This document shows, piece by piece, positions 1 through 64,000 of a stretch of 64,000 nucleotides of DNA. The DNA lies in NCBI GenBank assembly GCA_019828565.1, contig JAHDYR010000007.1, forward strand, positions 605,333 to 669,332, written 5' to 3'. The DNA is from Carpediemonas membranifera BICM (taxonomy: Eukaryota; Protista; Fornicata). The translations under genes were made by a program, and so were the position numbers. How positions within the stretch are numbered: position 1 is the first letter of the stretch; every line of letters starts with the position of its first letter. The notes beneath the pieces were generated by a model that did not search any database, had not been told where the DNA came from, and saw nothing but the letters and a program-made list of their open reading frames with translations.

Positions 1-32
1 TATGGAGCACATGTATTATACGCCTGCCTTCT

Positions 33-3000
33 TCACGAGAGCAGAACCTCGGATAAGGTGCACCCATTGGTGATTGCATATTTATAGGTTAATTTTGACC
101 TCGGAGTTTTCTGCGCAAACTCGGTTTGTCTGCGAGGTACTCCCTCAAACGCCCTAAGTTCATCAAGGTCGGCGTTGAAGCGTTCCCATGTCGCCTCTTC
201 CTCGAGGTACCCCTCCCACAGCACATGTAGGTGAAGGACGCCGTCCTCAAATTTGTGAGAGTCGATCGCTTCTACGACATATTCGTCAACTCTCTGGGCC
301 GCGAGCCGTGTCAACTCAGCCCTTGTCGCGTCAGACTCAAAATGTCTTAGACGCTCGGCATGGACCTTAGCCACTACGCCTGTCGTCAGGTTCTCCACGT
401 AGTAAACGTTCGGCGACTCTGCGGGTCCCTGGCACCACATTGGCCCAGCCAGCTTCGTGCGGCGGCCGACAGTGGTCGTTACCAGCACTGGCTTGTTCGA
501 TAGGGCCACGTGTGATGCTTCTGATGGTGTTTGTTGTTGCAGCGCCTGGTCTTGGATGACTCTCTGTAGTTCCAGGCTGCGCTTGAAGGCCTCAAATGGC
601 ATCTTGCTCTCATTGCTCATGATCTCTTCTGGTCTTACGACCACGTCTTGGTTATAAAGCAAATTCAGTGGCGATAGGCCTGTCCTGGCCACAGATGTTG
701 AATTAATGATGTACTGAGCCAAAGGTAGTAGCCGCGTCCATCTAAACTCCTGCAGATCGAGCATTAGCGTCTCTAGATGCCTCTTAACCTCGGCGTTGAC
801 CCTCTCAACTATTCCTTGAGAACCCGGGCGGTAAGGCGTGCCGACGTGATGTTGCGACCCGAGCCTTTCCATTAGAGCGTCAATCAGCTTATTTCTATAC
901 TGGCTGCCCCCGTCGCTGTGAATCACCCGGGGAATTCCGTAGTGACCCACCCAGGCCAAAATTGCCCCTGCCGCGGCATCTGCGTCCGTCGAACGCGTGG
1001 GGACCAGCATAGTTAGCTTCGAGTACGTGTCAATTAACACGCACACGTACCGCAGACCCTCGCTCTCCGCGATGGGTCCGATCGTGTCTACCTGCACGAC
1101 ATCAAACGGCAGGCGACCTGCCGTACGGTGGCGCAAGTGTTGGACGGGCTTGGCCGTCTTGCGCGTGACCTGGCACACAGGACACGACTGGACAAACTCC
1201 TCTGCGTCCTTATACATGCCCCTCCACCTCCTACCGAGCGATATAAGCTTGTTCACCGTCGCTCTCGCTCCGAGATGGCCGTGTATGCCTCCGTGAACCT
1301 CGGAGATCCACGTGGCGTGATCATCTGCCTCGACTGTTGCACCGCATAGGCGAGATAGCGCGTCGGCAGCACCGTTCGCTTGACCAGGCACGTGTACGAC
1401 GGAATAGTCGAACCTTTCCAGTGCCATGCGCCATCTAGTTACCTTAGCGTTCGTGCTTGTCGCGATATACAGCAAATTCCGGTGGTCCGTTCTCACAGTA
1501 AACGGCCTGCCTACTAGGAACCGCTCGGCCTTGATCATAGCGTAATAAATGCCGAAGCCTTCCTTTTCATAGGTGCTCCACCTTCTTTGAACATCCGATA
1601 GTGTCTTGGAATAGAAAGCAATCGGACGCTCCTCCCCGTCTTCGATCTGTAACAAAACTGCCCCGACAGCGTAGTCACTCGCGTCGGTTTGTAGGATTAA
1701 TTGGCAGCCACGCTTGGGGTGACTTAACATGTTGTTCTGAGATAGGGTCGCTTTGATGTCGACTAGGGCATCTTGTTGGGCCTTCTCCCAACGGAACTCT
1801 TCCTTGGCTCTCGTCAGAGCCAGGACTGGCTCCATCATATTGCCGTAGTTCGGAATCATATGGCTAAAATAGTTCGTGAACCCGAGTAAGGTTCTGACTC
1901 CGGCAACATCTCTCGGGCTGGTTAGGCGGTCGATGCCTTCTAGGCGGTCAGGCGCGATTCGCTTGCCGTCGCCATTCACAAGCCAGCCCAAGTATTCTAT
2001 TTCTGTCAGTCCGAACTCAGACTTGGACAGATTCAGCTTCAACTTGGCCGAGTTGAGCTTTCTCAAGACATAGTCCAGATTGTCGAGGTACTCTCTCTGG
2101 TTCTCTCCGAATATTACTATGTCGTCTACATATGCGAGACACCGTGTCCACAGTGCATCGCCCAGTACGGATTCGAGGGTCTTCTGACAGAAGGCTGCGG
2201 CCCCTTTGAGTCCGAAAGCTAAACGCTTGTACTGGTACTTACGCTTCCCAACTGTAAACGCCGTTAGTCTGCGTGAGCTCTTGGTCATAGGAATCTGGTG
2301 AAAGGCCTTGCTTAGGTCCAGCTTAGCGAAGAGGGTCTTACCCTCTAGTCTTGCTACCAGATCGTCAATGATAGGGAGGTCGTGATCGAAGTCCTCCGTC
2401 GCGTCGTTAAGGCGCCGAAAGTCCAAGCAGAGCCTGCGGGTGCGATCGCGCTTCCATACAAGCACCGTAGGATTGTTATAGTTGCTCGTAGACTCCTCAA
2501 TCACATTCAGATCCTCCAGCTGCGCCGTCTGGCGCTGCATATCCTCTCTTTCTTCAGCCGAGACGTGGTATGGAGGGATGTTGATAACCTTCTGGTTTGT
2601 AAGAACCAGTTCGAAGGGTGGAACGTCTGCTGGCTGCGAAATGTCGCCGAGAACGTCTTTGTACTTGCTTAGGATGGTATTAGTCTCTTCAGGGAAGCTA
2701 CGTATCTGTAGTTCGTGCTCCGCTTCAGCAAGGGTAAATAACGTCTCGTCTACTTCATCTTCATCAAGCTCCGCGAAGTGTGGCTCTCCAGAATTCTCCA
2801 TCGTCGGCTTGACGATCGTGATTAGCCCCAACGCACTTAATGTCGATATTCCCATAACTAATGTCGGCTTCAGCCCGGGTAGCACCCGCAAATTGAGAGC
2901 AGCTTGAGTTCTCCGCCCAGTAGATGGCAACACTCCAAAATCTGCACTCAACTTAACAATGCCGGGTGAGTTGTAAATCGTACCAGTGGCCAGCTTAACC

Positions 3001-3161
3001 TTAGCATGGTCGGGCTCGACGACTAGGCCGAGCTCTTTGACGAGGGATTGGGATATAAAGTCGGCAGAGGCCCCTGTGTCATAAAGGAACGCCAACACTC
3101 TCCCCCAGGATGCCCACCTCGCCAATGGGTCTGTTGTCGCGGTCCTCCGCGACCAAAGCAT
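33..3161 (-). CDS. pol: Pol polyprotein (aspartic protease, reverse transcriptase, RNase H, integrase, chromodomain)
   Basis: Protease LYDTGAS; RT RLCLDFRRLN, LDLSKAFHQ, YVDD; RNase H QTDASDYAVGAVL, TDHRNL; integrase H-x5-H...CPVCQ, SDGG, VERVN; chromodomain YVVEAI...VLWEGY...TWE. Probably continuous with gag across a 1-nt indel at 3102-3106. Confidence 0.95.
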   Translation of the reverse strand: MLWSRRTATTDPLARWASWGRVLAFLYDTGASADFISQSLVKELGLVVEPDHAKVKLATGTIYNSPGIVKLSADFGVLPSTGRRTQAALNLRVLPGLKPTLVMGISTLSALGLITIVKPTMENSGEPHFAELDEDEVDETLFTLAEAEHELQIRSFPEETNTILSKYKDVLGDISQPADVPPFELVLTNQKVINIPPYHVSAEEREDMQRQTAQLEDLNVIEESTSNYNNPTVLVWKRDRTRRLCLDFRRLNDATEDFDHDLPIIDDLVARLEGKTLFAKLDLSKAFHQIPMTKSSRRLTAFTVGKRKYQYKRLAFGLKGAAAFCQKTLESVLGDALWTRCLAYVDDIVIFGENQREYLDNLDYVLRKLNSAKLKLNLSKSEFGLTEIEYLGWLVNGDGKRIAPDRLEGIDRLTSPRDVAGVRTLLGFTNYFSHMIPNYGNMMEPVLALTRAKEEFRWEKAQQDALVDIKATLSQNNMLSHPKRGCQLILQTDASDYAVGAVLLQIEDGEERPIAFYSKTLSDVQRRWSTYEKEGFGIYYAMIKAERFLVGRPFTVRTDHRNLLYIATSTNAKVTRWRMALERFDYSVVHVPGQANGAADALSRLCGATVEADDHATWISEVHGGIHGHLGARATVNKLISLGRRWRGMYKDAEEFVQSCPVCQVTRKTAKPVQHLRHRTAGRLPFDVVQVDTIGPIAESEGLRYVCVLIDTYSKLTMLVPTRSTDADAAAGAILAWVGHYGIPRVIHSDGGSQYRNKLIDALMERLGSQHHVGTPYRPGSQGIVERVNAEVKRHLETLMLDLQEFRWTRLLPLAQYIINSTSVARTGLSPLNLLYNQDVVVRPEEIMSNESKMPFEAFKRSLELQRVIQDQALQQQTPSEASHVALSNKPVLVTTTVGRRTKLAGPMWCQGPAESPNVYYVENLTTGVVAKVHAERLRHFESDATRAELTRLAAQRVDEYVVEAIDSHKFEDGVLHLHVLWEGYLEEEATWERFNADLDELRAFEGVPRRQTEFAQKTPRSKLTYKYAITNGCTLSEVLLS

Positions 3162-3903
3162 TAAGATGAACGTACTTCTGCCCCTTTACTCCCTCACGCT
3201 CGTCACGCTTACGCTTCCAACACGTATCAGCAGTGTGACCCTTGCGCTGGCAGTACTCACAAGCAGTTTCCGACTTCTCCTTAGCCTTAGTCATCGTTGC
3301 GGAGGTCGCACTCTCTCGCTCCACACGCTGGTGCTCTCTGCGAGCCTTCTCTGCTTCCGTGGCCTGGATGAATGCCTCGGCGATCGTCTCGTCAAGCGTC
3401 TTCGCCTTCTTAGCATTCACTCGCTCCTTCAAGCGACCGTACCTGATGCCAGCAACAAAGGCATCGACGATGAGCTTCTCCGTGGGCCGAACCTTACAAC
3501 AGTTACGAACTTGACGCTTATACGCCAGGGCATACGCGGCCATGTTGTCAATGAGGTTACCCTCAGAGCCGCACGACAAGTCCTTAAAGCGATCTAAAGC
3601 GTCCACCTCATCCAGAGGCTGCATCAGCTCGTCTACCATGGTGATAAAGGCCTCGTTGAGTTCAGAGGTATCGGCCGGCTCTTCATCCGGCGTTTCATTA
3701 GCGTACTCAAGGAACCCCTCAAGTTCAGGGATTCGGATCTTAAGAACCTCTAGGACCTGCGTTTCGATTAGGTCAAAGGCAACGATCGGATCGGCTTCAC
3801 GGGCAGCATACTGCTCGTAGTCTTGACGGAAAGTATACCACGACTTGGTGGTGGCCTTTCGCAGGAACGGGGCGTTGTTGAGTTTTGTTTCAGGTAAATG
3901 CAT
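3079..3903 (-). CDS. gag: Gag protein with CCHC zinc knuckle
   Basis: ATG at 3903 (MHLPETK...); CEYCQRKGHTADTC knuckle; FVAGIR capsid-like motif; directly upstream of pol. Confidence 0.88.
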   Translation of the reverse strand: MHLPETKLNNAPFLRKATTKSWYTFRQDYEQYAAREADPIVAFDLIETQVLEVLKIRIPELEGFLEYANETPDEEPADTSELNEAFITMVDELMQPLDEVDALDRFKDLSCGSEGNLIDNMAAYALAYKRQVRNCCKVRPTEKLIVDAFVAGIRYGRLKERVNAKKAKTLDETIAEAFIQATEAEKARREHQRVERESATSATMTKAKEKSETACEYCQRKGHTADTCWKRKRDEREGVKGQKYVHLNALVAEDRDNRPIGEVGILGESVGVPL

Positions 3904-3914
3904 GCAGTAATTAC

Positions 3915-4180
3915 TGTGGTACCCAAACAATTGAGAGAGTGAAATTTAGAAGCAGGTTTGAGATCATTGACCAAATAAGACTGATCATTAAATGAGGTCG
4001 TCATGACAACTTGAACCGTTAGAATTTTTGCTGACGGTTGGGAGGCACGTTTGAGCTTGTGGACGGTTTGGGATCATGGGGGGAAGTGTCATGACGACCT
4101 CATTTAATGATCAGTCTTATTTGGTCAATGATCTCAAACCTGCTTCTAAATTTCACTCTCTCAATTGTTTGGGTACCACA
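3915..4180. repeat. 266-bp cassette with perfect 94-bp terminal inverted repeats (TGTGG...CCACA) and a 78-bp spacer; LTR-like or MITE-like
   Basis: 3915-4008 (tgtggtacccaaacaattgag...gtcgtcatgaca) is the exact reverse complement of 4087-4180. Confidence 0.95.
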
Positions 4181-5633
4181 CGGATCTGTCAGGCTACGCT
4201 CCGTGAAATTCTTCTTAGACCAGTACTTGGCCTTCACTGACTGGCAGAGGCCACGCTGCCACCTTTCGAAGTCGCCATCAACTCTGCCACCCAACTCAAT
4301 GGCTTGGAGACAATATGCAACGCAGTTGCCGTCACTCTTGACATGAATCGCGGTACAGCCAGCCGTGAGAGCCTCCGCGTTGATGCACGTCTGCACCGCG
4401 GCCTCAGAGGTGATGCGAGTCTGAGTCTCCGGCTCAGTCTGGATGCAGGCGTCGCATTTGGTCACGTCCTCCTCATGTGACTCACCCTTCCTCTCCTCTG
4501 TCACCATCTCCTCCTCGTCTGACTCCTCTGAGTTGCTATCGACATCAGCGATCTTCTGAGGGATTGTCATGAGGGCCTTGCGCTTCATGTGGATTGTGTC
4601 GCTCTTCCCCGTACGGCGGGGGGTACTCGTTCGTGCTTGGTGTGTGCCCGACTGGGGTAGGTCGCGGCGAAACGGCGCGGGTGTCGGGCTGGCACCCATG
4701 GAGATGTCAGCTGCGTACCCCACGTCTTGCAGCAGCCTCGTGACGGTCTCCTCCAGCTCGAGTACTCTCTTCTGCGCCTTGTGATGGAGCACTCGTGCCT
4801 CCATCGGAAGAGATGGGAGGTCTTTGTGAATCCAGTCCTTCATTTCGAGCAGCTTGGATACGCGAAGGTATCTGTCGAACTGAACGTCGACGTGGTTGTC
4901 CCCAGCAACCGAAGCTGACTCTCGAGAGGCGCGAATGCGAAGCTCGCCGTGCACCTCCTTCTGGACTCTATGCCACAGGACGTAGTTGCGAGCGTTATTG
5001 TCCTCCCACTCCTTGAGCTTCTGGGCGATCTTTCTCTCGCGCCGGCGCTTGATCGCGCGTTCTCTAATCTCATCGTCGGACTCGTTGTCAAAGTCCACCT
5101 CACTCTCACTGTCGCACAACTCAGAATCGTCGACGCCGCTCTCTTCACCACTGTCCACGCCACTCTCATCGTCGACGGGTTCTTTCTTAGCGCTCTCGGC
5201 TTTGCCCTTGCCCTTGTCCTTCTCCTCGGCGTCAATGGCCTCAATAATGGCCTTACGCGCCTTGCGCTTCTCCTGGCTATACACGATATCAGCCTGGTTG
5301 TCGTCAACCCACTTCGCCAGCGCGCCGAGCTTCTTGGAACTTCTTGGTCCGGCGAGTGCCATAAACTGCTTCTTCAACTTATCATGGAGCTCCTCCTTCT
5401 CGTCCTTCGTGAGGCGGAATTTCGTGGTGATATGGTTCAGGTTGATTCCTATATAAGCATTGCTATGACTACAAACGCTTCCTGATGACTAGATCGAGCA
5501 GTTTCCGTTCATCCAGCAAAACCGCGCGAAGGACAGCACATTTGGCATGATTGGTGGTTGCCTTGGTGTATGCAGCCAATATCGCATCGTACTGTTCCTT
5601 GCTAGCGCTCTCAATCCACTTTAGCAAGTCCAT
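4181..5633 (-). pseudogene. Charged/acidic protein with a C-terminal OTU-like cysteine protease start, truncated by the inverted-repeat cassette
   Basis: ORF 4100..5377 has AIHVKSDGNCVAYCL (OTU D-G-N-C motif) ~45 aa before reading into the inverted repeat at 4180. The frame is open upstream to ~5487 and may join the short ORF starting at ATG 5633 by a 1-nt shift. Confidence 0.55.
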
Positions 5634-5836
5634 GTTCGGCACTATCAGCAAGAGAGCATAAAAAAAATGGACATAGAGTGCCAAAAGTAATAAACTGAAA
5701 CCATCCACACGGCAACTATGTACCTAGGCGGCCTCAGTACCTCCAATACCTTCCGTATGTGCTTTTTTTGTCCGTCCCTACTTCGTCCCACGAACCAGAA
5801 AAAAAGCGCAAAGAGAGGGCCCTTTGAATAATTCTA

Positions 5837-5897
5837 TAACGGCAGCAGAGCATAAAACACGGTTCGAAAGGGCTGATTTTATGCTCTCTTGCCGTTA
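5837..5897. repeat. Imperfect inverted repeat / hairpin
   Basis: taacggca-gc-agagcataaaa (5837-5857) pairs with ttttatgctct-ct-tgccgtta (5877-5897). Confidence 0.7.
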
Positions 5898-6541
5898 GTT
5901 CAAGCCGAGGCACGCTTCGGGCGAGCTCCGGCCAAGGGGTCCAGGAGTCAGCTTTTGGGGGAAGGTCTGTGGTGCTCTAACGTACCTCGGGACGCACTGT
6001 GGAGGCCCCCTAGAGTGCTCGGTCATGGCATGTCAGACCAAGGGTGCCTCAAATCTGGACCCATTTAGGATGCACCCCCTAAATGTTCCGTTGCAAGCGT
6101 CTGACAGGTGTTCTCTGGATACCGACCAAGATGGAGGTCACGTGGATGAACGGACGATAATTACGGTATTCTGGCCATGCCTGGTACTCTCAAATCATCT
6201 GTACTGCTCTGTGCTCCATTTATAGTTCATATCGTTTCGTCCTGATGGACTTTTTGGTACTTGATGTTGTTTAGAGATAATTGGTGCTTGACTGATGCTC
6301 TGCGCCCGCCAACTGATGTTTCTTAGTGATATGTGCATGCCTGTATCGTTAAAGCCGCCAGTATTCTTCCTATTCTTCAGTTCGTCATTTCGGTCTCGTT
6401 GCGAGCATAAAGTGCGCGAATGCGCGGGTCAGTTCCCCCGTTTTCAGCGAAGCTGATGCGACAACACAGAGGCAAGCGAATCCTTACACCTCAGGCGTTG
6501 CCAAGAGGCCGTTGTCTGCCAGGATCTATAAGCAGTGATGA

Positions 6542-6871
6542 GATATACGGATTTCAGACTTTCTGCCTGCACGACCTCAAATGTTGACTCCCCTCGGCAC
6601 CGAAAAGGCACCTATATCCATGAATACCCTCTACAGTGATGTATCCACCCGATAAATGGATTTCAAATTTGTCGGGTCTCATGATAAATGGATTTCAGAC
6701 TTTCGTACTGTTGGCCATCTGAGAATTTATGAACGACCTCTAGAATATTTTGAATGCAAGAACGTGCCTATGGCACTCTTTTTGTACCCCTGAACACGGT
6801 TTGACCACTGTTTTGGGCATTTGGAGAGATTCGAATTTTTGTGCATGACGAAAGTCTGAAATCCGTATATC
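6542..6871. promoter_or_regulatory. Four copies of a GATAwAyGGATTTCArAyTT motif (three direct, one inverted) immediately upstream of the recombinase-like ORF
   Basis: Copies at 6542-6563, 6651-6670, 6683-6704 and inverted at 6850-6871. 6542-6572 vs 6841-6871 form a 28/31 inverted repeat. The ATG follows at 6873. The regulatory role is inferred. Confidence 0.6.
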
Positions 6872-6872
6872 G

Positions 6873-8260
6873 ATGGAAGGAAGCCCGCAGGAGATGGAAA
6901 CAACCATGGAAGCTGTGAAGAATGCTTGGTTGTGCACCATCAGTAAGAAATCTTCCCGGAAAGCGGTCGCAAACAACCTTTCGCGGTTCGTTCAATTCGT
7001 ACAACGTGAGCGAGGGAGTACCGAGGACGAAGCGCTCTCCGTGATCCGGTCCGAGGAGGTTAGATCGCTTGTGCCCGGTTTTGCTGCATCATTGAGCAAG
7101 GCAACCGCTGCTGTCACTCTCAGTGCCGTCAACTCATTCCGAAACTCCGGCAGAGACAATGTCAAGCCGCTTGGGCAGTTTGAGCCTGTCGCATCGGAAG
7201 CTATTGTCCGACTAGTCTTCCCCTACAATGCGCTGGCTCTTATCATCAGCCACACAGGCATGACTGCCACATCAGCCCGCGATATTGATGTGAGCGAGCT
7301 CCAGATTCCCCCGGAACTCGCTGACTGGTTGCTATTCACCGGGGCACCATCCACGATGTCCGCTGTGATGCCTAGCACCTTCTCGCAGGCTCTCAAGTCG
7401 GTCGGGCTGAGTGTTAACCAGCTTCGCTATGCGCCCACTGTGCATGTCGATCTCAATCAGCTCAAGAAGCGGGTGATTGAGACACAGAGACGGACGGGCA
7501 GGCCCAGGGATCCGACCAAGGTTCGTAAGGTCATTAAGGACAAGCGCATCAGCCTGACCGATGAGCAGTTCAGGCGCCAGTTGGCGTCCAGTCACTTAAC
7601 GACCACGCGACGCCCAACGATCCTCGATCTCAACCCGGAGATCCGAAGCTCTGCCGACCTGGTGCCGCCGACGCTCGATGACTGGCTTTACAACAAGCTC
7701 AGGATTAGGATGGTCCAGCTCCACGACCAGCGTAAGCCCGAGGGGGACGACACGGGGGAGGGGAGTCTGACGATGAGGCGCTGTTTGACGAGACAGCTGG
7801 CGAGGCAGAGATGCCGGAGACCGCGGTGGAGGGCGAGTCTGACGATGAGGCCGGGTTGGAGATGCTGGAAGGAGAGTGGGAGGATGAGGAGAGTTCAGAC
7901 AGCGATGCCGAGGATAGCCTCGTCGACAACCTGTCATTTGTTCAGTCACAACAGGTTGAGTGTGATATGTCTGAGAGAGATACCGATGAGGGTGTCCGTA
8001 GCGGGACCAATGGAAGTGGGCTCGCTCCGCTCTATGACTCTATGAAGGCCAGGGAGCCCAGCAGACGCATTCGCCTTCGCCGCTATCACGAGAGCGAGTC
8101 AGACTTCGGCAGCAGCAGCGACAGCGACGACGGGATGCCGAAGCTGCCCGTTGAGGCCTTTGAGCACATCCGTGATGCCGGGATGACAACTGTGAGGCTG
8201 ACGAGGGCCGAGTATGACGACCTGATGGAGAAGAGAGAGCAGGAAAAGCACCAGAAGTAA
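6873..8260 (+). CDS. Degenerate tyrosine-recombinase-like (Crypton/integrase-fold) protein with acidic tail; 1-nt frameshift at ~7760
   Basis: Core-binding-like helices (SRKAVANNLSRFVQFV...LSKATAAVTLSAVNSF), box I-like ALIISHTGMTATSARDIDVSEL and box II-like ALKSVGLSVNQLRY. Adding one G at 7760-7763 restores EGESDDE (repeated at ~7829) and joins ORF 7811..8260. Confidence 0.5.
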
Positions 8261-9261
8261 ATGGCCGTCGGTTGTCCATATGAGCATGTACGAGTCAACT
8301 ACCTGCCAACTGTATCTCCAGCCATAAGTCCAGAGCAGGCCACCTATACGGCAGCCCGAGCCGATCCACATTTGTGGATTCAGCTAGACCGGGCATGCCA
8401 CAACACTGCATCTAGTCCCATCTAGTCCCAATTCACGCGTGTATATACGCTACAGAGGACCGTATCTGGCCTTAGGAAACGGCTATGGGGTGCAGGTGGT
8501 TAATCCTTAAAGTGCGTTGCATCGATGCAACAAGCAACTACCTCAAACGTGCGAGCTACCATCGATTTCTTGCCATCAACACGACACATTGACGTCAGAT
8601 AACTATGCGGTCAGCAATGAGCACACTAAACAACATCACTGTGCCAAAATACATCTTTGGACATCAGGCATGCCACAGAACATGTAAGCAACATCAAACC
8701 CGCCTAATTCCAGCTCATTTAGTCAATAAACACATCATCACATTCCAATATCTCCTCATGATGCGCCAGATGGCAAGTGACTCTGGCCTGCTCCTCCGGT
8801 GAATGACAATGCAGTAGTCTGGAAGGATGTTGAGAGAGCCCCAAAGGCCAGGCGAGTAAGCGCTACACAACCGCTTCACCAGCCCTCCAAGGCAGCGTTC
8901 TGGACCTGCGTCATCTCCGGCGAACTGGGATGATCCAAAGTAACGGTGTAGTGTTCTTTCTGGCAGCTAATTGTGCATAAGCGAATGCTTTGTGGTCATT
9001 TATTGCTCTTTGGCGCAGCAACGCCCACAATTCTTTGGGATACTGTTCTTTTGGTGTTGATGTTGTTATTGATGTTGATTTCTCCGCTTTTCGCTGCTTT
9101 GCGTTGTAATTGCAATGTTTTCTAGTACATTCCGCGCATCAGATCATTGCTACAACCTGAACTCGCCATTTTGGCGTTGCAATGAAACTATCCCCTAAAG
9201 TGCACACTAAATGAAATCAGATCAAGCAGACAAGACAGCAACGTACATTTACGAGTGAGGA

Positions 9262-9800
9262 CGCTGGAGAGAGCAGAGCGCCTGGGAAACAGCGCTGGGG
9301 ACAGGAGCCCCGGAGGATAGAGCCCGGGGGAGAAGAGCGCTGGGGACAGGAGCCCCGGAGGATAGAGCCCGGGGGAGAAGAGCGCTGGGGACAGGAGCCC
9401 CGGAGGATAGAGCCCGGGGGAGAAGAGCGCTGGGGACAGGAGCCCCGGAGGATAGAGCCCGGGGGAGAAGAGCCCGGGAGAGAGAAGCCCGGGAGAGCGC
9501 CCGGGAGAGAGGAGCCCGGGAGAGAGGAGCCCAGGGAGAGGAGCCCGGGGGAGAAGAGCGCGGGAGAGAGGAGCCCGGGAGAGCGCCCGGGAGAGAGGAG
9601 CCCGGGAGAGAGAAGCCTGGGAGAGCGCCCGGGGGAGAAGAGCCCGGGAGAGAGGAGCCCGGGAGAGCGCCCGGGAGAGAGGAGCCCGGGAGAGAGAAGC
9701 CTGGGAGAGCGCCCGGGGGAGAAGAGCGCGGGAGAGAGAAGCCCGGGAGAGCGCCCGGGAGAGAGGAGCCCGGGAGAGAGAAGCCTGGGAGAGCGCCCGG
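9262..9800 (+). repeat. Purine/G-rich tandem array of ~13-15-bp units (agcccgggagagagg family), including four perfect 45-bp higher-order units
   Basis: agcgctggggacaggagccccggaggatagagcccgggggagaag x4 at 9291-9470, then variant units to ~9800. Confidence 0.97.
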
Positions 9801-10153
9801 GGCAATTCAGGGCCCCGAAAACGCCAGCACCAGCGCAAGTAAGCTATTTTATTGCAAACCGCTCTACTTGCGCTGGTATTTCAGCGTTTTCGCGGCCCTT
9901 TGCCCATCATTCGTCGTCTGAATTTTTTCGTGCAGAATTCAGACGAGTGTCGCCTGGCAGAGGCTGAGCAGCGGAGCTTAGTCCCTGTGGCACCACTCGT
10001 CTGGCCCAGCTCCCGGGCATGCTCACGAAAATACAGGTGCAGATTTGGGAGCAGAATGATCGACGAACCCCGAAAACGCCATAACAGGCACCAGTGAGCG
10101 CATCTTCGTTGATGAAGCTCATTGGTGCTGGTAATATGGCGTTTTCGGGGTTC
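9800..10153 (+). other. Cluster of three long hairpins between the two arrays
   Basis: Hairpins 9800-9905, 9940-10003 (alternative 9914-9946) and 10065-10153 (19-bp perfect basal stem). Hairpins 1 and 3 share CCCCGAAAACGCCA. Confidence 0.8.
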
Positions 10154-10165
10154 AAATACTGTACT

Positions 10166-10757
10166 CCTCATCCCTGGCGCCCTCATCTTGGCTCCCTCAT
10201 CCTGGCGCCTCATCCCTGGCGCCTCATCCCTGGCGCCCTCATCTTGGCTCCCTCATCCTGGCGCCCTCATCCCTGGCGCCTCATCCCTGGCGCCTCATCC
10301 TGGCTCCCTCATCCTGGCGCCTCATCCCTGGCGTCTCATCCCTGGCGCCTCATCCCTGGCGCCCTCATCTTGGCTCCCTCATCCTGGCGCCTCATCCCTG
10401 GCGCCTCATCCCTGGCGCCTCATCCCTGGCGCCCTCATCTTGGCTCCCTCATCCTGGCGCCTCATCCCTGGCGCCTCATCCCTGGCGCCCTCATCCCTGG
10501 CGCCTCATCCCTGGCGCCTCATCCCTGGCGCCTCATCCCTGGCGCCCTCATCCCTGGCGTCTCATCCCTGGCGCCTCATCCCTGGCGCCCTCATCTTGGC
10601 TCCCTCATCCTGGCGCCTCATCCCTGGCGCCTCATCCTGGCTCCCTCATCCTGGCGCCTCATTCCTGGCGCCTCATCCCTGGCGTCTCATCCCTGGCGCC
10701 TCATCCTGGCTCCCTCATCCTGGCGCCTCATCCCTGGCGCCGTCATCACTGGCGCCC
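10166..10757 (+). repeat. Pyrimidine/C-rich tandem array of 13-15-bp units (cctcatccctggcg family)
   Basis: About 40 units of cctcatccctggcg with variants ccctcatcttggct and cctcatcctggcg. Confidence 0.97.
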
Positions 10758-11893
10758 ACACAGCACCCCTACGCCAGCGCCATCAATCCCCAACGGCACA
10801 GTAAACAGAAAATGCTCTTTATGCTCTTACACGATGGCGTTTGGAGACGAAAACGAACACCCATGGTACCTGCAGGTAAGGTAAGTTAAGGTAATTTCCG
10901 GTGATCGCGTTCGTTGCAATTAATCATCATACCAGACAGCGCTCCTGGTATCAACAGGTGCATCATGCCCTGCGTATTCTAGCAGCACGCGGTCTCTCCG
11001 CATCACTACGTTGTTTGCTTGTCTGATATTAACAGCAGAATGACACCAGAAAATTTATCAAACATGATGTGGACGGGGAGTGCTTCAATATTTGTCTCTT
11101 GATACGGTTCATGTTTGCTAGTTGCCTCACTGAGAACGTAGGATTGCCTTCATCAGGTATATGGACGCAACATCAAGGTATTCCTTCGCGATATCGTCTG
11201 CAAAGAGGTAGTATTCCTCTATTTGAACCAAATCTTTGATTCTTATGCGCATCGTCTCTAATTCAGTGACGAATTCGTGTCTTCTCATGTTTGTGTACTT
11301 TATGCACAAACATGAACCTCCATTGATTTGTGGCAGTGAAGCAATTCTGGCACTATTAAGCGCCACGCTACGAGTGAGTATGGCATGTTTCAACACCTAG
11401 CCGTCGTCACAGTTTAGTCAGTTTTGACTCGAACCGAACCAGTGCCTATAACACCATCAATACTGAAGTTCAGATCCTTTTGAAGTGATAAACTAGTAGA
11501 ATAGAAGGATGAATAACACTGTGCTCAGTTTTAGCTCCGTTGGACATGAAACATATTTTTCTATCGATTTGCGTTTGCTTGCGAAAGTTTGTGCTATTTT
11601 CTCCAGATAAAGGCGTGCGCAAGGAAATCTGGAGGCTAGCGCTGTTATAATGAATGTTAAACTGTTACGTAACGGTGTCGGTATCCAACGCGCATCCCCC
11701 GTTCTTGAGCAGAAGCAAACTTTTTTGGCAGTATTTCCCGAAAACCTCAACTTTGAGCAAGAATATTTTTTTGGGGGAGCTGTCACAGACTGAGAGAGAG
11801 TTGGAGCTGGCTTAAGCACACCTCGGGCAAGCCTCTGTTAGTTTTTGGTCGAGCTCTGCTGAAAAGTGAGTGAGTTCATGAGAGCAGTACGTA

Positions 11894-12604
11894 TCAACGT
11901 TCCTTGGGCCCAGTATTAGTTGCATATTGCTTTACATCCCATGGCAAGGCGTCGCTAAATTGTTTGAACGCGTTTAGTTTTTCTTGCAAATGCCATTTTT
12001 TCTGGCATTCTGGAACCAATTCTGGAACTATTTGTTCCAGAAAAGGTACCAGAATTGACTGCATGTCTTCGCCGTCCGGGCCGGTCAGGTTGCCAGGCCG
12101 TGCGACTGTCTCGACGTTTGCGATGTCGTGGTCGTCGGTCAGCTGGGTGAAGAAGTCGCGGGCCTTCTTGCCGCAGTCAGTCAGTATCTGGGGATGTTGA
12201 GCTTCAAGGCACTCCCGGGTCATTGCTGTCAGGGTGGGGTCCTTGTGCTTAGCTGCACACTCGCTACAGGCGGCGAACGTGGCTTTTCTTATGGTCTTCT
12301 GTACCTCCTCTACCCAGATGGCGGTGAGGTTGTCGGTCTTCGTTGTACGGGCTCGTGCCGCAGTACTGGCAGAGCTTGTGTTCGCCGCGCGGCGAGCATC
12401 GGAATCGGACAGAACGGTTCGTTGTAGGTCCTCGAAAGTGTCAAAAAGAGTGGTTGGGCGCCACTGGGCGCGAAGTTTTTCTGTTGTCTCGGGGGACAAT
12501 GCCCTAAAGAACGAAATTGGATTCTTCTCGTGGGGCATCGCCGAGAGGTACTCCTGGAGTGCTCTCTCGACGGCGAACGGGGTGTCAATTGTAAGAGTCT
12601 TCAT
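11894..12604 (-). CDS. Hypothetical protein (236 aa)
   Basis: ATG-initiated ORF with protein-like composition; no recognised motif; start overlaps the upstream stop (ATGA). Confidence 0.5.
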   Translation of the reverse strand: MKTLTIDTPFAVERALQEYLSAMPHEKNPISFFRALSPETTEKLRAQWRPTTLFDTFEDLQRTVLSDSDARRAANTSSASTAARARTTKTDNLTAIWVEEVQKTIRKATFAACSECAAKHKDPTLTAMTRECLEAQHPQILTDCGKKARDFFTQLTDDHDIANVETVARPGNLTGPDGEDMQSILVPFLEQIVPELVPECQKKWHLQEKLNAFKQFSDALPWDVKQYATNTGPKER

Positions 12605-13086
12605 TTGAATCGGCAGTATCGATACTGTGCCGTGCTAGGGCCCAGAAATATGATAAAGACTGTTTTACGAATTCCGCAGGTTAAGGGCACAGCGGCAACC
12701 TTGTCGACCTTGGTGCGCACGAAGAGGTGGGGCGTGGTGGCCCCGCGGTCGCTCGCCGGGTTGATGGCAGCAGTGGCGGCCTCGTAGACGTTGAGGAGGG
12801 TGTAGGCCATGTCGGGCTCGTTGTATTGGCAGACGTCGCCCTCGCTGATGTCGTTGCTGTCGATCTGGAAGTACTCGATGCGGACATCATTAGTCGAAGG
12901 ATTGGAGCGAGCGGCGAGTATTTCAGCGCTCTTGTGGTCATTGGCGATGCTCAAAAAGCGCATGTTGGCAAAAATCGGGAAGCCGGACGTGTTGACGAGG
13001 TCGATTCCAATCTCTGCCTTGCGATAGCACAATGCAGCGCCGATGATGGCTACAAGAAGAAGCAATGCGAATGGATTGCGGTTCAT
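12601..13086 (-). CDS. Hypothetical secreted protein (161 aa)
   Basis: N-terminal signal peptide MNRNPFALLLLVAIIGAALC; a few Cys; beta-rich pattern. Confidence 0.6.
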   Translation of the reverse strand: MNRNPFALLLLVAIIGAALCYRKAEIGIDLVNTSGFPIFANMRFLSIANDHKSAEILAARSNPSTNDVRIEYFQIDSNDISEGDVCQYNEPDMAYTLLNVYEAATAAINPASDRGATTPHLFVRTKVDKVAAVPLTCGIRKTVFIIFLGPSTAQYRYCRFK

Positions 13087-13443
13087 AACCGTTGTTTCTG
13101 TTCTGCCAACATCGTGACGCTGAAGATGCTTGCCGAATCAAGAATGTGACAGATCAGAATGTGACGCGGTCCAAGTCCAAGCTGGGCAACGCTAGCTTGG
13201 CCAATCCCCTCGATTCTCATCACCGCTACAGCTCTGTGAAGATTCTTCATCAAGTGTCTTTACTCCAGGGCCATTCTGGTCTGGGCCTGGTCGAACACGG
13301 TCTGAATGAGACTGATAGTCAGGCTGACGTCCTTCACGCCCGTGGAGCGTCCATTTTAGAGACCAGGCAGTAAGACTGACACGACATCAGCCGCCGATTG
13401 CTTTATAGCTCGAATATAAACATTTATTTATAATAACGTTCAG

Positions 13444-16400
13444 TTATCTAACAAGGTACGACTGCAGCAGTGTCAGGGACCCGCTGTAGCTCATCAGGTG
13501 CCGGAAGACGGCCCTCAGCCCGAGGGTGTTCACGGCGATGACGAAGAGCGAGGCGATGACGGTACACCCAACGAGGACGACCTCGTTGAAGCTCACAAGG
13601 AGGTCCAGTCGACTGAAGCGGTTGTTAAACATGTCACTGAGTCCGTTTGCAACGTTGTACGTCGTCTTTAGGACCGGCATGAGAACGCCGCTGCGGACAA
13701 CACTCGACGCCGAGGTCGAGGTCACGGTGAATGCGGTCAGCGCAGAGACGTAGCGGGTGACGGTGGTCGTCAGGCCAAGGACCCAGGCGCCGGTGAAAAC
13801 GTAGTCGAGGAAGCCCGCGTTGAACACGTCATAGATGGCGTCGTTGAGCGCGTCGGTCTCCAGATCAAGCATCGCGGGGTGGACGCTGGCCGGGTACTCG
13901 TAGCTGAGGGCGGCGCGGGTGCCGGACTTCAGCAGGAGGGAGTCGGTCTTGGCCGTGTCAGAGACGAAGACGTAGACCTCGTAGATGACGCCGAGCATGC
14001 CGACGATAGCCATGGCGCAAAGCACAGTCACGACCGTGACGGAGAGCAGCAGGCTCACGCCCAACGCGAAATCAGGGCGCAGGGTGCGGTTGAGCACCTG
14101 CTTCTGACGATACTTGGAGTCGTGTCGCCGAGTCACTCGCGTGAAGGCAGTTGTGGTAAATGTTGGCAGGACAACGAAGGTGACGACGACAAGCACAGGG
14201 ATGAGGCACGCGGCTGTGGTGTAGTCCGCGTACATTAGCGCCGTGTGGGCTCGTTCTCTCGTGGCGTGGATGCCGTCCCGGTAGTCTACGTAGATCGCGG
14301 TGCACTTGGTGACCACAGCATCGTAGTCAGCGTATGTGACGGGGTCCGTGAGGCAAAGGGACTCGGCCATGGCCTGCTTCTCGGCGTCAGACCGGGCAAG
14401 GTCATACGTCTCGTTCGTAAAGCGGCCTGGGGCGGAGGCCCGCTCGGTCGGGTCGTTCGAGTTCCAGGTGTAGGTGTCGATGACCGCGTTCTCGATCGTG
14501 TGGCCATTGACACTGGCCGCGAGTCTCGTGGCGATGTACATGTCCTGGACAAACCTGGCGTGTGAGATCTTGCCCATAGCAAAGGCCTCAGTCCCTGTGG
14601 CGTCTGCCCCAAGAGTGTAGAGCTTGGCAGTGGTGGCCAGCATCTTGGTGACCGCGGCGTCGAGGTCAGCGAGCACACCCTCGTCAACTGTGTAGACGTA
14701 TTTCTGGACGAGGTGCATGATGACCTGGTCCATATCGATTACCCCCTCGAGCACGGAGCTCAGCTCGGCCGCGTCTGCGGCTAGGGTATCCGGGTCGAGG
14801 ACTGCGGTCACATACCAGCGGACCCCCAGCCCGGTGACAATGGTGGCGGTGGCGAAGGCAAGGCAGAGCAGTGCGACAATGGAGACACGCCGGGCCGTAC
14901 CAGTCTTGATCGTGCTGGGCCTGAACCCGAACGTTGCCACGGGTGCGAGGGAGATGAGGATGACAAGCGCCACGACGACGCTGATGACCGCACGTGCAGT
15001 GAAACTGGTGGCGATGAGGACTTCGATCGAGTCCACAATCATGTAGGACATGTCGTACAGGTAACCCGAGATCACCATGAACAATGTCTCGACCTTGTCG
15101 TCGAACAGGATGGCCTGGGCGATGGCGAGCTGGTCTGCCGCGGCGAGTGTGGTGGTGTCGGAGGTCTTGTTGGTGTACCAGACCGGCCGGGAGTACTCCT
15201 CGACGTCCTGGGCGTGGTGGGTCTCGCCCGTGTAGTTCCAGTCGACGCTGAGGCCCGTGGTGATGTCGCTGGTGAACCCGTGGCCGTACGCCGCGATGCT
15301 GACGGCGACGTCCATGTAGTACAAGAGCTGCTGCTTGAGGGTCTGCACCGTGACCATCTCATCGCTCATCCACATCTCGGGGGCATCGCTATAGTAGTCG
15401 AAGTTCCTCTGACGCACGGCCGGGTCATTACGGCGGGCCACGTATGCCCGGAGTCGGTCAGTCGCACCGGCGATGGCGAACCCGGCGGTCTGTATCATGT
15501 CGTACCCTTCCGTGCCTGAGCACTGAATGGGTGTCATGTCCAAGAGGTGGTGAATCTCGTGCTCGTTCTCAGTGGCGCTCTGCTGGCTGACAATCGAGTA
15601 TATCGAGTACGACGCGAGCACCGCCATGGCCACGAGGATGCCTGCCACGCCCAACACGGACCAGACGCCCTGGATGACACCGAGCCCGCTGGCCTGTTTG
15701 CGCTTCCTCCCCCTGGCCGGGCGGTGGGCGAGCTTCTTGACGATGTTGCCGACCGTTTGTATGGGGCTGTCGCCGATGATATCGCCCTCCTCCGCATCCG
15801 AGCCATCCATTGAGTCGACGAAGAGCACTGACACCTCGCTCCCGCTGCTCTCGTCCGCGATCATCTCGAACGCGGACCTTGGCTCGGGCTGGGGGATCTC
15901 ATTGGGGCTCTCCAGGAAGGAGATATGGCCCCTGACACCCGGCCGGGTCCTGGGCTTCTCATCGGCCGTCGAGTCGCTGGGCGAGTCGTCGGAGAACTCC
16001 GCGGCGTGAGATTGGGCCAGCTGGGTCGCCCCGAGCTGCTTCTTGGTCAGGTCGTGCTTGTCACCGTCGTCGAAGGTTGCGAGGTTGCCGTCGCTGAGGT
16101 CTTCTTGGAGGTCCTGGTCGAAGTCGAGCATGTTGATGCCGCGGAACTTCGACTTGGCCATGCCGACCAGCCGCATCTGACGACGGACCTGAGCCCTTGA
16201 GACGGAGAGGCAGTTGGTCAGCGAGATGTCACATGAGACTACCTCCGTCGAGAAGTTGCGGAAGATGATCCAGAAGATGAGTACGACCGTCATCGCCAGC
16301 TGGACCACCACGAGCAGCCCTTGGAAGACGACGCAAACGTACAGGAGCCCGAGGATCGATGACCGCTGCAGCTCTTGTACCAGGTCCACAATCTCCGCGA

Positions 16401-19400
16401 AGGAGTCAAAGTTACCGGCAACAGCGGCCTGGGCGTGCGAGTAGACGGTAGACCTCTCCACTAACGTGATGTCTGCTGGGCGATCGGTCGTTGACTCAGA
16501 AATAACCCGCATCTCATGAGCCAGCCCAGCAGCAATAGCCCAGGTCTTCCGGGCGGCGCGGGCGGGGATGACGGGGACCTCGTCGGGCTCGTAGAAGTAG
16601 TAGTACTCGTTGCTGCCATGGTCCATGTCGATCAGGAAGTCGTGGTGGGACTCGATCGCCTCAGCTGCAGCGGAGATGGACGTCGCGAGGGGGTGTTCGA
16701 GGTCGAGTGCGTCGAGGCGCGTGTCATTGAGGTACAGGAGGGACGAGAAGAAAGAGCCCTCCCCCACGGCGAAGCTGACGTTGTGGAGGTCCTTGATGAC
16801 GGTAATGTGGTCTCGCATCAGCTCTGACACGGCCAGCAGGGCACCGCCTGTGAGGACGGTGAGGGCCACATTCACGGCGGCCACGGCGAGGAGGATCCGG
16901 AAAAACGTGGTCGACGAGTTCCGCTCAAAGTAGCTCTGACCTGAAGAGCCCGTGCTCGACCCGCTGAAGCTGGAGCCAGTGCTGTGGCTCTCGGACGAGT
17001 TGCTCTTGGTGTCGTCGTCGACGGTCTCGGTCCGCAGCTGCTGGGCGCGGGTGTGGTCCTGCATGACGGAGTCGAGGAACAGGATGTACCACTCCCGGAC
17101 GGTTGGGTTGTCCGGGTAGCGGCGGAAGAGGCGCGTGTAGAGCAGGTTGGCCTGGGTGGCCGAGATGCCGATGCTCCTGGCGTGCTTGATGATGAGCGGC
17201 AGGTCAGGGTGGCGGCGAAGGAGCAGGGGCCAGAACTTGCCGACGAGGAAGAGCGTTCGGAGGTGGAAAGAGCGGGCCTGCGTCAGCTTGCTCTGGATCT
17301 CGAGGAACGACGCCGCGTTGTCCTTGCCGCCGAGTGTGAAGACGTGCTGCATCTGCTCGATGTAGCGGTGCATCGAGAACTCGAACATGCCATGGTCGAC
17401 GCGTGTGTGGGCGAAGCACTCCTCCGCGATGTTCCGCAGCATAGCGTGGGACGTACTGATCGAGGCGGGCCCCATGTTGGCGACGTTGAGCAGTGCGAGA
17501 CGAAGGGGGGGCGTGATCTCCTTGGTGTACGCCACACACGCTCGTCGGAGGACCATGTTCGCACCGGTGAAGAGGTTGGCCTCCATCGTGGAAGAGATGC
17601 CGCCGCGGCCAAACAGACGGCGGTCGTGCCATATGAATGGACGGGTGCCGAGCTCGAGGCCGGTCACAGAGATGTCCGCCATCGTCGGCAGTTTAAGGCT
17701 CGTGACGGAAATGGCGGCGACGTGCTTGATGTTGGCAGCCCGCTTCCCTGGCTTCAGTGCGTTTCTGAGGAGGGCGAGCTTCTTCGTAGCGGCATCGCCC
17801 GTCTCCGAGAACATGATGGCGAACACATGCTCCTCGGCCATCCTCAGGCGGACGTGGAGTAGGGCCATTGGGACAAGGGCCGCGGGGAGGGACAGGAGGG
17901 CAAGGAGGGCAAGGGCAGCGGCGGTGGCAGTGCCTGGGGTGACGCCCGTGAAGTAGGTGACCACGGACCACAGTGCTCCCAGATGAAGCACGAGAGACGC
18001 GACCGCAGCCAGCCCGAGCATGGCGGCGACAAAGGCCTTTTGACGACGGCCGATGGGCCAGAGCGTCGACACAACGATGAATGCGAGTGCCACGACCAGG
18101 CTGGCGAGACTCATGGCGACGGCGAAGAGGCGGGCCGCGACTCGCATCGAGTCGGAGAGCTCGGTGTCGTCGAACTCGACGGCACCTATGGCGGCACCAA
18201 CGAAGGCGACCGAGATGTGGACTGAGAGGAGAAGCAGCTCGCGGAGGTGGTTTACGCTAGAAAGCGTTGGTGCGAACGCGAAAGAAACGGCGTGCAGGCC
18301 GAGGGGGGCGAGAGCGGCGAGCATCATGCCCAGGGCGAGCATGTCGGGCAGAAGGTTGGTGAACATCACGGTGAACGCGTTGTCCGTGTCAATGCCGTAT
18401 ACCAGGTGGATGGGGGCACGTCCTGCTAGGAACCCCAGGGGCAGGAAGACGTGTGTGACGAGAACGGTGGTTGAGAGCACCCCAGCGTACCGGCCAAGCA
18501 CACGTCCAATGGTAAACATCCGTTCGTGCGTGTTATTGAGGGCCAGGAGTGCTGTGACAGGGCCTGCGTATACAAAGGCTAAAACTGCGAGTGGAACTGT
18601 TACACCGCCCCAGGCGGGCACGGCGGACGTCAGGCTGGGGGCGACGGGGGCCATTAGGACGTCTCTCACGACCTGGGCTGTGTCGCTCATCGGTGTGGCG
18701 ACGGAGAAGGCTGCGAGAAAAGGCAAGAGGAGGCCGCACGCGAGGGCGACGACACTGCTGAGGTAAACCCAGCCGGGCACGACGCGGTCGGTCGGCTTCC
18801 ACCAGAGGGCATATATGATGGCAGGCAGGCCCGTGTTCATGATGTCGCCGATAGTGTTGCGGCCGGTGTTCGCCTTGTCGTCTGAGCTGATCGCCTGAAG
18901 CTGCGCAGCACGACGGATGGCGTAGTTCTTGCTGGCCTGCTGCGAGAGGAATGTTCCAACGATATGGAGGGACTCTGCGATCGTCTGAACCGCGGCCATG
19001 GTCTTGCGACGGGACTTACGGAAGGCCTTGACGAAATCAACGGGGTCGTGGCCGATGTCCTTCGCGAGGTTCACCATGATCTTGGCGTCTTCGACAGAGG
19101 GCACGCCTGTGACAATGCCACCGATGAGTATGGAGGCAATGGCCACGCCGTCGAGCTGGACCGCGCTACCGCCATCCGTGAGCGTTCCAGAGTGGCAGAG
19201 ACCCACGTACGCATGGTCAAACGACAGGGAGCCGATCTGCTGGTCTGAGCTGAAGCAGCGGCGGTTTCCTTCCTCTGAGCCGCGGATGATAGAACACATC
19301 CCGCCAAGACGGGAAGGCTGGCCCAACGGTTGGCCTGACGTGTCAGTAAGAACGGCACTGCAGTTGGCGTACTCCGTGAACTTGTCCAGGAGGATTTGGA

Positions 19401-19683
19401 TCGCGTCCATATCGAACAGTTCGGGCATTGCCTTGGACGTCGTGGAGAAATCCTTGTGATCGGGGTCAAACGTGAAGAACGGTGCCAGTTTTTGGATCTG
19501 ATTTTGCATTACAGCCGGTTGTTCCACATAGATGAAGACATCGTCCAGCGCTTTGAGGAGGGAGGCATAACGAACCTTCAAATGCTCGGGAAAATCTGAC
19601 ACGTTGCCACGAATCGTGGGAACTTCAATCTCATCCCCATGCGGAGCGGTGGAGAGCCGTAAAGCTTCCTCGATGTCCTCCAT
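13444..19683 (-). CDS. 2079-aa polytopic membrane sensor: N-terminal PocR domain, multi-TM block, TmcB/TmcC-like helical domain, repeated extracellular modules
   Basis: PocR-type Cys pattern MCSIIRGSEEGNRRCFSSD...LCHSGTLTD (C130, C143, C163); many hydrophobic segments; KFWPLL...YTRLFRRYPDNPTVREWYILFLDSVMQD is TmcB-like. Confidence 0.8.
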   Translation of the reverse strand: MEDIEEALRLSTAPHGDEIEVPTIRGNVSDFPEHLKVRYASLLKALDDVFIYVEQPAVMQNQIQKLAPFFTFDPDHKDFSTTSKAMPELFDMDAIQILLDKFTEYANCSAVLTDTSGQPLGQPSRLGGMCSIIRGSEEGNRRCFSSDQQIGSLSFDHAYVGLCHSGTLTDGGSAVQLDGVAIASILIGGIVTGVPSVEDAKIMVNLAKDIGHDPVDFVKAFRKSRRKTMAAVQTIAESLHIVGTFLSQQASKNYAIRRAAQLQAISSDDKANTGRNTIGDIMNTGLPAIIYALWWKPTDRVVPGWVYLSSVVALACGLLLPFLAAFSVATPMSDTAQVVRDVLMAPVAPSLTSAVPAWGGVTVPLAVLAFVYAGPVTALLALNNTHERMFTIGRVLGRYAGVLSTTVLVTHVFLPLGFLAGRAPIHLVYGIDTDNAFTVMFTNLLPDMLALGMMLAALAPLGLHAVSFAFAPTLSSVNHLRELLLLSVHISVAFVGAAIGAVEFDDTELSDSMRVAARLFAVAMSLASLVVALAFIVVSTLWPIGRRQKAFVAAMLGLAAVASLVLHLGALWSVVTYFTGVTPGTATAAALALLALLSLPAALVPMALLHVRLRMAEEHVFAIMFSETGDAATKKLALLRNALKPGKRAANIKHVAAISVTSLKLPTMADISVTGLELGTRPFIWHDRRLFGRGGISSTMEANLFTGANMVLRRACVAYTKEITPPLRLALLNVANMGPASISTSHAMLRNIAEECFAHTRVDHGMFEFSMHRYIEQMQHVFTLGGKDNAASFLEIQSKLTQARSFHLRTLFLVGKFWPLLLRRHPDLPLIIKHARSIGISATQANLLYTRLFRRYPDNPTVREWYILFLDSVMQDHTRAQQLRTETVDDDTKSNSSESHSTGSSFSGSSTGSSGQSYFERNSSTTFFRILLAVAAVNVALTVLTGGALLAVSELMRDHITVIKDLHNVSFAVGEGSFFSSLLYLNDTRLDALDLEHPLATSISAAAEAIESHHDFLIDMDHGSNEYYYFYEPDEVPVIPARAARKTWAIAAGLAHEMRVISESTTDRPADITLVERSTVYSHAQAAVAGNFDSFAEIVDLVQELQRSSILGLLYVCVVFQGLLVVVQLAMTVVLIFWIIFRNFSTEVVSCDISLTNCLSVSRAQVRRQMRLVGMAKSKFRGINMLDFDQDLQEDLSDGNLATFDDGDKHDLTKKQLGATQLAQSHAAEFSDDSPSDSTADEKPRTRPGVRGHISFLESPNEIPQPEPRSAFEMIADESSGSEVSVLFVDSMDGSDAEEGDIIGDSPIQTVGNIVKKLAHRPARGRKRKQASGLGVIQGVWSVLGVAGILVAMAVLASYSIYSIVSQQSATENEHEIHHLLDMTPIQCSGTEGYDMIQTAGFAIAGATDRLRAYVARRNDPAVRQRNFDYYSDAPEMWMSDEMVTVQTLKQQLLYYMDVAVSIAAYGHGFTSDITTGLSVDWNYTGETHHAQDVEEYSRPVWYTNKTSDTTTLAAADQLAIAQAILFDDKVETLFMVISGYLYDMSYMIVDSIEVLIATSFTARAVISVVVALVILISLAPVATFGFRPSTIKTGTARRVSIVALLCLAFATATIVTGLGVRWYVTAVLDPDTLAADAAELSSVLEGVIDMDQVIMHLVQKYVYTVDEGVLADLDAAVTKMLATTAKLYTLGADATGTEAFAMGKISHARFVQDMYIATRLAASVNGHTIENAVIDTYTWNSNDPTERASAPGRFTNETYDLARSDAEKQAMAESLCLTDPVTYADYDAVVTKCTAIYVDYRDGIHATRERAHTALMYADYTTAACLIPVLVVVTFVVLPTFTTTAFTRVTRRHDSKYRQKQVLNRTLRPDFALGVSLLLSVTVVTVLCAMAIVGMLGVIYEVYVFVSDTAKTDSLLLKSGTRAALSYEYPASVHPAMLDLETDALNDAIYDVFNAGFLDYVFTGAWVLGLTTTVTRYVSALTAFTVTSTSASSVVRSGVLMPVLKTTYNVANGLSDMFNNRFSRLDLLVSFNEVVLVGCTVIASLFVIAVNTLGLRAVFRHLMSYSGSLTLLQSYLVR

Positions 19684-21068
19684 GTTCGTACGTTGGTACT
19701 TCGATGAGGCAAATATTTGCGCTGACGACTCACGACTTCAAATTCAGGTACCACAAAACAGGCAGGCAGCTGGATATCTGTGATAAATCCTCTCAAACAA
19801 CGCTCGGTGGAGCTAGTGCCACTGGCGTAGGGAAAACAGTTCCGCGAATATGATTTCATCAGCCTTGATTGATTGGGTCATATCTTTTCGTAGCTGGTCG
19901 ACACTAGTGTCAGAGTGTATTCTTCGGAAAAAATCTGAAGAGTTTTGTCGTTCGGCAACCTCTGGGCTCACCTCTGGCGTTAGATAAGAACAGGCCAAAA
20001 TGTGTCTGAAAGCTTCACTCAAATTGAACAAGAGATCGTTCTAATATACACTAACCCCATCAATGCACTCACAGTGGTTCTGGGCTCGAGTAAATGGGCC
20101 CAAATCCTCAGGGCCACGTCGAGCTTTTCTCTCAACTCATGACCGCCAGGGGTGTTTCAAAGAAAAGCTCCCATGCATCTTAGTTGGCGCAATAGAAGCA
20201 TTTGGCATCATCCTGGCTCATGTGGGAAATCATAACCGCAATTCTGGGCAAAGGAATTTCTCGCCGTCTTCAAGGTGAGAAAATGTGGCATAGAATGTGG
20301 ACAAAAGATCTCATATATCTGAAACGAGTACTAAACTCGTCCTTTTCAGCATAACTGAAGCTCATAGAGGTCCCAGAGACAGGATTTTGGCAAAGACAAA
20401 TGGGTGGGAGAAATGTCCTTCGTGTGAAGTCTTTTGGCTGTCAAACGTCACTATGTCATGTGTAATCGTTGTTCCCTTTCGTTTCAATGAACAAGAATGC
20501 AGCGGTTCATGACATGGCACGCGTGGAAGATTCTGGAGGCTTATCCTGCACATTTTGATGTGCTCAGTGATTCGTGGTAAAGGTGGACAATAAAGATACT
20601 TTGATGCTGATTATGTGTACAGACAATCTTTATGATAAGCTTCAGCGGGTCTGTTTCGGGCATGTCGACTGGGATGACATGATGGTGTGTCGCACTTGAC
20701 CAGCGTCGGTGTCCGGCCAGCGTAGCCTGGCCTCGAACCACTGGCCATGTGGGTCCTGAAGCGCATCAAACATGCCCGTGGCCGCTGCCTCGAACGGTAA
20801 GGCAATGACCCTCTCCGGCTATGGGTACGAATCAATGTAGCGAGTGCAGCCTTCTCAGGCCCCGAGAATGCATGGTCTAGGTGACCATGAAGCCTTCAAT
20901 CGACCCTGTAACCATCTCATCACGAGCACGGGGGGCAGTGCAGTCTCTTGTGGGGTCGACTCGGCCACAGTCGGACGCCCCCTGACCGGGCTCAACATGA
21001 CTGTGAAAGCAACGCAGCATCTCCGGTGCCGCAGAATAAATAAATATAACGCCGCAGCATTTACTACC

Positions 21069-22481
21069 TCACGAGGCCACCCACACAAACCTCAGGTGGC
21101 TCCGGGTCATCTCCGGGTCGACCACCACACGGCCCTCGCCGTCCTTCTTGATCAGACCCGTCATGGACGAGTCGATCTTGACCCCGCAGCCGGTCGCCAG
21201 CTCGTTGACCTTAGCACTGAGGGCTGTTTGCTGGTTCTTGGTCAGATCGAAGAGGTAGCGGGGCGACTCGACAATGACATCGGCCCTGTTATCACATGCA
21301 CGCGTAAATAGGTCATCCGTCATGTAAATAGCATAAACTGCGGGAAGAATGATGTGGGTGAACTTGTGCTTGCGGAAAGAGGACTTGTTCAGCAGTGGCG
21401 GCGCCGTGTCATCTCGCCTCGTCCGTTCCCCGAAGTCCACCCATGCCGGACGGCCGATGAAGGGCACGACTGACAGACTCGCCAGTACCTCCGCACCCGC
21501 CTCGTCGGCAAGCATCATCGCCCGCCTCACGGCCGCGAACGCCACGTGCATGCTGCAGTAGGTAGGCACAGTGGTTCCGGTGGGCCCGTTACCCTGCTGC
21601 CGCTTGATCAGGAGCTCGAGCTCGTCATCGGGCATGCCGGCCACGGGGGTGACCCCGAAGGAGAGGAAGGGGCCAGTCAGGATGTCTCCGAGGTACGCCT
21701 TCGTCGTCACAGTCTCCCGCCCAATATTCTCCTTAAACTGCGAATCGAGAGTTGGGTTGGGGTGCTTCAGCTCGTAAATGGTGCCCTCGCTGTTCGTCTT
21801 CAGGAACTGGGGCGGGATATTGTCCAGGTCCCCCGCCCAGCCTGCCACGTAGGCGTGGTCGTACCCTATCCCCGTTGCGCGCCACGCGGAGTAGTGCTTG
21901 CCGAAGACGATGTCGTGCATGGGCTTGAGACGCATCTCGTACTCCCAGTCGGCAAGGGAGGGGATGGCCTGGTACCGCTCGCCGTAGTGGCGTCTGAGCC
22001 TCTCATCGAAGGCCGTATCAGACCCTGGCTGTTCTACTATCGCCTTGAGCTGCTCCTCGACGGACCCGCGGGCCTTGGTGTCCGGGAACCGGGCGAGGAC
22101 GGGGAAGAGCTCGGTCCGGCCGCTCAGGGCGTCTAGCACCTTGGCGGCGCACTGCTTGGTATAGAACAGGGAGATGTCGGACATCCTTGCGTTGGCGTGG
22201 AGGTCATTGAAGGCGACGGCTCGGGATGTCGGGTCCTCGGTCTTGTCGAACAGCATGAAGAGGAGGAGGAGCTGACGAGCCATAGTGAGTGCTGATGACT
22301 CGCATAGAACGAACTTCAGGGCTGTGGTCTGCTTCTGGACAAGCCACGAGCACATGGTCTGTAGAACGTACCGGGGATCGCCGGTATTCACGAGAAGGGC
22401 AGAGATGTCCGCTTGGCTCTCAAGTGGAATACCAGGACAGAGTCCATACAGGGGAAACGTCCCCATTCCGTCGATCTTCAT
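21069..22481 (-). CDS. DNAAF3: Axonemal dynein assembly factor 3 (PF22) homolog
   Basis: GDPRYVLQT, MARQLLL, RLRRHYGERY...DWEYEMRL, WRATGIGY, PNPTL, YLGDILTGPFLSFG match conserved DNAAF3 blocks. Confidence 0.85.
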   Translation of the reverse strand: MKIDGMGTFPLYGLCPGIPLESQADISALLVNTGDPRYVLQTMCSWLVQKQTTALKFVLCESSALTMARQLLLLFMLFDKTEDPTSRAVAFNDLHANARMSDISLFYTKQCAAKVLDALSGRTELFPVLARFPDTKARGSVEEQLKAIVEQPGSDTAFDERLRRHYGERYQAIPSLADWEYEMRLKPMHDIVFGKHYSAWRATGIGYDHAYVAGWAGDLDNIPPQFLKTNSEGTIYELKHPNPTLDSQFKENIGRETVTTKAYLGDILTGPFLSFGVTPVAGMPDDELELLIKRQQGNGPTGTTVPTYCSMHVAFAAVRRAMMLADEAGAEVLASLSVVPFIGRPAWVDFGERTRRDDTAPPLLNKSSFRKHKFTHIILPAVYAIYMTDDLFTRACDNRADVIVESPRYLFDLTKNQQTALSAKVNELATGCGVKIDSSMTGLIKKDGEGRVVVDPEMTRSHLRFVWVAS

Positions 22482-22624
22482 GACGTTCAAATTTAGGACC
22501 TTAATCTGCACATCTGGGCGATCTGAGCCTCTGGACTGGGCATCTCGTCAAATTCACCCACAGAGGTCGGCTAGTGAATGTTCCGAACTCAGTGTGCCGT
22601 TTAATAAACTGTCCGTCTGCATGC

Positions 22625-22789
22625 TCAGTCGAGCTCCTCGACCGTGGGGCCGGCGCCCGATGGGGCCGCGCCAGGCGCCCCGCCCATGTCGGGCATGCCC
22701 TGCGGCGCGCCCTCGGCGTAGAGCTTGGTCATGATGGGCGTCGAGACCTGCTCGAGCTCCTTGCGCTTGGCCTCGAACTCCTTCTCGGT
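22625..22789 (-). pseudogene. Isolated C-terminal tail of cytosolic Hsp70 (gene fragment or terminal exon)
   Basis: Manual translation: [54 protein letters not shown]. No ATPase or substrate-binding domain nearby. Absent from the ORF track. Confidence 0.8.
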
Positions 22790-22843
22790 CTCCGTGAGAA
22801 TAAGATAGTAACGAAGACCCCATCCACCACCCCTAGCCCTAGC

Positions 22844-23725
22844 CTACAACATGCCCACGCCGCCCTCAGCCCTGGGTCGGGCGGCCCGCATGGCACCCTC
22901 GCACTCGGCCCGATGCTCGTTGACACCCGCCCCGCAGCCCCGGACCATCTGCACCAGCACCGTGGCCAGAGAGTGGGTGGTGGGGTCAGGTCCACTGAAT
23001 GCGGCCAGTATGGTATCCTTGACACCCGACGCTGGACTAAAAAGGGCCTCCTGGGCAGCGTCGTAGGCGGATGGGTCGAGTTTTGTCCAAGCCCGGGTGA
23101 GGGAGCGAAGGACAAACGGGACCATGGCCTTGGTCGCGTCAGCGGCGACAAAGGCCCGGCACGCAGAGACGAGCTGGGCATAGCGCTCGGAGGTCCACCC
23201 AGCCGCCTCAACATCGCCGCTGTACCCCTCTACGCTGCATATCTGTGCGAGATGCGGGTCCGCTGGCAGGTAGCAGTCGACGGTGGGCTGGAGTCGGTGG
23301 GTGTAGACGCTCTCTCGCACCTGGACGAAGCGGGTGGCAGGGGTGCCTTGCGAATGCGTGCGGGATGTAACTACTGGAGTCTCTGGCAGGGGCTTGGATG
23401 GCCGTTTCTCGCGCTTGACGTGCAGACTACCTATCATGCGATTTGAGTGCTGCCAACGAGGCGTGTGCTTCAGCGTACGAGCGCTTGCTTGGGCAATCTT
23501 TTTGTGCACCTTGGGCGTAGATTGTCGATACGGTAGTAGTTGGGGCGTATTTCCTTGGAGCTGGGCGAACTGTGGAGCTTGATTCTGCGATGAATCCTTA
23601 TTCTCCATCCGAGCTCTCTTCACTTGCTTCCTATCCCACATTTCAAACTCATCTACGGCTTTTCGAGTACTGTGTAACCTTTCTCGCTCATCACGTACAT
23701 CATTCCGTATTCCCGCCTTCCTCAT
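22844..23725 (-). CDS. Hypothetical protein (basic disordered N-terminus, helical C-terminus)
   Basis: ~293-aa ORF from ATG 23725; same frame as the downstream Hsp70 tail across one TAG. Confidence 0.55.
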   Translation of the reverse strand: MRKAGIRNDVRDERERLHSTRKAVDEFEMWDRKQVKRARMENKDSSQNQAPQFAQLQGNTPQLLPYRQSTPKVHKKIAQASARTLKHTPRWQHSNRMIGSLHVKREKRPSKPLPETPVVTSRTHSQGTPATRFVQVRESVYTHRLQPTVDCYLPADPHLAQICSVEGYSGDVEAAGWTSERYAQLVSACRAFVAADATKAMVPFVLRSLTRAWTKLDPSAYDAAQEALFSPASGVKDTILAAFSGPDPTTHSLATVLVQMVRGCGAGVNEHRAECEGAMRAARPRAEGGVGML

Positions 23726-23903
23726 TGGCGGACTCGAGCTCAACTCTGGTCAGCCCCCTGCTCTGCACCACAGACAGGTCCAAGCTGGTATCATAGTGAC
23801 CTGACTCTGGTAGGAGGCCCCCATTCAATGGTGCAGGTTTAGGACATTCCATCGCGCCCGGCTGAATACACGGGTTGAAGACAGGCTAAGAGCAAAGTTT
23901 CAC

Positions 23904-26096
23904 ATGACAGAAAGCGAATTTGATACACCTATGTCTGATATGAGTGATAGAAACAGCGAGTTTGTTCTGGAACAGTCAGAATCAGACAGTGCGTCCAATA
24001 TCGGCGGGAAGACGAAGCACAGTGGACAGATACAGACTCCAGCAAAGCGTGCGCGTGTAATAGAGGGTAGCTGTGAAGCATTGACTGCAGAAGATGTCAT
24101 CCTAACCGAGTTTGAGGTGTGCGACATTTGCCTCTCCGACGAGGCCGACGATGACGATCAGTTCGTTTTCTGCGATGGTCCAGGGTGCAATCTTGTCGTC
24201 CACACGTCGTGCTACGGTGTCAGTGCCGAGGAGCTTGCGGCCGACCACTGGTACTGTGACGCGTGCCAGTCTGCCGGCAACTTCATCGACTCCCCGCACC
24301 CCGATGCCGTCCCACACTGCTGCATGTGCCCTTGCACGGGTGGCGCGCTCAAGCCCACGTCGAACGGAAAGTTCGCCCACTTCGCTTGTGCCCGGGACGT
24401 CGCCCGAGAACGGAGTTACCGAGGCCCGGACGGCCGGCTCGACGTCAGGCCTGGGTGCGGCAAGCCGTGCAGCATCTGCAGCACCAGGCAGGGCTCGACG
24501 GTCCGCTGCATCGAGCCGGGGTGCAGGTCGGCCTTCCATGTCGCGTGTGCCGACCGCCTTGGCTGCCTCAAGGTCACGCGCCAGTACAAGGGGCGCACGG
24601 CACTCGTCCAGTACTGTCCAGTGTGCACTTTAAGGACACTATGGCGACTGGGCATTCAGAGCAGGATGCCGGCATGGACCGCCGCGGATGTCAGTCTGCT
24701 CATTGAGGCTGGCGAGGGCATCCTTGCCAAGGCATCTCTCGGGGTCGACCCGGCCGCCCTCCCATACCAGGAGTCTGGGCCGGACGGGGCCCTCATGGCA
24801 AAGGAAATGTTGCGGGTGGCGCGGGCCGCGGCCGGGGCTGCCCGGGCAGAGCGGGCGAGCAGACCGCCCAAGCCGGTCAGGACTGCGCCAAAGCCTGTGC
24901 CTGAAAAGCCGGTCCCTGCGCCTAGTACCGGTTCCGCAGTACGAGACCAGCCCGAGATCCGGGGAGGAGTGGAGGTCACAGTCCAGCAGCCTCAGCCGAA
25001 CCCGACGCCTCAGCCGGAAAAGGCCGCACCCCGTCCTGTCCCGAAGACCAAGGCCACTGTGGACAAGGAGGCGGCGGCCAAGAAGACGCAGGTTAAGACA
25101 CCCGCCCCTCGGCCCAAGAAGCCCCAGGCACCGATGAAGCAGCGTCTGAAGCGGCGGGACTGGACTGTCGCGCTGCTCTCGCCCATGGGGGTCCGGGCGT
25201 CGTACTCGTCGCCGACCCTACAGCTGCCGGCCAGTATCAAGCTCGACGGCGCCCTCGTGGTTATCCCGCTCACGCCGCTCGCCCTGCTCCAGTTCGCCCT
25301 CACACCGCTGTTCGCAGACGAGCCTGCACGGTGCGCGGGGGAGCTGAAGCCCGTCTCTGCTTCAATGCCGACGGACAGCGAGAGCACGAGCGTCAACCGG
25401 ACCACTGACCCGGTGGGCTTCGTGGCGCAGGCTCACGGGCTGCAGCTCGTGTTTGTCCACGAGACCGTCAACAATGCGCTGTGTAAGTCGCTCGAGCTAG
25501 GCGCGGCCATACAAACGCCATCCCCGCTCATGTCGGGGCCGCTGGAGCTCTACTTCCGCAGGGACAAGGCGCTCGACTCGTGCGTCGACTTGACTGGTTT
25601 CGCAGTTTATGTCATCACGACGAACCCGGACTCCGTGGGCGCGGTACGAGTAATCCAGCAGCTGGAGCACCTGGGCGCAGTGGTGGGGTCTCCAGAGGCA
25701 CCACCCACAGAACAGGAGCACGTTGCCCTGGCCGTTACACCATCGTCGGCATGGTCGCCTCGACTTACCCGTTTCCGTCTTTCCCCGCCGATTTGGGCGA
25801 TAAGGATATGGGATGTGCCGGAAGACGGGTCTGACGCGGGCTTCATGAGATATAAGACAGTTGACGAGATCCCCTCCATATTCCCACCGAAAATCGCAGT
25901 TTTAGGTTCGACTTCCGTTGAGTCGTCACTGATCGTCCGTGTTCAATCGGAGATAGCCGATTACCACGAGGCGCGGCGGTTCATCAATATGGGGCCGGGC
26001 CGGCTGGGATACCCCTGGGAGACCATGAACGAGGCCGGGCTTCGCAGTTTATGCGCCGAACTCACAGCGCCCAGACCGCCGGCCAATCAGTCATAA
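23904..26096 (+). CDS. PZP (PHD-zinc knuckle-PHD) chromatin reader, BRPF/JADE/AF10-like
   Basis: CDIC...VFCDGPGCNLVVHTSCYGV...WYCDAC; CCMCP..GGALKPT..GKFAHFACA; CSIC...CRSAFHVACA. Confidence 0.88.
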   Translation: MTESEFDTPMSDMSDRNSEFVLEQSESDSASNIGGKTKHSGQIQTPAKRARVIEGSCEALTAEDVILTEFEVCDICLSDEADDDDQFVFCDGPGCNLVVHTSCYGVSAEELAADHWYCDACQSAGNFIDSPHPDAVPHCCMCPCTGGALKPTSNGKFAHFACARDVARERSYRGPDGRLDVRPGCGKPCSICSTRQGSTVRCIEPGCRSAFHVACADRLGCLKVTRQYKGRTALVQYCPVCTLRTLWRLGIQSRMPAWTAADVSLLIEAGEGILAKASLGVDPAALPYQESGPDGALMAKEMLRVARAAAGAARAERASRPPKPVRTAPKPVPEKPVPAPSTGSAVRDQPEIRGGVEVTVQQPQPNPTPQPEKAAPRPVPKTKATVDKEAAAKKTQVKTPAPRPKKPQAPMKQRLKRRDWTVALLSPMGVRASYSSPTLQLPASIKLDGALVVIPLTPLALLQFALTPLFADEPARCAGELKPVSASMPTDSESTSVNRTTDPVGFVAQAHGLQLVFVHETVNNALCKSLELGAAIQTPSPLMSGPLELYFRRDKALDSCVDLTGFAVYVITTNPDSVGAVRVIQQLEHLGAVVGSPEAPPTEQEHVALAVTPSSAWSPRLTRFRLSPPIWAIRIWDVPEDGSDAGFMRYKTVDEIPSIFPPKIAVLGSTSVESSLIVRVQSEIADYHEARRFINMGPGRLGYPWETMNEAGLRSLCAELTAPRPPANQS

Positions 26097-26129
26097 ACTT
26101 TCATGCAACAACGGAGGCCGTGTTTACCA

Positions 26130-27131
26130 TTACTGGGCATACCCATCGGGGTGACCCTGGTGCCACTCCCACGCGCTGCGGATGATCGACTCGACGTCCC
26201 CGAACCGTACCGTCCACCCCAGGACCTCCTGGGCCCGCCTGCTGTCCGCCACGAGTGTGGCTGGGTCCCCGTCTCTCCGGGGGCCGACGTCGGCGGGGAT
26301 AGGGTGCCCGGTGACCTTCCTCGAGGTCTCGATGATCTCCTTCACGGTCAGGCCATTGCTGGTGCCAAGGTTGAATGTGTTGAACTTCGGTGACTCATCC
26401 TTCATATATTCGAGCGCCTTAATGTGCGCGTGGGCGAGGTCGACGACATGGATGTAGTCCCGAACGCACGTGCCATCCCGGGTGGGGTAGTCATCGCCAA
26501 ATATGGCCAGCTTGTCCCTCTTGCCCAGGGCGACCTGGAGGACGATCGGGATGAGGTGGCTTTCAGGTGAATGGTCCTCGCCGATGTTCGGCAGGGCCCC
26601 GGCGGCGTTAAAGTAGCGTAGGCAGGTCGCCTTGAGGTCGTGTGCGTTAGTTGTCCAGCGGAGCATGTGCTCGATGGACAGCTTGGTCTCGCCGTACGGG
26701 TTTGTCGGCTCCTTGGGGCAGTTCTCGGCGATGGGGACGAACTCGGGGTTCGGCTCCCCGAAGATCGCAGCAGTGCTTGAAAAGACGATGCGGCCAACAT
26801 TGTGCCTAGTAAGAGCCTTGGCGAGCTCAATGGCACCGTTCATGTTGTTGTCGTAGTACTTGAGGGGGACCTTGACGCTCTCGCCCACCAAAGAGTCGGC
26901 ACAAAAGTGCATGCAGGCGTCGAAGCTGTACTTGGAGAGAACAGCGTTGAGATCCTCCTCGTTGCGGACATCACCGACAACCAGCTCCTTCACACGGCTG
27001 TCCACGGCGTCCTTGTGGCCCTTCGTCATGTTATCGAAGACTACAACATCGTAGCCGGTTTCAATCAGCTCGTGCACACAGATACTACCAATATATCCAG
27101 CTCCTCCGCATACAAGGACCAGTTCTCCCAT
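26130..27131 (-). CDS. galE: UDP-glucose 4-epimerase (bacterial-type sequence)
   Basis: GGAGYIGS, SLVGESVKVPLKYY, FSSTAA, YGETK, LRYFNAAG, DGTCVRDYIHV. Confidence 0.95.
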   Translation of the reverse strand: MGELVLVCGGAGYIGSICVHELIETGYDVVVFDNMTKGHKDAVDSRVKELVVGDVRNEEDLNAVLSKYSFDACMHFCADSLVGESVKVPLKYYDNNMNGAIELAKALTRHNVGRIVFSSTAAIFGEPNPEFVPIAENCPKEPTNPYGETKLSIEHMLRWTTNAHDLKATCLRYFNAAGALPNIGEDHSPESHLIPIVLQVALGKRDKLAIFGDDYPTRDGTCVRDYIHVVDLAHAHIKALEYMKDESPKFNTFNLGTSNGLTVKEIIETSRKVTGHPIPADVGPRRDGDPATLVADSRRAQEVLGWTVRFGDVESIIRSAWEWHQGHPDGYAQ

Positions 27132-28191
27132 GGTTGTAGAGATTTGAGTTTGGGTTGTTTTTGGCACAGTCGCGTGCAGTCTATGTCAGATCGCTGCAAT
27201 GGCGGGCTCCTCGTCGCGCTATCTGCCACAGTCGCCGAGTCGCTGGGATATCTATCGGCTCAAATTCGACATCGCCGTTGCCATCGCCGAGGGTAACTGC
27301 CGGGTCTACAACGCCTCCAAGGGGGCGACTGACCCCTCCTTCTAACCCTCCTCGATTTGAAGAGATTGCCGGGCGCGGTGATCAGTGGCGAGATGCAGTG
27401 CCAGTAAGTGTGTGTGTAGGTGCGAGACGTGCGTATCGGACCCCGGTGCGCTGCTGATTGGCTCGACTTTGGCGAGGCTGATTCATCGAGACGAGACCAC
27501 GGGTCAGGGTCTATGTCAGCTGTTGTGGTTGGCATGCCTGTTGGTCGGGTTGGTCGGGTGGTCAACAAGGGCGATGGATGGAGAAGTCGTCTATGTCTGC
27601 GGTCCTCCTCCGTGAATGGCTGTCTGAGCGACATGTTCCATCGTGCCTCTTGCTGGTCTGACCGCCCCTCCTGGCGTGTTAGTCTGAGGTCAGCGTGGTA
27701 ACAACTAGATGCGTCTGTGTCAACCCCGCATCGAGCCTTTTGGTCCTCTGCAAATGCGAGCATAGGTGGGGGGCGGAGTGATGGTGAAGCGGAGTGCACG
27801 GCGATGCCCCCGTACACGCAGCGTTTAGACGTCTTGCCCGACCTGGCACTGCCAGACCAGCGTTTGGTCAGACTGTCAAGTCCTGAATGGTGACCATGCT
27901 GTGGTAAATGAATGAGGATGGAATAGACGGATGCTCTCTCGTGACATGAGACCCGTGCAGCATTCACGCTCCCGAGCCCAGCTCTTCCGATGTCTGCCCC
28001 CCCAGGTACTGGCCACGCAAGGCCGGCCGACTGCGGCATATGTGACCAAGTCTGGCCGGCTTGCTTTCGGACAAAGATAAGCCCAAGGCTGACAAGCTTT
28101 TTCTCGTCGTGTATTGCAGTATTAGAGACAAGTCAGACCCTCCCGAGACAGAGCATGACCTTACCCTGGACATTTATAAGCACTTGTAATC

Positions 28192-29118
28192 TCACTTCTG
28201 GGCATCAGCGAAGCCACTGACACCGCTGAACATCCTGGAATACATCACCCGCTTCTTCGCCTCGGCAGCGGCGATCTGGCCGTCCACCATCGCGAGATCC
28301 TTCTTGCTCAGGGCGTTCTCGGGGTCGACCTCGAGGACCTTCTCAAGGATCTTCTTGGCATCCTCGAGACGCTTGGTCTTGATATACGCAGTCGACATCC
28401 GCCGCAGGGCCTTCACGTTCTGACCGTCAATGGCGATGACCTTGTCGCACGTGCTAATAACGAGCGGCCACTTCTGCACGCGGACGTAGGCGGCGGCGAT
28501 GTTGTTCATCACAGTGGCGGACATGCTGTTTGCTCTGTCAATGTCCGCGCCTTCCTCCTCCATGACGTCGTACAGGACCTCGTTCGCCCGGTTCCAGCGA
28601 CCGATGGCAGTGTAGGTCTTGCCGGCCTTGAAGGCGACGTTGCCCTCGTTCTTCATCTCGTCAACGAATGCCCACTTGTCATCGCCGGGCTTGTCGTCGC
28701 AATCCCAATTGAATCCGAGCAGATCAATTTCGAAGCGAAGCACGGCGTTCGGAGGGATGGCCGGAGGAGAGCCGTTGGCGCCGTACGCCACGTCGGGGTG
28801 GCAGATGAGCTCTACAGACTCGCCCACGCACATGCTGGCCACGCCCTTGTCCCAGGCGGCGATGACGGAGTGACGGCCGAGGTCAAACTCAAAGGGCTGG
28901 CCGCGGTCCTTGGAGCTATCAAACTTCTTCCCATCAAGAGTCCAGCCCGTATAGTGGCATTCGACCTTACAGCCGTCGACGGGATGCTCCTGTGTGCCGG
29001 CGCTGAGAGTGCGCTTGAGAATAAGCCCTTCCTCGTCAACTTGGACGTAGAGGGGATCCTCCTGGTACTTCTGGAACTGTTCCTTATCAAGATCAGAGAG
29101 TTTGTCGAGAATACTCAT
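28192..29118 (-). CDS. FKBP-type peptidyl-prolyl isomerase with TPR domain (FKBP4/5-like)
   Basis: CHYTGWTLDGKKFDSSKDRGQPFEF...VIAAWDKGVASM...IPPNAVLRFEIDL followed by TPRs (KNEGNVAFK, NVKALRR). Confidence 0.93.
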   Translation of the reverse strand: MSILDKLSDLDKEQFQKYQEDPLYVQVDEEGLILKRTLSAGTQEHPVDGCKVECHYTGWTLDGKKFDSSKDRGQPFEFDLGRHSVIAAWDKGVASMCVGESVELICHPDVAYGANGSPPAIPPNAVLRFEIDLLGFNWDCDDKPGDDKWAFVDEMKNEGNVAFKAGKTYTAIGRWNRANEVLYDVMEEEGADIDRANSMSATVMNNIAAAYVRVQKWPLVISTCDKVIAIDGQNVKALRRMSTAYIKTKRLEDAKKILEKVLEVDPENALSKKDLAMVDGQIAAAEAKKRVMYSRMFSGVSGFADAQK

Positions 29119-29226
29119 GGTTCGTCGCTTCGTGCGTTTGAGTGTCGAGAGATCGATCTCGGCATCAATCTCCCAACCGACATCAATTCGCCGCAATAGC
29201 GCTATCTCTGTTTATCCGCTGGCCGT

Positions 29227-29802
29227 TCAGATGCCCTTCATCTTCCACAGCCCGTCGTTGAGGACATGGAGCAGCTTTACCGCGACCCCGGCATTCTTCT
29301 CCTTAATCTCGGCCGAAGACATTATAGTCAGACCAATGCCGAAGGGATGCTCCTTGCCGTGGGCGAAGAGGGCTACGGGGGTGTTCTCGTCGACCTCGTC
29401 CATGTGGGCCTGCTCGTTCGTGAGGCCGGGCGCCATAACGTCCGACTGGTTCTTGAGGACAAACTTGATAGCCCCGGCGTCCATCTGGAAGCGGGGGAGG
29501 ATGTTAGGGTACTTCAGGAGGATCCGCATGGTGGGGACGTAGGGGTAGTGGTCAATCTCACCAGTCTCGGCATCGCGCTCACTCCAGCGGAAGAAACGGA
29601 TCTCCTTGTCCACAGCCAGAAGCTCTACGTTGTCGGGAAGACGAACACCTTCGAGTTCCGCCTTCTTGGGAACCAGTTCTTCCACAACCTCCTCGAGGAG
29701 GGGGAAGTTCTCTACAAGATCGTTGCTGACCTTCTTAGCAATGCTCTTCTTAAGAAGAGTAACCTTTGACACATCGGTAGCCGCGTTAAACTTGGTGAAC
29801 AT
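29227..29802 (-). CDS. MCTS1: MCTS1/Tma20 PUA-domain translation reinitiation factor
   Basis: MFTKF...; PTMRILLKYP; DAGAIKFVL...DVMAPGLT; HVLNDGLW. Confidence 0.9.
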   Translation of the reverse strand: MFTKFNAATDVSKVTLLKKSIAKKVSNDLVENFPLLEEVVEELVPKKAELEGVRLPDNVELLAVDKEIRFFRWSERDAETGEIDHYPYVPTMRILLKYPNILPRFQMDAGAIKFVLKNQSDVMAPGLTNEQAHMDEVDENTPVALFAHGKEHPFGIGLTIMSSAEIKEKNAGVAVKLLHVLNDGLWKMKGI

Positions 29803-29878
29803 GCCTTTAGCGCGAGCTTGGAGCGTTTCTCGGTTTTCCGTGTCTAATCTGACAAAACAAATACTCTCTGGCCGTTTC

Positions 29879-31525
29879 ATGGAATCAGAGCTCCCAGCAG
29901 AGACTGCAACCCCGCAATTCACCGATGATCAGCTGTTGCAATTCCTCATGCAGGAATTGGACTTCCGCCACTGCACCAAGACTCTCAAGGTCCTTCAGGA
30001 GGAGACGGAGTGCATCTACAACCCCGTTCAGCAATTTGGTGATATGACACGCTTAACAGCACTTCTTAACCTCGGCGCAATGGTCTCCCGCGAGATTCGC
30101 GAGGCCAGCCTTGATCGCACAGATCAAGCTGTGAGCAAGCTCCGCGAGCAGCTGGCCAACGTCGGTCTTCTCCCCAAGGCCGCCGTAGAAGTGCACAGTG
30201 AGGGCGACATCTGGGACGAGCTGCCAGACGCCGGCACTAATATCCGGTACCAGGAGGGCCTGGACGTCGCCGCCCTGTCGAGCCCCGAGGAGCAGCAGCT
30301 CGTCGACCTGGGCTATTACTCACCCATCCCACCGTCAGCTATTGTTGCCGGCACCCTGAACAAGCTTGTCGGCCGCCTGGCCCAGTCCGACGTGGACTCG
30401 TTCGAGGAGGCGCAGTACCAGACGGTCATCCTCAGGTCGTACCACCTCTGGTGCTCCCCTGCAACGCTGCTCGATAAGCTGATGCAGCGGTACGATGTGC
30501 CCTGGCCCACGGGTGTCGACGGCCTGCTCGAGCCCGACGTCTTTGAGCGCACGATCCAGCGCCCCATCCAACTCCGTGTTGTTAACTTCATCTCCAACTG
30601 GGTGACGTACTACTTCTCCGACTTCAACGACGCGCTGCTCGAGCGGCTATCTGCGTGGGCTGAGACGGTCGTTGGGCAGGACTCTATTCCCCTCACGAAT
30701 AAGCTGCGTGGCGCCATCGCCAGGCGCGTGGCCAAGCCGCTGAAGCGGGTGCTCACGGTCGCGGGGGACCACCCCTCGCCCCAGCTCCCGCCGGGCATAC
30801 CCGCGTCGAAGCTCACACTCGCGGACGTCCCCGCGGTCGAGCTCGCCCGACAGCTCGCGCTCATGGTGCACGAGAAGTACGCCGCTATCGAGACCACGGA
30901 GCTCCACAAGTGCGCGTGGCTCGAGTCCGACGCCCGAACCCTCGCCCCGAACGTCGTCGCCATGCAAGCCCTGTTCAACCATATTGCATCGGTCGTCTCG
31001 ACCGCTGTTGTCACTCCCGAGCGAGCAATCGCCAGGGCGCGTGCATACCAGTACTGGGCCGCCGTTGCGACGGAGCTGAGGGCGCTCCACTCCCTCGACG
31101 GGCTCAACGCGGTGCTTGCTGGCCTGTCGAACGCGGCGGTCTACAGGCTGAAGCAGACACTGCTGCAGGTGCCGAAGCGAGTGCTTGATTCAGTCAAAGA
31201 GCTCCAAGATTTGACAAATCCAAACGGATCATACAAGAACCTTCGTGCTGAAATCAAATCTGTTGGAGATCCAGTAACACCGTATCTTGGAATGTATCTG
31301 AGCGATCTGGCCTTCACGGAGGAGGCCAATACAGACCTAGACGACGGCCTGCTCAACCTGACTAAAGGCCGGCTGGTCTCCAACATCATCGGCGAGCTCG
31401 CCAGCCATCAGGGCTTCGGGTTCGCGCTGCTCGGAGTGGAGGCAGTGCAGGAGCTCATCGAGCGGGCCCCCGTGCTCACGGAGGAGGAGCTGGACGCCGC
31501 TTCGGCCGAGAGAGAAGGCCGGTGA
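29879..31525 (+). CDS. Ras guanine nucleotide exchange factor (LisH-like + REM + CDC25)
   Basis: AGTLNKLV, IQLRVVNFISNWV, ELARQL, PYLGMYLSDLAFTEE; N-terminal LLQFLMQEL...TLKVLQEE is LisH-like. Confidence 0.92.
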   Translation: MESELPAETATPQFTDDQLLQFLMQELDFRHCTKTLKVLQEETECIYNPVQQFGDMTRLTALLNLGAMVSREIREASLDRTDQAVSKLREQLANVGLLPKAAVEVHSEGDIWDELPDAGTNIRYQEGLDVAALSSPEEQQLVDLGYYSPIPPSAIVAGTLNKLVGRLAQSDVDSFEEAQYQTVILRSYHLWCSPATLLDKLMQRYDVPWPTGVDGLLEPDVFERTIQRPIQLRVVNFISNWVTYYFSDFNDALLERLSAWAETVVGQDSIPLTNKLRGAIARRVAKPLKRVLTVAGDHPSPQLPPGIPASKLTLADVPAVELARQLALMVHEKYAAIETTELHKCAWLESDARTLAPNVVAMQALFNHIASVVSTAVVTPERAIARARAYQYWAAVATELRALHSLDGLNAVLAGLSNAAVYRLKQTLLQVPKRVLDSVKELQDLTNPNGSYKNLRAEIKSVGDPVTPYLGMYLSDLAFTEEANTDLDDGLLNLTKGRLVSNIIGELASHQGFGFALLGVEAVQELIERAPVLTEEELDAASAEREGR

Positions 31526-31602
31526 GGAGGACTTGGCGTAGTTTGTATAGTAAATTCAGATCATCCTAATCTCCGAGTTTAAAGGAAGATTTACGATAAT
31601 AT

Positions 31603-33090
31603 TTAGCCCCTATGGTCTCTCCCGGCTCTCGCCACCGCCTTCTTAACCACCAGCGTGGGCGCGAGTTCGAGTAACCGGCACTTGGCGCCGTCCCACACCC
31701 GTTGCGGCACCGTGCGGTCCCTGAGGAGATCATCGCCAAAGAAGCTCTCGTTCCCACTGCTGTCGCCGGCACTGTTGATATTCCCGCTCACGTAAACGCC
31801 GTCGTTTCCTATGAAAAACGACACGCTCGTCCCGGGGCAAACATGCAGCAGCGACCCGCGGTGGACGGGCCCCAGGTGGCCAATGGACGCCTCCAGCTCG
31901 CCCACCCCCAGCTGAGCGTTGGAGTTGTCCCCCCTCGCGAACCATGCGCCGCCGTCGCTCTGAAGGAAGAGGGACCCGGGACCGAGGGTCACTTTGGCGA
32001 CGGTGAAGGGCACGCCGAGCTTGAGCGGGCCGGGTAGGACGGGTTGATCGGAGGGGAACTGCTTGCTCTTGTTGTTACCCGCGACGACGATGCGGCCGTT
32101 CGAGGCGAAGACGGTGGCGTGCCCCCGTGTAATCACACCGTCAACGGGGAACGGGAGCGGCTTGGGCGATGACAGGAAGGGGCAGGGGGGGAGGGCAAGC
32201 TGGCCATCCGGGTTAGACCCGCAGACGAAACACCGGGTGCCGACGAGGATGAAAGACGAGTAGTCGGACGACACGACCGAGGTCACCCTCATCCCCTCGG
32301 GCAGGGCGACCGGTGTAAGGACGTCGACGCTGCTCACACCCAGACAGATGCCGAGACAGCCGAAGAGGTTACACCCGCACGCGGAGAGGGTCTCTGGGCG
32401 TTGGGCGAAGGTCGACTGGTGGCCGGACCATATTTCAAGGATATCGGCAGAATCTGGGATCTCCTGAGGAACTACAAATGATTTTCTATTGCCACATATC
32501 GCCAATGCCCCATGATTGTTGCTACCCGAAGCAAACCACCCAGCCAAAGTGCGGAAAAACACTGCATGGGGGGCGACCGTCAGCTTAACCACGGTCCCCG
32601 CCACCTGGACCTTCATTGGCCTAGCTACCACTGGGTTGACCGTACCGACCCCCAGCCTGCCATGAGTATTCTTCCCCCACGCCCATATGCCGTTCGTGGT
32701 GAAGGCGAAGACGGCCTCATGACTTGCATGGACCCGAATGACCGGGGGGAGGCGGACCCACGACGGTGTCCTCACGAAGGGCTCGGTGGATCCGAGGCCG
32801 CACTGGCGGCCGACGTTGAAGCCCGAGAGGAAGAGGCGGCGCGTTGACGAGCAGAGGAGGATGTTTGTCCCGTCTGAAGCTAGTGTATAGGACATATCGC
32901 GCATGTTCTTCATGTACATGCACGTCTTTCGGCAGAGGAACTCGAGCTCTGGCCGTTGCCGGTGGGATAGAACAGTGGAGAGAACTGAGAGGGGCATCGA
33001 TAGGAGAGACGGCGTCGAATTCGGTGGAGGCGCCCGGCTGCGCCCTATTTTAATGCTGAATGGCGCTGCGATAGGGCATGGCGCGGTCAT
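31603..33090 (-). CDS. RCC1-repeat protein
   Basis: Repeated WGKNTHGRLG, SGSNNHGAL, CGCNLFGCLG, CGSNPDGQL, RGDNSNAQLG. Confidence 0.85.
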   Translation of the reverse strand: MTAPCPIAAPFSIKIGRSRAPPPNSTPSLLSMPLSVLSTVLSHRQRPELEFLCRKTCMYMKNMRDMSYTLASDGTNILLCSSTRRLFLSGFNVGRQCGLGSTEPFVRTPSWVRLPPVIRVHASHEAVFAFTTNGIWAWGKNTHGRLGVGTVNPVVARPMKVQVAGTVVKLTVAPHAVFFRTLAGWFASGSNNHGALAICGNRKSFVVPQEIPDSADILEIWSGHQSTFAQRPETLSACGCNLFGCLGICLGVSSVDVLTPVALPEGMRVTSVVSSDYSSFILVGTRCFVCGSNPDGQLALPPCPFLSSPKPLPFPVDGVITRGHATVFASNGRIVVAGNNKSKQFPSDQPVLPGPLKLGVPFTVAKVTLGPGSLFLQSDGGAWFARGDNSNAQLGVGELEASIGHLGPVHRGSLLHVCPGTSVSFFIGNDGVYVSGNINSAGDSSGNESFFGDDLLRDRTVPQRVWDGAKCRLLELAPTLVVKKAVARAGRDHRG

Positions 33091-33250
33091 TGCAGGTGCA
33101 GGTTTGGGTTGTTCGCCCTTCGTGAGGCGACATGCCACGCATCACCGCAAGGCCTGATCACCCGTGTCAGCGGATCGGTCAACCGCCCGATCAATCGCAC
33201 GCACCGTCCAGCTGAACACCAAAAAACTCTTTAAAGCAGAATACAAAAGC

Positions 33251-33857
33251 TTAAAGCACGAGGCAGCCGCCACCACTCTTCTTGGCGGGCTTGGTGGGGT
33301 TCTTGGCCTCCTCCTCGAGCACCTTGGTCGTCAGATCCATGAAGGTCTGCTCGACATTGATATCCTCCTTGGCAGAGGTCTCGATGAACAGGCAGCCGAA
33401 CTCCTCGGCAAGAGCCTTGCCCTCCTCATCGGAGACGGCGCGCTCCTCGTCGAGATCGGACTTATTGCCGACAAGGATGAGGGGAATTTCCTCACCGGCC
33501 TTCTCTTTGACTCGAAGGATCTGCTCGCGGAGGGTACGGCAGTCGTCGAAGGAGGCAGAGGACGTGATGGAGTAGACGAGGACGAAGCCATGGGCGTCAC
33601 GCATGTACTGGTCGCGGAGGGACGAGTACTCCTCCTGGCCCGCAGTGTCGAGGATGTCGAGGAGAATGGCCTCGCCATCGCATTCAACCTGCTTCTTGTA
33701 GAAGTCCTACGTGAGAAAACTAACTTGGAAGAAGGCAAACCTGGATTGTTGGGTCGTATTTGGCGACGAACTTGCCCTTCACGAACCTGACAGTCATAGC
33801 ACTCTTACCAACACCACCGGATCCCATAACAACTACCTTTGCGGACGAAATCGCCAT
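33251..33857 (-). CDS. Ras/Rap-family small GTPase (two exons)
   Basis: Spliced: [14 protein letters not shown]|D, DTAGQEE, NKSD, ETSAK, C-terminal CAAX CLVL; intron 33707-33740. Confidence 0.95.
33707..33740 (-). other. 34-nt spliceosomal intron in the Ras gene
   Basis: GTTTGC...TTCTCACGTAG; removal restores YDPTIQ-DFYKKQV. Confidence 0.92.
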
Positions 33858-34070
33858 CGTTTCGGTTTGTCTTTCGCTGTTTCGTCTCAGTCGGTCAGAG
33901 TCGTTGAGTGTGTCATAAAGTCAAAATCACGATGACACGCAGGTGACTCAAAACCGGCCCTCGCATCCAGCTAGACTCCTATTGTTGTTTCGCCATTCGA
34001 TTGATGCCGATGAGTGCTTTTGATTCGCGACTTCCCGACTTGATTCGAGTTTTTTCCACTTTTACAAAGC

Positions 34071-36422
34071 TCAGGCGTGGACTCTCTCGACAAAAAGATC
34101 AGGCCCGTACTGCACAGATTTCCCAAATGGCCGGACCCAGCCGGGGAGCCGGGCCAGCAGCTCGTCCATGGCGGGGGGAATCACTGGTGACCTCGAATAC
34201 AGGGATACAGTTACCTCGCCATAAATGGAGTCGAGCTCGACCTCGAAGGTCACAATTGACCCAGCAGCACCCACATGCATCAGTGTCTTGGCTTCATCGG
34301 CTGGCAGTGTCCCGACGTAGCTCTCATCAAGTGACGTCCTAAGAACTGCCGACTCGGTCGGAGTTAGAATCAGGCCCCAGCGAGCGTTGACGGAGTTGGA
34401 GGCCGTCGTGTCAACAACGATGGTGACGATCTTGTGCCCGCTGACGAGATCAGTGGCGACCTTGAGCTCTGGCGGGATGAAGGTCGACGGGGCCGTGGGG
34501 ACGACGTCCAGGGCAGCAGTGTGGAGCGGTCTCTTTGATTCAATCAAAAGATCACAGACATCAGACTTAGTGAACGCTATCCCTAGGGACTGGAACAGGG
34601 GAACGTAAATCTCGTCAACGTCGGTGAGTCGCATGGAGCACAGCTGGACCGTGTCGACGTCATCCTCTCTATAGTGCCCCATGAGGACGGTGGCCGGCCG
34701 GGCATCGCTGTACTTGAAGGGGGTGAAGGTGAAGCAGCCTAAGAGGCACAGGAGTGCTGCGAGGGCCAGGGCGGGCTTGGGCTTGAGGAACAATAGGGCG
34801 GGTACGAGCGAGAGGATGGGCAGGGCAGTCAGTAAGGGGATGAGAGCTGACACAATCAAGTCGGCCTTGACTTCATAGAGGCCAATGCAACCGAACGACT
34901 CGATGACGAGGTCAAAGAGCACGTTATGGACTAGCACAAACGAGACGAGGGTCGCCAACACGTTTCCATACCCAGTGACCGCCGGTACGGCAAGGGCTAA
35001 GGCAGGGAGGAGGAACAGAAGGGCCGTAGCCATGTGGAGTCGGGCGCATAGGGCCGCGACGAGGGAGAAGCCCAGCCCGGCTACGGAAGTCATCAGCCTG
35101 AGGTGGCCACGGGTGACATGGCGAGGGCGGACAAGGCCCACGACCAGTGTCACGGGGCCGAGGAGGGTGGTGGTGGCGGTGAGGACGAAAGAGGGGCGGA
35201 GATACCAGGAGAGCCGGAGCATGGGGCGAGTTGAGAGGTACACGAGGAGAGCACCGGTCAGCGCGGTGGAGAGTAACACGGCAAGGGCCACGCCGAACGC
35301 CCATACGGTCTTCTTCCAGTTTGAACTCATCAAATTGTGCAGGATAATGGCAATGTGCACCGAGAACGCGCCGACAGTCAACAGAGAGGCGAATCCCCAC
35401 GGGAGCAGGACGAACATGCCCAAGGCAGATTCATACGGTGCCGATGGGTCGGCTGTCGTCTTGGCCTTGGTAGAATCCGAGCAGTGGGACTTGAGGAGTT
35501 CGAGCACAGTGGCGCCCACGGCCGCCACGGATCCAGCGCTCGTCATGGCTGCGCTGTCGTCGCGGGTGTGGTAGATGTACCCATTCTTGAGCATGACAGC
35601 GTCGAGGGTGGCTAGGCCGGCCTTGCGGTACTGTGACGTGTCAGTATCAGATGAAATCACTCCAGAGGTAAATATATCGTGCGCCAACCCGTGCCCGTTG
35701 ATCGGGGCGAGCGGGGTGACCCCCCTAAAGGGCCGCAGATGGCCGACGCTCGCCTTGCTCTGGGCGGTCAGATGGGGTCGACCCCCAGCACCCATCGCCT
35801 CGAGGTTGAAAACCACAGAGACGTTGGCCACAAGCGGGCTAGTGCGGACGAGATGAGAGCCCTCGAGGCCGGTCTCTTCGGCCGAGAGCATCGTAAAAAC
35901 GAGCCCGTCTTTGCCTACGAGGCTGGGGTTGGCGGCTACAGTGCGGAGTGTCTCAAGAATCGTCAGGGACTGTACCAGGTCGTCGCTGGACCCCGTGGAG
36001 TTGTAGTGCGAGTCAAAGTGGGCGGACAGCATAAGGGCGTTCTGGCAGGCATTGGCCAAGGCCGGGTTGTGAACGGTTACAACAATGGCCTCCATGTCGC
36101 TGTAGCAGTTGGACATGTCGTCGTCAAGGGACCCATCCGCGATGCCGGATCCGACGAGATGGTGGGTCTCAATGACAAGAACGTTCGACGTGGGGATGTT
36201 GGCGAGGAAGAAATCGACTGCAACGCGCCAGCTCGGTGTTCCCCACTCACGAGGCTTGTCGAAGCTCTGGAGCTGGCCCATGACTCGCTCGGCGTCGAAG
36301 CCAAAGGTGGCAACGCTTTGCTGGGCATGCTGTATGGCCAGATCGTCCATAAGTGTAAACAAGCGGCCAATAAAGAGGCAATACAGCAGAATACCGCTCA
36401 GCAGCAGCAAAAATGCCCTCAT
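34071..36422 (-). CDS. M28-family membrane metallopeptidase (ERMP1/FXNA-like)
   Basis: SAHFDS, GSSDD, AEETGL, NLEAMGAGG, SDTD, YHTRDD, then multiple TM helices. Confidence 0.9.
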   Translation of the reverse strand: MRAFLLLLSGILLYCLFIGRLFTLMDDLAIQHAQQSVATFGFDAERVMGQLQSFDKPREWGTPSWRVAVDFFLANIPTSNVLVIETHHLVGSGIADGSLDDDMSNCYSDMEAIVVTVHNPALANACQNALMLSAHFDSHYNSTGSSDDLVQSLTILETLRTVAANPSLVGKDGLVFTMLSAEETGLEGSHLVRTSPLVANVSVVFNLEAMGAGGRPHLTAQSKASVGHLRPFRGVTPLAPINGHGLAHDIFTSGVISSDTDTSQYRKAGLATLDAVMLKNGYIYHTRDDSAAMTSAGSVAAVGATVLELLKSHCSDSTKAKTTADPSAPYESALGMFVLLPWGFASLLTVGAFSVHIAIILHNLMSSNWKKTVWAFGVALAVLLSTALTGALLVYLSTRPMLRLSWYLRPSFVLTATTTLLGPVTLVVGLVRPRHVTRGHLRLMTSVAGLGFSLVAALCARLHMATALLFLLPALALAVPAVTGYGNVLATLVSFVLVHNVLFDLVIESFGCIGLYEVKADLIVSALIPLLTALPILSLVPALLFLKPKPALALAALLCLLGCFTFTPFKYSDARPATVLMGHYREDDVDTVQLCSMRLTDVDEIYVPLFQSLGIAFTKSDVCDLLIESKRPLHTAALDVVPTAPSTFIPPELKVATDLVSGHKIVTIVVDTTASNSVNARWGLILTPTESAVLRTSLDESYVGTLPADEAKTLMHVGAAGSIVTFEVELDSIYGEVTVSLYSRSPVIPPAMDELLARLPGWVRPFGKSVQYGPDLFVERVHA

Positions 36423-36516
36423 ACTGGCTCAGTTGAATGCGATTGGAGCCATGAAACATGTCACCGCATAAAGCATAAATCGCGCCGGATTTACGTAAAT
36501 TACACTCACCCTCCCT

Positions 36517-37158
36517 TCACGAGTCGAGTGACTCACTCCTTGGCCCGGGTCTGGTGCACAGGTACACGTGCAGCTTTGTGGAACGCACGACAACGTCCGG
36601 CCCGGGCTGGGCCTTGACCTCCTTGTGCCTGACCTCCCACGGCAGGTGCACCGTCGAAAGGTGGTTCATACGCTGTTCAGGCGGGGCTTGTGAGATTGAG
36701 ATGAAGAACCCGTTGGGCTTGAGGACTCGGTAGACCTCCTGGAGTGTCGCGGAGGCTCGTACGAAGGAGTCGCTCCCGCACAGGACAGAATCGAGCGTCC
36801 CCTTGTCTATAACCACGTCGAACGTCTCTGAGGGGTAGTACAAGTGCGTTGTGTCCATCACGCTGTGCTCTACAGTTCGCCCTTCTGCTCTGTTGGCCGC
36901 TTTCGTCACGGCGGTGTGAGAGAAGTCGATGCACGTCAAGTTATGAAATCCCTTGTCGAAGAGAAGCCGAGCTAACGCCGAAAGACCGCAGCCAAGGTCC
37001 AGGATCTCGCTCTCTGGACGAAAGAACGGGTGCACAAGCTCATAAGCATCTTCCGCGGAAAGAAGCCACTCGTCAGCAGTATTCTTCATCTTTGAGAACC
37101 TATCATCCCAGTATGCCTTCTTGGAATGGTCAAGTTCTTTGCTGGGGTTAGTGTCCAT
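36517..37158 (-). CDS. Class I SAM-dependent methyltransferase (EEF1AKMT4/METTL13-like)
   Basis: YWDDRF, ILDLGCGLS, IDFS, DVVIDKGTLDSVLCG. Confidence 0.88.
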   Translation of the reverse strand: MDTNPSKELDHSKKAYWDDRFSKMKNTADEWLLSAEDAYELVHPFFRPESEILDLGCGLSALARLLFDKGFHNLTCIDFSHTAVTKAANRAEGRTVEHSVMDTTHLYYPSETFDVVIDKGTLDSVLCGSDSFVRASATLQEVYRVLKPNGFFISISQAPPEQRMNHLSTVHLPWEVRHKEVKAQPGPDVVVRSTKLHVYLCTRPGPRSESLDS

Positions 37159-37300
37159 CCATGCGCAAATCCGGCAGAACCCTACTTTTGACGTCTGGAG
37201 CCAGTGAGTCCAGCGTATGCGTATCAGCTACGTCATACAGCGCGTGCTGCTCGTCTCTACTCGCTCGAACGAAGCGCTATGAATTTATGAAGAATAACGC

Positions 37301-37675
37301 TCACCCGCGCTCCTTGTTACGGAAAATGGTCAAGTTGGACTGGAGCGGACCGATGGACTTGTCCAAGTCCTCCTTCTGCTTGATAATGGTGTCGATCAGG
37401 CCATCGAACGCAAAATCTTCGGGCAGAGCAGTGAGGCTATGACGATAGCGCTGGTGTATAGGTCTGAAAGTCAACGCGCCGTCTGCTTTCGCAATAAAGA
37501 ACAGAACGTGCGCGTTGTGGATCGGGACAGGGTTTTCTGGTGAAGGCTTGAAGAAAGTGACGTCGTAGGCATCCTGGTCCTTGAGAGTGGTCTTTCCGGA
37601 CTCAATGCGGTATGAATAGGTCACATTCCAGGCCTTGATCCTCTCCTCAATTGTATTCTTGTGTTCTTCGTTCAT
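37301..37675 (-). CDS. Small conserved-looking protein, possibly AKAP14/AKAP28-like (ciliary)
   Basis: 124-aa ORF; YDVTFFKPSPENPVPIHNAHVLFFI and LIDTIIKQK loosely recall AKAP14. Family call is tentative. Confidence 0.45.
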   Translation of the reverse strand: MNEEHKNTIEERIKAWNVTYSYRIESGKTTLKDQDAYDVTFFKPSPENPVPIHNAHVLFFIAKADGALTFRPIHQRYRHSLTALPEDFAFDGLIDTIIKQKEDLDKSIGPLQSNLTIFRNKERG

Positions 37676-37866
37676 GATGATCTGTGTTGGAGGCAAAACT
37701 GCGGGGTCCCGAGCGCAGTTGTCGGGCCGCCAGCCGCGAAACCCGAATAGGACCGGCAGCAGTACACAACAGCCCTGTACGCGGCCTTGCCACCGCTCCA
37801 GCCCCAGCCTTGACATCATCCTTTATGTACATGGGTCAAACAGGGGAAATATACACCCCTCGCTCT

Positions 37867-40029
37867 CTAAAACAGGTCTGCGGGGAACAGCCACCGCCTA
37901 AACGCCCCCGACGGGTCCTCCACGGTCTCCTTCGTCCAGGAGGGCACCGCCTCCACACGAGACAAAAGACGCGTCACACAAATGTAAAATGTAAACAGCG
38001 CAAGTAATTCACTCGGCTGCGAGTTGTATGGCGCGCATAGCCGCTCAAGAGGCGTCACAGCGATGTTGAAGTGCAGCAGGCGGGCAAGGGTCAGCGGCGT
38101 GAGCTCGTTCACAGTATGCCGCGCCTTCTCCTCGAGTGCAAGGAGCGCGCTCGTGTCCACGTGCGGCGACAGTGAGGGGAGGGCGTCATGGCACCGGCAC
38201 AGCAGCAACCCCGCCGCGTTCGCCGCGACCTGGCCAAGCTTTAGCCCTGTCGCGTCGGACGGCGCTGAAATCGGCCGGGACGCCCTGCGTGGGTCGACCA
38301 ACGCCCTGGTGACGACGCTGAGGGCGAGCAGGCTGACGGGGAGGGGCTGGGAGGCGAAGTGCTCCATGGCGGTCACGGCGTCGTCGATGATGGATGAGTC
38401 GAGGATCGGGCCCGATACGGAAAACTTCGTGTCATCGGAATCAGATTCACCGTCTATGTCTGCAGATTTGACTCTATCGACGTCGAACTCGTCCCACAGC
38501 TGCAGACCGCACTGGTGGAGGATCTCAACATCGGCGCAGATATGCATCTGGACCATCGAGAGCACGAGATACCCGACCATCAACTCCCTTGGATCAGAGT
38601 GGGCTTTGAGACAATCTCTGAACGCCTGGTGCACCTGGTGGAAGGAGGGGGCGTCATCACCAGCTAGGAAGGCGTCCAGCTGGCCCAGGACCATGTCCGA
38701 GAAGACAGCATGCTCCTCCTGGGGCAGCTCTAGGTTCGGTTGGGTTGGGGGTAGCAGCAGGTGCACGAGGTGCCGGACCAGTGTCGCGTGCGACGGTTGG
38801 TCGAACGACTCGAGGATCTGGGCGATGAATTGGAGGGCGGGCACCCTGTTGGGGGGCCCGACGAGGAGCTGGGTGACGACCGGGTTGACGCAGACCTCGG
38901 TGAAGATACGGACGAAGGCGGGCATCATCTGGGGAATGGGGACGGAGGCGAGGTCCGCGAGGTACGCCAGCCAGTCCTGCACCTCGTCAACGTCGTAGTT
39001 CTTGAGAATCGTGCGTATGTGATGGCAGACGGCTGACAGGAAGGGCACCATGGTCTTCTCGACAAAGAAGGCCTTGATAGCGTCGTGGTCGAGACGGAGG
39101 AGCCGGAGTGTTATCACACGGACCCCGATCCTAATCATTTGATCAGGGTGCCGGAAATAGCGGATCGCCTCAGTCAAGAGCGGGAAGTCCGTGACAATCT
39201 CGACGGCAGGCGGCTGTTGCGTGGTAGTCGGGGTGGCCGGGTGGGTCTGGGGCTGCGTGCTCACCCGGTTGAACAGCACCAGGGGTACCATGTCGGCCTG
39301 GAGGCGGATAGCGATCATCTTTAGCAGCGATACGTAGTAGGAGACGAGGTCGTCGTTCGCGAAGAGGGCGGGGGAGGACAGGATGTTGTTGATGTACCCA
39401 CCGTTGCTCAACAGCGAGTAGATGCTCGTCGGCTGCTGCAGGCCGGTGAACAGCATCGCCAGTGTCACCAGGCACTGCTCCTTGAGCCGCATGAGACTGG
39501 CCTCAGTGCACATGATCGAGAGGGCAGGCAGGGGCTCCATGGTCTCGGCGGAGACCATCTTAGCCAGCCTCTCGCCCGTGTTCCAGTGCCGGGCCCGGAC
39601 CTCCGAGGAGGGCGGGGGAGACTGGGCGATACGGGCGTCTATCTGGCCCTGGGGCGTGCGAAGGGAGTTCATCCGGGCCCGCTTGACGTGGGAAGCGCCT
39701 GTGGGGGTGGCTAACCTGGGTCCAGGGTGCGGGGAGGTCATCACGCGGGTGTTTCTCGCAACAGGGGCGACGTTCGCAGAAGGAACGTAGAGCGTGGCAG
39801 GATCCTTCGTCAGAATGAAGGCTATGTACTCTCTGAACCCAAACTCATCATTCATGGCGTCTGTATCGGCTTCTTTCTCAAGTTGAACAAGCGTTTCACC
39901 AACATCACGAAGGGCGTCAGCGATAACCGGAACATTCTTGTCTACGATCTTTGAATTGTGCACTAAGATATCATGTAGCTGTTTCAGGCGCGCTTTAGCC
40001 GATTTTGCCTTGCCTCTCCGACGCCACAT
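37867..40029 (-). CDS. CLEC16A: CLEC16A/gop-1/TT9 family FPL-domain protein
   Basis: TSIYSLLSNGGYINNIL, VSYYVSLLKMI, DFPLLTEAIRYFRHPDQMIRIGVRVITL. Confidence 0.85.
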   Translation of the reverse strand: MWRRRGKAKSAKARLKQLHDILVHNSKIVDKNVPVIADALRDVGETLVQLEKEADTDAMNDEFGFREYIAFILTKDPATLYVPSANVAPVARNTRVMTSPHPGPRLATPTGASHVKRARMNSLRTPQGQIDARIAQSPPPSSEVRARHWNTGERLAKMVSAETMEPLPALSIMCTEASLMRLKEQCLVTLAMLFTGLQQPTSIYSLLSNGGYINNILSSPALFANDDLVSYYVSLLKMIAIRLQADMVPLVLFNRVSTQPQTHPATPTTTQQPPAVEIVTDFPLLTEAIRYFRHPDQMIRIGVRVITLRLLRLDHDAIKAFFVEKTMVPFLSAVCHHIRTILKNYDVDEVQDWLAYLADLASVPIPQMMPAFVRIFTEVCVNPVVTQLLVGPPNRVPALQFIAQILESFDQPSHATLVRHLVHLLLPPTQPNLELPQEEHAVFSDMVLGQLDAFLAGDDAPSFHQVHQAFRDCLKAHSDPRELMVGYLVLSMVQMHICADVEILHQCGLQLWDEFDVDRVKSADIDGESDSDDTKFSVSGPILDSSIIDDAVTAMEHFASQPLPVSLLALSVVTRALVDPRRASRPISAPSDATGLKLGQVAANAAGLLLCRCHDALPSLSPHVDTSALLALEEKARHTVNELTPLTLARLLHFNIAVTPLERLCAPYNSQPSELLALFTFYICVTRLLSRVEAVPSWTKETVEDPSGAFRRWLFPADLF

Positions 40030-40422
40030 CCTGTTTGCAGGTGCGATAAAATGCGAAGTCCACCTGAGGTCATCTAGTGGGTTATAGGGCTTCAGGCGGT
40101 AGTCACAGCTTCAGGCGTGCATGCATGATGGTATGCTTGCGTTGACTCTTGCGCAGGTCGGACAGAACTGGCACAACTGACTAGCCGTGCGGGGGCGTCT
40201 GGGGGCGTATCATGGTGAGCCAGACACATCACATCAGTGCGCGCTGTTTATTGGTCTTTGAAAGTCATGTCGGGGTCGGTCAACACAGGTGTTGGAGCGA
40301 AGGTGGAGCATGACCGAGCGAGGGGGAAGTTGCCCAGCGATAGCAATTCGCCACAAATGACTAAACTGATCCATTCCACATCCCCTGATTGCTGGCACCA
40401 ATCTCCTGGCTCCTGTTATGGA

Positions 40423-40779
40423 TCATCCTTCCTGACGGAGTTTCCCCAGCTGGCTGACAATGTCTGCAATGTTCTGAACGCTCGTAGACAGATCATGCAG
40501 CTCCTGCTCATGGAAATCAACCTGAGCGAGCCGATCGAGGTGTTCGTCGGTGATCACGAAGGGTCGGGCCTCGTCATGTGAAGCAAGCTCCTCGTTGATG
40601 TCGGGAAACGACACATTGAAACGTATCTGGTCAATAGCGAGGGCTGTTTGTGTTTCCCGCAGGCGGTTCATCTCCTTCATGATCTTTCGCGTGTTCATGC
40701 CGAAAGCCCTGCATTCACCGGAATTAAACTTTGTTTGGAGGTTCATAAGTGCTTGTTCTACCGTTTCGAAATCGCTCAT
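40423..40779 (-). CDS. CCDC28A/B-like coiled-coil protein
   Basis: VEQALMNLQTKFNSGECRAFG...MNRLRETQTALA resembles CCDC28 MExGLLxLLNDFHSGKLQAFG...MEHVRxMQEKLA. Confidence 0.65.
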   Translation of the reverse strand: MSDFETVEQALMNLQTKFNSGECRAFGMNTRKIMKEMNRLRETQTALAIDQIRFNVSFPDINEELASHDEARPFVITDEHLDRLAQVDFHEQELHDLSTSVQNIADIVSQLGKLRQEG

Positions 40780-40879
40780 TGTTACAGTGATCTTCTTAAG
40801 CTTATGGTTGCTTCCACCAAAAGTTTCGCCAGAATAGACCACCCTGCACAAAACACCCAAATCCGCTCAGCTTTAAAGC

Positions 40880-42433
40880 CTATTCATCGTCTTCCTCGCT
40901 ATATTCCTCCTCACTCTTCTCCTCGCGCTCTACCGCCTTCCGCTTCACCGGCATCTGCTCATCATCCTCGCTGTCGCTGCTGAAGCCAGCCAGAAGCTCA
41001 GCCATCCGGGACCGCCTCGCCTCGACGTCCTCCTCCGTCTCGTGCTTCTTCTTCTGGACCTGGACCTCCTTGGTCTCTCTGACGAGGATGCGGTCTCTGA
41101 GGCCCTTCACCCTCTTCTCAGACTGACGCTGAGCGAGCATGTCGTCCGTGAGCGGGTTGATCGCAGCCAGCGCGCCCTTGTATAGCCGCGTCTCGACGTA
41201 GAACCCGCCCATCGTCGGCTTGAGCATGTCCTCGGTAAGAACATCCTTGAGCCCCAGATTCGTCAGGTCCTTGGCCGTCACGAACGTCATGCCGTCGTAG
41301 CTCTGGTCCTTGTCCGCCGCCTTGTCCATCTCCTCGAGCGTGGCCTCCAGGGCGGGGCACCACTCAGGGACGGGGCCCAGGTCAGGGATGTAGTAGACGC
41401 CCATGTCCTCGCGGTCCATGGGCGTGAAGATCAGACCCGAGTCCGGGAAGATCTCGAACGAGTTGATCGTCGTGTCCGCGGGGATGATGGCTGCGTGCAC
41501 TTTAAGGTCATTCTCCAGCTTCCAGACGCGGACTTGGGTTTTGTCGCTGGAGACGACGCTCGTGAGGTCCCCGTTGGTCCTGTACCTAACCGTGTGGATG
41601 GGGAGGTCCCGTCTGTGGTCGGCCATGGCGAGGGGACCGTTCTTGGAGGCGCGGAGGTCGTACACGAGGACCTGGCCCTCGGAGGTGCCCACGGCGATCT
41701 CATTGCGTCCCTCGCGGACGGTGACCGAGGAACAGCCGATGATGCCGTGGTTTGCAGTGACCCCGCGGCGGAGGACGTCCTGTCCGACCTCCTTGGTGGC
41801 CACAACCTGGTTGAGGCGGGTGTCGACGCACGCTACAGTGCCGTCGTCCACTGCTGCGACGAGCAGTGGGAGATGGGTCGCGTGGGCAAGGCAATTGACG
41901 CCGTCGCCATCGAGGACGATCTCCGTGTCGAACTGACCGCGGTCCAGGTTCATCTTGTAGATGGAGTTCGCAGAGGAGCCGGCGTAGAGGCTGGCAGTGG
42001 GCTTGATCAGGTCAAGGCAACGTCCCTCCCGGGGGATACGCAGGCGATGCAGGCATTGCGTCTTGACGTGGAAGTCGATGTAGCGATCGCGGTAGAGGGT
42101 TACGATCTTGGACCAGTCGTCGCTCACGAGTCTGAAGTCGATGGTCTCGTAGTCAGTGATCTGGTAATGCTTCATCGTCATGTTGTACAGATCAAAGTAG
42201 CGGATCTGGGGCTTGTACATGCCTGTGCCGATCACAAACTGCTTATCGCCCGTGATTTGGATCTTACTGCATGATACAGGGAAGTTGAAGTCCTGAATGA
42301 GGTCGTTGTTTTCAGTAGGAGCAACGGCGGGCGCTTTCCCGCTCGTTTTCGTCGTCTGCTTCGTCCTTCCCTTCTTCTGGACAGCGAGATCGTATATACT
42401 CACGTTATTCCAGTGGATCTTGCGCGCCTGCAT
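40880..42433 (-). CDS. NOL10: Nucleolar protein 10 / Enp2 (WD40, SSU processome)
   Basis: LIQDFNFP, GTGMYKPQIR, SDDWSK, RLRIPREGR, YYIPDLGPVPEWCPALE. Confidence 0.92.
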   Translation of the reverse strand: MQARKIHWNNVSIYDLAVQKKGRTKQTTKTSGKAPAVAPTENNDLIQDFNFPVSCSKIQITGDKQFVIGTGMYKPQIRYFDLYNMTMKHYQITDYETIDFRLVSDDWSKIVTLYRDRYIDFHVKTQCLHRLRIPREGRCLDLIKPTASLYAGSSANSIYKMNLDRGQFDTEIVLDGDGVNCLAHATHLPLLVAAVDDGTVACVDTRLNQVVATKEVGQDVLRRGVTANHGIIGCSSVTVREGRNEIAVGTSEGQVLVYDLRASKNGPLAMADHRRDLPIHTVRYRTNGDLTSVVSSDKTQVRVWKLENDLKVHAAIIPADTTINSFEIFPDSGLIFTPMDREDMGVYYIPDLGPVPEWCPALEATLEEMDKAADKDQSYDGMTFVTAKDLTNLGLKDVLTEDMLKPTMGGFYVETRLYKGALAAINPLTDDMLAQRQSEKRVKGLRDRILVRETKEVQVQKKKHETEEDVEARRSRMAELLAGFSSDSEDDEQMPVKRKAVEREEKSEEEYSEEDDE

Positions 42434-42600
42434 CGTTTAGCCCAATAGCGATCCTCAACCTTTCGTCGCAACACCGCCCACAGTCGACTGAGTCATCCGC
42501 CCAAACAGGCTATGTAGACGCACTATGACAGGGCAGTGGACCGCCAGCACATTCCCACAGCAACCGCGCGAATTTAAGTCTGGCTTCAATAAAAAACGAC

Positions 42601-45379
42601 CTACTCCTTGGCCCTCTTGGTGACAGTGAAGCTGTCCGATGTCACATGGCCCCCGGACCTCTGACGCTCTCTGAGCTTCCGCTTGAGGCTCACAGGCCCT
42701 TTGAGACCTATGGTCATCGAGGTCGACGGCGGTGCGAGCTTCTGAATGGCAATGGACTTGGCGCGACCCGTCATCGCAGACAGCGGCGCCTGGGTCCTTT
42801 TGAGTAAATCAAACGGCGCTGGGTCAGGTGCCCTCACGTTGCCCCACCGGTCGACCGGCTTGGACAGCTTGTTGGCCGCGAGCTGCAGCATGTTGGCGCC
42901 TCTGCTGTTGCGGTAACAGCGACGGAGCTCACTGATGGGTTTCGGACCGAACTCGATGGGCTTGTACTCGAACGCGACTGTGCTATCGACGAAGTACGGC
43001 TGCACGCGTCCCCCGCCGACCTCGCGGTGCAAGGTCCCTGGGAAGATCGCGTAAGCGTCGTCCAGGGCCATCGGGTAGATGTAGTTCGCCATCATCTCGC
43101 CGCTGGACGTGTCGATGAACTCCCGCGGCACGGTGAGGCGGCGCATGTACCCGTGGAGGCTGGGGGGGCGATCAGGGTCCAGCGGGCCCCACTCGGCCGG
43201 TATGTCGAGGGCCGTCTGCCGCATGAGGACGATGGGGATGCCGCGGACGTTGCGGGCGGCCTCCTCAGGGGTGAGCGTGGCTCTGAGCTGAGCTTCCTTC
43301 GCCTTGAGCGCCTCCCTCTCGATAAACGGCAGCAGCGCCAGTGCCTGCCACTCGAAACGCGCTCCGTTCCTGTCGAGGGTGAAGTTGTTGGGGTAGAACT
43401 GCCGCAGGACACCCGTGGCGTCGACCATGGCGCCGTAGTACTGCCCGGGGAGGGTGTTCCTCGCCGTGTACGGCGGCAGCACGCTCAGCAGCTGCTCGAA
43501 CGGCAGGGGCGCGTTCTCCGAGTCGCCCGCCTCCTCAGGGAACAACAGGGCGTTCGTCCCGTCCTCGTTGCACCACAGCTTCCGTTCTGTGATGAGGTCC
43601 AGGTCCGACATGAGGGGGGCGTAGTGGTAGGGGAAGAACCACTCCCACGACGCCACGCGACGGTGGTAGTAGGAGAACACCCACTGCAACCCCCTGGCGT
43701 ATTCCCGTAAAAGGTTGTCCCGGTAGGATTCGAACTCGGGACTACGGGTGTTCCAGCCAAACTTGGCCTGGTAGTAGCGGACCTGCCAGTCCTTCGTGCC
43801 GTACCGCACTGGCTCGTCGACGTAGTGGTTGGCGTACAGGTCGTCCGGGGCGTCTACGTCCACCGTGCATGGGTAGACGGGCTCGCCGTTCGGCTGCAGC
43901 TCGATCTCGGCCCCGAGGTTCCGGGTCTTGCCCGCGAGAGCGTCGTACAACGCCTTATTCGCTTGCTTCTCGCCCTCTGGGGTGATACCGAGCTCCTTGA
44001 GTTTCCGCACTTTAGGGTCCTGCCCCGCCTGCTTGGCCTCGAACCCCCGCCCCTGCTTGTAACCCGTGACAATCTTCTTGACGTGCTCCTCCTCGACAAG
44101 TGTGAGGCCCTTGAGCATCCCCGCCATCTTGTCGAATCTGATTTGACCGTTCGCGGTGATATACGGATCAGTGCCGATGGCGTCCTGGAGGTAAGCAGAG
44201 TATAGGTTGACCAGCGTGCCCACAGCCCCGCTACGGATGTCCAGGCCTGGGATGTGGGGCAGGAAATCATTACCCGACATGAAGCAAAGGAGCACGAAGT
44301 CGTCGAGGATTCGCTCAAAGTCGAAGCCTGGGCGATCGCCGTTGTCCAGGAGCTTGCCGAACTCCTTCTCGAGGTACTGCCGGAAGACCCACACGTGCAT
44401 GAACTGGAAGGCCTGTGTGAAGCAGAGACGCTGCTTCGCCCCGGAGGACGGCGGGTTGAAGTCGCAGCTGCCGTCAGTGTGGCCCATGCGACCGCACCGA
44501 CCGCATTTGTGGCGTCCGCGGTCGAACACGACCTCTCGGATGATCGAGAAGTTCGGCTCATGCGAGGCAAGCGAGAGGAAGATGAGATCGGCGTCCATGC
44601 CGTAGATGCAGTGCCTCTGCACCGCGGGGGAGTCAGTCTGGCTCCTCTGCCGGCGTATGTGCTCGAATATCTTATGCTCTCCCTCACCAGGCACGGAAGC
44701 GTCCGACAAGATCACAGTTACGCCCCGCCACTGTTCGGACGTCGACAGCTTATACCTGATGTAGATCTCAAGGGCCTGGCTCAGATTACACAGGAACTCC
44801 GTGCCTGGAGTGATCACGTTGGAGTCGCGGCTGGACTTTTTGCTCCACTCCTCCGGCAGGTCGATGCCTCGGGCGGTGCAGGCCTCCTGGACCTTCAGCT
44901 TCATGCGCTTGTTTTGCTGTGACTCCTGGGCTGCTACGAACCGCCTGGCCCGCTGCTGGTTCATCTTGGCCCGGGGAGCAGGGCCGTCTACCGCCATGTA
45001 GACCAGTTTGCGGGGCTTGACGATGCCGAATAGACGGTCAACGTAGAGAAAGACTTCCTGGAACACCTCGGCGTCAGTCTTGGGGGCAAGCTCCTTGAAT
45101 TCATTCTCGGGGTGGAAGCATGGATGAATGAGCCCGTTCATGTCGAGGTAGAGGGCGTCATAGTGCTCGGGGCGGCCGTTACGCTCGGGGAGGTTCTTCT
45201 GTTGGTCCCATATTCGAGGATCGCTGTCAAATGGGCGCGTCCAGGATGTCGCTCCGGGCGCCATGATGTGCTGGTCTTCTACAGCATCTTCAACGCAAGC
45301 TGGGTATCTATCCAGCAGCCATCTGCGTAAAGGTGTCTAAATGAGCTGAAACGTACTTGAAGAATGCGGGAACGCCCAT
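42601..45379 (-). CDS. XRN2: 5'-3' exoribonuclease XRN2/Rat1 (two exons)
   Basis: Spliced start MGVPAFFKWL; LYLDMNGLIHPC, AKMNQQRARRF, PGEGEHKI, GNDFLPH, CCHC knuckle typical of XRN2; intron 45323-45356. Confidence 0.93.
45323..45356 (-). other. 34-nt spliceosomal intron in XRN2
   Basis: GTACGT...TTTACGCAG; removal restores MGVPAFFKWLLDRYP in frame with the main ORF. Confidence 0.92.
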
Positions 45380-45625
45380 TAGAGAGCGTGAATCAGCAGG
45401 TGGGCGGCGTTGAGTCGCCTGAGTCGAGCATGATAAGGAGCCAGCACTGGAACGGCCCTGGATGAACGACGATCATGCCTGCCTGCCCAACCACGCATGC
45501 TATAGCCAGTACCAGGGCTCATTTTAGTGTAGCGATACTCTACCTTCCATTCAACAGAACAAAGCCCATACGCTTTAAGAAACGACAATCGAATCGTCGC
45601 GCCACATATTACCCTCACCGGCCGC

Positions 45626-46234
45626 TCATGTTCTCATCTCGATCCACCTGTACTCACCGTACTCCTGGTAGTCCGCCTGCATGTGCCACTCGCTCATGCT
45701 GAACCTCACAGCCGTCGGGCTGAGCTGGAAGCCCTCGCACGTGAGGATAGCGCTGTCGTTAATGATCTTAGCGGCTATGTAGTCCGGTATGTGGATGTCT
45801 GAGTGCATAACATGGACGAAGCGGTGTACCAGCGAGTTGAGCACCTTCTCGGAGGGAATAACAGCGACTGGGGTCGATTCGTCGCCAAGCTTCAAGCGGT
45901 ATGTGTGGTCTGTCCGCACGTGTAGGAGCTGGGCGATATCGACGTACTCGCCGCGGGCTAGGGCGAAGTCAAGCGGGTGCCAGCACATTGAAGCAAGGGA
46001 AACGAGCTCCCGGATCTCAAGAATAGTATGGTCTGTATGCCGCTCAATCAAGTCGACGATCCCGATGTGCTGCTTTTCAGCTACTATGAAGGCAACAGCA
46101 GAATCGACAGAAACAGTCGCGCCATCGATACACACAAAGCGCTCGCGAATAAATGACTCATTTGGGTTTGCTGATGGAACAAAGCGACGAAACTCTGTCT
46201 CCTTGAGCGGAACTGGCTTAATTGCGCAGTTCAT
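45626..46234 (-). CDS. Hypothetical protein (~202 aa)
   Basis: ATG-initiated, globular-looking ORF filling the XRN2-DRG2 gap; no motif recognised. Confidence 0.55.
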   Translation of the reverse strand: MNCAIKPVPLKETEFRRFVPSANPNESFIRERFVCIDGATVSVDSAVAFIVAEKQHIGIVDLIERHTDHTILEIRELVSLASMCWHPLDFALARGEYVDIAQLLHVRTDHTYRLKLGDESTPVAVIPSEKVLNSLVHRFVHVMHSDIHIPDYIAAKIINDSAILTCEGFQLSPTAVRFSMSEWHMQADYQEYGEYRWIEMRT

Positions 46235-46351
46235 TTCTTGTCGATGTCGTCGTGTCGGCAAAACTGCTCCAGCCCATCTCTCGGCCGCTGAGCTCCACCC
46301 ATCCCAACCCGCATACAACCGTCCCTAACCGGCAATTTACAATAAACCCCA

Positions 46352-47455
46352 CTAGCTCCTGGTCATCACTTGAACCACGTCCTCGTCGGCCAACAGGTGG
46401 TCCCGCCCAACCTTCTGCGGCTGGTGCTTCACACTGCAGCCCCACACATACGCATAGTTGAACACGTCCATCATATCCTTGTGAATCCCCTGGCAAATGT
46501 TCGTCGTTGTTGCACCCGAACGAAGAATGACCGGCTCGTCAAGATCAGGCTGCTGTCCCCTGGGCTTGGTGTATACGCGGACCAGGCCTAGGTTGCGCCA
46601 TATGAGGGCAAGGAGATACTGAAGGTTCATCTTGTTCGTGACGGACGTGCAGATCGAGAACGGCTGGCGCGAGAAGTAATCCACGGCGTCGATGCTGACG
46701 TTATCAATCTTATTGTACACGTAAACGCACGGCATGTAAACCCGGTTGCCCTCGAGCACGTCAATCAGCTGATCAACGGTCGCATCCTCTCTGAACAGCA
46801 CGTGTGCGTGGTGGCACTTGTGCTCATGGCTCAGGATGTTCTTCACCATGTGCTCAGTGACGTGGGTGAGCGGCACAGTGCTCGTGAACTTGATCCCGCC
46901 AGTCTTCTTGATGTCGATCGTGATGTCCGGGGGCCTCGTGTTGAGACGAATGCCCATGGTCTCCAGCTCGTGGGTGAGGAGGCGGCGCTGGGTGTCACCC
47001 TTCGCGGCGTCCATGACCATGAGGACGAGGTCGGCGGTGCGGGCGGTGGAAATGACCTGACGGCCACGGCCCTTGCCCACGGCGGCGCCCTCGATGATAC
47101 CGGGGAGATCAAGGAGCTGGATCTTGGCCCCATTGATGTACAGGTTGCCGGGAACAGCTGTCAGGGTGGTGAACTCGTAGGCGGCGGCCTCGGACTCCGT
47201 CTCCGTGAGGGTGTTGAGGAGCGAACTCTTGCCAACGGACGGGAAACCTACAAGAGCAACCCTAGCACTGCCACTTTTCATCACATCGAAGGACAGGCCG
47301 TAGCCCTTGGTCTTTTGGGAGCTTTCGTCAAGCAACTGGGTCCTCAAGCGAGCTAGCTTGCCCTTGAGGAGGCCAATGTGATACTCTGTGGCTTTGTTGT
47401 ACTGAGTACGGGCTATTTCAGCCTCAATGTCCTTGATTTTCTCTGCCACGCCCAT
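46352..47455 (-). CDS. DRG2: Developmentally regulated GTP-binding protein 2 (Rbg2)
   Basis: EIARTQYNKATEYHIGLLK, GFPSVGKS, YEFTTLT, DLPGIIEGA, C-terminal TGS domain. Confidence 0.95.
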   Translation of the reverse strand: MGVAEKIKDIEAEIARTQYNKATEYHIGLLKGKLARLRTQLLDESSQKTKGYGLSFDVMKSGSARVALVGFPSVGKSSLLNTLTETESEAAAYEFTTLTAVPGNLYINGAKIQLLDLPGIIEGAAVGKGRGRQVISTARTADLVLMVMDAAKGDTQRRLLTHELETMGIRLNTRPPDITIDIKKTGGIKFTSTVPLTHVTEHMVKNILSHEHKCHHAHVLFREDATVDQLIDVLEGNRVYMPCVYVYNKIDNVSIDAVDYFSRQPFSICTSVTNKMNLQYLLALIWRNLGLVRVYTKPRGQQPDLDEPVILRSGATTTNICQGIHKDMMDVFNYAYVWGCSVKHQPQKVGRDHLLADEDVVQVMTRS

Positions 47456-47584
47456 CTGTTGCAAAGAGTTATATTTCCGATTTACTGTACCATAAGTGGA
47501 CCCGTTGCAGGCTCAGAGTCCATATCGCACATATTCGCAGTTGCCTGGTCTGTTCACACTGCCAGGCCAGTCACCTCGGCTTTA

Positions 47585-48229
47585 TTAGACGTCCGTGCCG
47601 AAATACCTGTCGCCGAAGTCGCCGATACCAGGGCAGATGTACTTGCGCTCGTCGAGCCCGTCATCGATCTCGCCAGTGACGACGCGGATCTTAGGGAAAG
47701 CGCTGCAGAAGGCGCCGATGCCCTCTGGGCACGAGATGAGGTTGACGAAGATGATGTGCTCTTCCTTCACGCCGTGGTCGAGCAGGACCTTTACCGCCGC
47801 CATGGCGGACCCGCCGGTGGCGAGCATGGGGTCGAGGAGCAGACAGTGCCGGTTGGCGACATCCTTGGGAAGCTTCTCGTAGATCAGGACGGGAAGGGCG
47901 GTCTCCTCGTCGCGCTGGATGAGGATCTTGCCGATGCGGACATCCTGGATGATGTTTGACAGGGCCTTCTCCATCGACTCGCCGGCACGAACGATCGGCA
48001 CGCCGCAAATGTCGCAGACGAACTCTGCTCCGACGTATGGAAGGCCGAGCGGCGTGGTGATAGTCTTCTCGCGGAAGGGAAGCTTCGCTAGCGCCGCCTC
48101 AACGAGCATAGTGATCACACGATTACTATCGAAGATGAACTTGCGTCTACTGGTCTCACTGCTTCTGATGGAGGCGAAAAGGGCACGAACCTGCCCATTG
48201 GACGGGAGGACCTCGACGTTGGGATGCAT
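47585..48229 (-). CDS. UPRT: Uracil phosphoribosyltransferase
   Basis: IVRAGESME, IGKILIQRDEET, LLLDPMLATGGS, PGIGDFGDRYFGT. Confidence 0.96.
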   Translation of the reverse strand: MHPNVEVLPSNGQVRALFASIRSSETSRRKFIFDSNRVITMLVEAALAKLPFREKTITTPLGLPYVGAEFVCDICGVPIVRAGESMEKALSNIIQDVRIGKILIQRDEETALPVLIYEKLPKDVANRHCLLLDPMLATGGSAMAAVKVLLDHGVKEEHIIFVNLISCPEGIGAFCSAFPKIRVVTGEIDDGLDERKYICPGIGDFGDRYFGTDV

Positions 48230-48408
48230 CTGCAGATTAATTTCGAATTTTAGGAGATACGGCGAGGATCTCAGCAGTTTAAGCTCAGAATGACGCGCGC
48301 CCTCATCATCCGCCTCCCACCTTGAGCGTCAGAAAGTGAGTAACCCAAACACCGCACTCCAGGTTGACCTCACAATTGGGAAGACGAGCTTAAGCCAGTT
48401 TAACCAGT

Positions 48409-50136
48409 TCACTGGAAACTCCCTCTGACAACGCTGTGCACAGTTTCCTCGAGGTCAGCCACATACTCCTCCACGGAAGGCACGTCCACCAGCCCATCCG
48501 ACGTTAAACTGCACGTTCGAGTCACATCGAGTCCAGCCAAAAACTTCCGATCGTGTGAAACGATGATCACTGTGCCTTCAAATGCGTTGGCAGAGGCCAT
48601 AACCTCTGTGACGGCCTCTGTGTCCAGGTGGTTCGAAGGCTCGTCCAGCACGAGGACGTTTACCCTCCTCATCGACAACAGTGCCAGAATCAGCCTGGCC
48701 CTGGCCCCAGGGTTCATCTGGGCGATCGGCGCGTCCATCTGGTGCAGTGTGAGGCCGTAGCTCAAAGCCCGGCTGCCGCCTTCGAGCCTGCCCAGCCCCG
48801 TCACCGCGCAGATATGGTCTCGGGGCGACAAGTTCCTCGGCAGCGTCTGGTGCTCCTGCATGAGGTTCCCGAGCCGCAACTCGCGGCCGACTGAGACAGA
48901 CCCTGCGAGAGGGGGGATGGCGCCGACCATGGTCTTGAGAAGGGTGCTCTTCCCGACCCCGTTGAACCCGATGATCGCAATACGTTCGCCGTAGTTGATC
49001 CGGGCCGAGATCTTTGGAAGTGGAAGTTTGATTTCCTCTTCCGTATCTGGATTGAATCCAATCTCGATATTATCCAAGATTATCGTCGAATCAAATCCGC
49101 TGCTTTTGATTGGCCTCAGGTTCAGCTTCAGGGGCACATGGTCGACAACGGCCTCAACCTTCTCCTCGGAATCTCTCAAAACCTGGATCGCCGAAGCTTT
49201 CTTGAACGATCGACCAGATCTTTCCCGTTTGAAGTCACGCAGGAGTGTGTCATGGTCTGTGCCCTCGTATCGCGTGCCGGCTGCGGCCTTGTGCTTGAGA
49301 TTGTCAGCGACGGCTGTGAGTCGAGCGTGTCTCTTCTGCTGCGCATTAAAAGCAGCACGCTGGTGCTCTTTCGCGAGCTCCTTGGCCGCCATGTAGTCTG
49401 AATAAGCCGCACCCGACACCGCGAGGCCCTTGGTGAGGCAATCGATCTCCCACACTCTGTTGCAGACAGCGTCGAGGAAAGCAGTGTCGTGCGAGACGAT
49501 GATGCAGGTCTTGCCGCAGGATAGCACGGTCTCTTGGAGCCATAGGATGCTGGGCAGGTCAAGGTGGTTTGTTGGTTCGTCCAGTAGTACGAGATCAATG
49601 CTCGGGCGACGCAGCGCGAGGGCTAGGAAGGCGCGGTGGGCGCAGCCGGGGGAGAGCTGGTTGATGGGTGTCTCGGCGTAGTTCGCTATGTCCCAGCTAA
49701 GCGCCTTGCCCGCGCGAACGTTCAGCTCTCGCCACGCCTCCTCCTCTTCGACCGCAGTGCCGCTCCCGTCGTCCATGGCCACCACCGTGTCAAGGAGCTC
49801 CTGCACAGACATCTCTAGCAGCTCTTTCTCATCGTCCGCGATGTCTGGGAAGAGTGCGCTCCAGGCCAGGGTGTCTTGAGGTACGTGGACAACGGCATCG
49901 CCCGCAGGATGGCTCGTCAGACGGCCGCTGATCTTTCCTGATGTTAATGTCCAATATGGGGCTGTTTCTGCGTTGTCATTCGAACAGGACTGGCGTATGA
50001 TGTCCATCATCGTGCTTTTCCCAGAAGAATTTGGCCCTACGAGGCCTACACGCTCACCTTCGGTCAGAATGAAAGAGGCCGAATCAAGCAAGGTGCTGGA
50101 AGCAACACTAATGGAGACTGAAGCAAACCGAAGCAT
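48409..50136 (-). CDS. ABC-F family ATPase (two NBDs, no TM), bacterial-like
   Basis: GPNSSGKST / GFNGVGKST Walker A; LLDEPTNHLD / VLDEPSNHLD; VSHD x2; helical linker between the NBDs. Confidence 0.92.
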   Translation of the reverse strand: MLRFASVSISVASSTLLDSASFILTEGERVGLVGPNSSGKSTMMDIIRQSCSNDNAETAPYWTLTSGKISGRLTSHPAGDAVVHVPQDTLAWSALFPDIADDEKELLEMSVQELLDTVVAMDDGSGTAVEEEEAWRELNVRAGKALSWDIANYAETPINQLSPGCAHRAFLALALRRPSIDLVLLDEPTNHLDLPSILWLQETVLSCGKTCIIVSHDTAFLDAVCNRVWEIDCLTKGLAVSGAAYSDYMAAKELAKEHQRAAFNAQQKRHARLTAVADNLKHKAAAGTRYEGTDHDTLLRDFKRERSGRSFKKASAIQVLRDSEEKVEAVVDHVPLKLNLRPIKSSGFDSTIILDNIEIGFNPDTEEEIKLPLPKISARINYGERIAIIGFNGVGKSTLLKTMVGAIPPLAGSVSVGRELRLGNLMQEHQTLPRNLSPRDHICAVTGLGRLEGGSRALSYGLTLHQMDAPIAQMNPGARARLILALLSMRRVNVLVLDEPSNHLDTEAVTEVMASANAFEGTVIIVSHDRKFLAGLDVTRTCSLTSDGLVDVPSVEEYVADLEETVHSVVRGSFQ

Positions 50137-50297
50137 TTCTGTCTGTGACTTGTGTGTGCGAGTTCGGATCTACTCGTCATGGGTACGACTTCGCGAGTCA
50201 CGTGTTGACCGTTCTTGAAACTATGTCATTCATTCTGTCGCTGTTACCCTAGTATCCGACCCAGATCAGCAAGTCCTTTATTGTTGCGCCAGTCTGG

Positions 50298-50714
50298 TCA
50301 CACAATGCCGTTGATGACGTCGAGGTGACTGAACGGGTCGAGGTCCTCCTCGGCCCCGAGACGCCCGCTGGCCCTGACATTGCTGTGAGGGAGCACCACG
50401 TCCTCTGAAAATCCTCCTTGTTCACGTACCGGAGCCCGGATTGGACGCTTCCCATGCTTGGCAAGCCAATTAAATGCGGCGTCGTCTGCTATCTTGGATG
50501 CGTTTGCGCTATTCTCGCCGAGAACTGGCTTCTCGTCATATCCAAAGGAAAATCGGTCCTTGCCCTCGTGAACGAACGCGGCATCATTTGCCTTCGGCAC
50601 ATTAAACGAATCTGTGCTTGTGTTATAGAAATAGAAGCTTCCAACAACGCCAGATTGATCCAAAAGATCCATTGCTTTCTGGGAGCTCTCCGGCGTCGGT
50701 TTTTTGATAATCAA
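50298..50714 (-). CDS. Hypothetical protein
   Basis: 138-aa ORF, start uncertain; no recognised motif. Confidence 0.4.
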   Translation of the reverse strand: MIIKKPTPESSQKAMDLLDQSGVVGSFYFYNTSTDSFNVPKANDAAFVHEGKDRFSFGYDEKPVLGENSANASKIADDAAFNWLAKHGKRPIRAPVREQGGFSEDVVLPHSNVRASGRLGAEEDLDPFSHLDVINGIV

Positions 50715-51051
50715 ATGATTAGCTTCATTCGGTGTGTTTACATAAGGCCTGCCAGTAGCTCTTGCTGTTGCCTTCGGTGAGCAAGGCGGCTGCGAGGTTA
50801 GTTAGGCAGTTGCTGCAGCGAGGGGTTCGCCGCTTGCCTTTTGATGAACTCCGAAGTTGCCCCGGGCTAGGCCCGCAGCGAGTTAGCTTCATTCGGCTGA
50901 AGTTCCAAGCCCAACAACACGGATGTTTACAATCAGCACCTCAACGGCAGAACTACTTCAACCCCAACGGCAGTGTGTCTCCGCCATGGCCACCGCACTT
51001 TAAGACACACGGCCGGCACATGAACCCAAATCCGGCATCAACAGTCCGATT

Positions 51052-51666
51052 TTATTCCTCCGAATCGTCACTAAACGAGTGCGCCGTCTCGAACGACTCA
51101 TTGCTTGCATCACTCTCCAATATCATCAAAGACTCCACAGCATCGTCAGTATGCCCATGCGGGCCTCCCGCGTCAATATCTGACCCCGACTGCGTGTGCT
51201 GGCCGAGGGGTGGGCCTGTAAACGCCATGGTCACTCCTGTGGGCGGCGGGGTGGGCGGGTTGGGGGGAGCTCGGTGGGGTGGGCACTCTAGGTCGCGCAT
51301 TTTGGCGATACTGCGCATACTCCTGGAGCAAGAGAGGCACACCAGCCCGCCTACGACAATTGTGGGGATGCACACACAGCCGCAGGAGATGATGAGGGCG
51401 CCTGCAGCAATGAATGCGATGATCACTTCAGAACGTTCATACCACGTCGTAGATGTGCTAGCTCCCTGCAACAGCGCCTCGTCGGCCTGAGCTAGGGAGA
51501 TTTTTGGGTGGTTATGGCCATCCATTTGAGGTGATGGAATCGACGCAAAGCGGCGGTGATTATCAACATGAGATAATATGAGATGTGTAGATTGTGCTTT
51601 CTGCGGCAGGTGTTCTGCAGAAGCGCCCATTGCACAAAGCAGCATGATCACCAACAGAGCTGACAT
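51052..51666 (-). CDS. Hypothetical type I membrane protein
   Basis: Signal peptide MSALLVIMLLCAMGASA, Cys-rich hydrophobic segment, Pro-rich/acidic tail. Confidence 0.6.
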   Translation of the reverse strand: MSALLVIMLLCAMGASAEHLPQKAQSTHLILSHVDNHRRFASIPSPQMDGHNHPKISLAQADEALLQGASTSTTWYERSEVIIAFIAAGALIISCGCVCIPTIVVGGLVCLSCSRSMRSIAKMRDLECPPHRAPPNPPTPPPTGVTMAFTGPPLGQHTQSGSDIDAGGPHGHTDDAVESLMILESDASNESFETAHSFSDDSEE

Positions 51667-51846
51667 CGAAAAGGCGCCATGCGAAAAACTATGGCGACAC
51701 GCTGGTTGAAAACAACCCCTGAACATCCATATCCAATCTCTGCGTGTTTCGCAGAGAAAACCCGACATTCAGTTGTTGGAAAGATAGTGCCGGTCGATCT
51801 GCGGGAAATCGAGTCAATCTCCAGCCCCCAAGATCTATTTAACACC

Positions 51847-52719
51847 TCACATGTCCTCCTCGTCGTCCTCCTCCTTGACGTCCATGTCCTCGACGTTCTC
51901 CTCGACCTCCTCCTCTTCGTCCTCCTCATCATCCTCATCGTCGTCAATCTTAGGCGCGAGATAGTATGTGATGAAGCCGAGGCCCTCAATATCGTAGCTC
52001 ACGGAGAGGGGCACGGCGTTCGAGAGGGACAGGCGCACCCGGTTCGAGAGCGTCGTCGCCTTGGTGAACGTCTGCAAGTACCGGAGGGCAAACGACAGCG
52101 AAACGTCGTTCTTGCGGTTGATCTTGACACCCTCGTCGAGCCCGTCGTCCTCGTCGCCCGAGGAGGAGGACCGTAGCGAGATCGACCCGGAGGCCTGCTC
52201 GCCGTTCACGCTGAACTTCACGCAGGACGGCTCGGCCTCAATGGTAACGGCGTCGCCGAACTGTGCGAGGTAGCGCATCTTGTTCTGGAAGGAGGCGGAG
52301 TCCATAGAGACGGTGACCTCGTACTCAGTCTCGGGCACGCCAAGGGACTCGGCGTCGATGTCCATCTCCTTCATCTCGAAGGAGACGACGTCCTTGCCGT
52401 CCTTGGACTCGAGGATGAGGGTGAGGAAGTCGTCCTCGTCCTTCTTCCGGATGGTGACGCTGTCGTCGTTGCGAGCACCTTTGAGAATCTTGGACATTGT
52501 TACAAAGTTGATGCCAACCACTGTGGAGGCATCGCATCTAAAGTGCTGGAAACCATCGTCACAAAGAACGAGATGGAGCAACGCTACGCATGAACTGTCC
52601 ATGCTGTGAATTGTGATGCCCGTAGGGGAGAAAGAGACATTCGCTTGGTTCACAAGTTCTTTCACAGCATCAAGAATGCGCTTAAGAACGCCAGCTTCTT
52701 CAAGGAGAGCTTCAAACAT
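51847..52719 (-). CDS. PCNA: Proliferating cell nuclear antigen with long acidic tail
   Basis: MFEA..., SMDSS, FRCD, MSKILK, FALRYL..FTKATTLS, YYLAPKI; colinear with eukaryotic PCNA. Confidence 0.96.
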   Translation of the reverse strand: MFEALLEEAGVLKRILDAVKELVNQANVSFSPTGITIHSMDSSCVALLHLVLCDDGFQHFRCDASTVVGINFVTMSKILKGARNDDSVTIRKKDEDDFLTLILESKDGKDVVSFEMKEMDIDAESLGVPETEYEVTVSMDSASFQNKMRYLAQFGDAVTIEAEPSCVKFSVNGEQASGSISLRSSSSGDEDDGLDEGVKINRKNDVSLSFALRYLQTFTKATTLSNRVRLSLSNAVPLSVSYDIEGLGFITYYLAPKIDDDEDDEEDEEEEVEENVEDMDVKEEDDEEDM

Positions 52720-52946
52720 GAGTTCTCTTTTTCGCGCACAATTTCGCCCGATCCTTAAAGTGCGAAATGACTTTGCCGAGTCAGGCGCAGATAAGAAGAA
52801 GTTTTCCTGCTGAGACTCCTCGCAATACGTGGTATGCATGATGCACGATTCGAAGTTTGGCACAGTCGATCATCCAACAATCATTCAACCCGCTGCTATC
52901 CCATGCATCCGGTCAACCGCAATAAGTTTATAACAAGGCCTGGACC

Positions 52947-55900
52947 CTAGTCCTCGGCCGTATATAGGCTATCCACACTCACCTCGTCCCTCTGGACCGC
53001 CGCCTTCACCGCCCGGATCTTCTCCCGCAAGTGCATGTCCGTCAGCTCCTTGCTGGCCTCCTCAAGCTGCTCCAAAAGCACCACAAGACGCCGCAACACA
53101 CGCACCACATTCCCCTCATACGAAAAGGGCGAACCGACATGGTCGCGATCCGGATTGGCGGCGAGACACGCGCTCAGGTCCTTGCCCTCGGCCCAGGCTC
53201 GGACGACGGGCACGCAGGTAAGGTGCACGGCGCGGTGTGCAAATTCTTCGCCCTCGGCCTCCAGTCCAGCACGTGACATGGCCCCGCCGATGGTTTGGGC
53301 AGTCGCTCTGACTGAATCAATTGACGCAATCAAAACCTGGTCCTTGGAGATTGGCTCGAGGCTACGCATGTCCGTCTCATCCACCATAGTCGCCAGCAGC
53401 GCCGCGGTCTGTCCAACGGTCAGCTCCCTCGTGGCGTTGGCCAGCATGACCTCCGTAACGAGAAGCTCGTTGGCGGTGTTAATGTTGCGGGCAAAGGCGC
53501 CCTTGTAAATCGGTGTGTACGTCTGATCGACGAACCCGAGCTCGCGGAGGACTTCCCGCATGCGTTCGACGGTGGACAGAAGGACGGTGGCGGTGCCTTG
53601 GTCCACGACGTGGCGGAGCTCGGTCATGCGGGTCTCCCGACGCCGGAGCTCTTCGTATCCGGCAAGCTCTTTCCGGACACGTGAGAGGCCGCGAGGGTCT
53701 TTTCCGGCATCGTTGACTGTGGTTGACCACATCTTACGAACCTCGGTAACAGCGGACCCCAGCGCCTTGAACCTCGCCTGGTACGCCTCCACCTCGGGCC
53801 CGCCCTTGACCGTGATAAATGGCGAATCAGACGCGCCGATCCAGCAAGACCCGTGGCGATCGAACGGGGGTAGCGGCTCGAACAGGTCGTCGAGCTTGGC
53901 CCCACGATGCCGGTCGAAGGCCTTCCGCTCCTCCTTGCTGAGGTGGACCTGCGCCACCGCCCGGGCGACTGTCTCGAACATTCCTGGCCAGTTGCTCTCG
54001 TCCGTCGCCTGATCGGCGGGTGGGACTGTGAAGACGAAGTTCGACACATGGGCAAGATCTTGGATACGGATCTTTTTCAATAAAAATCTGCTTCCAGATC
54101 CAGTGTATGGGCCAATACCGGCCTCGTCACAGCGGACGACGACGGCGAGGGTGCCGAGGCCGTCGTCTGAGACGACCAGACCCCAACCCCAATCCTCCGC
54201 CCCGACAACGGCAAACACACCGCGGCCGATGAGTATGGACTTCTGGGGCGACTGGGCGATTGTGTCGGATCGCTTGGTCTTGACCGCTCGCCGACCCCGC
54301 TTGGCCTTGCCTGCTGCCTTGGCGGCCTGGGCTTTCGCCAGTGCGGTCAAGGCGGGTGCCAGGGCACGCTGGGCCGCCTCTCTCGCCCGGACAGCCCCCT
54401 CGTACGCCGCGAACAGGGCCGTCGCTGACTCTGTCGCTCCATGCTTCAGCCTCATTGTCGGGGCATACAAGAGCGCGTTAAACTGCTCGGCCTTTGTCTG
54501 GGCGATATCTCGCGTCTGATACTGCAGGAAAGTCTTGTTCAAAAGCCCTTCGAGGCCGCTATCATCAGTTGATGTCATCATCTTGAGTAGCGTCGAGTAA
54601 GTCATGTGGAACGACGAATCAAGGTTATCCGCCGCTCCGGCAATCATTGCGCGGCACTCTGACTCAGAAATAGATTCAGAGATCATCGTAATGACTCTTC
54701 CAAAGTCGTCAACGTTCCTCCGACCCGCCCGGCCGGCCATCTGGATGTACTCGCCGCTGGACAGGAGGCGCGTCTTCACACCGTCCCACTTGGTGACCTT
54801 GGTGAATATCACGGTCCTGGCCGGCATATTGAGGCCCATGCCGAACGTCTCGGTCGCAAAGAGCACTTTAAGGAGGCCCATGCCGAAGAGCATCTCCGTC
54901 AGCTCCTTCATCGTGGGGAGCAGCCCGCTGTGGTGCACGCCGATGCCTGCCTCGAACACGGGGAGTGCCTCCTTGATTGTCTCCATATCCCGTGTAGATG
55001 CGGGTAGACGGTCAATGGCGCTGGAGTAGATTCGCCGAATCATGTGCCGCGTGCCCTCTGTCACACCGATCGCGCTCGCCTGGGCCTTGCCGGGCGAGTT
55101 CTTGAGCGCACGGGCAAGCGCCCTCGCGTTCTTCTCCACCTCGCGCTTGCTGAACGCGAACACGATGATGGGCAGGCCAGTCTTGTCCTTCTCAGCCTCC
55201 CCGCGGTCTGCCGAGAGATGCTGAATGATCTGCCGCAGCTTATCCATGTCCGTCCCCTTATTGCCGCTAAAACTGCTCAACTCAACTGGAGTCACTGCCG
55301 AGTCATGACTCGACTTAACTCCGTGAGTTCTAGCGATGTAGTCCATTGCTGTCTGGAACCCGGCCTCGTGGAACCCGGAGCTGTCCTGAATGCACTTGAG
55401 CTCTGACACGGCCGTGCCGGACTCTCCGGCACTCCGGATGGGGATATACGTGACGAGTGGAGTGGGCCTGTATTCCGTGTAAATCACGTGGCAGGGGAAG
55501 AGCTGGATCGGGCGTGCGTGGCCCATCAACGCTGGCCGATCGTGCAAGCTCGCGATCCAACCCGCGAACTGGGCCGCGTTGGGGATGGTAGCCGACAGGA
55601 ACACGCACCGTGTCTCCTGCGGCAGGTGTATCATGGTCTCCTCCCACACCACGCCCCGCTCGGCGTCCCGCATGTAGTGCACCTCGTCGAACACCACCCA
55701 CGCCATGCTGCCGACGATGTCGTCGCCCCTGTAGAGGAGGTCGCGGAGGATCTCGGTGGTCATCACCACAACCGGTGCGTTCGGTGCAATGGACGTGTCT
55801 CCAGTCCGGAGGCCGACGTTGCCCGCCCCGAACTCGTCGGCAAGGTCCTTATACTTCTGGTTGGACAGCGCCTTGATAGGTGACGTGTACACTATGCGCT

Positions 55901-56366
55901 GGTTGTTCCTCAGGGCCTGGGCAATCGCGTACTCGGCCACCACGGTCTTACCCGCGCTGGTGTGGGCCGAGACGAGCACAGACTCGTTACGGGAGACCGC
56001 ACTGATTGCCTGGACCTGGAAGGGGTCAAGCTCGAAGGGGAACTCCTTGGCCATGTCTGTGGGCCGGGGGAGCGTGAAGACGGCATCGTCCTCGGGGAGC
56101 TGCTCGACAAGCGAACGCATGGAGGAGGGGAAGGCGACTTGATGCTTGCATACCTTGCGTTCATCGGTAATCTCGTAGCCTCGGGAGTCGTAGTACTTGT
56201 CCTGCTGCACATCGCGGATTACTGGCTGGTTCAGCTCGATTCTAAGTGAATCCTTTGAGGAATGTGCTCCGGCTCCAGTATCCGAGTTCGATCTCTTCTC
56301 CTCTACTGAAACATCGGTAGGTGCTTTCCGTAGGACCGGCCCAAGGACGTCTAGGAGGTCGTCCAT
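52947..56366 (-). CDS. MTR4: Ski2-like RNA helicase MTR4
   Basis: FPFELDPFQ, SAHTSAGKT, SPIKALSNQKY, DEVH, LSATIPNA, QMAGRAGRR, C-terminal SLY. CKHQVAFP and PCHVIYTEYRPTPL favour Mtr4 over Ski2. Confidence 0.9.
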   Translation of the reverse strand: MDDLLDVLGPVLRKAPTDVSVEEKRSNSDTGAGAHSSKDSLRIELNQPVIRDVQQDKYYDSRGYEITDERKVCKHQVAFPSSMRSLVEQLPEDDAVFTLPRPTDMAKEFPFELDPFQVQAISAVSRNESVLVSAHTSAGKTVVAEYAIAQALRNNQRIVYTSPIKALSNQKYKDLADEFGAGNVGLRTGDTSIAPNAPVVVMTTEILRDLLYRGDDIVGSMAWVVFDEVHYMRDAERGVVWEETMIHLPQETRCVFLSATIPNAAQFAGWIASLHDRPALMGHARPIQLFPCHVIYTEYRPTPLVTYIPIRSAGESGTAVSELKCIQDSSGFHEAGFQTAMDYIARTHGVKSSHDSAVTPVELSSFSGNKGTDMDKLRQIIQHLSADRGEAEKDKTGLPIIVFAFSKREVEKNARALARALKNSPGKAQASAIGVTEGTRHMIRRIYSSAIDRLPASTRDMETIKEALPVFEAGIGVHHSGLLPTMKELTEMLFGMGLLKVLFATETFGMGLNMPARTVIFTKVTKWDGVKTRLLSSGEYIQMAGRAGRRNVDDFGRVITMISESISESECRAMIAGAADNLDSSFHMTYSTLLKMMTSTDDSGLEGLLNKTFLQYQTRDIAQTKAEQFNALLYAPTMRLKHGATESATALFAAYEGAVRAREAAQRALAPALTALAKAQAAKAAGKAKRGRRAVKTKRSDTIAQSPQKSILIGRGVFAVVGAEDWGWGLVVSDDGLGTLAVVVRCDEAGIGPYTGSGSRFLLKKIRIQDLAHVSNFVFTVPPADQATDESNWPGMFETVARAVAQVHLSKEERKAFDRHRGAKLDDLFEPLPPFDRHGSCWIGASDSPFITVKGGPEVEAYQARFKALGSAVTEVRKMWSTTVNDAGKDPRGLSRVRKELAGYEELRRRETRMTELRHVVDQGTATVLLSTVERMREVLRELGFVDQTYTPIYKGAFARNINTANELLVTEVMLANATRELTVGQTAALLATMVDETDMRSLEPISKDQVLIASIDSVRATAQTIGGAMSRAGLEAEGEEFAHRAVHLTCVPVVRAWAEGKDLSACLAANPDRDHVGSPFSYEGNVVRVLRRLVVLLEQLEEASKELTDMHLREKIRAVKAAVQRDEVSVDSLYTAED

Positions 56367-56552
56367 TGCGAGTCGGCATAAACTGCGTCGTACTAATTCA
56401 GCCCGAGCATGACCCCTATGACGCCCCGCAATGACGATACAGGGTGCTATAGAGTAGCTCCGCCCGCCATCAGCCAGTTCAGGCGATTTATGTGACATGT
56501 ATTTCGGACAAGACATCAAGAGCTGTTTCCCAGATCATCACTATTGAGCGCG

Positions 56553-57530
56553 ATGGAGATACTGAAATATGATCCTGGTCACCGTGACCTTGTTGTTTGT
56601 TCAACAAGCCGCCCCAAGGCTGCCTATCTCTCTCCTCTTACGCAGATCGATGTCCAATACAACTTTTATGGGACAAGGCTCGCTTCTACCAGCGCCGACG
56701 GCTCTCTAAGGATATTTGATGTAGAAGACGGCAAGGAGACGTTGTTAGAAGAGCTCCGGTCGCATGCTGGGCCCGTGTACACCGTGTCCTGGTCAAACCC
56801 CCGCTGCGGCAACTACATTGCCACGTGCGGTGTAGATAACGACCGTGGTCGCCTCGCCATCTACGAAGAGGTCTCCACGGACAGCTTCAACCTCGTCCAC
56901 CAGATGGACGTCGGGGCGCGGCTCACGACGGTGCAGTTCAGGCCGGACGACTTTACTACGGAGCCCCGCACTGTCATCGCGTGCGCCGGTGAAGAGTCTA
57001 ACGGCATTGGAGTGTTGTACTTCGTTGAGAAGACTCGGACTGGCTGGAACACGACCATGCTGACAAACCTGAAGACGGGTCCAGCCACCGCCCTCTCATG
57101 GGCCCCGCCCGGCATTTCATTCACTGGAGAAAGCAACGGAATCGCGAGTGTCGCGCTGACTGGTGCGAACGGTGTTGTGCAGATTATGTCAAACAACGGG
57201 AGGGAATGGACTGAGGCGGACGTGCTCCCCATGCCCCGCCGCACTGCTGGGCGGGACGTATCATGGGCTCCCAACATTGGCGTCACCGTGACCCAGATCG
57301 CCGCGGCAGACGGCGAGGGCGTCCGCGTGTTCAGCAGAGACCAGAGTTCATTTGAGGGCTGGACCCACACTGAGCTCCCCCTCCCCGCGGGCGCTGGGGA
57401 GGTGTGGTCACTCTCGTGGAATCAGACGGGGACGGTCCTGGCCGTGGCACACGGGGCGAACCGGGTAACCGCGATGGCCATGAACGTGTCCGACGGGCAG
57501 TGGGTCGAGGTGTCGAGCTTCGAGGGATGA
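56553..57530 (+). CDS. SEC13: SEC13 WD40 protein (COPII/nuclear pore)
   Basis: GHRDLV|IDVQYNFYGTRLAS, LRSHAGPVYTVSW, RDVSWAPNIG, DGQW; probable in-frame intron 56595-56645. Seh1 is less likely. Confidence 0.8.
   Translation: MEILKYDPGHRDLVVCSTSRPKAAYLSPLTQIDVQYNFYGTRLASTSADGSLRIFDVEDGKETLLEELRSHAGPVYTVSWSNPRCGNYIATCGVDNDRGRLAIYEEVSTDSFNLVHQMDVGARLTTVQFRPDDFTTEPRTVIACAGEESNGIGVLYFVEKTRTGWNTTMLTNLKTGPATALSWAPPGISFTGESNGIASVALTGANGVVQIMSNNGREWTEADVLPMPRRTAGRDVSWAPNIGVTVTQIAAADGEGVRVFSRDQSSFEGWTHTELPLPAGAGEVWSLSWNQTGTVLAVAHGANRVTAMAMNVSDGQWVEVSSFEG
56595..56645 (+). other. Probable 51-nt in-frame, stop-free intron in SEC13
   Basis: GTTTGT...CTTACGCAG, the same end motifs as the two 34-nt introns; removal restores canonical Sec13 spacing. 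Confidence 0.75.
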
Positions 57531-57601
57531 TAAAGGAGACGACGAGGGAGGACTGACTCGAGAATTTTGACTGCGCGGGAGAGGTTCGAAGAGAGCAAAT
57601 C

Positions 57602-58363
57602 ATGGATCGCAGCATGCTAGGAAGCTCCTCGAGCAAGCTTAGGATACGGCAGCTCAGCGACAAGCTCGGTTCGCTTCAAGCTGGCCTTGAAGACGAGAAG
57701 ATTGCCCGTCGCGACGCCGTTGAGACGAAGCTCCATGCTCTTGATGAGAAGCTCACCAAGACAGCTATAGCTGAAGAAAGCAAGATGAAAGTCCTCAAGG
57801 ATCAGCTCGCGAAGCTCCAGCAGACGCTCCAGGAGGAACGCCAATCAAGAGACATCTTTAGTGAACGGAAAGCCAAAGAGCTGAGCCTCGTCGAGTCATC
57901 TATCACTCTCGACATGAACGTAGAACGCCAGGCCCGCAAGGATAGCGAGGCTAAGATCCTGAAGGCCATCGATGAGCGCGCCTACGCCCATCGCCTCGAG
58001 CTCTCCAAGGACCGCAAGGGGCGGGAGGAGCAAGAGGAGAAGCTCAACAAGCAGCTTGCGCAGGACATTATGCAGCTCTCCGACAGTCTTGATACTGAGC
58101 GGGAGGACCGGGAAGAGAAGTACCACGCCATGATTGGGCGCCTGCAGAGTGAGATCCAGACCGTCACGGAAGCCATCCAGGCCGAGAGGAAGGTCAGAGA
58201 GGAGTCGGAGCAGACCATGTTCAAGATGCTGGAGGACGTGGCGACCCGTATCCAGGCCGATATTGCCAAGGAGAAGGCCGACCGGGAGCAGACTGAGGAG
58301 ACGCTGCTCCAGCTGCTCGAGCGGACATGCCAGAGTGTGGAGGTGTCGCTGAGAGGAGATTAG
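57602..58363 (+). CDS. SF-assemblin / beta-giardin family coiled-coil protein
   Basis: All-helical ~250 aa with periodic E(R/K)xxRE motifs and a LLERTC C-terminus. Confidence 0.8.
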   Translation: MDRSMLGSSSSKLRIRQLSDKLGSLQAGLEDEKIARRDAVETKLHALDEKLTKTAIAEESKMKVLKDQLAKLQQTLQEERQSRDIFSERKAKELSLVESSITLDMNVERQARKDSEAKILKAIDERAYAHRLELSKDRKGREEQEEKLNKQLAQDIMQLSDSLDTEREDREEKYHAMIGRLQSEIQTVTEAIQAERKVREESEQTMFKMLEDVATRIQADIAKEKADREQTEETLLQLLERTCQSVEVSLRGD

Positions 58364-58530
58364 GGCTTAGAGGTATAAACTTTACATTACGGTGCATCCC
58401 TGTGTCATGTGTTGTTACCGGGATGCAGTTGTCATGAGTCCCACCAAATCAATGTTAGTAGCGCTTGTGCATCCAAATAGACGCTAACAATACAACGCCA
58501 CTCATACGAGGTCGGCCAAGAATTTATCTC

Positions 58531-58941
58531 TTAGACACGGAGGATGCGGCCCTTGATCTCGTCCATGGTGATGTCCGAGAGATCGTTGCCCTGAACCTCA
58601 GTCATGATGCCAGCGAACTGTCTTCTAAGGGACTCCTTGGAGGAGGCATAAACCATCTTGGAGCGGATGGGGGCGCCGTCGGGAGACCAGAAGATGAACA
58701 CGATGCGGGACTTGGCGCAGCCGTCGTCCTCGTAATCAACGTCCAGAATGCCGTAGCGGGCGTCCTTCTCGGGGAACTTGGAGACGAATTCCTCGAAATC
58801 AGCGTCGGGCTCGCCAACAGCGTCGGGGATGATTTCAGTGAGGTCCTCGTTGACACGGAAGGTGGCGTACTTGTACTTCCGGGACATCTTCATCTCCTCG
58901 TAGATCTTCACACAGGCTTCGCCAACAGAAACACCGCTCAT
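58531..58941 (-). CDS. Cofilin / actin-depolymerizing factor
   Basis: MSGVSV, RYGILD, FIFWSPDGAPIRSKMVYASSKESL. Confidence 0.96.
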   Translation of the reverse strand: MSGVSVGEACVKIYEEMKMSRKYKYATFRVNEDLTEIIPDAVGEPDADFEEFVSKFPEKDARYGILDVDYEDDGCAKSRIVFIFWSPDGAPIRSKMVYASSKESLRRQFAGIMTEVQGNDLSDITMDEIKGRILRV

Positions 58942-59022
58942 CTTGCTTGTTTGTATGTTGTCTGTATATTTTACGTTGATACATGAGCGCCTTTAACATT
59001 TGCTCGACGCTTCACCTGGCCG

Positions 59023-59724
59023 ATGTCGGAAGAGATTGATCCGTTCGAAGCTGCAATTGACGACCTGATCGTTCAGGATAAGGCTGAAAGGGCCAAAATC
59101 GAAGAGCTGAAATCGAAGACGCCCGAGAAGCCCGAGGAATCAAAGAAGGCCGAAGAAACGGACAAGAAGGCTGCGGATCCTGCCGATGAAGATGCAATGG
59201 CCGCGTTGAAACAGATGCTAGGCAACGGTCGTTCTGACGTCAGCGACGAGCGCCTCGCCGGCCTTGACAGAATGATGCAAGATTTCCAACAAGGTATGGC
59301 CCTCTTCGAGACCCTACCCGAGGGTGAACGCAACGCGCTCGAGCAGGATTTCGAGGAGTCAATGCGCGCCAACATGGAGCAGATGATGCAAGGCCCCGAA
59401 ATGGAAGAGTTCATGTCCTCCATGGCCAACCAGATGTTCAGCGCCGAATCAATCGTGCCCTGGATGAGCAAGGTCGCCCCAAGGTTCAAGAAGCACCTGG
59501 AGAAGAAGGGAGGCTCGTATAAGCCCGAGGAGCTGACATCATACAAGGCCCAGTTAGGGTGCATGGAGCGCATCCTCAAGCACTACGAGACCGCGCCGTC
59601 TGATGTTGACACTGCCTTTAAGCTGCTCGAGGAGTTGAACACGTTGGGTGATATGCCGGAGGATTTCCAGGACGAGATTGCCGATATTCTCGGTGAAATG
59701 GGCATGGACGGCATGGGCATGTGA
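59023..59724 (+). CDS. PEX19: Peroxin Pex19 homolog
   Basis: N-terminal FEAAIDDL (Pex3-binding-like); MANQMFSAESIVPWM...ELTSYKAQ...MERI...LLEELNTLGDMPEDF matches the Pex19 C-terminal helical domain. Confidence 0.78.
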   Translation: MSEEIDPFEAAIDDLIVQDKAERAKIEELKSKTPEKPEESKKAEETDKKAADPADEDAMAALKQMLGNGRSDVSDERLAGLDRMMQDFQQGMALFETLPEGERNALEQDFEESMRANMEQMMQGPEMEEFMSSMANQMFSAESIVPWMSKVAPRFKKHLEKKGGSYKPEELTSYKAQLGCMERILKHYETAPSDVDTAFKLLEELNTLGDMPEDFQDEIADILGEMGMDGMGM

Positions 59725-60220
59725 GCATTCTAGAGTTTAAATGGACATAGCTGGGCAGAAAGTAGTCCCGATTCGTTCAGTGAGCTCAGGCGTGTATCTG
59801 GTCGTGTTGCCCCGAGGCGATCTTGAAAATCGACATATTCAATCGGTCAAGGACGGTCCGTCGCATCACGAGACAGAAGAAATGGGACAGGGACCTTCTA
59901 GTGCAGAAACGATGACCGAGAACGCTATCTATAAGGAGCCTGTTGAGAATTGTGTTGAGGATAATGTCGAGGAGGTCGTGAATGATGACGAGTAGTTTTT
60001 TCTTTCTGAAGCCATATTGAGCCATTAAAAGACACACCAGTGGTTAAGCGCGTGTATGGAGTAACCAGAACGGACCTTTCGTCGAATCACTTTCTGATCA
60101 GAAGACGCATGGAAGGTAGATGTCGTGGTGTGCACCCAATCCATCGTCGAACGCACGGCCACACTCTTGCCATTCCTTTACAACAAGTACTACTTTGTGC
60201 AACTGTAGCACCGCCGACAC

Positions 60221-60850
60221 TCACTGTCCAGGCGTGTCGGCACCATTATACACACGGAGCTCGGCTGGCCACATCCTCTCGTAGTCGGTGGGCGCAGTCG
60301 GATCCAGAAAGTCTGAGAGCAGCAGGTTAGACTCGTGCTCCAGCAAGGACGCGGGCGAGAATTCGGAAGCACTCCCCGCAGAGTCACGGATGGACTCATT
60401 GATCTCTCTTGGTAGCGGGGACTCGATACGATAGCCTGATGCACTCAACACGTCCTCTACGTATTGGATCGCTGCCCTGAGGTTGACGCCATAGTCCACC
60501 GGCTCGGGCTGCTCACGACGGGAAAGGGGAACTGTTACTAGCGAAGGAGTAGCGGTGATCGATCCAGACGTGCCAATCGTCGTAGTGACGGGCGTGTTCG
60601 GAATTTCTACAGGCTCCGCGACCGGCGATTTCGGCGCAGCCTTCCTACCGCCTCTTCCACGACCACGTCCGCGTCCTCGCCCTCTTCCAGTGCCTCTCCC
60701 ACCACGCTTTGTCGCCGGCTTGCCCGCTGTTGCCTTCATACGAGGAGTATATGGCTCTTCGTTCGTTGAAGGAGAGCTTGTCGCCGGACCAGGATCTATT
60801 CTGCCTCCACTGACTGAGCGCGTTGTTCTCCTCTGTCCACGGGCCCGCAT
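60221..60850 (-). CDS. Hypothetical protein with GR-repeat basic region
   Basis: 209-aa ORF with RGTGRGRGRGRGRGRGG. Confidence 0.55.
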   Translation of the reverse strand: MRARGQRRTTRSVSGGRIDPGPATSSPSTNEEPYTPRMKATAGKPATKRGGRGTGRGRGRGRGRGRGGRKAAPKSPVAEPVEIPNTPVTTTIGTSGSITATPSLVTVPLSRREQPEPVDYGVNLRAAIQYVEDVLSASGYRIESPLPREINESIRDSAGSASEFSPASLLEHESNLLLSDFLDPTAPTDYERMWPAELRVYNGADTPGQ

Positions 60851-61187
60851 TGCCCTGGCTCGTTACGGTATGTGTCGTGACAGTATTATGCCCGCCAGAT
60901 CTCGGCCAGATCGATGTGGCGGGACGATCGTTGACCATCTCAATTGGCACCCTCCAGGGGGTCTAGGCCCTCCCCAGAACTCACGCAGCGCCACTTCATT
61001 TTTGCGCTTTTTTTGGTGGGATGGTGATCTCATCCCACTTTCTCCGGAAATGAGTGCATCGACTAATTTGGGGTAAACGGTGCTGCTCAGGTGTTAGCCT
61101 TGGGGGCTTTCTGGGTCTATCAACATGCATCCTAATATGAGCTGACGGAATCGAATCTTGACCAAATTTTGGCGATTTTAAGGAGAT

Positions 61188-62438
61188 TTACAGCCACTTG
61201 GAGATGGTGACGCACTTGTCGATGCCGTCCTCGAAGGAGGTAGCCTCGGTGTACTTCAGGCCGGACTCCTTGAGGATCTTGCGGGCCTCGACAGAGTCAG
61301 TGCCGTCGAGACGGATGACGAGGGGCACGTCGATCTTGACGACCTTCATGGCCTCGAGGAGGGCTCTGGCGACCATGGCAGTCGACACAATGCCGCCGAA
61401 GATGTTGATGAAGATCATCTTCGTCTGGGGGTTCTTGGAGACGAGAGCAAGGGCCTCCTGGGCAGTCTTCTGGTTCACACCGCCGCCGAGGTCAAGGAAG
61501 TTGGCAGGCTTCCCGCCAGCGAGCGTCATGTAGTCCAGCGTGGCCATGGCGAGGCCAGCACCGTTGACGACACAGCCGACGTTGCCGTCAAGGGTGACCC
61601 AGTTGAGGTCGTGCTTCATGGCCTCGAGCTCGAAGGGGTCTTCCTCAAGGGGGTCGCGCATCTCGAAAATATCGGCGTGGCGGTACTCAGCGTTGTCATC
61701 GAAGTTGAACTTGGCGTCAAGGCAGATAGCCTTACCCTCGGTGGTCTCGGCGAAGGGGTTGATCTCGACCTGGGTGGCGTCGGTCTCGATGAAGACGTTG
61801 TAGAGCTTCTGGATCTGGTCAGCAGCCTGGGGAACGCTCTTCTCCTCGAACTTGAGGCCACGGGCGATGTCCATTGCCTGCTCGGTGCTCATGCCGGCGT
61901 TGATGTCGACGGGGAACTTGAGGATTGCGTTGGGGTTTGTGTGGGCGACAGTCTCAATGTCGACACCACCCTCGGTGGAGGCAATGACGACGGGGCCTCC
62001 ATAGGCGCGGTCCATAAGGATGGCGAGGTACATCTCGCGCTTGACGGGGGCAGCGTCCTCAAGGTAGACGGTGCGGACGAGACGGCCGTCGGGGCCAGTC
62101 TGCTTGGTAACGAGAACCTCGTTGAGCATCTTGGAGGCGAGCTCGCCAGCCTCCTTAGCAGACTCAGCAAGCTTCACACCGCCCTTGTAGCCTGACTTGA
62201 AGACGCCAACACCACGGCCACCAGCGTGGATCTGCGACTTGACAACAAGCTTCCCGGAGCCATTGGCAAGGACCTCCTTGGCCTTGCGCTCGGCCTCAGC
62301 GGGCGTAGCGGCGGGCTCACCAATCATGGTATCAACACCAAAGGACTTGAGGAGGCCCTTGGACTGATACTCGTGAATAGACAGATTTCTAGCAAATTGG
62401 GTAATCAGAGAGCCCTTCGCGGTGAAGTTTGAGAGCAT
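61188..62438 (-). CDS. sucC: Succinyl-CoA synthetase beta subunit with mitochondrial/hydrogenosomal presequence
   Basis: LSIHEYQSK, KSQIHAGGRG, EINPF, NGAGLAMAT, ANFLDLGGG, NIFGGI; leader MLSNFTAKGSLITQFARN. Confidence 0.96.
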   Translation of the reverse strand: MLSNFTAKGSLITQFARNLSIHEYQSKGLLKSFGVDTMIGEPAATPAEAERKAKEVLANGSGKLVVKSQIHAGGRGVGVFKSGYKGGVKLAESAKEAGELASKMLNEVLVTKQTGPDGRLVRTVYLEDAAPVKREMYLAILMDRAYGGPVVIASTEGGVDIETVAHTNPNAILKFPVDINAGMSTEQAMDIARGLKFEEKSVPQAADQIQKLYNVFIETDATQVEINPFAETTEGKAICLDAKFNFDDNAEYRHADIFEMRDPLEEDPFELEAMKHDLNWVTLDGNVGCVVNGAGLAMATLDYMTLAGGKPANFLDLGGGVNQKTAQEALALVSKNPQTKMIFINIFGGIVSTAMVARALLEAMKVVKIDVPLVIRLDGTDSVEARKILKESGLKYTEATSFEDGIDKCVTISKWL

Positions 62439-62836
62439 TTCTCCAGATGTGGCATAAAGTGCACGACAAAATTTCTAGGCGATCGCAGTGGCTACGGACG
62501 AGTCGGGCTCTTTGTTCGTTCTATCGCTGGTTAATGCGGCAGGCATCACTTTTTTGAGCATCAGAGGGCAAGGTCAATCATGGTCAACGTTGAACGTTGA
62601 CCGCGGCCGACTTCTCCCATTGGGAATTAGAGAGACTGCCGAAGGGGTCGTGCTATGCTACTACTCACGGGATCTCGCCTGAATTGGCCAATCGTGCATG
62701 TATCTGGCAAATTCAGTCGAGTCCGCGACGGATGAACTCAGCGCAGTGACATGATGGCAGTAGTTTTTAATCTGACCACTCTGTCGATCATACCATTCAA
62801 GGGCAGATCCATCTATCAATACATATCGCGTTACAG

Positions 62837-64000
62837 TCAGACCTCGGTCACCTCGCTGAAATCATCGAAGTCCTCGAAGTCGCTCTCAAACGTCAGAGAG
62901 CGCACAGAGGTAGGGACAATAGACACGGGCGTATCAGGCACCACAGACCGCCCAGACCGTCCCGAGGTGGCTGGACTGGCCGACCTGAGTCCCGACGACG
63001 GCGTCGCAGTCTTTCCCGTACTCGCGCTCGGCGTGGCGGCCGATGATGATCTCAAGGCCGGCGAGGCGTCGGGTTTCTTGGCAGACTCAGCCAGGGTCGG
63101 GGTGAGCGGGATGGAGGCCTCCCTGTCCTCTGATCTGGCACTACTGCCTGACTTGCTGGGCGATCTGGGTGGTTTTGACGGGGACAGGCTCGGTGAGTTT
63201 GACGTGTTCTCCGGCTTGAACGCGACTAGATCAAGTAGCTCCATAAACTTCCGCCCGAGATCATCATACTGCGTCTGGCCCTTGACCCTCGCCCGCCGCC
63301 TGGCGTTCAACGCTGCAGAGACCGCCGACAACGGGGAGGCTGCGGCCTTGACCGGGACCTGCGGTGTGGCCTTGGGGCCCTCCGGCACCCTGCTCGCGTC
63401 CGCCCTGGTCACGGGGGTGGGGGAGATGTCCCGGGCCGGCCTGGGCTGCGGCGTCTGCCCGAGCAGCTCGTGGGCCACGCCTGCCGGGGTGGGCGGGTGC
63501 GCGAATGCCCGCTGGTCCTGCCCGCCCGCAGCCTCGGCCCTACTGACGACCCCGCCCTTTGGCCTGGGCTTGAGCGGCGTGTCGGTGTTCACCAGCACGA
63601 TCGGCTTGGGTCCGTTCGGATCCTGCGGCTCGACCACAGGGCACTCCTGTGGCTCTGTGAACTCGTCGCCGTATGAGATCAGGACGGGGTGGCGTGGCCT
63701 TGGGATGGCCGACTGCACCCGGCGGACCGGGGCCTGGGTCGAGGGCGTCGGGGTCTCGAGCATGGCCGGCTGGGGAGAGGGCTTGAACACCGAGGTCTGG
63801 ACCGCCTCGTTCAGCGCGTCCCTGGCGTGCGCCATCTTCTCCCGGCGGGACTTGACCCGCGCCCTGACCGAGCCGGTGGCAGGGGAGGATTGGGGTCGGG
63901 GCCGGTGGGCCTGGGCGGGCGGGTGCCTGGCTGTCTTGGTGGGTCGGGGCTTTGTCATGGCCGGGGCGACCTTCTTCGCCCTCACCATGGGCTCCGGACC
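62837..64000 (-). CDS. Pro/Ser-rich low-complexity protein, probably 5'-partial
   Basis: 383-aa ORF; the frame stays open from 63988 to the window end. Confidence 0.6.
   Translation of the reverse strand, partial: GPEPMVRAKKVAPAMTKPRPTKTARHPPAQAHRPRPQSSPATGSVRARVKSRREKMAHARDALNEAVQTSVFKPSPQPAMLETPTPSTQAPVRRVQSAIPRPRHPVLISYGDEFTEPQECPVVEPQDPNGPKPIVLVNTDTPLKPRPKGGVVSRAEAAGGQDQRAFAHPPTPAGVAHELLGQTPQPRPARDISPTPVTRADASRVPEGPKATPQVPVKAAASPLSAVSAALNARRRARVKGQTQYDDLGRKFMELLDLVAFKPENTSNSPSLSPSKPPRSPSKSGSSARSEDREASIPLTPTLAESAKKPDASPALRSSSAATPSASTGKTATPSSGLRSASPATSGRSGRSVVPDTPVSIVPTSVRSLTFESDFEDFDDFSEVTEV

Follow-up and report, generated by a model that had tools for sequence, protein, structure and literature searches.

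The cassette at 9262-10757 of the 64,000-nucleotide stretch of Carpediemonas membranifera DNA analysed here (the window) lies, as a non-coding module, inside non-autonomous cut-and-paste transposons of 11-15 kb, and the family that carries it is recently active, inserting in the C. membranifera genome. Its carriers bear a recombinase-like and an OTU-like gene as cargo, and none of the cassette-bearing elements encodes a transposase. The window belongs to contig JAHDYR010000007.1, to which a neighbouring gene assigns it, so that the host is indeed the Carpediemonas that the preliminary description had considered. Our overall reading, which we hold to be probably correct, is of a transposon-cargo cassette of inverted-duplication origin that would have begun as a transcription-end module and is now a passenger.

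The cassette is symmetric, with a left array (9262-9802), a three-hairpin core (9803-10165) and a right array (10166-10757). Tandem-repeat (TRF), skew, hairpin and folding analyses agree on this anatomy, which the preliminary description had proposed together with the view, also borne out, that the locus is organised and not random satellite. The left array is a VNTR of 12-17 bp units around GCCCGGGAGAG, with higher-order repeats of 45 and 84 bp; it measures 541 bp, is G-rich on the forward strand (50% G, 75% purine, GC skew +0.38) and contains CCCGGG 22 times. The right VNTR array, 592 bp of 13-15 bp units reading GGCGCCAGGGATGA on the reverse strand, is G-rich on that strand (GC skew -0.41) and contains GGCGCC 31 times. 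TRF calls the two at 9305-9802 (periods 15, 42 and 84) and 10166-10756 (period 14, 42 copies), and finds no third array of like size or score in the 64-kb window. Across the 363-bp core (53% GC, skew -0.02) the strand skew flips, just as had been claimed, and the G-rich strands of both arrays are directed toward the core. Local alignment of the left array with the reverse complement of the right one scores 276, as against 14 on the same strand, and the unit-level inverted match has p = 0.01-0.035 against shuffled units. Hence, the reported likeness of the arrays in inversion stands for the arrays overall but not for the unit quoted in its support, AGCGCTGGGGACAGG (p = 0.6), while an inverted similarity reported outside them is marginal (9227-9245 vs 11007-11025, p ~0.04).

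On the left, a non-coding flank (8394-9261, forward strand) travels with the array in every case, and its segments 8394-8810 and 8851-9261 are duplicated within elements; on the right, all arrays share a tail (10758-10930, forward strand), after which the two carrier types, A and B, part ways. The open reading frames across the arrays (9188-9838, 10094-10804 and 10122-10889) were discarded as genes because the units of 13, 14 and 15 bp shift the frame and copy numbers vary freely. The observed/expected CpG ratio is ~1.0, which leaves no methylation footprint. Canonical G4 motifs (G3 N1-7) are absent from both arrays, with just long-loop or two-tetrad motifs present, and the mean G4Hunter scores are 0.53 and 0.68; the G4-prone character previously considered for the locus thus comes down to a weak potential.

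All three hairpins of the core are long. Hairpin 1 (9809-9899; arms 9809-9824 and 9884-9899) is an imperfect palindrome whose inner stem is perfect over 13 bp, hairpin 2 (9940-10003; arms 9940-9954 and 9989-10003) lies at the symmetry centre of the cassette, and hairpin 3 (10065-10153; arms 10065-10083 and 10135-10153) has a 19-bp perfect outer stem. Hairpins 1 and 3 are homologous (alignment p<0.001) and have CCCCGAAAACGCCA in common; a 14-mer common to them occurs three times in the core and at no other mismatch-free site in the window. In the DNA fold, the spacers beside hairpin 2 pair with one another. Folding of the core is exceptionally stable, with z = -11.4 as DNA and -11.9 as RNA, and none of 100 shuffles does as well. 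Conservation of the core is not above that of the flanks (93.7-99.5% vs 98.5-98.9% identity), and two-sided changes affect one of 134 pairs in its stems; hairpin 2 shows a compensatory change, A9941T/T10002A, in the allele of L009 and the right-hand cassette of L007 (n=1). Several allelic stem changes destroy pairs, and ~10 give G.T on the forward (sense) strand as against ~2 that give A.C (p 0.04-0.09, from ~12 non-independent events), whereas the flanks are free of such a strand bias (38 vs 33). All six core alleles have the better fold on the forward strand, the two strands of the window copy being roughly equal. This bias is suggestive of a structure formed on the forward strand, which is the sense strand of the upstream gene.

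Our sample consists of ten loci fetched around paralogues of the recombinase-like gene plus the window, a design that solo cassettes would escape. Thus sampled, the cassette occurs in seven of the 11 loci, on six contigs, as nine full and four partial copies, with one full copy each in the window, L002, L003, L006 and L009 and two each in L007 and L011; the core, earlier called unique, is hence present in nine full copies in this sample. Two or more cassette copies are found in five of the seven carriers, and contig 33 (224 kb) carries three or more full cassettes, divided between L002 and L011, which lie 136 kb apart. The flanks and neighbouring genes are alike in every copy (96-99% identity), the segments 8851-9261 and 10758-10930 being constant in all full copies. 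The preliminary description had named dispersal of copies flanked by the same ORFs as the sign of a mobile element, and this is what the 11 sampled loci show. Full copies have right arrays of 20, 38, 38, 42, 45, 72, 121 and 149 units and the left array in the other copies spans ~0.2-1.0 kb, lengths to which long-read error may contribute; partial copies keep 3-11 right units. Array length differs up to seven-fold among near-identical elements. The expectation that arrays and core stay together holds only in part, since right units occur without a left array in the four partial copies and without the core in L008, and L010 has a left-array remnant without the core. The cassette is not present in the transposase-bearing loci L004, L005 and L008, in a 4.3-kb element described below, or in the type B element of L010. 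Searches of phage and plasmid collections gave no match to the core, and the hairpin-3 pattern was not found in viral and metagenome contigs.

The carriers fall into two types by their terminal inverted repeats (TIRs), which both start with CATG: a 22-bp TIR starting CATGCTGT in type A (L002, L003 and L006) and a 56-bp TIR starting CATGCAGT in type B (L007, L009, L010, L011 and the window). In the window, the type B right arm (10931-12065, forward strand), 98-99% identical to those of L007, L009 and L011, terminates in the 56-bp TIR (12010-12065, reverse strand), with CATG at 12062-12065. The earlier suggestion that the cassette might be the ends or origin of a large DNA element is thus right in placing it inside a mobile element but not in making it the element's end, as the CATG TIR is 1.3 kb away at 12065. 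The target (12066-12604, reverse strand) is the 5' part of a Ty3 gag-like ORF (11894-12604, from an exhaustive protein search), for which L003 provides the empty site. The duplications generated at the target are 2 bp long—AT, TC, GC and AC in the carriers and GA in the 4.3-kb element—and are present in five of six complete elements, with empty sites confirming three (GC, AC and GA); the flanks of L002 are mismatched (GT/CT). All identifiable targets of carrier insertions are other transposons, namely Ty3 elements, once a transposase gene and once a sister element (window 12065; L003, L006, L007, L009 and L011). Directly upstream of the target gag lies an unannotated 161-aa ORF (12601-13086) that is 99% identical to L003 DNA and has no family match, and the region 13444-19683 encodes a host membrane protein of 2079 aa that combines a PocR sensory domain, a mostly bacterial type, at its N-terminus with a TmcB-type TPR region.

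The left arm of the window's carrier is hidden by a Ty3/gypsy chromodomain retrotransposon (1-4180, reverse strand) inserted into it outside the cassette. This chromovirus has a candidate 266-bp LTR (TG..CA) at 3915-4180, the ends of which form a perfect 94-bp inverted repeat, and a second copy of it is absent from the fetched loci. The gag ATG lies ~12 nt past the candidate LTR, there is no obvious tRNA primer site, and the element is possibly self-priming. The short subterminal repeats of the carrier family are separate from, and unrelated to, the arrays. Long imperfect hairpins with arms of 31-52 bp near the element ends are a general family trait (L003 4436-4548 and 15164-15230; L004 19165-19299; L008 17853-17970; L005 17866-18001), and those of L004 and L008 look homologous though their transposases are just 25-28% identical. 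In L004 (2155-6843 vs 11818-13989) and L008 (1-6720 vs 10778-12874), DNA from downstream of the divergent gene pair recurs on both sides of that pair in inverted orientation and amplified in tandem, in units of 670 and 1096 bp, the amplified units of L008 terminating at the short G-rich array. Strong internal tandem and inverted duplications are also seen in cassette-free loci (L004, L008 and L010). The literature that we searched holds no published description of the family.

The likely mobiliser, and the best candidate for an autonomous partner, is a 4,273-bp element nested in L011 (5385-9657), with a 76-bp CATACTGT TIR, a DDE-type ORF and no cassette. Its GA duplication is confirmed by the empty site in the window, and its ORF is 99.6% identical to P0035, a protein from L004. 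From the similar ends and identical duplication length, we infer that the DDE protein would move both type A and type B elements. Given that the cassette is absent from this element and from the type B element of L010, it is not needed for transposition. In related loci, the transposase is found in L004 (912 aa) and L008 (815 aa) and as broken copies in L005 and L006. These DDE-type proteins have invariant aspartates (D351 and D430), a PPxMHxSH motif and a conserved EExFE, and a secondary structure order of β-β-β-α-β followed by a helical insertion is predicted with low confidence (model pLDDT 39). Foldseek with this model, Pfam and the PDB gave no match, and homologue searches with the DDE-type protein, over up to 8000 candidates, returned itself alone among the matches listed, a weak blank in that the L008 paralogue was also missed. 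The CMCT clade unites EnSpm/CACTA, Mirage, Chapaev, Transib, Plavaka and ESTA and is defined by 5'-CA..TG-3' TIR ends, a 2-5 bp target duplication and a DDE transposase with an RNase H fold (PMC12730594). The 22-, 56- and 76-bp TIRs (CATGCTGT, CATGCAGT and CATACTGT) have CA..TG ends and the duplication is 2 bp; of the clade's motifs C(2)C and H(3-4)H, the former is reduced to one cysteine in P0035 and a serine in L006 and L008, and PPxMHxSH has the spacing H(2)H. Because both motifs are missing and there is no database match, we name the family CMCT-like and do not file it as a member.

The recombinase-like gene (6873-8260, forward strand; frameshifted near 7750 in the window copy) resembles, by eye only, a catalytically dead tyrosine recombinase. 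No fewer than 24 paralogues of it are known, exclusively from C. membranifera, and a single contig has such genes at as many as four sites. Its protein has no Pfam or PHROG match, and its Foldseek matches to Xer/IntI are not significant (E 0.57-2.5; AlphaFold model, pLDDT 48). The R-H-R-Y catalytic tetrad is lacking, with TGMT/TGWE at box I, QLRY/MLRF at box II, and the first Arg, the His and the Tyr not recognisable. Upstream of the gene (6542-6871) are three copies (+,+,-) of a ~22-bp motif with a ATTTCAGA core, which comes in two versions that track the recombinase-like N-terminal alleles (~40% identical) in nine of nine loci (also L004/L005/L009 9650-10020); these motifs are likely to be autoregulatory sites of the recombinase-like protein. 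An invertible promoter between the repeats is ruled out, as all copies are collinear. The OTU-like gene (4181-5440, reverse strand), recognised by eye from a DGxC motif like that of OTU proteases, has its 3' end cut by the Ty3 insertion; upstream of it, a 23-bp inverted repeat (5641-5663/5877-5899) with an extra internal copy is conserved across loci. Protein-kinase-like and SET-domain ORFs in or next to family members (L005 11399-12695; L010 11434-12473; L004 1544-2212) suggest Pack-type gene capture.

As to how the cassette arose, we think it quite likely that a module made of a G-rich motif and a hairpin was duplicated in inversion long ago and that the arrays were then amplified independently, because these resemble each other in inverted orientation, hairpin 1 is paralogous to hairpin 3, the spacers around hairpin 2 pair and L008 has unamplified seeds of both arrays. 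These seeds are four right-type units (11789-11850) and a left-type run (12885-12990) that occupy equivalent positions ~430 bp past the stop codon of the recombinase-like gene and are preceded by homologous lead-in sequences (p<0.001). The ancestral module would have been a short run of G-rich motifs and a ~90-bp hairpin downstream of the recombinase-like gene; its duplication in inversion would give the order array-hairpin, central hairpin, hairpin-array, and the two motif runs would then have diverged and been amplified separately by slippage or unequal exchange beside the hairpins. A diverged solo hairpin 1 is found in L005 (2528-2593), and the breakpoints of partial copies lie inside hairpin 1, at hairpin 2 or within an array. 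That the cassette might itself be a mobile unit of the Foldback or MITE kind was rejected, as it has no termini, target duplication or variable flanks of its own.

For function, we tentatively prefer a transcription-end module turned unstable passenger, a reading suggested by the position, the G-rich sense strand and the fold-back. The module would have begun as a transcription-end signal consisting of a G-rich sense strand followed by a fold-back, and the inverted pair could halt transcripts from either side; the cassette would now be a dispensable, rearrangement-prone passenger, copied with each move of the element. Against a pure passenger is the presence of two or more cassette copies in five of seven carriers, which is not required of a passenger. 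A scan for bacterial promoters and terminators stayed at chance level. The main rival, which we regard as rather unlikely, draws on analogy with VANC and TnpA: the arrays may consist of multiplied binding sites at which an accessory protein encoded by the transposon would enhance transposition or expression of the non-autonomous copies. A related motif does occur in both arrays, inverted and in non-coding DNA, short seeds are present in a transposase-bearing element (L008), the family has accessory genes, and VANC targets likewise build up as fast-evolving tandem repeats (PMC5735166). However, the likelier sites of the recombinase-like protein are the three upstream motifs that co-vary with its N-terminal allele in nine of nine loci, the short subterminal repeats of the elements are a separate set with no relation to the arrays, the array motif is missing from L004 and from the 4.3-kb element, and the CpG ratio leaves no methylation footprint to counteract.

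Origins of herpesviruses and baculoviruses are known to combine a repeat array with a dyad, and the cassette recalls this layout. A selfish, ORC-independent replication start of the transposon, by which the element would replicate early or over-replicate locally, is nonetheless doubtful. Converging transcription would here lead to R-loops on the G-rich strands and to primed synthesis in the fold-back core, which accords with the G-rich strands of both arrays pointing into the core and with the frequent presence of more than one cassette in an element, the order then being a permuted B-A-genes-A-B. It would also fit the host, since C. membranifera is without ORC/Cdc6 and an RNA:DNA-hybrid-driven replication mechanism has been proposed for it (PMC8516963). 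Yet the G4 scores are weak, the 53% GC core offers no AT-rich unwinding element and is more variable than the flanks (93.7-99.5% vs 98.5-98.9%), and equally strong internal duplications exist in the cassette-free L004, L008 and L010. As the host-wide origin that had been proposed, the cassette fares worse still, the tens of copies at most that we estimate for the 24-Mb genome being too few. A core that is a structured-RNA gene, either a ribozyme or a small-RNA precursor, is improbable: its strong folding as RNA (z -11.9), the G.U-preserving bias on the forward strand and the one compensatory change are set against two-sided change in one of 134 pairs, nearly equal folding of both strands in the window copy and the lack of any Rfam family at threshold. 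Nothing reached the Rfam threshold in the whole window, weak miRNA and CPEB3 matches having been rejected; for the latter, an HDV-like ribozyme (18 bits vs a cut-off of 35), the catalytic C (J4/2) is missing and the P1 pairs are broken. Joined hairpin telomeres with a protelomerase were likewise dismissed, as the element in fact ends in the CATG TIRs and the required catalytic residues are absent, and so was a CRESS/Rep origin, as the loop of hairpin 1 resembles the nonamer loosely and no locus has a Rep.

Least probable is a host centromere or partition site, perhaps bound by the dead recombinase-like protein in analogy to Ndc10. C. membranifera is without Ndc80 and most kinetochore parts (PMC8516963), Ndc10 descends from a Crypton recombinase and is without the catalytic site (PMC3212892), and the carriers are surrounded by nests of transposons, poor in genes, that include chromodomain Ty3 elements; indeed, such nests as a whole could be centromeric. 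But one centromere per chromosome, as formerly envisaged, is contradicted by the at least three full cassettes at the two contig 33 sites (L002 and L011) 136 kb apart on 224 kb and by the two full cassettes each of L007 and L011. Moreover, the insertions that contain the copies are young and still have their target duplications intact, and recombinase-like genes occupy up to four sites per contig.

What appeared to be a centromere or origin candidate thus moves into the mobilome, which is relevant to the search for non-canonical Carpediemonas origins, and exposes an active DNA transposon family with recombinase-like and OTU-like cargo that inserts into other transposons. Elements that are nearly identical but differ in whether they have two cassettes, one, a partial one or none, and in arrays of 3 to 149 units, amount to a built-in controlled experiment, and R-loop, nascent-strand or transcript-end datasets could test cassette function directly. 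Were the origin reading true, early or excess replication would be an advantage for non-autonomous transposons, and a eukaryote lacking ORC/Cdc6 would have mobile origins, sometimes two per element.

Among known systems, repeat-plus-dyad viral origins such as EBV oriP and baculovirus hr, and also G-rich origin elements, come to mind. The cassette resembles EBV oriP and hr in its layout of array and palindrome, with G-rich strands toward the core, but it has no initiator gene or AT-rich element, its G4 potential is weak and it is dispensable in relatives. Foldback elements (FB, Galileo and SoFT) have inverted tandem-repeat arms around a central unique loop and are rearrangement hotspots. The cassette likewise has such arms around a central loop and is rearrangement-prone; in contrast to them, its arms are only distantly related, and it travels as part of a larger element, between flanks that do not vary, instead of having its own termini and duplication. 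With the CMCT clade, the carrier family shares CA..TG termini, the 2-bp duplication, short subterminal repeats that occur in either orientation and large non-autonomous, cargo-bearing derivatives, and its putative DDE-type ORF has a predicted long helical insertion like that of the clade. The family differs in that its termini are CATG/CATA and not CACTA/CAC (the closest being CATCA of PlavakaB), in being without C(2)C and in the H(2)H histidines, and no Pfam, PDB or protein-database homologue was found outside C. membranifera. A tyrosine-recombinase-like gene that travels in a TIR element, itself probably mobilised by a DDE transposase, is reminiscent of MarCry-1_FO and of Crypton-derived dead recombinases (DUF3504, Ndc10; PMC3212892), even if the homology in the carriers is by eye with non-significant Foldseek matches and unrecognisable first Arg, His and Tyr. 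Finally, unlike VANDAL/VANC (Mutator-like, Arabidopsis; PMC5735166) and Spm/TnpA, the C. membranifera arrays give no sign of CpG methylation and flank a hairpin core in inversion, and the transposase class differs from that of VANDAL; in all these systems, a large DNA transposon combines accessory genes with internal tandem arrays of non-coding motifs that evolve fast.
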